Origin: Amphiscolops sp. MND2022
Lineage: Eukaryota
Assembly (NCBI GenBank): GCA_964187785.1
Contig: OZ076409.1
Coordinates: 44,084,001 to 44,148,000 of the forward strand
Length of the DNA: 64,000 nucleotides
Direction of reading: 5' to 3'
In this document: in pieces, positions 1 to 64,000 of the stretch
Position numbering within the stretch: the first letter of the stretch is position 1
How the letters are laid out: the number at the start of each line of letters is the position of its first letter
Program-made: the position numbers and the translations under genes
Notes under the pieces: model-generated
Seen by the model: only the letters and a program-made list of their open reading frames with translations
The model's database searches: none
What the model was told of the DNA's origin: nothing

Positions 1-2560
1 AGGCAGCGTTGCACACTCGTCTCACTTTGTCCGGCTTGTTCAGGTGTAGCACAGGGAGATGCGGAACGTACCACTGAAGGTCGGTTTTAGAGCTTTCAAA
101 CTCTGCTTCGTCCAGGATTCTCACAAACCCCTTTTGTACGTCAACGTCAATTGTCTCTTTGTAGCGTTGTGTCAAGCTCTCATCCTCTTCCAGTCGGCGC
201 TCGAGAGACTTCAATTGACTTACTGCTGAACTGTAGTTGTTCGGCAAATGCGGCTTTGCATTTTTCCGAAGTAGCCCGACCTCATACCACTCTCCATCGA
301 ACTTTGTGGTTGCCTTGAGCATTTCGAGGGCTTTGTAATCCTCTTTGGACCTTCCGGATGCGCTGCAGTTGAAAGCATACGATTCCATGCTCCACCAAGT
401 TTTCACTTGATCCGCTAATGGGTCCACTTCTGCAGCGACTAAGCTTTCAGTCGCAAGCTTCGCAGTCTCTTGCTGAGGCAAGGGTCCACTGAGCATCCAT
501 CCCAGCTTCGTTCGCACTGCCCAGGGCTTTGCGTTTCCACACTTTCTATAGTCGATTGCTCTATGCAAGTGGTAGCAATCTTGGCCCAAGATGACTTTCA
601 CTTCTCCCAAGTTGATGGTAGACTCCCTCAATACTGACAGGTGAGGATATGTTTCTTTTAATTTCTTGAGGTTGTAAGTTCGATTTCCGGCATTCACGTC
701 TGGATGACAATATGCCATGATATCTTCTTTGACCTTTCCGTCTTGATCTCCAATCCTGACTCGAAGTCGTTTGCTACTAATATCTGACGTTCCGTGAATC
801 CCTGCAACATTCAAATCCACTGGCTGTCCTGTCAGATTCAGCGATTTCATAAGGCTCTCGTCCACAAAGGACAGGCTTGCGCCAGAGTCGCACAAAGCGA
901 ACGTTTTCAGAGTTTTGCTCCCACCCCCTATCGTTACTGGAATTACTGGAAGCACTCCACTGCTTTTCATTGATGACAAATTGGAGACCTCTTCGACATT
1001 TTCAACACTTTGCTTTTGTTCCACGTTCTTGTATGGTCTGTGTAGCAATCTGTGATGAGGTTTTCCGCAACCACTTACGTCGCAGAGTCTACCAGAGCAA
1101 TTTCTCATCTGATGCGCGTCTGACAAACATTTGAAGCACAATTTCAACTCTTTCGCCTTTTGTCCTCTTTCTTCGACGTTCATCTTCTTGAACTTCTCAC
1201 ATTTCCATATGGGATGTTTGCCATCTTTCAGCGCACACTCTCGCTGGTATTTCGAGTTGTCACTGGCTGTGTTTGTTGTTGATGTGGCAAACGTGGAGCC
1301 TTTGGCCTTTTCCTTGTAGTTCGACTTCGCGCGATCAGCATTCGGGTTTGAAGACAAAAGCAATTCGTTTTGAACATCTGCTATATCATTGAGCCCTTCA
1401 CTGAACACAGCGAGTCCAGGTTGATATAGGTTCATTTGCTTGACATAAGTGAGCCACTTTGTTTTCATGTCCAGCGTTAACTTCCTTGTGGCACTGCCCA
1501 GGACTCCTTCTGAGTTTAGGTCTCCCACGTAGTTGAATTGTGTCAGAACTTTCACACAACTCGACACTATTCTCGCAAACTTGATAACTGCGGCTCCATC
1601 ATAAGGTTTCATAGGAGGAAAAAAATAGATTCGTTTCAGCTGGGCGTTCACAACCATTTCAGGTTTTCCAAATTTTCGAACTAGAACGTTCCACGCCACA
1701 TTGTACATTTCAGCAGTGTATCCCAAGCCAGCAATCGCCTCTTCGGCTTTGCCCGTTACCATCGTCTTCAGGTGATTCATCTTTACACTGTCGTCCATAT
1801 TTGCTGCGTGGACGGTTGCTTGAAATAGTTGTGACCACTCTGGCCACTCCAACGGGTCTCCTGAGAATTCTGCCAACTTCAGTTTTGGCAAGCTTGATCT
1901 GATGAAATAGTCGTCTCTTACGTTCGACGCCATGTTTGGCCCTTGACTTGGCGAATACCGCTTCTGTGTGTTCGCAAGCTGTGGTACTTGAAATGCACCA
2001 CTCGCGATGCCTCCAAACGTCGGTGGTAACCGATTCTGGTCTGCACTGAGAGTCATCTTCGCCTTTGATGAGGCGAATTTCACTTCTGGTTGAGCTGTTG
2101 CTCTTTGACTGCCTGTACCTATGACAGTCTTTGTTCCGTCCTTTCCAATATCTCGCAGAGCGGCTTCTGTGGATATGGTCGGTTGCACTGAGGGCTTCAA
2201 ATCCCTCACTTGCGCGGAGTATTGTCCTCCATGCATCGATTGTACTGTAATCACAGGTGCTGAGGCGGACATTTGCGGGTGTTCTGATGGCACGTTAATC
2301 AACGATGCCACGTTTTCAGTTTCCTCTGTCTTGTCCATCCAATATGAGACTTTCGACAGATTATCATCTGGAGTTCCGACCGGTGAGATGCTTCTCAAGC
2401 TAGAACCACGACTGCTCGACACTTTCGCTCTTTCTATTTCCTTTTCAGCTATTCTTGCTTTGCGAGCCAACTCTTCTTTCAGGTCAGCTATTTCCTTTTG
2501 TTTCAGTTCCGTCAGGCGAGCTTGCAGTTCTTCTTGCTCTTTCAAAGCTTTTATCTCCAC
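1..2560 (-). CDS. gag-protease-pol polyprotein, partial (open where traced; upstream gag pieces 2551-3733 are frameshifted)
   Basis: No stop found in the manually translated stretch ~1890 to ~480. Probably absent from the ORF track because it has no stop inside the window. Confidence 0.8.
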   Translation of the reverse strand, partial: MEIKALKEQEELQARLTELKQKEIADLKEELARKARIAEKEIERAKVSSSRGSSLRSISPVGTPDDNLSKVSYWMDKTEETENVASLINVPSEHPQMSASAPVITVQSMHGGQYSAQVRDLKPSVQPTISTEAALRDIGKDGTKTVIGTGSQRATAQPEVKFASSKAKMTLSADQNRLPPTFGGIASGAFQVPQLANTQKRYSPSQGPNMASNVRDDYFIRSSLPKLKLAEFSGDPLEWPEWSQLFQATVHAANMDDSVKMNHLKTMVTGKAEEAIAGLGYTAEMYNVAWNVLVRKFGKPEMVVNAQLKRIYFFPPMKPYDGAAVIKFARIVSSCVKVLTQFNYVGDLNSEGVLGSATRKLTLDMKTKWLTYVKQMNLYQPGLAVFSEGLNDIADVQNELLLSSNPNADRAKSNYKEKAKGSTFATSTTNTASDNSKYQRECALKDGKHPIWKCEKFKKMNVEERGQKAKELKLCFKCLSDAHQMRNCSGRLCDVSGCGKPHHRLLHRPYKNVEQKQSVENVEEVSNLSSMKSSGVLPVIPVTIGGGSKTLKTFALCDSGASLSFVDESLMKSLNLTGQPVDLNVAGIHGTSDISSKRLRVRIGDQDGKVKEDIMAYCHPDVNAGNRTYNLKKLKETYPHLSVLRESTINLGEVKVILGQDCYHLHRAIDYRKCGNAKPWAVRTKLGWMLSGPLPQQETAKLATESLVAAEVDPLADQVKTWWSMESYAFNCSASGRSKEDYKALEMLKATTKFDGEWYEVGLLRKNAKPHLPNNYSSAVSQLKSLERRLEEDESLTQRYKETIDVDVQKGFVRILDEAEFESSKTDLQWYVPHLPVLHLNKPDKVRRVCNAA

Positions 2561-3475
2561 ATCAAGAACTCGTCTTCACTTGATGTTTTTGAAATCACAG
2601 ACGTTTTGTTGCTTTGTGTTCTTTTACTTCGCGAATGTATGCTCAATTCTTCTATTGGCAATGATCTAGTACCTTTTTCCCGCTCTTGGCCGTCATCCGC
2701 GTTATGACCATTTTCTTCGTTCTGCTCATCGTCTGGTTTGGGCTCCTTTTGTGGTGAAGTGACATTTCTACTTGATTTGTCTGCGGGTACGCTTGCGCGA
2801 ACGTCTGCTAGTCTTTGTTCGGCGTCCTCAAGGCTTCGCAAGATGGCTCCAGCTTCTCCTGATTTCAGGAGAGCTTCAATTTTCAGTTTGAGGTCAGACC
2901 TCTCTTGAAGCAATTCTTGACATGCTGCTGCATAATCTGCTTCGGCGTCCTCGCCGTTTTCAATTCGTTTATCGCTCAACTTTTCGTTGTGTACAATTCT
3001 TTCATCAATAGCACGTTTCTTTTCTTCAAGATCAGGTAGTTCATTATCTGATTTTCATCTTGCAATGCTGACATCAGTATTATAACCTTTCCAATTCTAG
3101 AGTTTTGTTGCTGCAACTCAACAAATCGACTCTTTATTTCTTTGTTCACTGTTGAGAATATTTCGGGTATCTGCGGTTGATACTTGAATTTTATTGCATT
3201 TTCGACTGCCTTAATGAGTCGTTCTCGCCCGTTGATGGCATCTGTTCGTCGTAACAGTAGCTCTGCTATCTGCTTGTCGTCATCATTGCTAGCTAGAGTT
3301 TCATCAATTGTTTTCCGTGCTCGACAGCTGCATTCCAATAACTCCGCGTTTGCGCGTTGTCTGCAGAAAAAGTTTGTTTGTTCTTCAGAAAGTTTTCAAC
3401 TTTGTTGATATCAAACCGTTTTGGTTGAGCCATCTCTTCTTTTCTTTATTGAACTCAATTCCCAGAGTCACAAAA

Positions 3476-3691
3476 GCCCAATCTCCCAGTGACACAGTTG
3501 CCCAATCTCCCAGAGACGCAGTAGCCCAATCTCCCAGAGACACAGTAGCCCAATTTCCCAGAGACACAGTAGCCCAATCTCCCAGAGACACAGTAGCCCA
3601 ATCTCCCAGAGACACAGTAGCCCAAACTCCCAGAGACACAGTAGCCCAATCTCCCAGAGACACAGTAGCCCAAACTCCCAAAGACACCGTA
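3476..3691. repeat. 24-bp minisatellite, about 9 copies, in the 5' gag region
   Basis: Unit gcccaatctcccagagacacagta repeats every 24 bp from 3476; reads (WATVSLGD)n or (LGYCVSGR)n on the element strand. Confidence 0.95.
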
Positions 3692-3795
3692 GTCAAATAC
3701 TCCAAGATCCAGACACTTGTTCTTCTTGGGCAATCTTCTCAGTTGTCCACCAACGAGTCGTCTTCTTCTAGTCCGGGTCGTCCACCAACGAGTTG

Positions 3796-3812
3796 TCCGC
3801 GTCGGCGGACCA
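3796..3812 (-). promoter_or_regulatory. Primer-binding site of BEL element #1
   Basis: TGGTCCGCCGACGCGGA, 2 nt after the LTR end ...TTACA. Confidence 0.85.
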
Positions 3813-3814
3813 AA

Positions 3815-4759
3815 TGTAACGGCTGCTTGCCCTTATCCTGCGCTGAGGCTTGACAAGCTTTACGCCGCACTGATCCGTTGCCTAGTGCTGTGGACCGTCA
3901 CTAAACAATTCCTGGTTTCTTGTTTTAAAGGACTGTATCTTTTGACTTGATGGGTCCGACGTGACCCGTGGACTCTTCTGCGATTCCTCTTTGCACTGAT
4001 TTGGATCCGATGTGATCCGTAACACACTTCCCTCACAGTATCTTCACGCGCTCCGGCTCTCCAACTATGAGAGTAGCTACTTAGTCGCTCTGACTCTAGC
4101 GAAAAGTTGTGAAGATTGAGAAGTTGAATAATTAGTCTCTTGGTCCAAGACCCAACTTGACTATAGCTATTCAGTGTAGAAAATCTCTATCTAATAATGA
4201 TATAAATGTGGTTTACAATTCTACAGTAAAAATAAGCAAATATTAGTTGAAATATGTTGTATAAATAAATGACATTTAAAGCATAAAATGAAGTTATTGG
4301 CTAAGTAAACAACTATGTGGTGGTTTTGGCATGTTGGTTAGGTGGGCTAGAAAGTATGTTTACACAATGTAAATATAATAAATGTCAACGGAGTTACATT
4401 TCGTTCAAGGTCAAATGAGAAATAACATAATTATTAATACATCAAAATTGGGTTTTCATGGGGTCCGACCTAGTTCACTTTGGGTGTTAATTGCTCGGAA
4501 CCCAGGGGAGATACGAGGTAGAGTAGTTCAAGTGAAAAGTTGAGTTAGCACCTCTAGTATATGCATGCCAAGTTTCAGGGTCATTGGACAAGTGCTTCTT
4601 AAAAAAGGGGGTGGCCCTTTTTCCCTCAGGCATATTTCTGCTGAAACTTGTAATTTTCTAACTTGAATCTTGACAAAGTTTCTAAGTGTTTTGAGTTGTG
4701 AGTTTCATCAGTCACGTTCAAACATGAGTTTCTGAGCTCGCAATTGACTGGCGCCAACA
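3815..4759 (-). repeat. 5' LTR of BEL element #1 (945 bp)
   Basis: Begins TGTTGGCGCCAG and ends GCCGTTACA on minus, the same termini as the LTRs at 48674 and 54538. Confidence 0.85.
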
Positions 4760-5304
4760 CCCAACTTGGGAAACTGAGACTCGCAGCAAAAGTATGACAC
4801 TCAAAAATGGCAACGGAATTAAAGCGGGACGAATAATTTTGAAAACGGGGAATTCTATTTGACTATTGGCAAAAGGATGCTGAAAAAACACTGTATGATA
4901 AATTCCACAAATTACTAGTTATTGAGAAATTAGCACAAATTTTACATGCACATACTATAGGCCAAGATACAGGTTTGGCTACAAGACAAACTCATACTAA
5001 AAAAATCACGTTAGCGTTAAAACAACGTAAATGCACAAAAGTCAGCATAAAATTAAAAAAATACATTGAGATACTAGAATTACGGGGACGTTCCGTATAA
5101 CAATCCCTTTACACAAACTTCAGAACCTAACAACTGATGACAAGGCCATTTTCATAATCTTTCCTTACAGCACAGCTTTCCTTATTTGAGATTCTAATTC
5201 TAAAATTCCCTAAATGCATCTTTTCAGAAAAACCTCATTTGAAATTCGTTCGAACCAATACTTCATAGCAACAATCTTACAACTCGCACCGTAGGTGCTT
5301 CGAA

Positions 5305-5593
5305 CGTATTAATATTAGTTATAGTTATTCAGCGGAATACAATTTTGGAATCTGCTCCGTAGTCGTTCCGTACGTATTAAGATTAGGTATAGTTATTCAG
5401 AGAATACAATTTTCCAATCTGCTCCGTAGTCGCTCCATACGTATTAGGATTAGGTATAGTTATTCAGAGAATACAATTTTCCAATCTGCTCCGTAGTCGC
5501 TCCATACGTATTAGGATTAGGTATAGTTATTCAGCGGAATACAATTTTTAATCTGCTCCGTAGTCGCTCCGTACGTATTAAGATTAGGTATAG
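5305..5593. repeat. 67-bp tandem repeat, about 4.3 copies
   Basis: cgtattaagattaggtatagttattcag...tctgctccgtagtcgctcc units start at 5305, 5373, 5440, 5507 and 5574. Confidence 0.95.
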
Positions 5594-7689
5594 CCGAGCA
5601 GCGGTGGCCGACGGAGAGAAAGCGAAGAGTTTAGTTGATTTCAATTTCCTTCTCTTAACTAGTTGGGGTTGCTAGGGGCAACCAAGGACGATTCTATTAG
5701 CTTGAGCTCAAAGAATTCAGTTAAGGAGCGACGCTATTGGTCCGTAAAAATAGAAACACCCGTTACTAGCTTGGTTGAGTGACGTTGTCAGAACGTTGTA
5801 AACATTTACTTAAAATCATTTAACTGAGATTTTAAGTGAATATTGACAACTATTTTTATACTGGAGAACAAATTCTCTATCCTATTTTGTGTGTCTTTTT
5901 CATTTTGGAATGTATGAACTCCGTTGGGATCACGGAGTTAAATATTATCTTTAATGTTGTCATTTTAGTGTGAAGAAGAAAGAAATGATTCTATTTTGGA
6001 AAATGTTTCGGTTTTAATATTTAGATTGGTAAGGAAAATTGAGGAGATGAAACTGGAAATAAGAAACAAAGTTACATGTGAAAATATTAAACCGGAAGTT
6101 TTAGTTAAACCTAAAATCATTTCCAAAAATCTTCCGTAGCGCTTGCATCGGATTTTGTGTTCAGAAAATTATCTACAAATGTTTCGGCTGTACTGTATGT
6201 AGATTTAGATTTAATTAAACGTTAAGTTGTTCAAAAGTACTTATGGTAGCCTTGCCCGCGTCCTCTGCCGAATCCTGGATGGTAGGTGCAATTCCAACCG
6301 GGAGCGCGTCGTGGCGAATATCGCTGGGCGAAGTTTTCTCAGTGGAGCAAGGAGCAAACGATCTCTTTATTAATCAAGTCATTATCGAAAACGTTTAAAA
6401 GATTACCGTCTGAAAATCAACGTTCTAAGATAGGAAGGAGCATGACTTGGTTTTAGACGGTATTCCCGTTCTGTATTTATGTTTTTCATCAAATGTTAGT
6501 CCCGCTAGCCCTTCAAAACTGAATTTCTTACCATAGACGCCAAAAGCAATTGGTCTCGCGAAGAAAGCAAAAGAACAAACTATACTTCCCGAACTGGGAA
6601 AAGTTCATCAATCGACTATCAAGGAAAGGAAGCTTCTTGAAAGTTTGGATGAAAATGCCTGCACTTTAGAAATTCCAAACAGCGTAAAAAACGCGATAGA
6701 AACTTTCACAGAGACAAAAGAGAAAAAGATCGAACATTTGAGCATTCTGTTCTACGATTATACACAAAGCCTATTTGCTGTGATACACTTGTTGAATAGT
6801 TTCAGAAATGGCAATGATTTGAATTTGAGACAACTGGGCAGCAAATCAACGCAAATCACAACCAGTTGAGATAAATCCCTTTATATTTCAATTATCAATT
6901 TAAGGTTTTGTCTCATTTACGGGTTGCTTCACTGTGGTGGTTGTTTTTTGGTGGGATTGGCACACACCCGAATGTGGTATTATTGCAACTGGTTAGATTT
7001 TGAGTTTTGATGAAAAAGAACGAACACTGCAACGCTCTGAAGTGTCTGAGACCCTCAGGTTGATGTACTGGGTAAATTGTAGGCTTTGCAACGGATGTTC
7101 CATATAGAATGCGCCAATATATCAAGAACGGAGGCCCGAACGAAGCGATGGAGCAACCAACGCTTGTGCCATATCTTGATGAGTCTACGGGTTCGCTGCT
7201 CTCTCCACAAGAGATTTCAGATAACGATCAGGCACGATACGTAGGTGCATCTACACACACCTCGCCCGAGAAAGAATCACGTATAGAATGTCCGAAAGTT
7301 CCGACTACTTCATCACGCACTAATCGCACTTTGGATTTCATTTCAAATGAGAATCGTGAAACAATAATACCGGTCTATATTGGACGTGGGCCAAGACTTT
7401 ACGGACGACCTTCACTTCCACCACCGTTGACTCAGGTCCCCCGTTTCGAGTTATCGACGGCAGATAAACGTACGATCTTACTTGAATCTTGCATGGTAAC
7501 CGCCTTCAATCTAGTCAATCGCTAGGAGTTCAAACTCCTGCACAGAAACCATTTACTCCTAAATCACCTCAAGAATAATTGGAAAAACAATGGGAAGAAA
7601 AAGCACGCTATACTTTTCGTAATTTAAAAAAACGACTGTCTTCGTCTAATGTTTTAAACTCTATTACCTCTGACAGTCATACGAACATC

Positions 7690-8090
7690 GGCTGTTCTTC
7701 TTCGAATATTTCAGAACCTACTGAGTCTAGCGCACATTGTGTTTCAGCCGATTTTATTATGCAACGAGGCCTTGCCTCTGCCATTGCATACCGTAATCCA
7801 GAGCTTCATCAAATACGTTTTAAAACTCGAAAACTTTTACTGCCGGGATCACTTGTCTCTATTTCGATCAGTTCAATTAACGTTACATCTACAATTTAGT
7901 CATCAAAAAGAAATTTCTCCATAAATCTACATACGAATCGCTTCAGCTGAGTTTAGTGGCCCTTAGTCAGCATCTACAGCGCCATCATATTCGAGGGCTA
8001 AGCATTCAAAGACTTGGCAGTGGCCGTGACCACTTACATTGGCCAACTGTATTCTCCATTTTATATCATATTTTTCGAAATCCCATGTTA
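7690..8090 (+). pseudogene. TARG1/OARD1 (Poa1p-like) macrodomain remnant, frameshifted, probably retroelement-borne
   Basis: AHCVSADFIMQRGLA...YNLVIKKKFLHKSTYESLQLSL...GLSIQRLGSGRDHLHWPTV matches the TARG1 pattern AHCISED.MGAGIA..YYLITK..KPTYE.L..SL..LSMPRIGCGLD.LQW. Confidence 0.8.
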
Positions 8091-10447
8091 ATATCACAAT
8101 ACTTCAACCTTCACGTTAGCGGGTATACCCTCTTCGACTGCCGCTTGCTTTAACAACCCATGGCTTCCTTCATTACTTTTCCCACGCGAGATAAGTACCA
8201 CTTTGCGCAACAACTTAAAAAAACAACCGTTCCAACAGTAATTTGTTCCACGTCAAAAAATCGGATTGGCCTGAATTTGCGGTAACCAGGGTTCTTTTGC
8301 CTTGCTCTTTCTAGTTTTGACCTTCCTTTGACAAAAAAAGATGAAAAAATTTTTTGGACCGTCAACGGCGCCACTTTTGCAGTAGTCCTATTTCTGAACA
8401 TTTCTATGGAAACAAGTTAAAAAAGTAAAGTCTTTGCATACTCTTCGACGCCTTTGCTTGGTTTGACTTTTAACCACTTCTATTGATTCCATTTTAGTTT
8501 GGCTATTCAATTTCCCATGATGATTCATGATGACATTAGTGTAATGATTGAGATATGATCAATTCAATGCAAGTGTTTTCTGGCTCGCTTTGAGGGAACA
8601 CCATCCTTTTCCTCATCCCCCTCAAACATTCGATCATTGCTAAAAGAATTATGCGTCCATTCTCAACTACAGTTTTTACCTTGCAGTGAAAATCCACAAG
8701 TTGCTAACTACTTACTTTTGGATCGGGCACTCAATCAATGGTTCACAATAAAATTTGCGATCCTTTTCACAGTGAATGATGTGCAATAGAAACGCCGTCT
8801 GATTCCCAGATTTTTGTTGCTGGCTGGATACCGTAACCGCCCTTTCCCTCCTTGATACCGCAAATCGACCAATATGCCCCACCCGGGAAATTGAGTAATT
8901 CCCAGAATCTAGAAAGACAAATATCAAAATAAGCATTCACAAAAAAACACATTCCCGAGTATCTACGGTTGTTCGCTACAATTGTGTTTCACTTATCCAG
9001 GGCTCGCTGGTATCCGCATTAGACTTGCACATTGCATCAAATTCCCATATGTTTGGAACATACCTCAGGCATTATATGGACGCTTTCCGAATTCCTCCGA
9101 TTTCATATGCATTCCTATACTAGAGCAGACTCGTTTTAAGGCAGTGCTGTCCTTTTTCTTATCTGAAATGTACATATTTAGACCATAATGTTAGTTTTTT
9201 TTATTTTCTGGCTTAACTCAATTCAATACTACACCGCTTTTCATTCCGGTTAACAGAAAGAAGATGCTTGAGCTCCAACATTTTCTCACCCCCTTGAGCC
9301 AAAATGGCTTTGCAAGAAGGTTCTTCTGGCTCGCCGAGACCCATCCTTCTCAATCCGCTTTAATCATCCCGGACTGCTGTAAACTGAAACGCCAGCATTT
9401 CACAAACCTGCTTTGTTGCCATTTCATTGACGCTGACTGTCCGCTCCCAACGATGTCTTTCTTGCATTGCCCAGGAACATTTGCACAATCGTGCAAGTAG
9501 CTAAAGCCATCATCCCGGGTTTTGATGTCATACTTAGCTTTCCTGCAGTAATGGTTTTTAAGGGAGCTCTGACTTACATGTTTATACATCTGTTAAGACC
9601 GCCAGTAAACGGCGCTAACATTTAACCAGCCTCCATTAATGCCTGTCTCAATAATTTGATGCCTCGCGCGTGATTTTCTTTTTTTTAAATATAGAGGCTC
9701 CAATACCGCGTACATGTCGGGAATTGTAGGTATTTTTTGCCCCTTCCACTTTAGTCTATTCCCGTCGAGTGTAAAGAATTTGAGCCTCTTCAACCAGGTA
9801 TCCCTCACAGCCTATGTGTGCGATATTAATTCGTCTAGCTTTTCCGTTGTTTTCATTTTTACAATGGCATTAAACATAGTTTGTTTCATCTTGCTTCCTG
9901 AAACCCAATATACTTTGTTTGTTTGCTTGCCTTTCTAATTTATCACACTTATCAATATCTTAGTCAAGTATATTTCAATACGCACATTGGTCTTCAATAC
10001 TTGCGCAAAATACCGTTTTAGTCGCTGCAGGTTTAGCATACGAACGAACACATTTTGAAATCTGACGCTTACCACTCAGGTTGCTTGACTTCGAAGCACA
10101 TTTTAGTATAGGACTTGCAGACGTTTACTAATTTTCTTCCAGTTGAGACAGAAAACAAAACAAAAATCAAAAATTCAATTCTATAGACTGTCCAATTCAG
10201 AGTTTGTGGCTTTAACATTGTAACCTACAATTATTGTAACACTGAATGGCACTTCGCACAACTGCAGTAGCTGGTAAAGTCCTCCACGCTAACTAACTGC
10301 TATGATCATGATCATGATCCAGTCAAATGGATTGGCTTCGAGACATTCTAATGATGACCTCTTTTTCATCGGGCTTTAAATGTTGATTTCCATTTGGCTG
10401 AGTTTTCTTTTGTGCGCATGCAACATAGGGTGAACTTATTCCACTTT

Positions 10448-10699
10448 TTACAACAACAGGGCATACACACACATGCCAACAGTACTATACATCCCAAGAT
10501 CTTTGTAAGGGCACTCTTTGACTTCGCTGACGTTTCTGCCGGGGCAGCAAAGAGAAGAGGTTGACTTTTTGTTATCTTTTACTAAAGATGTACCATTCTC
10601 ACAGCATAAAATTGAATGTCCGCGCCATTGCCGCTTTTCACACGCATCCTGGATTGCCGTACACAGATACATGGCAACAATGAAAACCAAAAGTTTCAT
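10448..10699 (-). CDS. Possible small secreted Cys-rich protein (exon or pseudogene)
   Basis: MKLLVFIVAMYLCTAIQDAC signal-like start followed by two CC motifs; no homology recognised. Confidence 0.3.
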   Translation of the reverse strand: MKLLVFIVAMYLCTAIQDACEKRQWRGHSILCCENGTSLVKDNKKSTSSLCCPGRNVSEVKECPYKDLGMYSTVGMCVYALLL

Positions 10700-11078
10700 T
10701 TTAGTAAAAATTCTCGTACAAAGGCTCAAAAGCTGAATGAACATTCCGCTCTTTTCATGGTCACTTCCAATGGTCCGAAATCGAAAATCTGGGTTTTCAA
10801 TCAAAGGTCAAACAACCTGTACTGAAACATGACGTTGAAAAAACAAACTTTAACATCTCGAATTTTGTAAGTATCAAAGCACCGGATGTTGATAAAAATA
10901 TAGAATCACACTGCTTGTGATCTTTCAACTATTCACAGCTCCCAAAATCACCCAAAGTGCCATTCTCGTATTTGCGATCAATTGAACTTTTTTTATACAG
11001 TATTCTTTCGACAATTTTTTTACCCCATTTTTTGAAAAAAAGGAAAACAAACAACCCACAAAGAAAAACTGATCTAAG

Positions 11079-12895
11079 TTGGTTTTGTTCCTACTAGTTT
11101 TCTTCACCCCTGCTTCAGTTCGAAGTGAGTGGTTTTCTAATTTAGAAGCCTCCAATTACCTGAATGAAATCCAAGAAAAGGGCGTTCTGTTCCATGAACG
11201 CAGCAAGATCTTGCTCGCGGAGAAATTTATCAAAGTTCAATTTTTGGTTCCCTTCCCATCTTACGACATCGAACTTTAAGCCTATTTTGTTGCCTTGATG
11301 GCCAAGCATGCGTCGATATGGGAAACTTCCGTCTATCTTTAGTCCTTTGGACTTTTCAAATCAATTTTCAACCAATACAACGCCGTTCAATGTTACCTGG
11401 AAGTTAAAAAAAATTGATATCCACAAAGCTGAACTAGATATGGCCCTCCTAAGTAATGAAACCGCGATGTTTTTCTCCCCTCCTCAACAGCCACAGAAAA
11501 CTCGCCATCGACGAGGATCCCATGTGGGACTGGTGGATCTTGCTGCTGTCAGACTGTTCGGAGGAGGAGTGGCTCTTGGCAGTTCAGACTCATGTGGACT
11601 ACAAGGCATTTTTGGTTCCTGTCAAGACGATGCAAACGCCAATGCCGAGATCATTCGCAAACTGTTTGACTTCCATGTCGTTTTAACCCAGTTTGTAACT
11701 GAATTTACAACATCTACGGGCAAAAAATTTTAATGCAAGAAAACGAATTGGCAGCCCTTAACGACATCCAGAAGGAACTCGTTGATACGCAGAACAAAAA
11801 CTGGGCACTTATTCAACAGCAGTTTGATGTTTTTGCACATAATTTTCATGTACTCCGGGACTCCAACCAACTGCTTTTTTTCGAATCAACGACTTAACTT
11901 CAATTTCGATACGTTATCTTCGCTACAAGCAATGATACATGCAAGTGTTAAGAGCTATCGCGCGGCCTTATTTGCATTCCGGATGCACATCTTGAATTCG
12001 ATTCCAGTTATACTTTGAGGTCATCTACTTATGTCCTTTGTACCAACGGAATGGAATCACTATTGGCTATTCTTAGAAGTGTTGCAATGAAACAGACGAC
12101 GGCTGAGGAGAGATTATCTCTAGCTATCCCAATGTCAGATCTGCTGTCATACTTTGATTCCAAGCTTTTAGCAGATGCTATTATGGTTAAGGAAGGTCTT
12201 TTGATGACCCTAAACATTCAGCTAGCATCTAAGCAGACGGTTTTTACCGTCTATGAAGCTAAATTAATTCCTATGCCGTATCCAGACAATCCTCAGTCGG
12301 CTTTCACTTGGAACATCGAAGCTCCATTTTTAGCTTTGTCGGAGGACCACATGGAGTCATCTGTCCTCTCTGCATAACAGTGTGAGCTTTTTCTTGGCTC
12401 ATTCCGTTACCGAATCTGTTCAGAATCTGTTCCAACAGAGATGGACTCCCATCTTGTTTAGCCACCTTGTATTCCAGTACCACTTCAGAGGCTCTTGCTG
12501 TATGCGACGCTACCATTGTAAAACTGCCAGCCATCGAACAAGCAACAAACTTAGGCTATGGCATTTGGTTAACTCAATCCGTTCACACTGTTACCCTGCG
12601 CTAAGTTTCGTCTTCATCTGTTCAGGGCACTTCTTTTCGCGGATGCCGCATATGTCTTATCACTTTAGCATGTGGAATGCAAATCATGACTGACAATATC
12701 AGAATTCGGTCGGATTTATCAAGTTGCGCTCACATTGCAAGTTTCTATGCCTAATCCCATCACTTCATTAGTTATGGAAGTTCCCCTTTGGAAGAATTAC
12801 CGTTCTACACATCGAAAGCTGAAGCAGGAGTGAAGTTATTGAAGGAGGTCAAGCTACAATTAGCAAAAGGACCAAAGAAGCGTGAATTCAACCAG
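11079..12895 (+). pseudogene. Class I (F-type, errantivirus/baculovirus-F-like) envelope glycoprotein, decayed
   Basis: Signal peptide LVLFLLVFFTPASVRS; furin site RHRR (11503-11514) followed by a Gly-rich hydrophobic peptide GSHVGLVDLAAVRLFGGGVALG; CGLQGIFGSC; heptad region; VYEAKLIPMP and a Cys-rich segment. Several stops and frameshifts; no TM found. Confidence 0.8.
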
Positions 12896-13259
12896 TCAAC
12901 AACCTTCACTCATTACTAAGAGTACAACATAGCAACTCCCAAGTTTGGCCCTTTGAAACAGTTCATGATAAAAGCAACTTTTAGGCAGCTCAAGCCGATA
13001 TCAATGCCTGACTTCACGATCCTTCAGTTCATTCATTCATTATTGAGATTGATGAAAACAAATCCTTTCTTATCATTTCTTCTGCAGTAATATGTAAACT
13101 ATAATTGCAGTAATCTTTGGCGCTACAATATTCGACTGGACTGGATGAATTAAATACAAAACAACTACATGAAATTAGGGCTTGTGCTGCTCCCCACCTC
13201 TTCCTTGGACTCAGACCCAGACCGTAGGAAGGCTTTTTCCAGACGCCGGAAGTTTTTTG

Positions 13260-13290
13260 ATGAGAGGAAGTGTAACATAGCTAAAACTTT
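13260..13290 (+). promoter_or_regulatory. Putative PPT and 3' LTR start of the env-bearing element
   Basis: ATGAGAGGAAG immediately followed by TGTAAC (13271), downstream of env. No matching 5' LTR found. Confidence 0.4.
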
Positions 13291-14129
13291 CCTACGTTAA
13301 GGACAAATGAACTAACCAAACGAACTCTCCAACTATTTGACCTTAAAGCTATTTTTTTATGACAAAATTTTAAACTTGGAATTACTTGTTCATCATCTTT
13401 AAATAAAAAATTATAATAATGTTTATGAATAGAGAAACTATCAGTGCTGACTATAACTCGATAACTGCATGGTTGTGTTTTCTATGAGCAAAATAGAAAC
13501 AACTAATCTGAGGATTATGATCCATGCTCCGAAGACTTGACTGCTCTCCATTCCTGCATCCAGCTGCTAGTCATAAATATATATCCTAAAAGGAGGAATA
13601 TAAGTTTAGGCCTAATTTCGTTGCTTCTTTCATCTTTCTTCTAAAGAACTCCCACTTCTGAAAAATTCCCAGGAAACCACATTGATTAACTGCAATTCTA
13701 CCAGAAAGTCTGGAGAGCATAGCGCTTCCATAAATTTGGTTCAGTTTTCTAATCTGTATTTCCCAACGATGATTTTCTGGAAAGTGTCTGTTGGACGCCA
13801 GAAGTTTTACACCTTACTATCACAAGAAAAGAGTTCTTTGTGGCGACTTTGTCAACCATTGTAATACTGGGTCAGTCGACATTTTGAAGTCTGATTGTGT
13901 TTGTTGGCCGTTTACCAGGCAATAGTTATATAACGTTAAAAATATTCGGTGACAAAATGTGGTATTCCTGCAACTGGTTAGGTTTCGAGGTGGAGTTTCG
14001 ATTAAAAAAACGAGGAAACCTGCAACGCTTTGAAGTAACTGAAACCCTCAGGGTTGATAGACTGGTTAAATTGTAGGCTTTGCAACGGATAGCTTAGAAT
14101 ATAAAGCGGCAATTTATCAAGAATGGTGG

Positions 14130-16436
14130 CCAGGAGCCTTGCCGAATTTAAAAGTTGTAGATTCTCTTGTGAACACTATCCCTTAGTGTCATGAAAGTTT
14201 TAGACCAGACACCCTTTTTAATTCAAACGTTGTTCACTTGAAAAGAGTTGCTAAAAAATCACGGATCTCTCTAGCTGAAAATTGACACCCAAAACTAAAC
14301 GTACTTGTGCAACCCCGTCCATTCATGCCTTTTGGTGCTTTTCGTTTTCCTCTCAAAGCAGTTTGACTGCCAAGTCGAACGACAAACTGGATTGAATTTT
14401 CTCAGAGCCTTAACAAAGCTTAAAATAGTGATTCTCGAGGAAAAAGTAACTTACGAACTTCTACTGTACTTCTTTGGTGCGAAAATAATTGCGCTAGAAT
14501 AGCCCAATGGTGGACTCCGTCCGATCGCGCTAGGCATTACTTTCCGCCGGTTGTCCGCAAAACTTGCCGGATATCATGTCTTCGAATCACGTCAAGCAAG
14601 GTATGGTAATCGACAAGTAGGTGGAAGCACAAAAAGAAATGCGGAATTGGCTTCACATGTTCCCTGTTCTCTGATAGAAAGCCCCCAGCGCAAAGAAATT
14701 GTTATCTTGAAAATTGACATTGAAAACGCTTTCAACTCGACAAACCGACCATTCATGCTCGAGAAATCTTTTGAAATACACCCTGAAGTTTGTAAATACT
14801 CACATTCGGCGTACAGTGAGTCAAGTTTCCTTTTTTACGTTGATTCGGTAGTCAAAGTTTCTGAACGGACCCAGTAAGCAGATCTTGAGTCTCCAGGTCT
14901 AATTTCGGATTCTATTAGGATAGATTTACAGTTTGGAGTCGAAAATAAACTTATGGTACCTCGACGATGGAATTTAAGTGATGATTATAAAACTGTTTTA
15001 AAAGACCTGAAAAAATTATTGAAGCTGAAAAAACGCTGGAACTCAAAATTAAACCCACAAAAAGTGAATCTTTTTGCTTGACGACATCAATGAAAAACGA
15101 CGATCGAAAGAAATAGCAATTTTTCAGAAAAACAGCACCGGGATTAAAACACCAAAGGAAGATGAACTTTCGTTCATCAGTTTCGGTTCACCGGTCGGCC
15201 CGAAATCGCAGGTAGACTTTTTGGAAAAAAATAATGAATTGAAAAAAGTAAATGGAACTGTTGATAAACTGGATCCGCATTATGGTTTTTTCATGTTGAG
15301 AAAGGCTTCAGTCTGCCAAAGTTGTTTTACTTCGTGAGAACCAGTTCAATCAACCAACTCTCTTGAAAAAATATGACAAAACCGTACGCGACGGGCTTTC
15401 CAAAATGTGTTACATGTTATTTGAGTACTCAGTGGGCTCTGCCTAGTAATATGTGTGGTCTTGGAGTTTCATCCGCAATCATTGTTAGCACTTTTCGCGT
15501 TTTTGGTGCGAGTGACTTTCTCACAACGACTTTCTCAGATACATTCGAAGATGTTTCGTTCACTATAGCATTTGAGAAATAGCTGAGCTTGACGAATGAA
15601 CAAGAAAGTCTTCTCGATGGAACCCAGAAAAATTAAACACGACCTGTATACGTCAAAACCGCCCAGGACTTAATTTCTCGAAAGGATGACAAACGTTAGA
15701 GAGTTTTTATTGCTCATCAAGACAAATTCGGGTCGCAGTGGTTTGAACGTTGTTCCTTGCAAGAACCTAGACCTGAAACATGATAATCAGAAGCTTCGGA
15801 TTGGCTTAGGTCTCGGAGTGAACATCTGTGTTGTTCATACGTGCCACTGTGATAAAAGAGTTGAACGTGACGGTTTACACGGTCTTTCTTGCACCAACAG
15901 TGCTGGTCGCTTCTCACGTCATGCTACTTTCAATTCTTCCATCAAGCAGACGTTCAGATCTCTCCACTTGCCTTCAATGTTCGAGCCGCGTGGACAGTGC
16001 CGAACTGATGGGAAACGCCCAGATGGTGTTCCAATGATTCCTTGAGAAATGGGTAAACAGCTGGTGTGGGATGTCACTGTTGTGGATGCTCAGTCGCCCA
16101 GTCGCCTGAATCAAGGCTCTTTATGTAACCCGGGAACCACCGCCACCGAGGCTGAAGCGCGTAAAATTGAGAAGTATCGCGAATTAATAGACAACGGATA
16201 CATATTTCAACCAGTGGCCTTGGAAGTACAGGGTTCTTTAGGCGACAGCAGTGAAATTTTCATCACGCGTCTCTGTAAAATGCTCTGTTGTTCGCACGGC
16301 GATCAACAAGTTGGCAGCTTTTTGAAGCAGCGGTTTTCAATGGTTCTTCAGATCGGCAATGCGGCCTGTGTTCTAGGAACTGTGAGCGACAGAGATGCGT
16401 TCGAATTTATTACATATAGTTTTTTTTAAAAAAAAA
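14130..16436 (+). mobile_element. CRE-like non-LTR retrotransposon (RT, CCHC finger, restriction-like endonuclease), decayed
   Basis: GGLRPIALGITFRRL, KIDIENAFNS, WYLDDG, CHC..GLHGLSC..GRFSRH, RPDG, WDVTVVD, AEARKIEKY, PVALEVQG; ends in an A-rich tail; many indels. Confidence 0.85.
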
Positions 16437-16489
16437 CCTCTATATAATTGCAGCTATAACAACCCAAGCTCGACATGATTGTGAGAAAA

Positions 16490-16570
16490 TAGCCATTACA
16501 GAACTCGAAACTGCATCTCAAGACAGATCTAGCTGGCAGTCAAGCGCCTTAACCCTTAGACCAAATGGCT
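16490..16570 (-). ncRNA. tRNA-like cassette in the 3' LTR (T-arm/B-box damaged)
   Basis: Same cloverleaf as the other copies but GCAGTTTCGAGTTCTGT in the T arm and GCC at the anticodon position. Confidence 0.7.
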
Positions 16571-16621
16571 TATTTAATCTCACCAATCATTCGGCTTATC
16601 ACTAACAACGCCGTTGTTATA

Positions 16622-16633
16622 TTATCCCCTTCT
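16622..16633 (-). promoter_or_regulatory. TRIM polypurine tract (second copy 16880-16891)
   Basis: AGAAGGGGATAA directly before the next LTR. Confidence 0.8.
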
Positions 16634-16697
16634 AACTGAAGCTGATTCCACACAGCTCCCAGTTGAACAAAACACAACTGGGGATTCAAGCCACTTA

Positions 16698-16711
16698 TGT
16701 AATGGCTACCA
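16698..16711 (-). promoter_or_regulatory. TRIM PBS (second copy 16956-16969)
   Basis: TGGTAGCCATTACA, 1 nt after the LTR end. Confidence 0.85.
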
Positions 16712-16747
16712 GTATAACAACCCAAGCTCGACATGATTGTGAGAAAA

Positions 16748-16828
16748 TAGCCATTACAGGACTCGAACCTGCATCTCAAGACAGATCTAGCTAGCAGTCA
16801 AGCGCCTTAACCCTTAGACCAAATGGCT
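16748..16828 (-). ncRNA. tRNA-like cassette in the middle LTR (81 nt)
   Basis: Acceptor AGCCATT/AATGGCT+A, D arm GTCT-AAGGGTTA-AGGC, variable stem ATCT/AGAT, T arm GCAGG-TTCGAGT-CCTGT, then TTTT. The anticodon stem is poorly paired. Confidence 0.8.
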
Positions 16829-17005
16829 TATTTAATCTCACCAATCATTCGACTTATCACTAACAACGCCGTTGTTATATTATCCCCTTCTAACTGAAGC
16901 TGATGCCACACAGCTCCCAGTTGAACACAACACAACTGGGGATTCAATCCACTTATGTAATGGCTACCAGTATAGCAACCGAAGCTCGACATGATTGTGA
17001 GAAAA

Positions 17006-17086
17006 TAGCCATTACAGGACTCGAACCTGCATCTCAAGACAGATCTAGCTAGCAGTCAAGCGCCTTAACCCTTAGACCAAATGGCT
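17006..17086 (-). ncRNA. tRNA-like cassette in the 5' LTR (81 nt)
   Basis: Same sequence as the 16748-16828 copy; A/B boxes intact; followed by TTTT. Confidence 0.8.
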
Positions 17087-17334
17087 TATTTAATCTCACC
17101 AATCATTCGACTTATCACCAACAACGCCGTTGTTATACAGCTCTAAAAAAACTTCTACTGGTCGACTGCGATAGTGGCTGGTATGAGTAAATTGTTAATT
17201 GTTATTTTTTGTTACTTGTCTACTGGGATAGTGGCTAGTATGGGGTTCCCTACGTTCGTTGCAGACCACGGGTAAGTGTCTTCTCCCCCCATCATGATGA
17301 CACATGGGTATTGATTGATGACGAAGACCCATGG

Positions 17335-18680
17335 TGGAGTGTACGCCTTTGATCTAATTGCTTGGGTCTAATGGAATTAGATCTAACTGTTAGGTCTAAC
17401 TTTCAGATCTAATTTTACCTAAAATACTTATTTTTAACCCCTTTATGATCTAATATGTGTTCTGAAAGCGAAAATATAATGGGCATATGCGATGTATGCA
17501 CGCTCGCCCTCACCGTCGCAAAGACCAGCTCCCACTACCATCGCTTCGCGATCTCCGCTCCCGCTAGGTCTTTGCTCCTGTTCGACCTCGGTTAGCAAGT
17601 TGGGAATATAAGCGGCCCCAAGGGGCCGCGGGGCACAAGAGGAAATGGAGACATATCCGAGGCACGTTTTATACTTTATATCACTTTTTAGTTTTAGATC
17701 CTAATTGGGTGGCTGTAAATAGGTCGAAATTTTCTGGTCGAAAGGACAGAGGTCGAACCTTTTGATCAAATTGCAGGGATCGAATGGAATGCGGTCGAAT
17801 TTTACCGTATTTGTTGTATGGCTTGGTCGCTTCGCTCTCTTCGCCAAGTAGCAACATTGAGGCATGGCCATATTGCACGTCGCTCCGCTTCGCTCCGCTC
17901 CTGCATTCAGGGCACTAGGGGTATGTGAACATATCTGACTACGTTATAAAAATATCGATCCGAGTTGTTTCGATCCCATTCAAAAAATTGGTATGTCGAC
18001 CTGAGGACTAACTCTGATTTTCGATTCCGTTCCTTCAACCTACTTCCGCTCACCCATCCTAATTGACTTTTTTTCTCAAATTAGATCAAATTAGAAGAGA
18101 TTTTTAGACCTGATTATTTCGATCAGTTTTTTAGATCTCAGTTTTGCCCCCTTTCTCAGATCTATTTCATTAGACCTGATTTCACGTAGCCATCCATGGT
18201 ATCTGATGAAGAAAAAAACCATAATGCGCATCCTGTAACTTTTTCGGCTTGCTGCAATAAAGTCGAATTTTGACTCGTCGAATGAATAATGTAGATGAAT
18301 AACGTCGAATGAATAGCGTAGAATTTAGTCGAACAGATTTGAGTCGAATTAAAATCTTAGGTTCAAAAAACAAACTACTTTTTCCCATCTAATATGGTGT
18401 CATATACTGTGTATGCACGCTCACTCTCACCGTCGCAAAGACCAGCTCCCGCTAGGTCTTTGCTCCTGTTCGACCTCGCTTAGCAAGATGGGAACATAAG
18501 CGGCCCCAAGGGGCCGCGGGGCACTAGAGGAAATGGGGGCATATCCGACGGCCAAAACATTGTTTGACCATTTTACTTTTGCAATGACATCGACGCAATT
18601 ACTTCGACATAAGTCCGTCGACGATGGTACTTCGACGCTAGTTATACGGTTCAAATTCGACTTTAGTCGTTCAACTTGTT
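17335..18680. mobile_element. Cluster of MITE-like elements sharing a GC-rich core (cores ~17480-17662 and ~18392-18553)
   Basis: Same core as the MITE at 22317; flanked by arms built from GATC/TCGA micro-repeats. Exact ends not resolved. Confidence 0.6.
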
Positions 18681-18729
18681 GTGATAAATAGCCTAATTGT
18701 TGAGTAAATTTATTAAATAGTTTCCGGTT

Positions 18730-19509
18730 GTGATGACTAAAGCCTCTACTTCTTCATCCAAGTGTGGCAGTTGCAAGAGAATTGTCAAAGATGGGGACAA
18801 ATCTGGCATCGCATGTGACAACTGCTCTCTTTGGTACCATGGAGCTTGTGCAAGCCTGTCTGAGGAGGATGTCAAGTTGATGGGACGAATCAAAGGATGT
18901 CTCTGGCTCTGCGATTCCTGCCTCAATGATGACATCTTCAGCCCTGAAGCTAAGTACAATCATATTATTGATGCCAAAAATATGAAAAGTAGTATGAAAT
19001 CAATTCAAAATTCCTTAACTGAAATCCAATCGGCCCTCAGACCAACCCCTGAACCTGTCAAAAAACATGTAAATGAAGAGAGTCTATCTCGTGAGATAAT
19101 CATAAATGGTCTTGTTGAGGATAAAGGATCTTTTAAGTCGTCTTTCGAAGCTGACAACTCCAAACTACAGGAAGTATTCAACCATATGGATGAAAAAACT
19201 CTCAAAATAGAATCTACCCGCAGGTTAGGTCAACCCAAAGCTGATATGTCAAGACCAAGGCCGCTCCTCATTCGTTTTGCCACAGAATGGGATGCCAGGA
19301 AATGTCTTTCAAAATCCTACAGGCTGAAAAATTATCATGAACGAATATTCATATCACAATCTCTGAATGAAGAAGATCAAGCAACCAAACAGAAGATTTT
19401 GCAGAAACGGTATGAAATGATCAACAGTGACGGAGTACCACGAGATGAAATCAAAGTGAAAGGTCTTAAGCTCTTCAGAAACGGAACTGAAGTTACCTTC
19501 CAAAAGTGA
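18730..19509 (+). CDS. LINE ORF1 with N-terminal PHD finger
   Basis: CGSC..IACDNCSLWYHGAC..WLCDSC, then IIINGL and RLG..RPRPLLIRF, typical of CR1/L2 ORF1. Confidence 0.9.
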   Translation: MMTKASTSSSKCGSCKRIVKDGDKSGIACDNCSLWYHGACASLSEEDVKLMGRIKGCLWLCDSCLNDDIFSPEAKYNHIIDAKNMKSSMKSIQNSLTEIQSALRPTPEPVKKHVNEESLSREIIINGLVEDKGSFKSSFEADNSKLQEVFNHMDEKTLKIESTRRLGQPKADMSRPRPLLIRFATEWDARKCLSKSYRLKNYHERIFISQSLNEEDQATKQKILQKRYEMINSDGVPRDEIKVKGLKLFRNGTEVTFQK

Positions 19510-22316
19510 ATGCAGATGAAAATTTGCCTCTTGAATGCACAAAGTGTTACCAGTCTCCAGCAACGATTGAAACTACTCAACTTCTTAAGTTTGCACTCAC
19601 CTGATTTGGTTTTTGTCACTGAAACTTGGTTATACCCAGAAATCGAAGACTCTGAAGTCTGCCCATTGAAATGTAACTACTCAATCATTGCCAGACAAGA
19701 TCGCTCTGGTGGCGAACACGGCGGTGTCCTCGTTGCTGCCAAAAAGGATTTCTGTTTCAACTACTCTGACCTAACTCAGGAAATTGGACGCAATATGAAA
19801 ATTGACCAAATCAATGATTTTGCCGTCACTATTCCCATTACGACAATCCAGGGTTCTCACTTGTTCCTTTTAATTTACAATCCACCATCGACATCTCCAT
19901 ATCGAATCGAAGCGAACCTTTTGACTGATTGGATCTCCTCGTGTTATGCTAAGTTTGAAATCAATTATCTCAGCTCTTTCTCCATTTTAGGAGACCTCAA
20001 TCTGAATGATGTTTGCTGGGCAACTGTAACTGGTCAGAGCGACTATTCCAAAAGCTTCTTTGTTCAATCTCAAGCGATGAATCTCAATCCTTTAGATTTT
20101 GAGCTTACTCATAAGTCTGGTAGCACTCTGGATATAATTCTAACCTCACATTCCGAGCTATTCAATGTTCATGTTGACACTCATCTCTACTCTGATCATT
20201 ACCCTGTTTTTGCTTTGCTAAACCTTCCTATCCCCTATTCAGAGCCAGCTACTAATACATCAATTATGTATTCTTTGTCATCTTTTTCTAGTACTCTGTT
20301 CAACTCTCATGTATCCAATGGTTTCGACACACTACTGGCACTACCAAATTGCAGCTTCAGTGATGTTTCTATGAAAGCATATTTCTCATTGTGGCAACAA
20401 ACAGTGTTGTACGCTCGTACGCTCTAAATATGTCTTGCAAAATCAAAACTTCTCGCCGATCACAGTATCCGTATTTCTATTCCTCCCACTCAATTCACCT
20501 GATCAACAAACTTCGTACAGTTAAAAAATGTGACCACAGAAATGGTACCATTGAAAGGTTAAAACAAGAGATTAGTTTGTCAGTTGAATTAGACAAAACA
20601 GTCCTCCTTGAAAATCTATCTCCTGTCTCCATTCGTTCTTGCTTCAAGTTTTTACGCTCTTTCTCTTCGAATCGCTTGCCAAATCAAATGAACTGGAACA
20701 CACTGAAAGCAAACACCAGTAACGAAATTGCTAATCTGTTCAATAGTTATTTCAGCTCTGTCTTCCAGAAAAGTTTAGATATACCTTTGCAACCACCTGA
20801 ACTACCTACAATCCGTTTGGAAGATTTTACGATCAATCCCTCTGTAGTGGCAGATTTACTCTCGAAAGCTAAAACTTGTTCATTAAGCTCAGACCCTATT
20901 CCTATTTTTTTGTTGAACTCATGCCCAGATTTTCTGGCTCCGCTGGCCACTCAACTTTTTACTGTAGTAATAAAGGCAAGAAGATGGCCAAGTGAATGGA
21001 AATGCTCATATATAACACCGATATATAAGTCTGGAAACCCCGAAAGTGTGGAAAATTATTGGCACATCAGCATTTTACCACAGCTCTCACTTATTCTTGA
21101 AAAATTGCTCTTCCAACACATATACCCGCAAGTGCGATTATCAATCTGTGATGAACAACATGGTTTCACAAAGAAGCGCTCTCCTATTACCCAGCTCTTA
21201 CCCTATCTAGACGATTTGTACAACCAAAAAGATATTAACGCTTCTAGTTATGCTATCTACTTCGACTTTCGGAAGGCTTTCGATTTAGTTCCACATCATA
21301 TTCTTCTGAAAAAACTGGCAAATTTTAGCTTTGATGAAGATTTTTTGATCTTATTCAAGTCTTACTTATACTCAAGGTCACAACGAGTATCAATAAAAGG
21401 CTCCCTCTCCCAGATGGTGGATATTAATAGCGGTGTACCTCAAGGCAGTGTCCTCGGACCTCTTTTCTTCATTATTTTTATGAATGATCTTCCTGACAAA
21501 ATTGTCAATTCCTTATGCTATTTGTTTGCAGATGATAGTAAATTACTGTCTCTTCTGACCAAACCTGTTGTACAAAGGGATATTGATCACTTTACTGAAT
21601 GGGCTTACAGGAACAAAATGGAATATAACATGGACAAGTGCAAGTCAATCACTTTCGAGGAAAAATTAGCGTCGTCGGATCCTCTGTTTCTGAACGGTAA
21701 TATTGTCCTCACCGTTGACTCAATTGAAGACCTTGGAATCACCATTTCAAATACTATTACATGGGACGACCATATTCAAAAGAAATTGGTGGCTGCTAGA
21801 AAAGCTTATCATTTCTTGAAGCGCTCAATTCCTCATAATGTTAGTTCTTCCACGAAGCTTATGTACTACAGGTTGTGTGTTCAGAGTATTCTACTGTACG
21901 GATCCCAAATATGGTACCCCTCCATTAATTACCGACGGAAGTTGGAACTATTCAATACAGAATGTCTTTTTTGGGTAACTGGTTTACCAAAATTATTCAC
22001 AGCAGCTGGCAGCGCCAAATACCCTACCCCTATCATTCCATTTGGTCCTAAATGACATGGTCTTCCTCAACAAGGCCATAAATAACAAATACGACCTAAA
22101 TCTCAGCACCTTCATTTGTTTCAGCAACGATGCAAGGATCTCAGAAGTTCCAAATACCAACAACTCCTGCCAGTCAAAAGATGTCGCAAATTCTCCACGA
22201 GAGACTCCTTCTTCCAAAGAGTCTGTGACTACTCCAACTTCCTCGCCACAAAAGAGATTGACATTTTTGACCCAACTGAAAAATTTAAACATGAACTCAT
22301 GGCATACCTACGCAAT
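19510..22316 (+). pseudogene. LINE ORF2 (APE endonuclease + RT), about 3 frameshifts
   Basis: VTETWL, GGVL, GDLN, LDIIL, SDH; QHGF, DFRKAFD, GVPQGSVLGP, FADD. Frameshifts near 20420, 21988 and 22120. Confidence 0.9.
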
Positions 22317-22799
22317 GGTGGGGTATTTTTGGATCGAATTTTTGTGTGAGCGAAAAGCGAGATCGAAAATGGATCGAAGGTTTTGAGATCGAGTTTTTCC
22401 GGTTTTGCTTGGTTTTTGCTCCTGTAAAGTGTTTAAAAGCGTTTAAAATTATTTAGGTAGTTTTCCCCACCTAATATGGGATCATATACGGTGTATGCAC
22501 GCTCGCCCTCACCGTCGCAAGGACCAGCTCCCACTACGATCGCTTCGCGATCTCCGTTCCCGCTAGGTCTTTGCTCCTGTTCGACCTCGCTTAGCAAGAT
22601 GGGAACATAAGCGGCCCCAATGGGCCGCGGGGCATTAGAGGAAATGGGGGGCATATCCGACGGCCAAAAACAATGTTATTTGAAAACGCTAGGTATTTGA
22701 AAACATGGATTCGATCTCATTTTCTTTGACCATTTTACTTCGATCTCAGTGACAGATTGCATATCCGCGCAAATTCATTCGATCCAAACGCCCACCGCC
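22317..22799. mobile_element. MULE-like MITE inserted in the LINE 3' end (duplicate copy ~25250-25732)
   Basis: Imperfect TIRs GG..TTTGGATCGAAT and a 9-bp TSD CTACGCAAT (22308-16, 22800-08). LINE coding sequence resumes after it. Confidence 0.85.
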
Positions 22800-22989
22800 C
22801 TACGCAATCAAGTCCCAATGTTCAATTTAGACCGAAGCTGCTCCTGGTTTATAAAATGTCTCTGTAGCATCTGCCGCTCTTAGATTTGATCAACTCAGTT
22901 TGTAAAAGCCTACATTACAACTGCTTGATTGTTCCTTTATATAAAAAGGGAATTAAGTCTTCTAGTAGTAGTAGTAGACTTTATTGCTG

Positions 22990-23100
22990 AACACTACTTT
23001 TTCTAGATCAATATTTTTTGTTTCCAATAAGTCTGCCTGCGATTTCGGGCCGAGTGGTGAACCGATAGTGGTAACGTCATCTTTCGTCGGTGTTTCAATG
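22990..23100 (-). mobile_element. Fragment of the CRE-like LINE family (duplicate ~25923-26033)
   Basis: Reverse complement aligns to 15140-15250 (ggttcacc..cggcccgaaatcgcagg.agact). Confidence 0.7.
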
Positions 23101-23851
23101 ACATTAATGTTAATAGTTGTTTTTGTTAAAGGGAAATCAACCAGACAACGCGGTCTTCAGAAAAATTCACTTCCAATTTTACGTGGTCGAGGAAATCAAC
23201 CACCAAACAACGCTTTTTCTTCAGGCTGCCGAACAAGCTGAATCTTGTTAACAGGCTGCCGATTAAAAGTGATTTTGCAAAACCCGTTGGTCTAAAGAAC
23301 AGAATAATCAACTACTTTTGGCATTACTTCGAAACCAAGTACCGAGAAAACTCGAGTCAAACCTGGGGATTGTAATCTCAGCCAATCCACCACGCCAAAC
23401 TTATTTCCGGGAAAAACTTCCCCGGCTTTTTGCCAAATTTACAATAGAAAAGTGACATGGCTTTTGATTGATTGCGAAAATTCTTTGTATCTGATAGTGG
23501 AAAAAAGATAACAAAAAAAGAGAAAAAGGATTGAAAAACTTTCAAGAGTCTTTTTGTAATAGTTTTGCGTTACTGCGTATTGATATTTTCCAATAAATTT
23601 TTCAGCTGACTGAATTCAAATCGAGTTTGAATTTCAGCCATTAAATTGCACGGTGCCCAACGTGACTGCTGTTTGTAGCTTGCTCACACGTTCATTTACT
23701 CAGTCTTGCAGGAAATGTGGTTGTTAAGTTGAAGAGTTTCCTTCAAATAGCATGTGCAATTTTGTTCATTTTAAAAAACTCCCGGATGACATTGATACCA
23801 TTTTAGGTATCTTTTTCTTCTGTTGCATTTCAGGTTTCGTTTGAGTCACTA

Positions 23852-24181
23852 ATGGTCGAATCCATTGCTCCATTGAATGTGCATAGTCATGTATCCATTG
23901 AATTTCTTACTCAGGTTGTCGAGTTCATTTTCAACCGCAAAAGTTTCATTCGTGATGAGACTTTGCCCGAAAAAATCCTTGGAGCTTTACAAATGATCGA
24001 TAATTCACGTTTGAAAGAATTATTTGATCCAATATGTTCTGGCCTTCAAAGTTGTTTTGAGAACTTCGATTCATATTCACAGCCTATACAGTCATTAGCT
24101 CTGAGACTTTCTACAGTTGCGCTGAAAATAACGCCCTATCTAGACGATTTGTACAACCAAAAAGATATTAACGCTTTTTAG
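23852..24181 (+). pseudogene. Truncated BRAT1 5' copy fused to LINE RT
   Basis: First 94 aa identical to the 26787 ORF, then the RT-frame peptide PYLDDLYNQKDINA and a stop. Confidence 0.85.
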
Positions 24182-25249
24182 TTATGCTATCTACTTCGAC
24201 TTTCGGAAGGCTTTCGATTTAGTTCCACATCATATTCTTCTGAAAAAACTGGCAAATTTTAGCTTTGATGAAGATTTTTTGATCTTATTCAAGTCTTACT
24301 TATACTCAAGGTCACAACGAGTATCAATAAAAGGCTCCCTCTCCCAGATGGTGGATATTAATAGCGGTGTACCTCAAGGCAGTGTCCTCGGACCTCTTTT
24401 CTTCATTATTTTTATGAATGATCTTCCTGACAAAATTGTCAATTCCTTATGCTATTTGTTTGCAGATGATAGTAAATTACTGTCTCTTCTGACCAAACCT
24501 GTTGTACAAAGGGATATTGATCACTTTACTGAATGGGCTTACAGGAACAAAATGGAATATAACATGGACAAGTGCAAGTCAATCACTTTCGAGGAAAAAT
24601 TAGCGTCGTCGGATCCTCTGTTTCTGAACGGTAATATTGTCCTCACCGTTGACTCAATTGAAGACCTTGGAATCACCATTTCAAATACTATTACATGGGA
24701 CGACCATATTCAAAAGAAATTGGTGGCTGCTAGAAAAGCTTATCATTTCTTGAAGCTCTCAATTCCTCATAATGTTAGTTCTTCCACGAAGCTTATGTAC
24801 TACAGGTTGTGTGTTCAGAGTATTCTACTGTACGGATCCCAAATATGGTACCCCTCCATTAATTACCGACGGAAGTTGGAACTATTCAATACAGAGAGTC
24901 TTTTTTGGGTAACTGGTTTACAAAATTATTCACAGCAGCTGGCAGCGCCAAATACCCTACCCCTATCATTCCATTTGGTCCTAAATGACATGGTCTTCCT
25001 CAACAAGGCCATAAATAACAAATACGACCTAAATCTCAGCACCTTCATTTGTTTCAGCAACGATGCAAGGATCTCAGAAGTTCCAAATACCAACAACTCC
25101 TGCCAGTCAAAAGATGTCGCAAATTCTCCACGAGAGACTCCTTCTTCCAAAGAGTCTGTGACTACTCCAACTTCCTCGCCACAAAAGAGATTGACATTTT
25201 TGACCCAACTGAAAAATTTAAACATGAACTCATGGCATACCTACGCAAT
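24134..25249 (+). pseudogene. Duplicated 3' half of LINE RT
   Basis: ORF 24279-25319 carries GVPQGSVLGP and FADD; copy of 21201-22316. Confidence 0.9.
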
Positions 25250-26786
25250 GGTGGGGTATTTTTGGATCGAATTTTTGTGTGAGCGAAAAGCGAGATCGAA
25301 AATGGATCGAAGGTTTTGAGATCGAGTTTTTCCGGTTTTGCTAGGTTTTTGCTCCTGTAAAGTGTTTAAAAGCGTTTAAAATTTTTTAGGTAGTTTTCCC
25401 CACCTAATATGGGATCATATACGGTGTATGCACGCTCGCCCTCACCGTCGCAAGGACCAGCTCCCACTACGATCGCTTCGCGATCTCCGTTCCCGCTAGG
25501 TCTTTGCTCCTGTTCGACCTCGCTTAGCAAGATGGGAACATAGGCGGCCCCAAGGGGCCGCGGGGCATTAGAGGAAATGGGGGGCATATCCGACGGCCAA
25601 AAACATTGTTATTTGAAAACGCTAGGTATTTGAAAACATGGATTCGATCTCATTTTCTTTGACCATTTTACTTCGATCTCATTGACAGATTGCATATTCG
25701 CGCAAATTCATTCGATCCAAACGCCCACCGCCCTACGCAATCAAGTCCCAATGTTCAATTTAGACCGAAGCTGCTCCTGGTTTATAAAATGTCTCTGTAG
25801 CATCTGCCGCTCTTAGATTTGATCAACTCAGTTTGTAAAAGCCTACATTACAACTGCTTGATTGTTCCTTTATATAAAAAGGGAATTAAGTCTTCTAGTA
25901 GTAGTAGTAGACTTTATTGCTGAACACTACTTTTTCTAGATCAATATTTTTTGTTTCCAATAAGTCTGCCTGCGATTTCGGGCCGAGTGGTGAACCGATA
26001 GTGGTAACGTCATCTTTCGTCCGTGTTTCAATGACATTAATGTTAATAGTTGTTTTTGTTAAAGGGAAATCAACCAGACAACGCGGTCTTCAGAAAAATT
26101 CACTTCCAATTTTACGTGGTCGAGGAAATCAACCACCAAACAACGCTTTTTCTTCAGGCTGCCGAACAAGCTGAATCTTGTTAACAGGCTGCCGATTAAA
26201 AGTGATTTTGCAAAACCCGTTGGTCTAAAGAACAGAATAATCAACTACTTTTGGCATTACTTCGAAACCAAGTACCGAGAAAACTCGAGTCAAACCTGTA
26301 TATTGTAATCTCAGCCAATCCACCACGCCAAACTCACTTCCGGGAAAAACTTCCCCGGCTTTTTGCCAAATTTACAATAATAAAAGTGACATGGCTTTTG
26401 ATTGATTGCGAAAATTCTTTGTATCTGATAGTGGAAAAAAGTTAACAAAAAAAAGAGAAAAAGGATTGAAAAACTTTCAAGAGTCTTTTTGTAATAGTTT
26501 TGCGTTACTGCGTATTGATATTTTCCGATAAATTTTTCAGCTGACTGAATTCAAATCGAGTTTGAATTTCAGCCATTAAATTGCACGGTGCCCAACGTGA
26601 CTGCTGTTTGTAGCTTGCTCACACGTTCATTTACTCAGTCTTGCAGGAAATGTGGTTGTTAAGTTGAAGAGTTTCCTTCAAACAGCATGTGCAATTTTGT
26701 TCATTTTAAAAAACTCCCGGATGACATTGATACCATTTTAGGTATCTTTTTCTTCTGTTGCATTTCAGGTTTCGTTTGAGTCACTA

Positions 26787-29700
26787 ATGGTCGAATCCAT
26801 TGCTCCATTGAATGTGCATAGTCATGTATCCATTGAATTTCTTACTCAGGTTGTCGAGTTCATTTTCAACCGCAAAAGTTTCATTCGTGATGAGACTTTG
26901 CCCGAAAAAATCCTTGGAGCTTTACAAATGATCGATAATTCACGTTTGAAAGAATTATTTGATCCAATATGTTCTGGCCTTCAAAGTTGTTTCGAGAACT
27001 TCGATTCATATTCACAGCCTATACAGTCATTAGCTCTGAGACTTTCTACAGTTGCGCTGAAAATAACGCTTTCTGTGTTGCCTTTTCTTCGAGTCCTCCG
27101 ATACCATGAGTTAACAACCGCAAGCAAGAGCGCGTACGTTAACGTATGTACTTCTTTAGTGGCCCTACATCCTCTCGAAGATACCTCTTGGATTCCTATG
27201 CAGTTTATGCTTCATGATGTTTTGACATCGAACGTGTATCTCAGAAAAGAAATTGGGGAATTTGTGTCAGTAGCCCACAGACAAAACCTCGATTTATTTT
27301 CACTTGTTTTACGCCTTTGTGACAAGTAGGTCAGCACCAATTTATTTGGCTTGAAATACTACTTCAATTCTAGTTTGTATCCACGTTGGATTGTCTTCGA
27401 TTAGGCGTGCCTTCCAGTTGACAGTAGATGACTACACTGTAGACAGCAAAATAATTTAAAGGGCCTTTTCGATGATTTTCTGTGAAATTTTTTTCCGGTA
27501 ATGCTTCTCGTTTCCACGTGATTTTAATTGAACCGTCGACCTAAGAATTGGCATTTCTAACAAAATTGATCTGCCGAATCTCTAAATAAATCTTTCTGGA
27601 CTTCATGAATTCGCGAGTTGCGATCAAAACTTTGTTCGTAAAAGTTTAATTATTTTCAATTATGGATTGAAGAATGAAGTTATGGCATTAGGTTAAATGT
27701 GTCGCTGCTGTTGCTGACCATTGAATAATTGCCCAACAGACGTGGTATTCAACTTTTTGGTGCTGATCTAAATGCTAGCGAGAATGAATCATTCTGGAAC
27801 AAACTTCTATGTAACTCTCCTCTTGATTTGCTGGCACCTGACTTGCTGCATCTTGTCGAAAAGAAAATACTAGCAAAAGGTAATGTGGATCCAGTGTTGA
27901 TTGTGAAACATCCGGAATTGCTACATTTGATTTCTCTCGATGACGTTTCTTCAGAACGCCAAAGTCCGGCATACTTTGTGGTGCTGTCTATGTATGGAAC
28001 TCAATTCAAAAGAAATTATGATTCAGTGATACTCAGCAAGTTTTTACTTCATTTAAGTTGGCATCCGGGGAGCGAAGAATTAGTTCTGAAATCTCAACTT
28101 GTTGACCCTTTCTGCACTTTCATAAATGGTGTTGATAACAATTCACTTGGGATCTTGATACTACCGCTGTTCCAATGTTTAATTAAGATGAAAGTTGAGC
28201 CTTTGTTTTTGCGCTTACGAATCTTGCGATGTCTATCTGAGAAGTTTGCCAAAGAAACTCCAAATGATGCTTTGTTGCATATGTTCGGTGAAGCTATGAA
28301 AGAATGCGATGCAAAAAGCTTGTTGTCTGTTGTGAATTTCTTTTTTGTACAGAACTCTGACCGACTGAATGAAGTCTGGGAAAAACAATACGGTAAGTTG
28401 GTGGTTGTGAAGTTTGATTCTTATGTCAGTTTTTGGTTTCAAAAAGCATTTTTATAGTGTGATTTTATGCGCCAAGAATATCTATAAACGTATATACATG
28501 CCTCAAAATAGATATAAACGGAAGGAATGTTTTATAAAAGAATGAGCGATAAAAATCATGAGGGTGTTTTACATTCGGTACCACTCCAATTTAACCTGGA
28601 AATACTCGATGAATTATGTTATTTTTGAAATTTACTTTGAAATTTCCCTGCGCTCAATGTCTTCTTTGAATGGCTGTTTCAGAGTTCCATTTATAAACTG
28701 AGAACCAAATGTTCCAAATCATCAAATTCAATTAGTGAAACTGTTAATGGAACTATGTTTTAGAGGCGAAATCTTCATCAAATCCGTTTTCTCTCAGCAA
28801 TCAAACTACTTCAATACACGTGTGTATGAAAGAAGCAGTTGGTTCGTCAAATTGGGACATAAGAGACGTAACATGCAGTGCAATTGATGCGATTCTTGAC
28901 AAGCATCCTTCTTTGTCGGAGTGTAATTCACAAATTTGGAGAGATTTGGAGGAAATGATCCTTCAGTTGATGAACGATACAAATCACTACGTGCTGTCTT
29001 CAGTTATTAAAGTTTTGCCCAAGTTCTACGAAGCGAACAAGTCATTGATGGGCATTTCAAATATTAGCAGCTTCCTGGAACATTGTTCGACTTTTTGTGA
29101 AGACTCGATCCACTCACAATTGACCAGTTTGTTCAAATCACATTCACAATTCTGCGAAATTCTATCAGGCGACTCTATAATGCGACGTACGTTCGAATCT
29201 GATCTATGCAGGTAGGTACTATAAACCAAATTCTCTTATTGTTGACTGAATGTTGTAACACGGCTAGAATGAAATCAAAACCTCCCGTTGATCAAAAATT
29301 GTTTTAATTACTATATATAACCTCAACGACAACATATTTTTACGACTCCAGCGTAGCCTAAAACGCAGCGAAATTTGTAAAAAAAAGTTCGAAAATGAAA
29401 ATGGTTCTCAAATTGCATAAGAAAGTTCTTCACATTTTTGGCTCTATTTCGAGTCACCTTTTTCCGAAAAACTAAAAACGTTATGTAAGTTGATTGTTTT
29501 TCTATTGAAATATGTGAACATTGTTTTTGAGCTCATCCCCGTGTCACTAGACTCAGGATGTTGAGAAAGCGCTCATGGACAGACATAAAAATGTTTTTAA
29601 ACGCGAAACTGTTTCAGTTACAAAACGAAAGGCCAAGCTGTAAAAGTGATCGTTAACCTTAGAAGCAAAGACCAAAATGGCGATGACCCTTCCTTTCCTG

Positions 29701-29891
29701 ATTGGTTATCTAAGTTCTTGAGTGACGAGAATAGCGACCAGCTCCTCGTGCAAGAAGTATACATTGCCGTGGGATTAAGAGAACGACCTCATTTGAGTGA
29801 CTCCATGTATGCAGAGCTTCAAATGAAGGCTGTTTGTGAAGAAATCATGGCTGAATCAATAACAAGTAATGTTCCCTTGGACTGCTACTGA
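26787..29891 (+). CDS. BRAT1: BRAT1-like HEAT/ARM protein; exons 26787-27325, 27740-28392, 28764-29211, 29618-29891 (637 aa)
   Basis: Phase-consistent GT-AG introns; Leu-rich helical sequence; WDIRD motif (BRAT1 WEVRD) and terminal LDCY. Confidence 0.7.
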
Positions 29892-30042
29892 TCTTTTCTG
29901 TCTTGAGTTTGTTTTTGAGGTGTTGCAAATTAAAAACATTGAAACATTTTTTGAAAAGTTTTCATTCCGATGCGAGACGTCATGTGAGGACTGTGAAACA
30001 AAATATTTTATGACGTGTTGTTTTAGCTATGCTATTTCAATA

Positions 30043-30613
30043 CAGTCGTTCCCAACGCAATATAGAATTGATGCAACCAAAAACAAACTTTTGTATTTCA
30101 AATATCAAACTGCTATTCATATACAAATTAGTTGCACTCCGATTATAATTGTTGCGCGACAAATATCCATTTGCCATTCAAATAAATAATTGTACAGTTT
30201 GAAAATTGCGCACTAAGTATAAATTAGGGCCAACCAATTATAGATTTGTTCCATTTCAATACAAAACTATTTCAAACCAACAAATTGTTCACACTAGTTG
30301 AATAGTTAAACTGTAAAGCAAAGCAAAATGTTGAAACGGAAATTCCGAAACGGGAATACTGAAACGGATGTTTCTGAAAAATTTACGTATTTGGTTGCAA
30401 CTTTTATTGTATTGATTAATGTTCATTGTATTGATAATGTTCATGTTTGAAATGCAACGATAGTATACGGTGTGCAACTATGTTATATTTGAATGGCAAT
30501 TTGATATTTGACGTGCAACTTTTCTAATTGGAGTGCATCAAATTTGTAAATGATATTAGAAATGCAATAGTTTGTTTGATTGCATCAATTCTATATTGCG
30601 CTGGGCACGACTG
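30043..30613. mobile_element. Tc1/mariner-type MITE
   Basis: TIR CAGTCGT(T/G)CCCA(A/G)CGCAATATAGAATTGATGCAA extending imperfectly ~150 bp; TA on both flanks. Confidence 0.85.
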
Positions 30614-31352
30614 TATATTCAATGTTCTAGAAATAGGCAATTTCATCGGAACCCAACGAATTTTTGAAAACACTCTTTTGAAATTTTGTCTTACCAATTT
30701 ACTTTCATCAAAACAGGTTGTATGCAGTAGTATTCTGCCTCTAGTTTAAATAGACCAAAAGTTTTCATCTTTTTAAAGGTTTTTTGAGCTATTCGAAACT
30801 CGATTTGTGCTCAAAGTTTCGTAGGTTTCATTATCCAGCAGCCCATACAAACCAATGCTGACACATCTAGAAACACACACCTTTGGCTTTGGCCTTATCT
30901 ATCTGGCCTAATTGTGAACTAGCTATTTTTTATCACATAGAATTCGATTTGAACTTCAGCTGATTTAGATCTAATCGCTGGAAAAAAGTTCCAAGCTACT
31001 CCGGTGTCTTGTGGTTTCAATTGATGTCTAGAAAAATATTTCTGCATCGAATCTGAAAAGTTGTGGCTCTTTGATGTATTCAGGGTTGTCGTTATGTCAT
31101 TCCCGAAAACCGCTGGAAGTGTATCTGGATTTAGCATGAAACATATGAAAATGATGATTCACTTTGACCACACACTATTGGAAACAGGGGTTATATATAG
31201 CTTTGCAATGCACTTTTATAAAAAATTTTTTTAGAAGTTATAATCTATTCGTGAACTTGTTAATTGCAACAAAGGTACACTAAGATTTTTCATGGAAAAA
31301 ATCTGGCAGCTCTTTTATTACTGGAAACGGTTCTCATTTCATCTGGGTATCT

Positions 31353-32467
31353 TCAGTTGGGTCTGGCTGTTTGCACGTAGTTTTGAGCCCATGCGTACAC
31401 ATCAGCGGGTGCAATGCCATGTGCTTCTTTTTTGTGTTCTGTTAGTCCCTCTTCCCAGTTCCACAAGGCTCCGCATGTTGTCTTCTGATTCGTCATAAAA
31501 GGGCCCAGAAGATTCTTCTTTTTCTTGGATTCAAATTTTCTTTGGGGTGCATCCTGAAAGTAATTTTTGAAAAGGCGTTGGATCATTTGATGTCGTAGGA
31601 TAGAAATGATTATTGGTTAGATAGTTTTTATTAGTAGGTGTTTTTCTAAAGACACGCCAACTGACAAATTCATAGGTTTTCATTATAGAAGAACTGAAAT
31701 CTTCGGTTCTTTGGTTCAATGGACTCTAGTGCCACTGAAAACCAGATCTTCGGGGTTCGAATCTCGCGCAGGATTTCAAAAAACTAGGTCGATGGGTTTT
31801 GTTGTTTTTTTTTGGGCACTATGCTACTTTTATCGGTAAATTTTTCCAATTCAACAAAGAGTCCCCCTTTGAAATATTTGATGTTTTTGATTAGATGAAA
31901 ACTTTTTGCGAACCTAAAAGACTTTTCGACATCTTGTGGCTTTTCAAAAAATATTTAGAAATTTGAGTTTTCTGATGTTATCAGTAAGGGAATTGCGTTT
32001 TTCGAGTTTCAAAGGTCTTCCTTGGGGTTCTTTATAGACTGAGATTGATGAGAGTTTCCTCAATAATTATTCTCGTGCATATTTAAAAGACTTTGCTCTT
32101 TCTGAGCCTGAAACGAAGCGCCGACTGAGACAGTTCTCGGCTTGTTCGTATCATTTGCCATGTAGGAAGCATTGCCCTGCTGAAATTATCGAAGACTAAC
32201 TGCTTTCTTTTAATTTCTTCAATTTTTAATTCTGTTGACTTCAACCTCAACAATTATTCAAACCTGTTTGTCGGTAGAAGCTCTGCTCCGTTGAGTACAG
32301 GGAGCAGGTTGGGTGGGTGTAGGATTCATTTTCCGCGGTGAGCCGACTGCGTCGAATTCTCTGATACAGCAAGTTTTCCATGGCCCCCACTTGATCTTCT
32401 TCCTGGGCGTGGATCGACAGTCACTGCATATGTACGTGAATTGGTTGATTGTAGCAGATGTGTTCAT
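31353..32467 (-). CDS. Possible 2-exon orphan gene (32467-32264, 31553-31353; 134 aa)
   Basis: ATG exon ends CAG|GTTTGA; acceptor ctttcag|GAT joins in phase 0 to an open frame ending at a stop; no recognised family. Confidence 0.4.
31730..32147 (+). mobile_element. Helentron/DINE-1-like element, 5' truncated
   Basis: 3' end GCGCCGACT + small hairpin + CTTGTT, as in 37354-38158; GGTTCGAATC box near the start. Confidence 0.6.
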
Positions 32468-33606
32468 AATTTTTAGCTTGTTTAGTGAATACTTGCTGTG
32501 ACGTACGGAAGGGCGTGGCTTCCAAATTTGCCAAAATTGAAAAAGATTTTAATCCTCTCGTTAGAGATTTCTTATGGATCAATTTAAGTAACTGCTAGAA
32601 ATCCGAGGTATCTGCCTACCAAATGGCTGCAGATTTGTTCTCGTTTTTGCGTTTTTATTTCGTGTGATGTCTGTTCTTCTGACTGCACAGTCTATCTGAT
32701 GAGGTGTAATTATGCTTTTTGTTAACGAGTCGTTGATTTACAAAAGATTCATATCAGCTATTGAAAGTAATGTAATTGCACGAATCTATGGTGAGAAAAG
32801 TAGTTCAGTTCATGTTTCATTTCTCCTGCCAGTCTTTTGGTCAAACGAATTTCTCTTTCACGTGCTTAAGATTGATCACGTGTTCGTTCAAACTAAATTG
32901 AAGAGGTCGAGATTTTGTTCTGGACCGATTTATAGTCGCCTTCAGAGATATCCCGAGTAGATTGGGTATGGTACAACTGAGGTTTTGTTTAGTTTTGTTG
33001 ATTGCTTTAAAAAAAGGTGATGAATAATTTGCAAACGTTGCAGGTGATTTGTTAAACAAGCCATTTCTCACTGCTTCGCAAAAGAAACGCATTCTAATTT
33101 TTGGGAAAATTCTGCTGAGGAAATGAACCACCGATGACCAGCGTCATTTTTGGCTATTTCTCCAATATGGACGAGTTGTATGAATATTTCACGAGTTTGG
33201 TGTCAGAAGCAGATAACCGGACACCTGTTTAAGGAAATATGATCCCGAAAACAGTTTCAAAATTGGATACAAGATCAAAAGATTGATCAAGATTGCATGA
33301 CACTCATTTAGTTTCGTCAACTTCTCAAATTATTGGAACCGTTTTTGAAGCAACTCTAGTGATACTCGAGGGTCTGCGTTGATTTTGAATTACTAATTTT
33401 TTCTAGCAACCCAATTTGTAAATTTTGGTGAACTGAATGCAGAACTGTTATTGCGGATTGTTTTGTGTTCAGTTTTAATCATAGTACCGGTGTATATTAA
33501 AAAATTATCCCACTCTTCGAAGAATTCATGTTATGTGCTCTACACTCCCGAAATCTATTGAATGTAACGATGTTCCCAAGGTATATCATTTATTTGAACC
33601 ATCTTA

Positions 33607-34250
33607 AACAAGCCTCGCTCAAATTTCAAAAAACCAAGTTTCTTGAATATGCAGAAAGCACTGTTGTTAAATTATCATCAGTTTTAGTGTCGAAAAGTGC
33701 CCGAAGGGATACGCAACGCATAACACTCGAAAACCACATTTTCCCCAACTGGAAACAACAAAACCATTTTTTGAATTTTTTTTACAATTATTGAGAAAAC
33801 TCTTATCAATCCGACGTTATCAAAAAAAATAACCAAAGAAGTCACACTTAAGACTCGGAATACTTTTTCTTAACAGAAAGCTTCAAAAACCAATAAAAAA
33901 ATACATGGAAACAATTTTTACGAAATCTTCAAATTTTTTTGGTTAGTCGCATTGTGCCGAAAAAACAATGTGACCCTCTAACGCTCGCAAAACGCTCTGT
34001 TCCTGCTTAAAATCAAAGGGAAGTTCGGTTGAAAAAAACTGAAAAGTCGCATCGTTCCGAAAAAATCCTAAAGGGAGACCCTCTGGTCTCCCCTTTACTT
34101 TTGCAAACATCAAAAAATTTGGTTTACTGTGACTGAGACTCGAACCCACGTACTCTTGCTTCTCAGACCTCGTCACCATGCATGGAAATCTCAGCTAATC
34201 ACTAAGCCATGAGGCATAGTCTGCTTTTACTTCGTAAGCCCCGACTAATA
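33607..34250 (-). mobile_element. Helentron/DINE-1-like element
   Basis: Reverse complement matches blocks of 37354-38158 (ttgaaatttgagcgaggc; gtggttttcgag..tatcccttcg; gtacgtgggttcgag). Confidence 0.7.
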
Positions 34251-34475
34251 AATGGAAATTGAATGCTGGAATTGAAAACAACGTTTTCCGCATTGTTCTT
34301 AGCCAATTTTGTCGTTGCACTGTATATATTCATAATCTGTAAACCTTCAAAAATTGTTCCGAAGTTGCTCCGTTTTTGATGCTCACATCTTGCAACATGT
34401 TGAAGGAACATGTTGTTTCAAGGTTTTGTTAGATACTTAGTGCTTTTCAGATGAATTGTGTCTTGACTTCAAGTA

Positions 34476-35153
34476 ATGGGAAACGTGTTTGGAAAAAGTA
34501 AAAAGAAGCAAAATAGCCGTGTGACTGATAGCGATTGGGCTATTTTGGAACTAAAAAATGCAAGAGACCAATTGAACAAGTACAAAAAGAAAATTCAAGG
34601 AGACCTAGAAAAGGAACGCGTCGTTGCTAAAACTTTATTGCAAGAAGGTCGCACTGATAGAGCCAAAGCAGTACTACGAAAGAAAAGATACAAAGAATCG
34701 CTGATAGAAAAAACTGAAGGTCAATTGGAAAACTTGGACACTATGGTCAATGAAATAGAAATGGCGAATGTACAAATCAAAGTTGTGGATGGCATAAAAG
34801 CCGGAAAAGAGGCTCTTGCGAAACTGCAACAGGTGCTAAAGTTGGATGACGTTGAACAACTGATGGACGACACAGATGAAGCTGTTAAATTACAGCAACA
34901 AATTGTGGACACATTAGCCGGATCTTTGAGTCCGGAAGACGAACAAGAAGCTCTTGATGAACTGGAAGCCTTGCTCGCTGCCGATGACGAGCAACAAAAA
35001 CAAGGTGTCATATCAAACGGTGCTGTTGGCGACGATGGGATGCCACAGCTACCGGATGTACCTTCCGGAGACCTGCCTACACCATCACAAACTGCGGAAT
35101 CGCATAAATCAAGCGAAAACAGCAAGCGTAGAGCAGAAGCCATTCCAGGCTGA
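34476..35153 (+). CDS. CHMP6: ESCRT-III subunit CHMP6/VPS20, intronless CDS
   Basis: MGNVFGK myristoylation start, VTDSDWAILELK..RDQL Snf7 fold, MIM2-like LPDVPSGDLP. Confidence 0.95.
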   Translation: MGNVFGKSKKKQNSRVTDSDWAILELKNARDQLNKYKKKIQGDLEKERVVAKTLLQEGRTDRAKAVLRKKRYKESLIEKTEGQLENLDTMVNEIEMANVQIKVVDGIKAGKEALAKLQQVLKLDDVEQLMDDTDEAVKLQQQIVDTLAGSLSPEDEQEALDELEALLAADDEQQKQGVISNGAVGDDGMPQLPDVPSGDLPTPSQTAESHKSSENSKRRAEAIPG

Positions 35154-37353
35154 AATTTATATATTTAATTCCATGCTAGCAACATTTAGAGCATGAAATA
35201 TTTAGTTTTATATGTTTGTCGGTGACAAAAAAGTTCGATCGTGATATGCATATTTCCTTTCTGTAAATTCATGATATCAAATGTTATTTAGTCCTTGTCT
35301 TTTTTATTTTTAATTAAATTTGAGCTTTGGAAATGAGAATTCAAGATGTCATGTAAGAAAAAATTAAAATTTCCTTAATCAAGTGACAGCTTTAATTTGT
35401 TTGCACTCTTTGCTTAGCTCAAACCGCTAAAAGTAAAGTTGGTGTCAACTGGCGAAGCTCAGTAAGTTTCGAATAGCTCAGTAACTCTTTATGCTTAACT
35501 GCACTCAGGCCGCACATGTTTTATTCAATATAGTTTTGGTGCGTCATATTGTTCGAGTGCTTTGCTTCATTTTTATTCTTGTGGAATTATTACATCTCTT
35601 TCTTGATGCCAAATTGGTTAGTTCGTTTCTGTAATAGAAGTATGATGTAAGTTTTTCAATTTCAGTCCAAGTTCATACGTGAACTTGATGAATTTAATGT
35701 AACAAAACGGTTGCGTGTCACCCCGTATATTAAGGCATGCATAATGGACTTCGAAAGTATTCCATATATGTCATCGCGCTTTGGTCAATAGTTTTCGGTA
35801 GTTAGGTGACAGATTGTTTATCCGCGCCAATATGTTTTCCAAATTTCTAATCGCCGTACCATTCATTGCCATTCATACACTGACCCGTTTATCAAAAATT
35901 AATTTTCGTGTCATTGAACAGATGCTTCGTAATTTTTTTGTTTTGAGTGCGCGGTTGAGCTGCTTTTCATCAGTGGTAACCTCAATCGGACTGATGAAGT
36001 ATGATTTTTACTTTTCCAATTTTCAAGTCTGGAGTATTTTTGCGTGTTCATAATGTCTGTTATTATGTTCACCCTTCAGTTCAACGTTTTGATGTTACGG
36101 AAATGAAAATCCTTTTTCTCAAAATTGTTGTTTGTGGTGTATAATTAAATATTGTAATCGTTGAAAGTGAAAGTTTGTACATAACCTGACCAAACTGTTC
36201 AACTTAACATGTATCCAATCGCCCTCCCTTCTTTCAGGTCTTGATGATCTGTTTGTTGAACAGCCAGTGCTCCGTGGACACTCTCTGACTACTAGCGTCG
36301 CTACTCTCCGTCTCATATCACCAGAAGGAGTACTACTGTCTTCACATATCACCCACATATCCACCCTATTTAACGACCACGACATCATTCATCGCAACTA
36401 ATACTACATTTCACAATGGTTGATTCGGTAAGTCCCTCAACACTGACTCATTTTCAATTCACACTCTGAAACAAAACAACAATCGGAAACTTCACCACCA
36501 TTCTCGAGTTTTTTATTCAAATTCCTTATTACTAAGTCCTTTTTTCTTCGACTTCCTGGAATATAGTTTAAAATTCACAATCGACAAGGTTGTAAGACAA
36601 GTGTATAAGACCCACTTCTATTTTGAGCTGAGCATTAGATTGGCCAACTTTCGGTCGAAATTCTCTAAATTTACACTGAAAACAATTAGTTCGGAACCCG
36701 AGTAATTTTGTGGGAAATTAAAAAATGATTGAACAAACGTCATTCAATTTTGGAAGGCACTTCATCAGTTTTGCAAACAATTTGGTTGCTTGCTTTTGAC
36801 CACTCGTATTTACTACTATTGCTGATCAAGTTTTGGCTAATTTAGATGTCCCACAAACTCAGTTTTGAAATTTTGTAGTACTGACAGAAATTACGCCATC
36901 CACTTATTACGATAACGTTTTGTTCATAGAAAATTTGGAGAAAAACTACTTATATATGGGTTTTCCAAAAACTGAATTTTATACCCTATCTTAATACATT
37001 GCATTCAAGTTTTTTCTCCAAGAGCTCTGTTCAGGAAGGTTTCTTTTCAAAATCTTGCAATAAAAGTTATCTCAAACAACACTTCTGTTGAAAAAGCATT
37101 TGGAAGAGAGAAGCTGAAAAAGAGTTCAAAGTTGTTGAAAATTTCAGTTAAGTTTTAAGTGATATCAGTAGTAAAATGCAAAGTTTTTTTTAATTGATCT
37201 TGAAGTTTCAAACAAAATTGTCTCTAAGCAGCTCAAAAAATAAACTGTTTTACAGGTTTCCAAAATACCCTTCGTTGATTTTGATCTCCTTTATTCGAGT
37301 CCAATTCATTTTTACAATCAGCGGTCCAACTTATTCATTACAGTATTGTAGTA

Positions 37354-38158
37354 TTTTTTAGTCGGCGCTTACGAGGTAAAAGCCGACTCTAGCTGTTTGT
37401 TTTTTTGCAAGACCAGCGAACTGACACATTTCTATAACTTAGTACCATCGAACTGCCATTTGGCCTAGGGGTTAAATCCGATTTCCAGTCCTGGTGACGG
37501 GGTCTGACGAGCAGGAGTACGTGCATTCGAGCCTCGCGCTAAACCAATTTTTTTGTGGTTGTAAAAGTAAAGGGGAAACCAGACGGTTACCCTTTGGGAT
37601 TTTTTCCGGCACTATGCGACTTTTTTTCAGAATTTCTTCCAACTGAAGTTCCCTTTCGATTTTTAGCAGGAACCCTGCATTCTGCGAGCATAAGAGGGCC
37701 ACCTTGGGTTTTCTACGGCACAATACGACTTACCGAAGATGTTTGTTTTTGTGGGAAATTTTTTCGATTTTTTTCCTGTAAGGAAACCCCTTTCCCGAGT
37801 CATGAGGGTGACCTCATTGAGTTTTTAGTCTTGTAGAACTGATGAGAGTTTTCTCAATGATTGCGGAAAAGACCTACACTATTTTTCGGCACTATACGAT
37901 TTTTTTTGAAAACAAATTTTGTTTGGTCAAAGTTACTTTATTCACTTTCATAATTGTTTTCGGCTTGATAAACTTTTTTCCACTATGAGACGTTTTCTCA
38001 AGAAAAATTTTTGTAAACTTTTTTCATAAGGGTTTTATGTGTTTCCAGTTGACTAAAAAGTGGTTTTCGAGTCTTATGCGTATCCCTTCGTATATTCAAG
38101 ACACTTGGTTCTGTTGAAATTTGAGCGAGGCGCCGACTTGGGCCGTTCCCGGCTTGTT
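37354..38158 (+). mobile_element. Helentron/DINE-1-like non-autonomous element with tRNA-derived internal box
   Basis: Sub-terminal IRs AGTCGGCGC (37360) and GCGCCGACT (38130), partial IR GCCGACT near the 5' end, 3' hairpin GGGCCG-TTCC-CGGCTT, T-rich flanks, no TSD. Confidence 0.8.
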
Positions 38159-38683
38159 TAAATTCAGTTCAAATTTCTTGGTTGAATGGAGGGGCTGGGG
38201 AGATGACTCTGCGCACGCATTGATAGAAACTGCCGATTACAATGAGTAAAACATGCTTTATGTTCCCAGTGTGCCTTATGAGGTACCAATCAGTTGTTCC
38301 GCTTCCATTTCAAAAAATATAATGAAAAGCTGGAATTTTTACGATTTCGAAAGTTATAAAAGATTCCCGTGCCATGTATTCCCTTTTTCTTAACGGAAGC
38401 AATACGCACAGTCGATTTCGCTTTCATCTATTTTCATTCAGTCAAATTAGATTCAAGTCTCTCAGAGAAGGAGTAATTGACTGTGTACAGCGTTGTAATG
38501 GTTTGTTAACTTGACCTCGCTTTGCACTTAAATGGAACATTTGATTATATTTGTCGAACTTGTCCTATCGAATCATTTCGTGGAGTGGTGCTGCTGCGAT
38601 AGTAGTTTAGTCTTGTAGTTTTGCCGCCTAAAGTTTAGAACCTAAAGTTACTGACCTGCCTCCACTCATAAAACTAAGAAAGT

Positions 38684-46042
<7,359 letters not shown>

Positions 46043-47837
46043 TCAGCGCTTGTTGTCAACCTCAACTAAATTTATTGCTGGGTCACTGTTATTATTATGT
46101 AATACGAAGTGTGTTAATGATCTCAAAGTATCATCAAATGTTTCCTTACTCAGTTTTTGACTTCATCTATGCTCACTGAGCCACTGATCAAATGGCATTT
46201 GGTTTTCTAGAGCTTTGAAACATTCAAATACTTGCCTGTGGTGCTTCTTGCTGTAAGTCTGTCTGTTAGTGCTGCTTGGTTCTAGGAGAGTCATTCAGTA
46301 TATTTTTATGCTGTTATCAACTTCGAATGTTGTGGGCAAATTACCTTTTCGTGCAGCAATGTGTCTCGGAGTAATGGGTGGATGGTCATTTAACTAATTT
46401 TATAAATACATTTCAGTGAAATTTCCCGAATTCTTTATTGTAAATCTATATTGAATCAGTTTGTTAAATTCAAAATATGTATTGAATTGCATACTTTCTT
46501 CAACCCTGAAATGTCTGTTGATGGGGCCATTGACATTTTCCATTTTGTTTATTGGCACTGCTCGATTAGGCAAAGTTCAAAGTTCGTTTTTGCTGCTAAC
46601 AAAGGAAATGAAAGTCAGATGAAAAGTTTTTTTGCCACCTATTTCCGTAGTTTTGTTTTCATGGTAAATATTTGTGAGCAAGCAATCAAACTATTTCAAA
46701 TGTATGTGGGTTGACTCTTTTCTAAACTCCTGAATCTTGATTGTTATCCAAACTTTATGCAATGTAACCTAAAAGTGGTCTATGATCGAAATTTTTTGTT
46801 GAATTCCCAGGTTAAAGTCTTTCGAAAGTTGTTTGTAAATTTCCCGAACTTCGTATGCTCATTCGTTTGAAGCTGCTCATGATATTGTTTTGAGAAAAAC
46901 CTAACGATTTTAATCTTTACCTAATTGTGCATTCAGTATCCTATTTCAAATTACCTTCATGTTGGCGAGTAAGGATTTCAATTTGTTTCCCGAGCGCTGA
47001 ATTTGATTAACTTGAAAGTGGTAATAATTGAAAATCATCAATTTTTAAAGCCGTTCTTTCAGTTTCGAATATTCTGCAAAATTTTGAAGTCATTGATTTT
47101 TGGGATTGTATTTGACAATGTTGGGTTGATCGTTGACTAATAGATACTTATGGTGATGAAGCATCATTTTGCTCTCGTTAGGTAGCTGTCCTTCTATGAG
47201 CAGAGCATTATAATTTGCCAATGAAAATTGTCCGTTTTAGAAACGTCATTAACAACTTTGAAATGTCAATAGTGCCCGAAATAAATCAATGAATGGTCTA
47301 GTGTTTGGTTTTGACGGAGGCCGCTGTTAATGAGCGCGACAAGGAAGCCCAAGTCTTGAAACAAGCAATTCCACTTAATTTGACCTAAATTAGATGTTTC
47401 AATCTAGATTTTCGAGATGTATAGCAGTTTGATCAGTTGATTGATCGGAACCAGTCTTTTTACTTACGGCTTGTTCCATATTTCTACGATGTAAAGTTGC
47501 GTTTGCTACAGTGGTGTTGTCATTTTTAGTCTGAGATTCCGCAGGCTATAGAAGTGGCTTTTTTCAGAGATACGAACTGACAGGTTATATAACAAAAGGC
47601 CCGCAGAGCAGCGAGATATTTTGCGCCCCAAACTGTTCTACAACGACATAAATTTGAGGCTCAAGAATACCCAATGCACAATGAAAATGCAAAGAAGTTC
47701 GAAGAAAAGAAAGTTTTTATTCATCTTAGCCCATTTCTAACACGCTAAGTGTAAACACCTAGTTAATAAACACGCTAAGTACCTAATTGTTTTGTTGTTT
47801 TACTATGTGGATACCAGTACCTAACATACCAAATTAT

Positions 47838-48476
47838 CAATCGGCGTTTTCCGTCAGGAAGGAGCGACTATAGTCATGGCTTTTCGTCAGCATTTTTTCG
47901 ATAACAACTTTTCAAGCACCTTCTCACTTCCACTTAACCTAGTGGTTAACGCAGATTTCCTGCAGTGTTAGAAGTAAGTGTACGTGGGTTGGAGTCTCGC
48001 ACTCAACCAAAAAAGTTTTCATGTAAGAAAAGTAGGGGAAGACCAAAGGGTACCTCTTTAGAACTTCTTCGTGATTGTTTCTTTTTTCACCTTTTTTGCA
48101 AGTATGAATTCCCTCCTCGGTTTTTCAACAGAAACCACAGCGTTTTGCAAGCATACCTCGTCACTTTTCGTTTTTTCGGCACTGCGACTAATAGCGTTAA
48201 GAGAAATTTTTTCCGAAAACCATTATCGAAACGTTTTTTGCAATTTTAGGTTTTTGATGTCTTTCCGAAACATTCATCTGGTCGAACGGTACCCCTCACT
48301 TTCATAACTGATTTCGGCTTGAGAAAAAGTAGTTCTGCCAGCTGAAACTTTTCGGGACTCTGGAACTTTTCCGAAAAAAAATTAAAAATGGATTTTTTTC
48401 TTCTTGGGGAAAAAGTAGTTTCCGAGTCTCAGGCGTATTTCTCTCGGGCGTCAATTTGGGCTCGTCCCGGCTCGTT
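47838..48476 (+). mobile_element. Helentron/DINE-1-like element, diverged
   Basis: Starts atcggcg, ends gggctcgtcccggctcgtt; internal blocks shared with the 37354 copy. Confidence 0.65.
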
Positions 48477-49710
48477 ATATTATTGCAGAAAACGTCACCA
48501 GAAGTTTAGACCATTTTAACCCACGAAGTAGCTCGAAAGTTTTACAAAAAGTTCCAGCAAAACGTTAAATCTTTCTTGACTTTTGGGTCATCCTCATGTT
48601 TTATTCCTACGTGGGTCACTGCAAAAACTATATTCTTTGGAAGGCGTACTCCACGCTTTGTGACTTTGCTGTGTGTAACGGCCGCTCAAATCTTACAGCG
48701 GAATTGAGCTTTCTGCCGGTCCCTGATCCTTCCCACTTCTTCGGCCAAAAGCAGGAACAAACTTTCTAAAGGACTGTATCTGTTCAATGAGTTCTCAGCT
48801 GCTAGCGGCTTCGTGCTCCTCAACACCAGACTCTTCAGGCTAAGCAACACTTCGATCCCAATCCCTCTTTTGACTGGAAATCTGCTTCACCTCTTGTTGT
48901 CCGGAGGTCGTACGCTCAACCACAGCAACTGATCGTCCTCAACGGATTGTTTCCACCCAAGCCTCCAAAGAGGGTTGTCGTTTCAATTGAATAGCTCTTA
49001 CGATGAGCTTTTAATCTCGCTACTACGATGAGCGATAATAGAACGCTTTCCTAGATCTTAGACCTACTACGCCTAATGAAGCTATTTCAAGAGTACTTTT
49101 CTGATTGATTTGGACTCCTAAAACAGCTGATCGTTTATTTTTTCGATCGTTGAGTAGTGCAATGCTACCCTCCCAGTCACAACCTGTCTAAACCGGAACC
49201 GGGGTAGCTACTCAACAGCTGTCAAAGACATTTAAGTTTCAAGAATATTTTAATTAGCGTTCTGAATATGGTATCAAAATTGGTCAAATTTATACTCTAC
49301 TCAGCGGATGTACAGTTGATAACCTTTAAAATCACAGGATATTCAAATAACAAAGTTACATAATATCACTTTTTCCATCACGTTTTCGGACCTCTCACAC
49401 CTCCAATTTGGAAATTCCTTCCAAAATTTTCCATAAAGAGGTAAATCTATCAATGAAACTGCAATATGAACGGCAATTTGACCGATAGGTTGGATAGATA
49501 ACATTTGCCTCAAATCACGCCACCGTTCTCGTTCGAATAGAATCAAAGTACAATGAACTTTGGGACAAACATTAAGCGCCATTACCAAATTGATCATTTG
49601 ACTTCAACTAATCACAACAGCACAGGTTAGTTAATTACGCTTTTGAGTTTCGAGTGTTTTACAAAGTTTTGTAACTCAAGATTTCCAGCTAATATGTTCA
49701 AGTTGGTTTC

Positions 49711-52705
49711 TCAATCTCTGGCGCCAACATCGCCGGCCCTGTTTTCTCTCTGAAAACAATCGTCCAATAGTGGCGCCAGCTTCACAGCGGGTCGAACGAA
49801 TATCCCATTTGAAGTCTGTATCTTTGCTGATCGAACCACTCCATCACTGCCCGGGAAGACATCCAAAACTCTAGCCATTTGATTTTTGCACCGCTTCACT
49901 GACTCATCAATGACCCACACCAGATCACCTACTTGGAGGGCTCGCACGTCATTGCTCCCCCATTTAGGTCGCACGTTCCATTGCGGCAGATAATCGCGAG
50001 CCCATCTTTTCCATATCATTTCATGATATGCTTGAGACGCTTTGTAGAGCTTTCGACAGTTCACGTATCTTGATGCATCCGGAAATAATGGCTCCGAAAT
50101 TGCAGGTCTGCCCAGTAGAAAATGGTTAGGCGTTAATGCCTCTAGATCCTCTGGATCATCACTGACAGGCGTCAAAGGCCTTGAATTTAGCGTCTGTTCA
50201 ACCAGACACATCGTTGTGGTGAGTACTGGTAGAGTCAAGCGTCGACTTCCCAAGATAGCAATCATAGACTTTTTGCAACTTCTCACAAGTCGCTCCCATA
50301 TACCACCGAAATGTGGCGCTCCGGGGGGATTGAATTGCCAAACGACGCGCTGCTTTGCAAGATTTTCCGAAATAGCATCTTGATTCCATTCACTGAAGCA
50401 TTCTTTGAACTCCCGTGCAGCTCCAACAAAGTTAGTGCCATTGTCACTGATGATTTTCAATGGCTTGCCTCTCCTTGCCATGAATCGCGTGATTGCCATC
50501 ATGCACGCGTCTGTGTCCAAGCCGTTCACGACTTCGATGTGAACTGCTCTAGTGACTAGACAAGTGAAGAGACAACACCAGTACTTGACTGTCTTCCTGA
50601 AGAATGTCACTTCGAAGGGTCCAAAGTAGTCGACCCCTGTGTTGCTGAAAGGGTACACGTTCTGCTGCACTCGCTCCTTAGGCAAGTCTGCCATGTGAGG
50701 TTGAAACGGTTGTGAAGCAGCTTTCCGACATTGTACACAGCTGTACTTGATGCGTCTCAAAGCGTTTCTGAGTCCAGTTATCCAGTATTGTTGCTGGAGT
50801 ATGTTTCTGACATGCTCAGTTCCTTCATGATGATTGTCCACGTGAGCTTGTCTCACGAGAAGAACAATCGCAGGGTGTTTAGCTGAAAGAAGAATTGGAT
50901 GCTTCGTCTCATCAGGAAGCATTGACTTGTTCAGCCGTCCTTTCAGTCTAATTGTGCCCTGCTTGTCTAGAAATGGACACAATTTAGCCAAGTCATTCTT
51001 GGCAGGCTTTCCACTACTTTTGATGAGCTTTTCATACAGCTCAGGGTAGCTCTCCCGCTGTGAGAGTTGCAGGATCGTCAATTCTGCTGAATTCAGCTCA
51101 TCGGGCATCAAGGGTCCTCTTCTTTTGTTTTTGATTCTTCGACAGTAGACAAGCATATTGAGTAATCGCTTGAATTGGCTGAATCTAGTCCAATCAAGAA
51201 TACTCTCTCTGGAAGCTATAGTCCATGTTTGTTCGTCCTCGTGTTCGACTAACTGCTGCTCTGGCCAGTTCTCCGGTTCATCTTGCAACCAGGCCGGCCC
51301 GTGTAGCCACTCACTTTCTCGCAACTGCTCAAGAGTGACACCTCGAGTTCCAATATCCGCAGGGTTCATGGAGCCTTTCACATGTCGCCACTCGTCTACA
51401 GTTGATTGATCAAGTATTTCCCCGACTCTGTTAGCGACGAACACCTGTTGTTTCTTATGTGCTGCATGAAGCCACCTCAGCACTGTCATTGAATCCGTCC
51501 AATGGGTCACTGAATCCATTTTGATGTCGTGTTCCTTCTCTATCAGCTGCCTAAGTCTCACCGAGTACAATGCTGCTTGCAGCTCCAGCTTGGGTATAGT
51601 TTGTTGTTTCATTGGGGCTATTCGGCACTTTCCCGTCACGAATGAAACTTCTGTTCCGCTTGGTGTAAGAGCCCTTATGTACGCAACAATGCACATGGAT
51701 TCCAAAGAGGCGTCTGAAAAGATGTGCAAGTCCACTTTATCAAACTGGCTCATGAAGTATCTGCGTCTCAGTGGAGAACTTGGCAATTGATTCAACTCGT
51801 TAGCCCATGTTAGGAAAACTGTCTGATCATCAATGTCAATTTCTTGATCCCATTGTTGACCTGTCTTCGCCCAGATCGTCTTCAGCAACATCCTCATTCT
51901 CATTGTGAATGGTGCAAATAGTCCAAGTGGGTCGAAAACAGAGGCTACGAAAGAGAGTACTGCTCTCTGAGTGATTTTCACTGGCACTTCTTTGTCAGCT
52001 CCACGGCAAACTTCAAGTTCGTCTGCTTCTACTTTCCATTGAAGTCCCAAAAGCGAAGAGGTATGCGGCTCTGCCTCAAAGGTCTTATTGACTGCGTCTG
52101 ATCGATCTTTTTCAGGTATCGAATTACATACAGCTTCACTGTTGCAGATCCATTTCAACAAGTTAAAACCTCCGAGCCTCAATGTCTCTCTCACGTCTTG
52201 GTACACAAAACGTGCTTCTTCTTCAGTCTCTACTGATTTTGCAAAGTCGTCCATGTAGAAGTTCCTTTGGATGATTTTTGCCGCCATGGGGTGGTCCTTT
52301 TCGTTGTCCTTCGCATTTCTCTGCAGCGCAAAATTAGCACAAGTTGGGCTACTCTTTGCTCCAAAAATATGCCGGGTGTATTCATACACGGAGATCGGAT
52401 CACTCGGGTTATTCCTCCATAAGAAACGTAACACCTTGCAGTCTTGCGGTGGCACTTTAACTTGCAAGAACATCGCTTCTATGTCAGCTGTAAGGGCAAT
52501 TGGATGCTCCCGGAACCTGAAGATGATTCCCACCAAGTTTTGAAGGAGGTCAGGTCCCGTGAGAAGCATATCGTTCAGAGAAGTTCCTCGAAATTTCGCT
52601 GCAGCATTGCAAACCCTTCGGACTTTCTCTGGTTTGTGAGGGTTTATCACGGGATGGTGAGGCACGTACCACTGAGTCTCATCCTTCGTTTCTCCAAGTT
52701 CTTCA
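49711..52705 (-). CDS. pol: RT, RNase H, integrase (intact frame, native N-terminus missing)
   Basis: WYVPHHPV, ADIEAMF, FGAKSSP, YMDD, FSDAS, IPKLEL, HHCC, GVDYFGP, SDNGTNF, GGIWE. Confidence 0.93.
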
Positions 52706-54476
52706 AGTAGTTCATCTTGACACTGTCCGGTACTCCAGCTTGATCCACAGTTGCTAGAAACTGCCCAGACCACTCAGGCCACTCGAGAGGATCTCCAGCG
52801 AACTTGTCCAAAACCAGTTTCGGTAGTTTCATTGGTGACATTACTGCTGGAAGAGCTCCGAATGATGTTGTTGCCAACGGTTGATTACGTTGCCATTGTT
52901 TTAATGGGCTGTTGCTCGCAGCGGGCGTTGAGATTGTCTGAGGTACAAACATCTTCTCGGGGTTGAACTTAATTGTTTTCCTTTTGACGTCTGTTTGTTT
53001 TCCGGGCAACGATGGGTCCTTTGAAACATACTCTTGGTCGTCATTGAAGTCGTATGATATGCCTTGTTCTTCACTCTTCACATATAGGTTCGGTTGTCTT
53101 TGGTCCTCGTTCGAGTGATTGAAAAGGTTCCTCGACGACTCCAACCAATCTTTTGTAGTCGCGGCTTTCTCAGTCTCAGAATGATCCATGCTGCAAATGC
53201 TAGATCTCGATGATGCTCGCTCCATTATTTCCAACTTCTTCATTTTCAGATGAAGCTGTTTCTTGCGGGTCATCTCTTCCAATTCTAGTTCCTCCTTTGC
53301 TATTGCCAATTCCATCTCTCGTTGCTTCCGTTTCAACTCAATCTCCTGCTGCTTCTTTCTGATCTCAGCTTCTGTTTGTTCTTCGAAGATTTGTGCTTCA
53401 AGTTCCACACGTCTCCGAGACGATCGAGACGAAGGAATTGATCCCAATTGTTTTCTAGCGCTGCCCATGATATCCTTTGGCTCTTCTGTGATCGGGAATG
53501 CCTTTTGAGGGGATACAACGCTGACTTCAGCTGCCCCTACATTAGGGTTAGGTTCCTCCGTGGGAACGTCCGCTGCTGGAGTTCCTCCAATGGCTCCAGC
53601 ATTTCCTTGCCCGGCAACGCGCTCAGCGTCTTCATTTTCATTGTCTGACAGTATCATTGTTGTCTCCACATTTTGGACGCGTTCTTCGCCTTCCCTCGAT
53701 GCCACCGGTAAGTCGAAATTTTGATGAACCATTTGACTTTGTTTATCTCTGGCATTTTGCTCCTCGCGTTCGTTCAAGTAGCTCAGCCAGCCAAGTAGAT
53801 CTTTCTCCTGCGCACGCTCATCAGCTTCCTCGATTTGTAAAGTGAGCAAAAGAGGTTTGATGAGTTGCCGCTTCTGCTGTTGAAGCTTTCTATGTTCCTC
53901 TAGTCTATGAGTAAACCGTTGAAGGAGTTGACGTATCTTTGACACTCTGTCCTTTTGTCCGATCAAAGCATTTATCTCTCGTTTCAACTCCGCTTGGGAT
54001 TGAAGAATGTCTCGTTGTTTGTCTTCCAACTTCCCATATTCCACAATAGATGCTTTGGTTATGAGGAGCTCTGATTTCTTGACAATCCATTTGAGGGCAG
54101 CGTTGTTTGTCGTCCATAGCTCCACTGCTTTGTCCAATCCAAAAAGAATTCGTTTTTGATGAGCTAAAAGCTCTTCAAGTGCCTTTGTTTTCAACATTGA
54201 TGTGATCGAGGTCACCAAGTCCATGAACTTCTGCTTTTCAGTTGAGAATTCACTGTAGAATTTCCCCAAGACGACCAGTTTGGTATCTGGAGTCCAGTCA
54301 GTTTTCTTGCTGAATTCATCTGTTGAGACAATCACATTCAAGTTTTTGAAGCTATTATCTAGGGCATCAACGCCAGCTTTCCATTTGGCAAGATCACCTG
54401 ACTTCTTCAGGTCCTTCAACCTTTTGTCGTCCTTGAACCATGTTATATCGAGCTCCGGTATTACGTTCGAAGCCAT
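52647..54476 (-). CDS. gag, C-terminally truncated by deletion
   Basis: MASNVIPE start; KLPKLVLDKFAGDPLEWPEW..KMNYLK, then out-of-frame pol sequence. Confidence 0.85.
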   Translation of the reverse strand: MASNVIPELDITWFKDDKRLKDLKKSGDLAKWKAGVDALDNSFKNLNVIVSTDEFSKKTDWTPDTKLVVLGKFYSEFSTEKQKFMDLVTSITSMLKTKALEELLAHQKRILFGLDKAVELWTTNNAALKWIVKKSELLITKASIVEYGKLEDKQRDILQSQAELKREINALIGQKDRVSKIRQLLQRFTHRLEEHRKLQQQKRQLIKPLLLTLQIEEADERAQEKDLLGWLSYLNEREEQNARDKQSQMVHQNFDLPVASREGEERVQNVETTMILSDNENEDAERVAGQGNAGAIGGTPAADVPTEEPNPNVGAAEVSVVSPQKAFPITEEPKDIMGSARKQLGSIPSSRSSRRRVELEAQIFEEQTEAEIRKKQQEIELKRKQREMELAIAKEELELEEMTRKKQLHLKMKKLEIMERASSRSSICSMDHSETEKAATTKDWLESSRNLFNHSNEDQRQPNLYVKSEEQGISYDFNDDQEYVSKDPSLPGKQTDVKRKTIKFNPEKMFVPQTISTPAASNSPLKQWQRNQPLATTSFGALPAVMSPMKLPKLVLDKFAGDPLEWPEWSGQFLATVDQAGVPDSVKMNYLKNLEKRRMRLSGTCLTIP

Positions 54477-57400
54477 CTTCTTTCTCGATTTCCAATCCAA
54501 GTTCCGAATCAAATAGTGTCCGGGTCGGCGGACCAAATGTAACGGCCGCTCAAATCTTACAGCGGAATTGAGCTTTCTGCCGGTCCCTGATCCTTCCCAC
54601 TTCTTCGGCCAAAAGCAGGAACAAACTTTCTAAAGGACTGTATCTGTTCAATGAGTTCTCAACTGCTAGCGGCTTCGTGCTCCTCAACACCAGACTCTTC
54701 AGGCTAAGCAACACTTCGATCCCAATCCCTCTTTTGACTGGAAATCTGCTTCACCTCTTGTTGTCCGGAGGTCGTACGCTCAACCACAGCAACTGATCGT
54801 CCTCAACGGATTGTTTCCACCCAAGCCTCCAAAGAGGGTTGTCGTTTCAATTGAATAGCTCTTACGATGAGCTTTTAATCTCGCTACTACGATGAGCGAT
54901 AATAGAACGCTTTCCTAGATCTTAGACCTACTACGCCTAATGAAGCTATTTCAAGAGTACTTTTCTGATTGATTTGGACTCCTAAAACAGCTGATCGTTT
55001 ATTTTTTCGATCGTTGAGTAGTGCAATGCTACCCTCCCAGTCACAACCTGTCTAAACCGGAACCGGGGTAGCTACTCAACAGCTGTCAAAGACATTTAAG
55101 TTTCAAGAATATTTTAATTAGCGTTCTGAATATGGTATCAAAATTGGTCAAATTTATACTCTACTCAGCGGATGTACAGTTGATAACCTTTAAAATCACA
55201 GGATATTCAAATAACAAAGTTACATAATATCACTTTTTCCATCACGTTTTCGGACCTCTCACACCTCCAATTTGGAAATTCCTTCCAAAATTTTCCATAA
55301 AGAGGTAAATCTATCAATGAAACTGCAATATGAACGGCAATTTGACCGATAGGTTGGATAGATAACATTTGCCTCAAATCACGCCACCGTTCTCGTTCGA
55401 ATAGAATCAAAGTACAATGAACTTTGGGACAAACATTAAGCGCCATTACCAAATTGATCATTTGACTTCAACTAATCACAACAGCACAGGTTAGTTAATT
55501 ACGCTTTTAAGTTTCGAGTGTTTTACAAAGTTTTGTAACTCAAGATTTCCAGCTAATATGTTCAAGTTGGTTTCTCAATCTCTGGCGCCAACACTGTGGT
55601 TGGAGCTTTTTGAATGTTAAATATTTGACAGAAAAGGTCGAGGAAAAATTTTACGTTTCAAGTAAAGTTTCGAAAATTGCGCGACTTTTGTCCGATATCT
55701 TTTCACAATCGGTAGCTACACGTTTCAATCTGATCCAATGGGCTTTCTGGTTGAAGTAAGTTTTCGGAAAGGGTCCAAAATTCTGACTATGTTGTCGAAA
55801 ATTGGAAAAGGTCGGAAATTTTGGCATCTTTGTTGTCAAATTCGAGGAAGTTTATCCCACTTTCTTTCACAAATTGCGTTTTGAATACCCCATTGTTTCA
55901 GCGTTTAGGTCAATAGATGTTCTGTTCTACAAACTTTTGCGTGGTTTGACCAAAAATTGAGATTAAATGTGTCAAAAAACGTGCTTTTTTGTCGTTTTTT
56001 GGATTTGGGGTGTTTCTAACGCCAATTCCAACAAACGTTTGCAGTTATAACTTCAAACGCCCTCTGGATACCAGAATTTGTCTTTGCTGAATCCTTTGAA
56101 CCATTTTGTGCAAGGAATTTGCTCGAAAATCACACAGAAAAGTCCATGAAAACATTCAGTGTTTTTCGCATATTTCGGATCATGAACTTTTCAACCATGA
56201 AAGTGCAAAGTTCTCTTTGAAAAGCGAGTCGCGGGCCTAGTTATACCATCTGAAGCTTTTTGGATCTTTTATCCTACCAAAAACTTCCCTGTCTCTCTCA
56301 AAAAATTACTGGAAATGTCAGAAATCAACAAAAATAACATTTTCGACTTTTTGCGGTCTTTTTTGAGCCACTTTCCAACCGAAGTCTGCAAATATGTCCT
56401 AAGAAAAGCTTACGTGCATTTGAGTTCAGACGTTGTTGAAAGTTTTCTAACATTCTGACTCCAAAACAATTCAGAAAGTAAGAGTTGCCTATAAGAAAGC
56501 ACATAAGTTGCTTGAAAACGTGAGATGTTCAAATTTTCGACTCATTTGGAGTCATTCTGAAGTGTTTTTTTAAAGCAAAACGCTGCAACGTTCTCGTCAA
56601 AAAGGGTACTGCATAGCTTGTTCTTTCAATTTTGAACGTTTTAAAACTTCGAGCCCATGAAATGTCTGGGCTTTTTCGACAATTTCTGGGTCGATTTGAT
56701 GCCTTTTTTCTATAACACTTTTTATCTCTCGACAAAAGCATTCTGAGATAACGAATTTGTCCCTTGTTCAACAGTTTCAACATTATAATTCACAAAGTTG
56801 ATCAAAATTCCGACAAAAATTGATTTAAAGTGGTGAAAATTGAAAATTTTTGCTAAGTTTGTTTTTTTTTCAGTGTCAATCCGAGACTTATTATTTCTGC
56901 GATATTATTATGAATTTTGTATGAATCAATACAAGGAGTATCCTCCAGGAATAAATTAAATTTAATGTCCCATCATAGTGGCAGGGCATAGGAGTCAGTT
57001 TAGAAACATCGTGCACTTGACTTGGAGATATATGCTAAGGTAATTGCAAGAGCGTGAAGGGACATCATCTGAGTTGTCAAACTCTCCAAGAGTTGGAGTC
57101 ACATTCTTGGTATCGATATAAGAAATAATGCCACATGTATTGGATAATTCGAGCTTTGAGGTTAACAGCGTTGAAGAAATCTACCGCAGTTGCAATCCGA
57201 TTTGCAGTGGCTCGTGCCCTGTACCAAAAGCACTGTTCTTCTTTTCTGGTTCGTGGTTTCTCGATAATGAACCGAGTTCGCAAGCCTAGGCGCGTAGGGT
57301 AAATGCTGTTTGGCTCATTCGTAAGTGAGGAAACGAGAGTAGTTAGGGTCACAACCACCATTGATAATTTTTGAGAGCATCATGAGGTCCAGTAACTGCA

Positions 57401-60400
57401 AGTACAGTGATAGGGGTAGGAGATTTGTTGAGATAAGGCCCCTGCGACGATCATCATCGAACGTTATCCATTTAACAACTCGTCTTTATAAGGCTTCAAG
57501 TTTACGCAATGGAGTTGTTGTAGCATATTAGCATTGACTCGCGTATGTTATGATAGGAAGAATCATCGTTTTGTACAAGTTTACTTTGCCTATCATTGAC
57601 AGATTTGCAGAGTTTCCTTCAATCATGAGAAAGATTTCCGTTGCTGGGGAACATTTGTATTGTATGTGCTCATCCCATGTTAAGCTAGTGTTGATGAACA
57701 AGTCCAGGTCTTTTTAAGTGGTGACCGCTTTGACCGGGAATTTGGAAATCGATATTGCGCTAGGTGAGCTAGCAGAGATCAGAAGTTTGCATTTCATGGC
57801 ATTAAATGGCATAACGTTCCTTAGACACCACTCACTGAAATTTTCAAGATCAATTTGGAACAGTGCTATGTCCATACGGCTAATAATTTTCTCGTCATCT
57901 GCACATGCGAGGCGCAGATATCGGGAAGATCATTGATAAGTATCAGAAACAAGAGTGGCCCTAGCAGTGAGCCTTGTGGAACCCCACTAGTCATACAAAC
58001 TATTTTGGAGAAGGAATTGCCAACTTTGACAACCTGTCTTCGGTTTTGTAGATATGATTTTATTGTCATCCACAGCTTGCTTCTAACGCCGATTTGCCAC
58101 AACTTGCGAAGAATGACACCGTGGTCAACTTTGTCATAAGTTTTTTCAAAATCAGTGTTCACCACTTCCAATTCAGTACCCTGTTTAACAGATTTGTAAA
58201 GATGTTCCATGTAAACAAGTAATTGTAGTACAGCTGAGCGTCGTCTACGGAATCCATACTGGGCATTGATCAATAAGGTCGAGCAGTGATCGTATAAATC
58301 TATAAAAATGCATCTCTCAAAGGCCTTTGATGCGATTGGTAGCAGTGATACTGGTCTGTGGTTTTCTACCGCTCTTTTGTCGCCCTTCTTCCAGACTGGT
58401 GTTACAACAGCCAATTTCCAGCTGTTCCAATTTCCAGCCAATTTCCAATTTACAACTTTTCCGGGAAAGTAGAAGTTTGTTGTGTTTTAGAAAAGATTTG
58501 GTGAAGAGAGTGCGATACAGCTGATGAAGTTGCCTTCAAGAAGCATCCAGGAGTAGCGTCAATACCGGAACTTTTAGAGACATCGAGGTTCTTCAGAATG
58601 GATTGGATCCTTTCCTCAGAACAGGCAAACGAGGAAATGGTTTTGTCAGGTTTGTTGATATCTATACATGACGGATTCTAGCCAGAAGATGGGGAGAATA
58701 CAGATGAAAATACTGGGCAAAGAGGTCCGCTTTTTGGGCATCATCCGAAGCTGTTAATTCGCCATAGTATATATTTGAAGGAAATTGATTAGATCTTAAG
58801 TTTCTAAAGTGTCTGAATAAGATTTCAGAACGTCTGTTCGATAGTTGTTCCTCGTAATCAGCTCAATTCAATTGTAACGCATTATCGACTTGTGCGACAA
58901 GTTGCAACAGCTTTCCATTCCCTTCTGGCCAGAATTTCCGTTTCGTTTCAAGCTTCTTGATTAAATGAGATGTACCAGGAGTGACCCACGGAGGCAAGTT
59001 ACCACGGTGTTTTGTTCTTCTGGGCACAAATTTTTGCACCAACCCACATATCCATTTTTCCCATTCATCAACGAGGGTGTTCGGGTTAGACCAACACACT
59101 GGTCTAAGGTTCATATATCATGCACTGAAGTATTGATCCGCATAATCCGCTTTGCAAAAGCTATAGAAAGGTTTATTCTTCTCGGGAACGACACCAGTAT
59201 TGGGTTTATTGAGAGATACTGACACAGATACGGCTGAGTGATCTGTCTTCAGCTGACATACATGAACCTTCTGTTTGTTCAGGACTACGATATCACCTCT
59301 CAAAAACACAAGGTCGAGGATATTGTTACCCCGAGTCGGGAAATCAATGATATGCTCAAAATCATCAACAAATAGGTCGGTCATGACTGATTCAAGGGGT
59401 TCACTGGAATGGCAAGTGGACCATTCAACAGTCGGCAGCTTGAAGTTGCCAGCAATTATATGGGCATTGTACTTGGTAATATTTTTGGTAACTACCTCAT
59501 CATATAGAGCTTTCGCTGCTGTTGGTTTCAAGCGGTAAGCACTACCACGTGGTGGATTAGAAACCGCTGCTACAAAAATAGAAACATTTCCACCGCTGAC
59601 AGTCCCAGAAGCAAGGCAACACGTGCGTTACGAGAGGCGTAAATATAAATTTTTTGATAACGGCGATAAGAACACCTTCATGAGCAAAAGAATCAGACTT
59701 TTGATCCATGAGCAGAAGAACCAGAATCTGAGGCGATCAGATCTATGCAGTGTGTATCCATATAGGTACAATTCAGTGTCTTTGAAGTCTTCTGTTAGCC
59801 ACGCCTGTTAGAAATAGAATATCAATTGAATTCTTTGCAACGAAATCAGATATGTTTCTGCGTCGGTTCTCATCTATTAGGCTTCCGACATTTAGAAGGA
59901 GGATATTCATTTCGTCCGACTGGACATTTTTGGATGCGTAGCCTGTGAATGCCTGAGTCATAATTCTTTCGAAGGAAGTTCCTTCTGTTTATTCTGTCTC
60001 CTGAAGACTACCCATCTGTCGTTAGGGGAAGATAAGGAATCATTTCGTCTCCTGCATTCAGCTCGAAGGTCGAATAGCTCTTTCGCTTCAACTGGTGTAT
60101 AGTCAGGATCAATGTAAACTCTGTCATAGCTTGTGCCCTTGAGTTTTTGAGAGGCCCTAAGTAGTTCTGCTCTGTTCTTGGTCGTTTCCAATGTCACAAC
60201 GAGGTGCTTCGGCTGTTGAGATGTATTGTCGTTTATCTGAGTATTTGCTTTGCTTTTTCGCGGTTCTTTGAGTCCCGCTTGTGGTTTTCTGTCAATGCGG
60301 GTCATTGACTTGAACTTAGGGGTCACGCCAAGTTGGCGACATACATCCTTGAATGCTTCATCATCATTCTCTGTTTCCTCAAGACCCCGGAGGCGAATGT

Positions 60401-60423
60401 TGAGCGACCGCTTTTCTCTTTCT

Positions 60424-61070
60424 TTTTAGTCGGCTCTTCATGAAGTGAAACGCGACTATTACAGTGACTTTTTTTTCTATCCACACGAACTGACCAAAAT
60501 AGTTCTTAAAAGTTCTACAAAATATTATGGTGTCAAATAGCACCATTTGGCCTAGCGAACTGGACCAAAATGGTTTTACCTGTTTTTCCGCGTAACATAT
60601 CATACCGGGCGAGACCAAAGAGTCCCCCCTTTCAATTTTTTTCGGCACTGCGAGACATTTTTTTCGGATTTTTTTTCGAAATTTTTTTTCCTCAAAGGGT
60701 CCCCCCTGCATTTTTTCTGATGTTTTGCGACAGAATGGATGTTGGAAAATCCCAAAGGGTTCCTCCTTTCAGTTCTTTTCGGCATTGTGAGATTTTATCC
60801 CGAAAATAAAAAAAATTTTTCTTCAATTTTTTCACGTTTTGCGACAGAATGGATGTTGAAAAACCTCAAAGGGTCCCCCCTTTCAGTTTTTCGGCATTGA
60901 GACGTTAGGCGCGCCACTCGGTCCATTTTTTTAGTATGTAATTTTTTCAAAAAAAAATTCGAAAAATTTTCAATTTTCGACTACTGTAAACGAATACTTG
61001 ACACTTGGAAGTCTTTTTGCTATTTTTGAGCCTTGGATATGGCGCCGACTTGGGCCGGTCCCGGCTTGTT
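60424..61070 (+). mobile_element. Helentron/DINE-1-like element inserted in LINE #2 ORF1
   Basis: TTTTAGTCGGC start, GCGCCGACTTGGGCCGGTCCCGGCTTGTT end, inserted in a T run; ORF1 sequence continues on both sides. Confidence 0.85.
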
Positions 61071-61600
61071 CCTCCTTTTCACAGCACTGAGAACTTTTTG
61101 TTTTGCTTCTGATTGTCTGATGTCAACGTAAATTGGCTTTGCATCATTTACTTTTGACACCATAGCATAACTTTGGGACAAGTCTTGCGTTGAATTTGGT
61201 GCTTTGAGTTCTTTGATTGACTCGCGTATTTTCCTTCTGAAAGCTTCTAACGTATTCCCGACGTAAGACGTGGTTGCGTCTTGTTGAGTGGCCTCGCGAA
61301 GTTGTGTAATTTCCTGAGGCATATCGTCTATTTGTCAGGGAAATTTGCTTGTGCGTTTTGAGGTCCTGAATGGCTGATTTTAGCAGGAGTTGAAGGTTGG
61401 CATTTGTTGCAGAAGCGGAGTTCATCCATGCCTCTCCTACTGAAGTAGGTTTCTACAATAATTCCATAAGCGAAGGGCAATACCCTTTTTTGTTCGACAT
61501 TTTCTCAGAGTGAGAGTAAAGACGCTCACGCTCTTGCATTGTATCACCCATACTCAATGCTCTCCAGAGGCAACACAAGTAATGACCTTTGCAGCAGATC

Positions 61601-61757
61601 AAAAACAAAAAGGCACACGATTCGTGATACCGATGATCTGGAAAAGACTATGGGCTAAGGAATACACAGTAGCTGAATAATTCCAGGTAAGAATACTCCA
61701 GACAAAAACAAAAAGGCACACGATTCGTGATACCTATGGTCTGGAAAAGACTATGGG
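61601..61757. repeat. Two ~54-bp direct repeats 103 bp apart in the LINE #2 5' region
   Basis: aaaaacaaaaaggcacacgattcgtgatac..tctggaaaagactatggg occurs twice. Confidence 0.85.
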
Positions 61758-62021
61758 TTTCTTGAAACCCAATTTAGGCACAGTCTCTTGTCGGTCTTCG
61801 GGCAAACTTGCTCATCCACTTTCTGCCTCTCTCTAAAATCCCTGACGGACTACCCAAACTGAAGTCTTTGGATGAGAGGCAACCAACACCAACAACAAAC
61901 AGTAGCTGTTTAATAAGATACATGTAGTAGGAATATTATTGAAACCTCAAAATGTAAGCCTTTTCCCAGTAAAATTCTTGTGATCCTGAAAAATTCTGAT
62001 ATTTTGTTCGGCAGTGAGTAT

Positions 62022-62257
62022 AAGCGCGAGATTTAAATTTCTGAAGCTGCCGACGACAATTCGTTTCTCGTGCGATGAAACGAGCGAGTGGTAATTATGC
62101 ATTCGTCGCTGACGCCATAGAGTTGAAGCGAGCGAATGTTCGCAATTATGCTTTCGTACGTCGATTTATTGAGATGAAGCGAATGCGTGTTAAATATTCG
62201 TTCGCCGAGAGCTTCGCCTGCATTCAAATGCGAATGCGAAACTTCGTCTACGCTTAG
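62022..62257. mobile_element. Possible short MITE rich in GCGAA/TTCGC
   Basis: Imperfect ends TAAGCG..CGCTTA; repeated gcgaat/attcg motifs. Confidence 0.35.
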
Positions 62258-63021
62258 CTATATTTCCTTTAGTCCGAGATTTAGAGGCAAAATAAACTGG
62301 TATAGTGGTTACTCGTGCGCTAAATAATAATTAAACAGGAGTGTAATGGTATTCCTGATATGATTCTTTTATTAATTAAAGATTGAAGCAGAAATAATAG
62401 TGTGCCCCGAAGGGCCTATTTTCCATTTGGAAAAGTAGCATAGCATTTAGCTCTTCACTGAACCTACTGGACAAGGAACTCTTCCCTTGTTGACCCTTTT
62501 CAACGTTCCAATCCACGAATTCTGTCGAAAATTTGATAAAACTTGCATAATATCTTTGAAAGTTGAAAGTGTTGTCATTTCCGGTGTCATTTTGAGATAT
62601 TTTTCTTTTTAAAAACCGACATCATCTCTTCGAGAAAGTACTGGACAACAAGGTTTTACCTTGTTGAACGTTTTGAACCTTGTATTTCACGATATTGGGA
62701 TTTTGTTGAGCACAATTTGCGAAGCTCAAATTTTTTTGAATCTTGATTGTCTATCTTATTCGGCTAGCCAATTAATTTCAAGATTCTGAAAAGGACACTG
62801 ATTTTGGAAAACAATTTGGAATGTAGTTTTGTAAATTTGAGCTTTTGTACTATACTGCAATGAAGCAGACGTTGAACCAAATCTTTGGTTACCCAAGTGT
62901 TTGACCTTGTGATCTTTGAGAGTCTTGCACTGAGGGTCTCAGCGGCTGTTTTGAGTTTTTTGTTGTTCCAGAATAATAGGCAAGAAAACTAGTTTCTGCC
63001 ATTTTCTACCATGATTTATAT

Positions 63022-63526
63022 CAGGGGTTTTCAAAAATTAATTGATGAAAAATTAATTGCAATTAATTGAGTAAATAATTGATTTGAAAGCCCCAATTAA
63101 TTAAAAAGCGGATTTACTCAATAGCAATTAATTGCAATAATTGGCCAATTTTTGACTACCTAAAATAAGACTAAAAAACGCAAGAAAACCGGCAAGAGCA
63201 GCCTCTATATATCTCCCAACTTCATTTTACCAACTTCTGATATGGTAGAACGATTTTTCAGCAATGCCGGATTTGCTTTTTCTGATTTTCGCCAAGCATT
63301 ACTGCCAATAAACTTGGAAATGCAACTCTTTTTAAAGGTTAATCACCGATTTTGGGACGATCATACTGTCGATACTGTGAAAAACTCAGTAAATATCAAT
63401 GCCGAACAATTGACCAATTAATTGCAATTAATTGGTTTTAAGCCAATTATATTGGTATTAATTTTTGATTTAACAATTAACTGAAATTTAATTTTTTGTT
63501 TGAAAATTAATTTTTCAAAACCCCTG
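63022..63526. mobile_element. hAT-type MITE
   Basis: TIR CAGGGGTTTT(C/G)AAAAATTAATT and an 8-bp TSD ATTTATAT (63014-21, 63527-34). Confidence 0.9.
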
Positions 63527-64000
63527 ATTTATATGAGATTGAATTTCAGCTGGAAATGGGCTGAATTATAAAGTTGGAATAAAACGAACAGGCAGAATGA
63601 CAGGCAGAAATTTTTATAGTTTTTCTCATACCTTTTCCTACAAAAGTAATGTGTGGTTATTCGTTTGGTCTTTCATCTGAAAGGATACCAAGTTAATTTT
63701 TGTCGGTATAATGGAAGTGCAAGTTCCGTCATAGCATCATTGAAACTAAGCATGATTTGTATTCTACAGAGATGTTTGCTGAACGCTGAATTTCGGTAAG
63801 CCAATGTCTAATATCCAATTATTTTAACCTGACGTCATATTGCATCATACTGGAGAACTATTTGATTGGTCTCCGAGGTTTACGTCATGCTGACAAATGT
63901 AAAAATATGGTAGCACCTTCATGCAACTATTTTTCAGATTAGAATAGCAATCGGAACGTCGTGTTGATTCGCTCTTTTTTCGTGTAAAAAATGTCTAATT

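Follow-up and report, generated by a model that had tools for sequence, protein, structure and literature searches.

A Helenus-type miniature LTR retrotransposon whose primer binding site matches the tRNA-like unit of its own LTR

The closest described systems

To our knowledge, LTR elements are primed by the end of a host tRNA, by a host half-tRNA or, in the case of Tf1, by the 5' end of their own mRNA. Helenus elements (TRIMp3) are the closest relatives of the element described here. Section 3.6 of the paper that defines them (Kojima 2024, PMC10886601) states that in no Helenus was the LTR's tRNA-like unit found to be complementary to its primer binding site (PBS), adding that this unit does not prime, and every animal PBS shown in its Fig. 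S2 is assigned to a host tRNA. According to the same source, animal Helenus elements are mobilised by an autonomous Gypsy element sharing their PBS, Pol III transcription is unvalidated for Helenus generally, and acoels are absent from the table of Helenus hosts (PMC10886601).

Other systems share single features with our element. Cassandra and Ajax, as presented in that paper, likewise carry a Pol III small-RNA cassette in their LTRs and are transcribed from LTR to LTR, but the cassette is derived from 5S, has a promoter role only, and the primer is a host tRNA (PMC10886601). The primers of Tf1 and Tj1 also come from the element's own LTR sequence and are complementary to the PBS; however, they are the cut-off 5' end of the mRNA, whereas the unit considered here is internal, tRNA-shaped and would need a non-templated CCA (PMC4600332). 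Priming of Ty3 and Ty1 by initiator tRNA (iMet) likewise combines a short PBS with extra T-arm contacts, but that primer is encoded by the host and its sequence is not inherited with the element (PMC5371799, PMC7472051).

By Kojima's naming rule and judged by its sequence features, the element is a Helenus in a variant form. It is a TRIM of less than 1000 bp (unit 425 bp, LTR 167 bp, internal part 91 bp) with LTRs and without coding sequence, and in both of its families a PBS follows the 5' LTR and a polypurine tract (PPT) precedes the 3' LTR. The kinship to Helenus, which the initial annotation mentions as a TRIM with tRNA-like LTRs, is borne out by the element's size, the tRNA-like LTR with its boxes, the PBS and PPT, and the target-site duplication (TSD); animal Helenus elements are also reported to have 4-bp TSDs, tandem arrays and solo LTRs (PMC10886601), like those found here. 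In Helenus as described there the PBS fits a host tRNA, whereas here it matches the element's own unit over 14 nt and co-varies with it, and pattern searches of the genome revealed no fitting host tRNA. The host-tRNA match is a reported property and not part of the naming rule, and the element is therefore filed as a Helenus variant. The 14-nt self-match contradicts the explicit negative statement of the defining paper (PMC10886601, Section 3.6). In addition, young copies end in TA where Helenus ends in CA, and a sequence search of the Helenus supplement with the family's PBS and LTR start found neither (PMC10886601).

The element belongs to a known kind and probably has a new way of priming. 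The initial annotation knew of no description of such a self-matched primer/PBS pair, and our search of the literature, which took in few subscription journals and no Repbase Reports, found no element-encoded tRNA-like primer; what PMC4600332, PMC4558846 and PMC13570524 say on priming concerns Tf1-type or host-tRNA priming only.

The copy in the window and its tRNA-like unit

The window is a stretch of 64,000 nucleotides of the Amphiscolops sp. MND2022 genome (contig OZ076409.1). The element copy occupies positions 17137-16455 of its minus strand and is a tandem of 683 bp with the structure LTR-I-LTR-I-LTR; by sequence comparison within the window, each of its three LTRs measures 167 bp and each of the two internal parts 91 bp. 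The initial annotation had the place, the minus-strand layout, the PBS and PPT as well as the 4-bp TSD right, but described two LTRs and missed the middle one. The LTRs differ from one another at just 3, 4 and 7 of 167 sites, and the copy is therefore young. Their termini are TA...TA, not TG...CA, and each purine tract ends 3 nt upstream of the next LTR. The features, in the order of the element, are as follows.

17138..17141, minus strand: target-site duplication, 5' copy (4 bp), identical to 16451-16454
16971..17137, minus strand: LTR 1 (167 bp, TA...TA termini), by sequence comparison
17006..17086, minus strand: tRNA-like unit of LTR 1, 81 nt (Rfam 46.4 bits, ARAGORN), showing both Pol III boxes (A and B), an acceptor stem of 7 bp, the T arm and A73; candidate primer gene
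17002..17005, minus strand: T4 run right after the discriminator, seen in the sequence; candidate leaky Pol III terminator
16956..16969, minus strand: PBS 1 (14 nt), one base past the LTR, complementary to CCA plus unit positions 73-63
16883..16891, minus strand: polypurine tract 1, 3 nt before LTR 2, from the sequence
16713..16879, minus strand: LTR 2, the middle LTR common to both halves of the tandem
16748..16828, minus strand: tRNA-like unit of LTR 2, with the same sequence as the unit in LTR 1 (Rfam, ARAGORN)
16787..16794, also 17045-17052, minus strand: perfect 8-nt palindrome replacing the anticodon loop; candidate dimerisation site
16744..16747, minus strand: T4 run after tRNA-like unit 2, from the sequence
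16698..16711, minus strand: PBS 2 (14 nt), 14 Watson-Crick pairs, -22.3 kcal/mol
16683..16692, minus strand: 10-nt block, 5 nt past the PBS, predicted to be able to pair with the T loop of the unit, with three G-U pairs
16625..16633, minus strand: polypurine tract 2, from the sequence
16455..16621, minus strand: LTR 3, by sequence comparison
16490..16570, minus strand: tRNA-like unit of LTR 3, with three private changes, two of them in the T arm (Rfam 37.3 bits)
16451..16454, minus strand: target-site duplication, 3' copy, from the sequence

The three 81-nt units score 46.4, 46.4 and 37.3 bits with the Rfam tRNA model (RF00005; cut-off 29 bits), with A and B boxes aligned, and ARAGORN calls two of the three without giving an isotype. 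In the unit of this family (family 1), the acceptor stem (7 bp), the D arm, a 4-bp variable arm and the T arm are paired, and four T directly follow the discriminator A, in agreement with the 81-nt cloverleaf followed by TTTT of the initial annotation. The exception is the anticodon stem, which in family 1 and in a second family described below has non-standard pairs and the wrong loop length, so that the unit does not qualify as a functional tRNA gene. The tRNA mimics mascRNA and MEN-beta also have a defective anticodon arm, yet they are processed by RNase P, RNase Z and the CCA-adding enzyme; they are a precedent for maturation, but are made from Pol II lncRNAs and have no known RT-primer role. 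From the A and B boxes we infer that the unit could be used as a Pol III promoter. An 8-nt palindrome lies at the anticodon loop of the family-1 unit, the family-2 unit and the host iMet alike; in the window copy it is broken by one change in the unit of LTR 3. As palindromes in the primer tRNA of Ty3 aid dimerisation (PMC5371799), we take the palindrome of both units as a lead to a possible dimerisation site.

Self-match and co-variation in two families

At both PBSs of the window copy (16969-16956 and 16711-16698) the sequence is perfectly complementary to the unit's final 11 nt with CCA attached, confirming what the initial annotation had read at this locus. Paired with its own PBS, the CCA-tailed RNA forms 14 contiguous Watson-Crick pairs, with energies of -22.3 kcal/mol for family 1 and -22.8 kcal/mol for family 2; the host iMet pairs over 7 nt (family 1) and 6 nt (family 2), in helices of -9.8 and -6.4 kcal/mol, and the unit of one family pairs with the PBS of the other over 6 nt. 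The PBS of both families starts with TGG, one base past the LTR. At the place where CCA is expected after the unit, the genome encodes TTT (family 1) or AAT (family 2), so that any CCA end would have to be put on by an enzyme. There is hence no encoded partner for the first three bases of the PBS, which is an argument for CCA and against Tf1-type priming. Genome-wide, the PBS 14-mer occurs 144 times, versus 2 for the reversed control, and hence the self-match is not due to chance; 28 of the 30 places that were fetched belong to family 1.

The T-loop-pairing block that follows the PBS in family 1 has a similar counterpart after the family-2 PBS. With this block, the predicted duplex with the element's own unit reaches -35 kcal/mol, and that with host tRNA-Val also gains (-24). 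The block may thus help unrelated tRNAs as well, and we regard it as a lead only. At the acceptor end, the final three bases are still those of the host iMet in both families, so that a primer of this kind may imitate a terminus with which the RT of a helper is familiar.

When the 1.07-Gb genome was searched at the DNA level, with 39 of the 621 candidates being scored, at least 52 matches to family 1 came up, most of which are units of 425 bp with 96-98% identity, and tandem arrays are among them; the copy number is known as a lower bound, at least 144 exact PBSs. The flanks were perfect at 4 bp in 15 of 23 pairs and at 5 bp in 0 of 23, three of these 23 rows being inner array junctions rather than true flanks. 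As read from the sequences, this shows that family 1 has moved by integrase-type insertion with 4-bp TSDs. Across 92 family-1 LTRs the acceptor stem was no more conserved than the rest of the LTR, a comparison that mostly reflects change after insertion and has little power, and the inherited changes across 34 family-1 insertions are too few for testing selection.

Several further observations were made on family 1. One array (G000 C11:55289693-55296051, L004-L015) contains 25 family-1 LTRs with one 4-bp TSD flanking all of them, and smaller arrays elsewhere contain 3 and 6 LTRs. The first base of the unit is changed from A to G, which still pairs with U72, in the 5' LTR alone in five of the 34 insertions, in the 3' LTR alone in one and in all LTRs in one; this pattern may mean that two RNAs were mixed, or may mark the U3/R border. 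In some older copies (L019, L021, L086 and L091, and for family 2 those at C8:2391922 and C8:32452896) some ends are TG/CA instead of TA; these changes hit both termini, so that the terminal inverted repeat is kept.

Family 2 was first met as two solo LTRs among the matches of a host-tRNA pattern search (the last-4-nt pattern described below). Its LTR is about 163 bp long and its full-length units have a period of about 250 bp; a search in which 40 of 279 candidates were scored gave at least 46 matches, which are 76-84% identical to an old copy. The two families are homologous in their termini, T arm, U5, PBS position and PPT. The family-2 unit measures 71 nt, is quite different in the middle and scores 29-47 bits as a tRNA in five of the six LTR loci given. 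No T4 run directly follows it, which we count against the own-primer reading. Acceptor pairs 3:70, 4:69, 5:68 and 7:66 are different Watson-Crick pairs in family 2 than in family 1, and the same four PBS positions are altered to match, so that both stem strands and the PBS have changed in step and the self-match is again 14 nt. Other PBS types sought in this clade were variants of family 1 only, and a search for further families with a generic pattern returned only a tRNA-Val array and chance matches.

The same relation is seen within family 2. A search in which unit positions 63-65 and PBS positions 12-14 were left free gave 10 matches, nine of which are family 2 and the tenth is not. Position 64 of the unit and position 13 of the PBS are complementary in all nine family-2 copies (G-C in three, T-A in four, A-T in two; shuffle p 0.0007), and in pooled family-2 copies position 64 is matched in 20 of 22 that could be scored (20 of 24 when two degenerate PBSs are included), against a shuffled mean of 9.3; because the copies are kin, the pattern may represent two independent changes only, and p-values are overstated. 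Acceptor/PBS co-variation across subfamilies, which the initial annotation had named as a check on its proposal, is therefore present both between the two families and within one of them. Matching at the level of alleles favours a primer made by the copy itself or by a close relative of it.

Elsewhere in positions 63-73, some 20 private changes (counted by eye) are not mirrored in the PBS, which indicates that matching arises in replicating lineages and not through repair after insertion. Retroviruses copy the primer into the PBS, but Ty1 and Ty3, as treated in PMC7472051 and PMC5371799, do not; direct copying is therefore not assured as the route to co-variation, and selection may produce it.

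Not every acceptor change is matched. Position 64 is mismatched in 2 of the 22 copies; in two neighbouring copies (L020) an acceptor change common to both LTRs is accompanied by an unchanged PBS, and the same holds for a family-1 variant at position 67 in the sole copy seen whole. The array at L021 has changes at 4 of the 14 sites of its PBS, two of which still permit G-U pairing; this also counts against the own-primer reading. A chimera in which a family-1 LTR is followed by a family-2 PBS is present at G000 C13:52955435 and suggests, from its sequence, that the families share particles and recombine; a genome search for the reverse combination, a family-2 LTR joined to a family-1 PBS, found none. 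The L020, position-67 and L021 cases and the chimera fit priming in trans with some tolerance, and not strict inheritance in cis. The family-1 tandem at L021 (G000 C5:2967001-2970678) is old and has a full family-2 element about 700 bp away, and C11:9111724 has two of the four L021 PBS changes. Two near-identical places (G000 C6:56992259 and C7:63595035) combine a motif resembling a T loop with an LTR end like that of the family and a site that begins with TGG but has no self-match.

A host tRNA with the same 3' end, which the initial annotation had regarded as counter-evidence, was sought genome-wide with patterns consisting of a T loop followed by an element-like 3' end, each with its own blind spot and together not equal to a tRNAscan catalogue; for neither family was one found. 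The last-8-nt pattern, for which the flank had to differ from that of the element at one site, gave 29 matches and no host tRNA: 26 are T arms of the family by their matched text (six confirmed in fetched loci) and the other three are not tRNAs. With the last-4-nt pattern, 27 matches were obtained, of which 10 are family-like and 12 were fetched and have no ARAGORN gene (five were not fetched). The last-6-nt pattern gave 74 matches versus 36 for its control, without any tandem array. Its single multi-copy class, a dispersed repeat of about 26 copies with an end like that of family 1, proved to be no tRNA in L180, the copy that was fetched. For the family-2 end there were six matches, five of them family 2 and one due to chance, and a second family-2 end pattern gave 23 matches versus 42 for its control; neither revealed a host gene.

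Host tRNA genes are conspicuous in this genome as tandem arrays of a single type, namely iMet, Val(AAC) and Lys(TTT); the host iMet, found via its anticodon arm, has 386 pattern matches genome-wide. A genome-wide search with the Rfam tRNA model, in which 63 of 117,979 candidates were scored and which is not a catalogue, returned mainly the Lys arrays. The arrays lie at G000 C8:62.05 Mb, C2:56.37-56.54 Mb and C7:5.2-5.3 Mb. Loci L100, L102, L106 and L108 are decayed, tRNA-derived and SINE-like, and ARAGORN finds no gene in them. A long multi-copy element that carries either PBS, or that shares the PPT and the LTR start, would be a candidate helper; DNA pattern searches revealed none. A scan of metagenomes for the layout of T loop, iMet-like end and PBS produced 57 stretches, all of which are bacterial tRNAs or chance matches; their self-match is at most 9 nt, 7 of which are fixed by the pattern.

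A private primer and its alternatives

We put the probability that the LTR cassette serves as both Pol III promoter and primer gene at roughly three in four, judging from the sequence relations described above. According to this model, Pol III would start just upstream of the tRNA-like unit. Short transcripts, which would either stop at the T run or derive from solo or 3' LTRs, would fold as a tRNA, be trimmed by RNase P and RNase Z and receive CCA to become a private primer, whereas transcripts reading through to the next LTR would be the genomic RNA. In the latter, the PBS would pair with the 3' acceptor strand in cis and unfold the 5' tRNA shape, which may shield it from RNase P and RNase Z. 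Within the particle of a helper of the Gypsy type, the CCA end would anneal over 14 nt, optionally extended by the T-loop block, and prime minus-strand DNA. The primer could be supplied either by a small RNA on its own or by a genomic RNA whose 3' end has been matured. That the unit RNA primes at all is our reading of the self-match.

The proposal of the initial annotation, a private primer freeing the element from host tRNA, gains support in its first half from the co-variation and the lack of a host tRNA in the searches; its second half goes too far, since the element would still need the tRNA-processing enzymes of the host and the RT and integrase of a helper. Slightly less firmly, we consider it probable that an element-encoded tRNA mimic, matured by the host and tailed with CCA, constitutes a further mode of LTR priming: an evolvable lock and key separating families that use one helper, with a cassette that switches by leaky termination and cis folding and with solo LTRs acting as primer genes in trans. 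If so, this would give a reason why the small-RNA cassette stays whole in the LTR instead of being reduced to promoter boxes, and the parasite of a parasite would stop competing with its helper for primer. It might also escape silencing by host 3' tRNA fragments, and would amount to an orthogonal primer/PBS pair of natural origin, available in two sequence solutions and three alleles.

The main rival, which we hold to be unlikely, is that the acceptor strand only folds back to cover the PBS or to hide the transcript from tRNA-processing enzymes, while the host iMet primes through 6-7 nt. Co-variation is expected in this case too, and in both families the first bases of the PBS (7 and 6 nt) are indeed complementary to the end of iMet. 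Moreover, a short PBS can suffice when there are extra contacts, as described for the 6 nt of HIV-1 (PMC7472051) and the bipartite PBS of Ty3 (PMC5371799), but the iMet helices are weak here, and no second, bipartite iMet-binding site rose above shuffled controls. The predicted folds point both ways: the acceptor stem is closed in short transcripts, and in PBS-containing transcripts the PBS pairs with the 3' acceptor strand in cis at P 0.81-0.99 for 9 of the 12 lengths, a result also compatible with a role other than priming, whereas P is 0.08 in one length and 0 in both full 343-nt family-1 transcripts. Folding back leaves unexplained why the 5' acceptor strand changes in step and why family 2 has lost one of the seven iMet pairs, and it needs a separate cause for the CCA-joined antisense copy in L091/L092 (see below). 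Cis pairing is equally what self-priming of the Tf1 kind would use, with the 5' part of the transcript folding onto the PBS and being cut after position 73, without CCA addition. Self-priming by a 5' RNA piece is known for Tf1 and has been proposed for Tj1 (PMC4600332). We consider it very improbable here: in the Tf1/sushi type the PBS is fully complementary to the RNA 5' end, whereas the complement in our element is at unit positions 63-73, some 70 nt internal to the inferred start site; the first three PBS bases could form at most two G-U pairs in family 1 and not a single one in family 2; and the element would have no need of an intact acceptor stem.

Slightly less probable again is that the element is an ordinary Helenus whose PBS matches a host tRNA that was missed, the LTR unit being a decayed copy of that tRNA with a promoter role only. 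This is the rule for all Helenus described in Section 3.6 of PMC10886601, the host patterns had built-in gaps, the Rfam search scored 63 of 117,979 candidates, and the assembly may be incomplete. Nevertheless, the pattern searches of both ends gave family copies, chance matches and non-tRNA repeats in a genome whose host tRNAs form large arrays, and two tRNAs would have to have been missed, one of them with three alleles that track the element's subfamilies. Least probable of all, to the point that we give it hardly any weight, is a match without function, kept up by template switching between the inverted 11-nt matches that homogenises PBS and acceptor strand. Rearrangements at the 11-nt match exist (L081, possibly L091), but the 20 or so private changes are unmirrored, a primer would be required all the same, and nothing would account for the joint change of both stem strands and the PBS.

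Possible primer footprints, rearrangements and neighbourhood

In L091 and L092, which represent one event duplicated 62 kb apart in an old copy, TGG plus 36 nt antisense to the 3' end of the unit are inserted between LTR and PBS; the order is LTR, one base, the 39-nt antisense stretch, a few bases ending in an LTR terminus, the normal PBS and the internal part. Such an insert is possibly the trace expected when plus-strand synthesis runs into a CCA-tailed primer; HIV-1 RT runs on into a primer lacking its stop modifications, as reported in PMC8599865. Alternatively, template switching at the inverted 11-nt match could have produced it. Such switches do happen there, as is shown by L081, an inversion whose joint lies precisely where the PBS and the acceptor strand match over 11 nt. 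A search for the junction gave eight matches versus none for the control: L091, L092, L074 (with two mismatches) and five ordinary LTRs. No read-through footprint was found for family 2 (three matches versus three for the control).

L081, L076/L077 and G000 C6:35795274 are fold-back or inversion derivatives of family 1. Outside the family, L074 (G000 C1:102686337) matches the antisense of the CCA-tailed unit at 22 of 24 bases, and L178/L179 over 15 contiguous bases; the flanks of these non-family places of the PBS 14-mer are not homologous to each other, and the sequences are possibly captured primer cDNA, or due to chance. At L171 (G000 C4:22969600-22969730), about 60 nt of host iMet plus CCA lie between 33-bp inverted repeats resembling an LTR end, with no nearby template for the iMet stretch; judging by this structure, L171 is likely the read-through footprint of another, iMet-primed LTR element.

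The long reading frames around the element copy, at 2-2575 and 49714-54629 on the minus strand and at 14503-16426, 18721-25316, 34467-35150 and 41279-46039 on the plus strand, resemble, in their translations, a BEL/Pao gag-pol, a decayed non-LTR RT beside the insertion, duplicated LINE fragments, an intronless CHMP6 gene and PAPS-synthase-like exons. Of these, the CHMP6 gene was confirmed; it places the host among the acoels, since its closest named proteins are those of Convolutriloba (67%) and Symsagittifera (63%).
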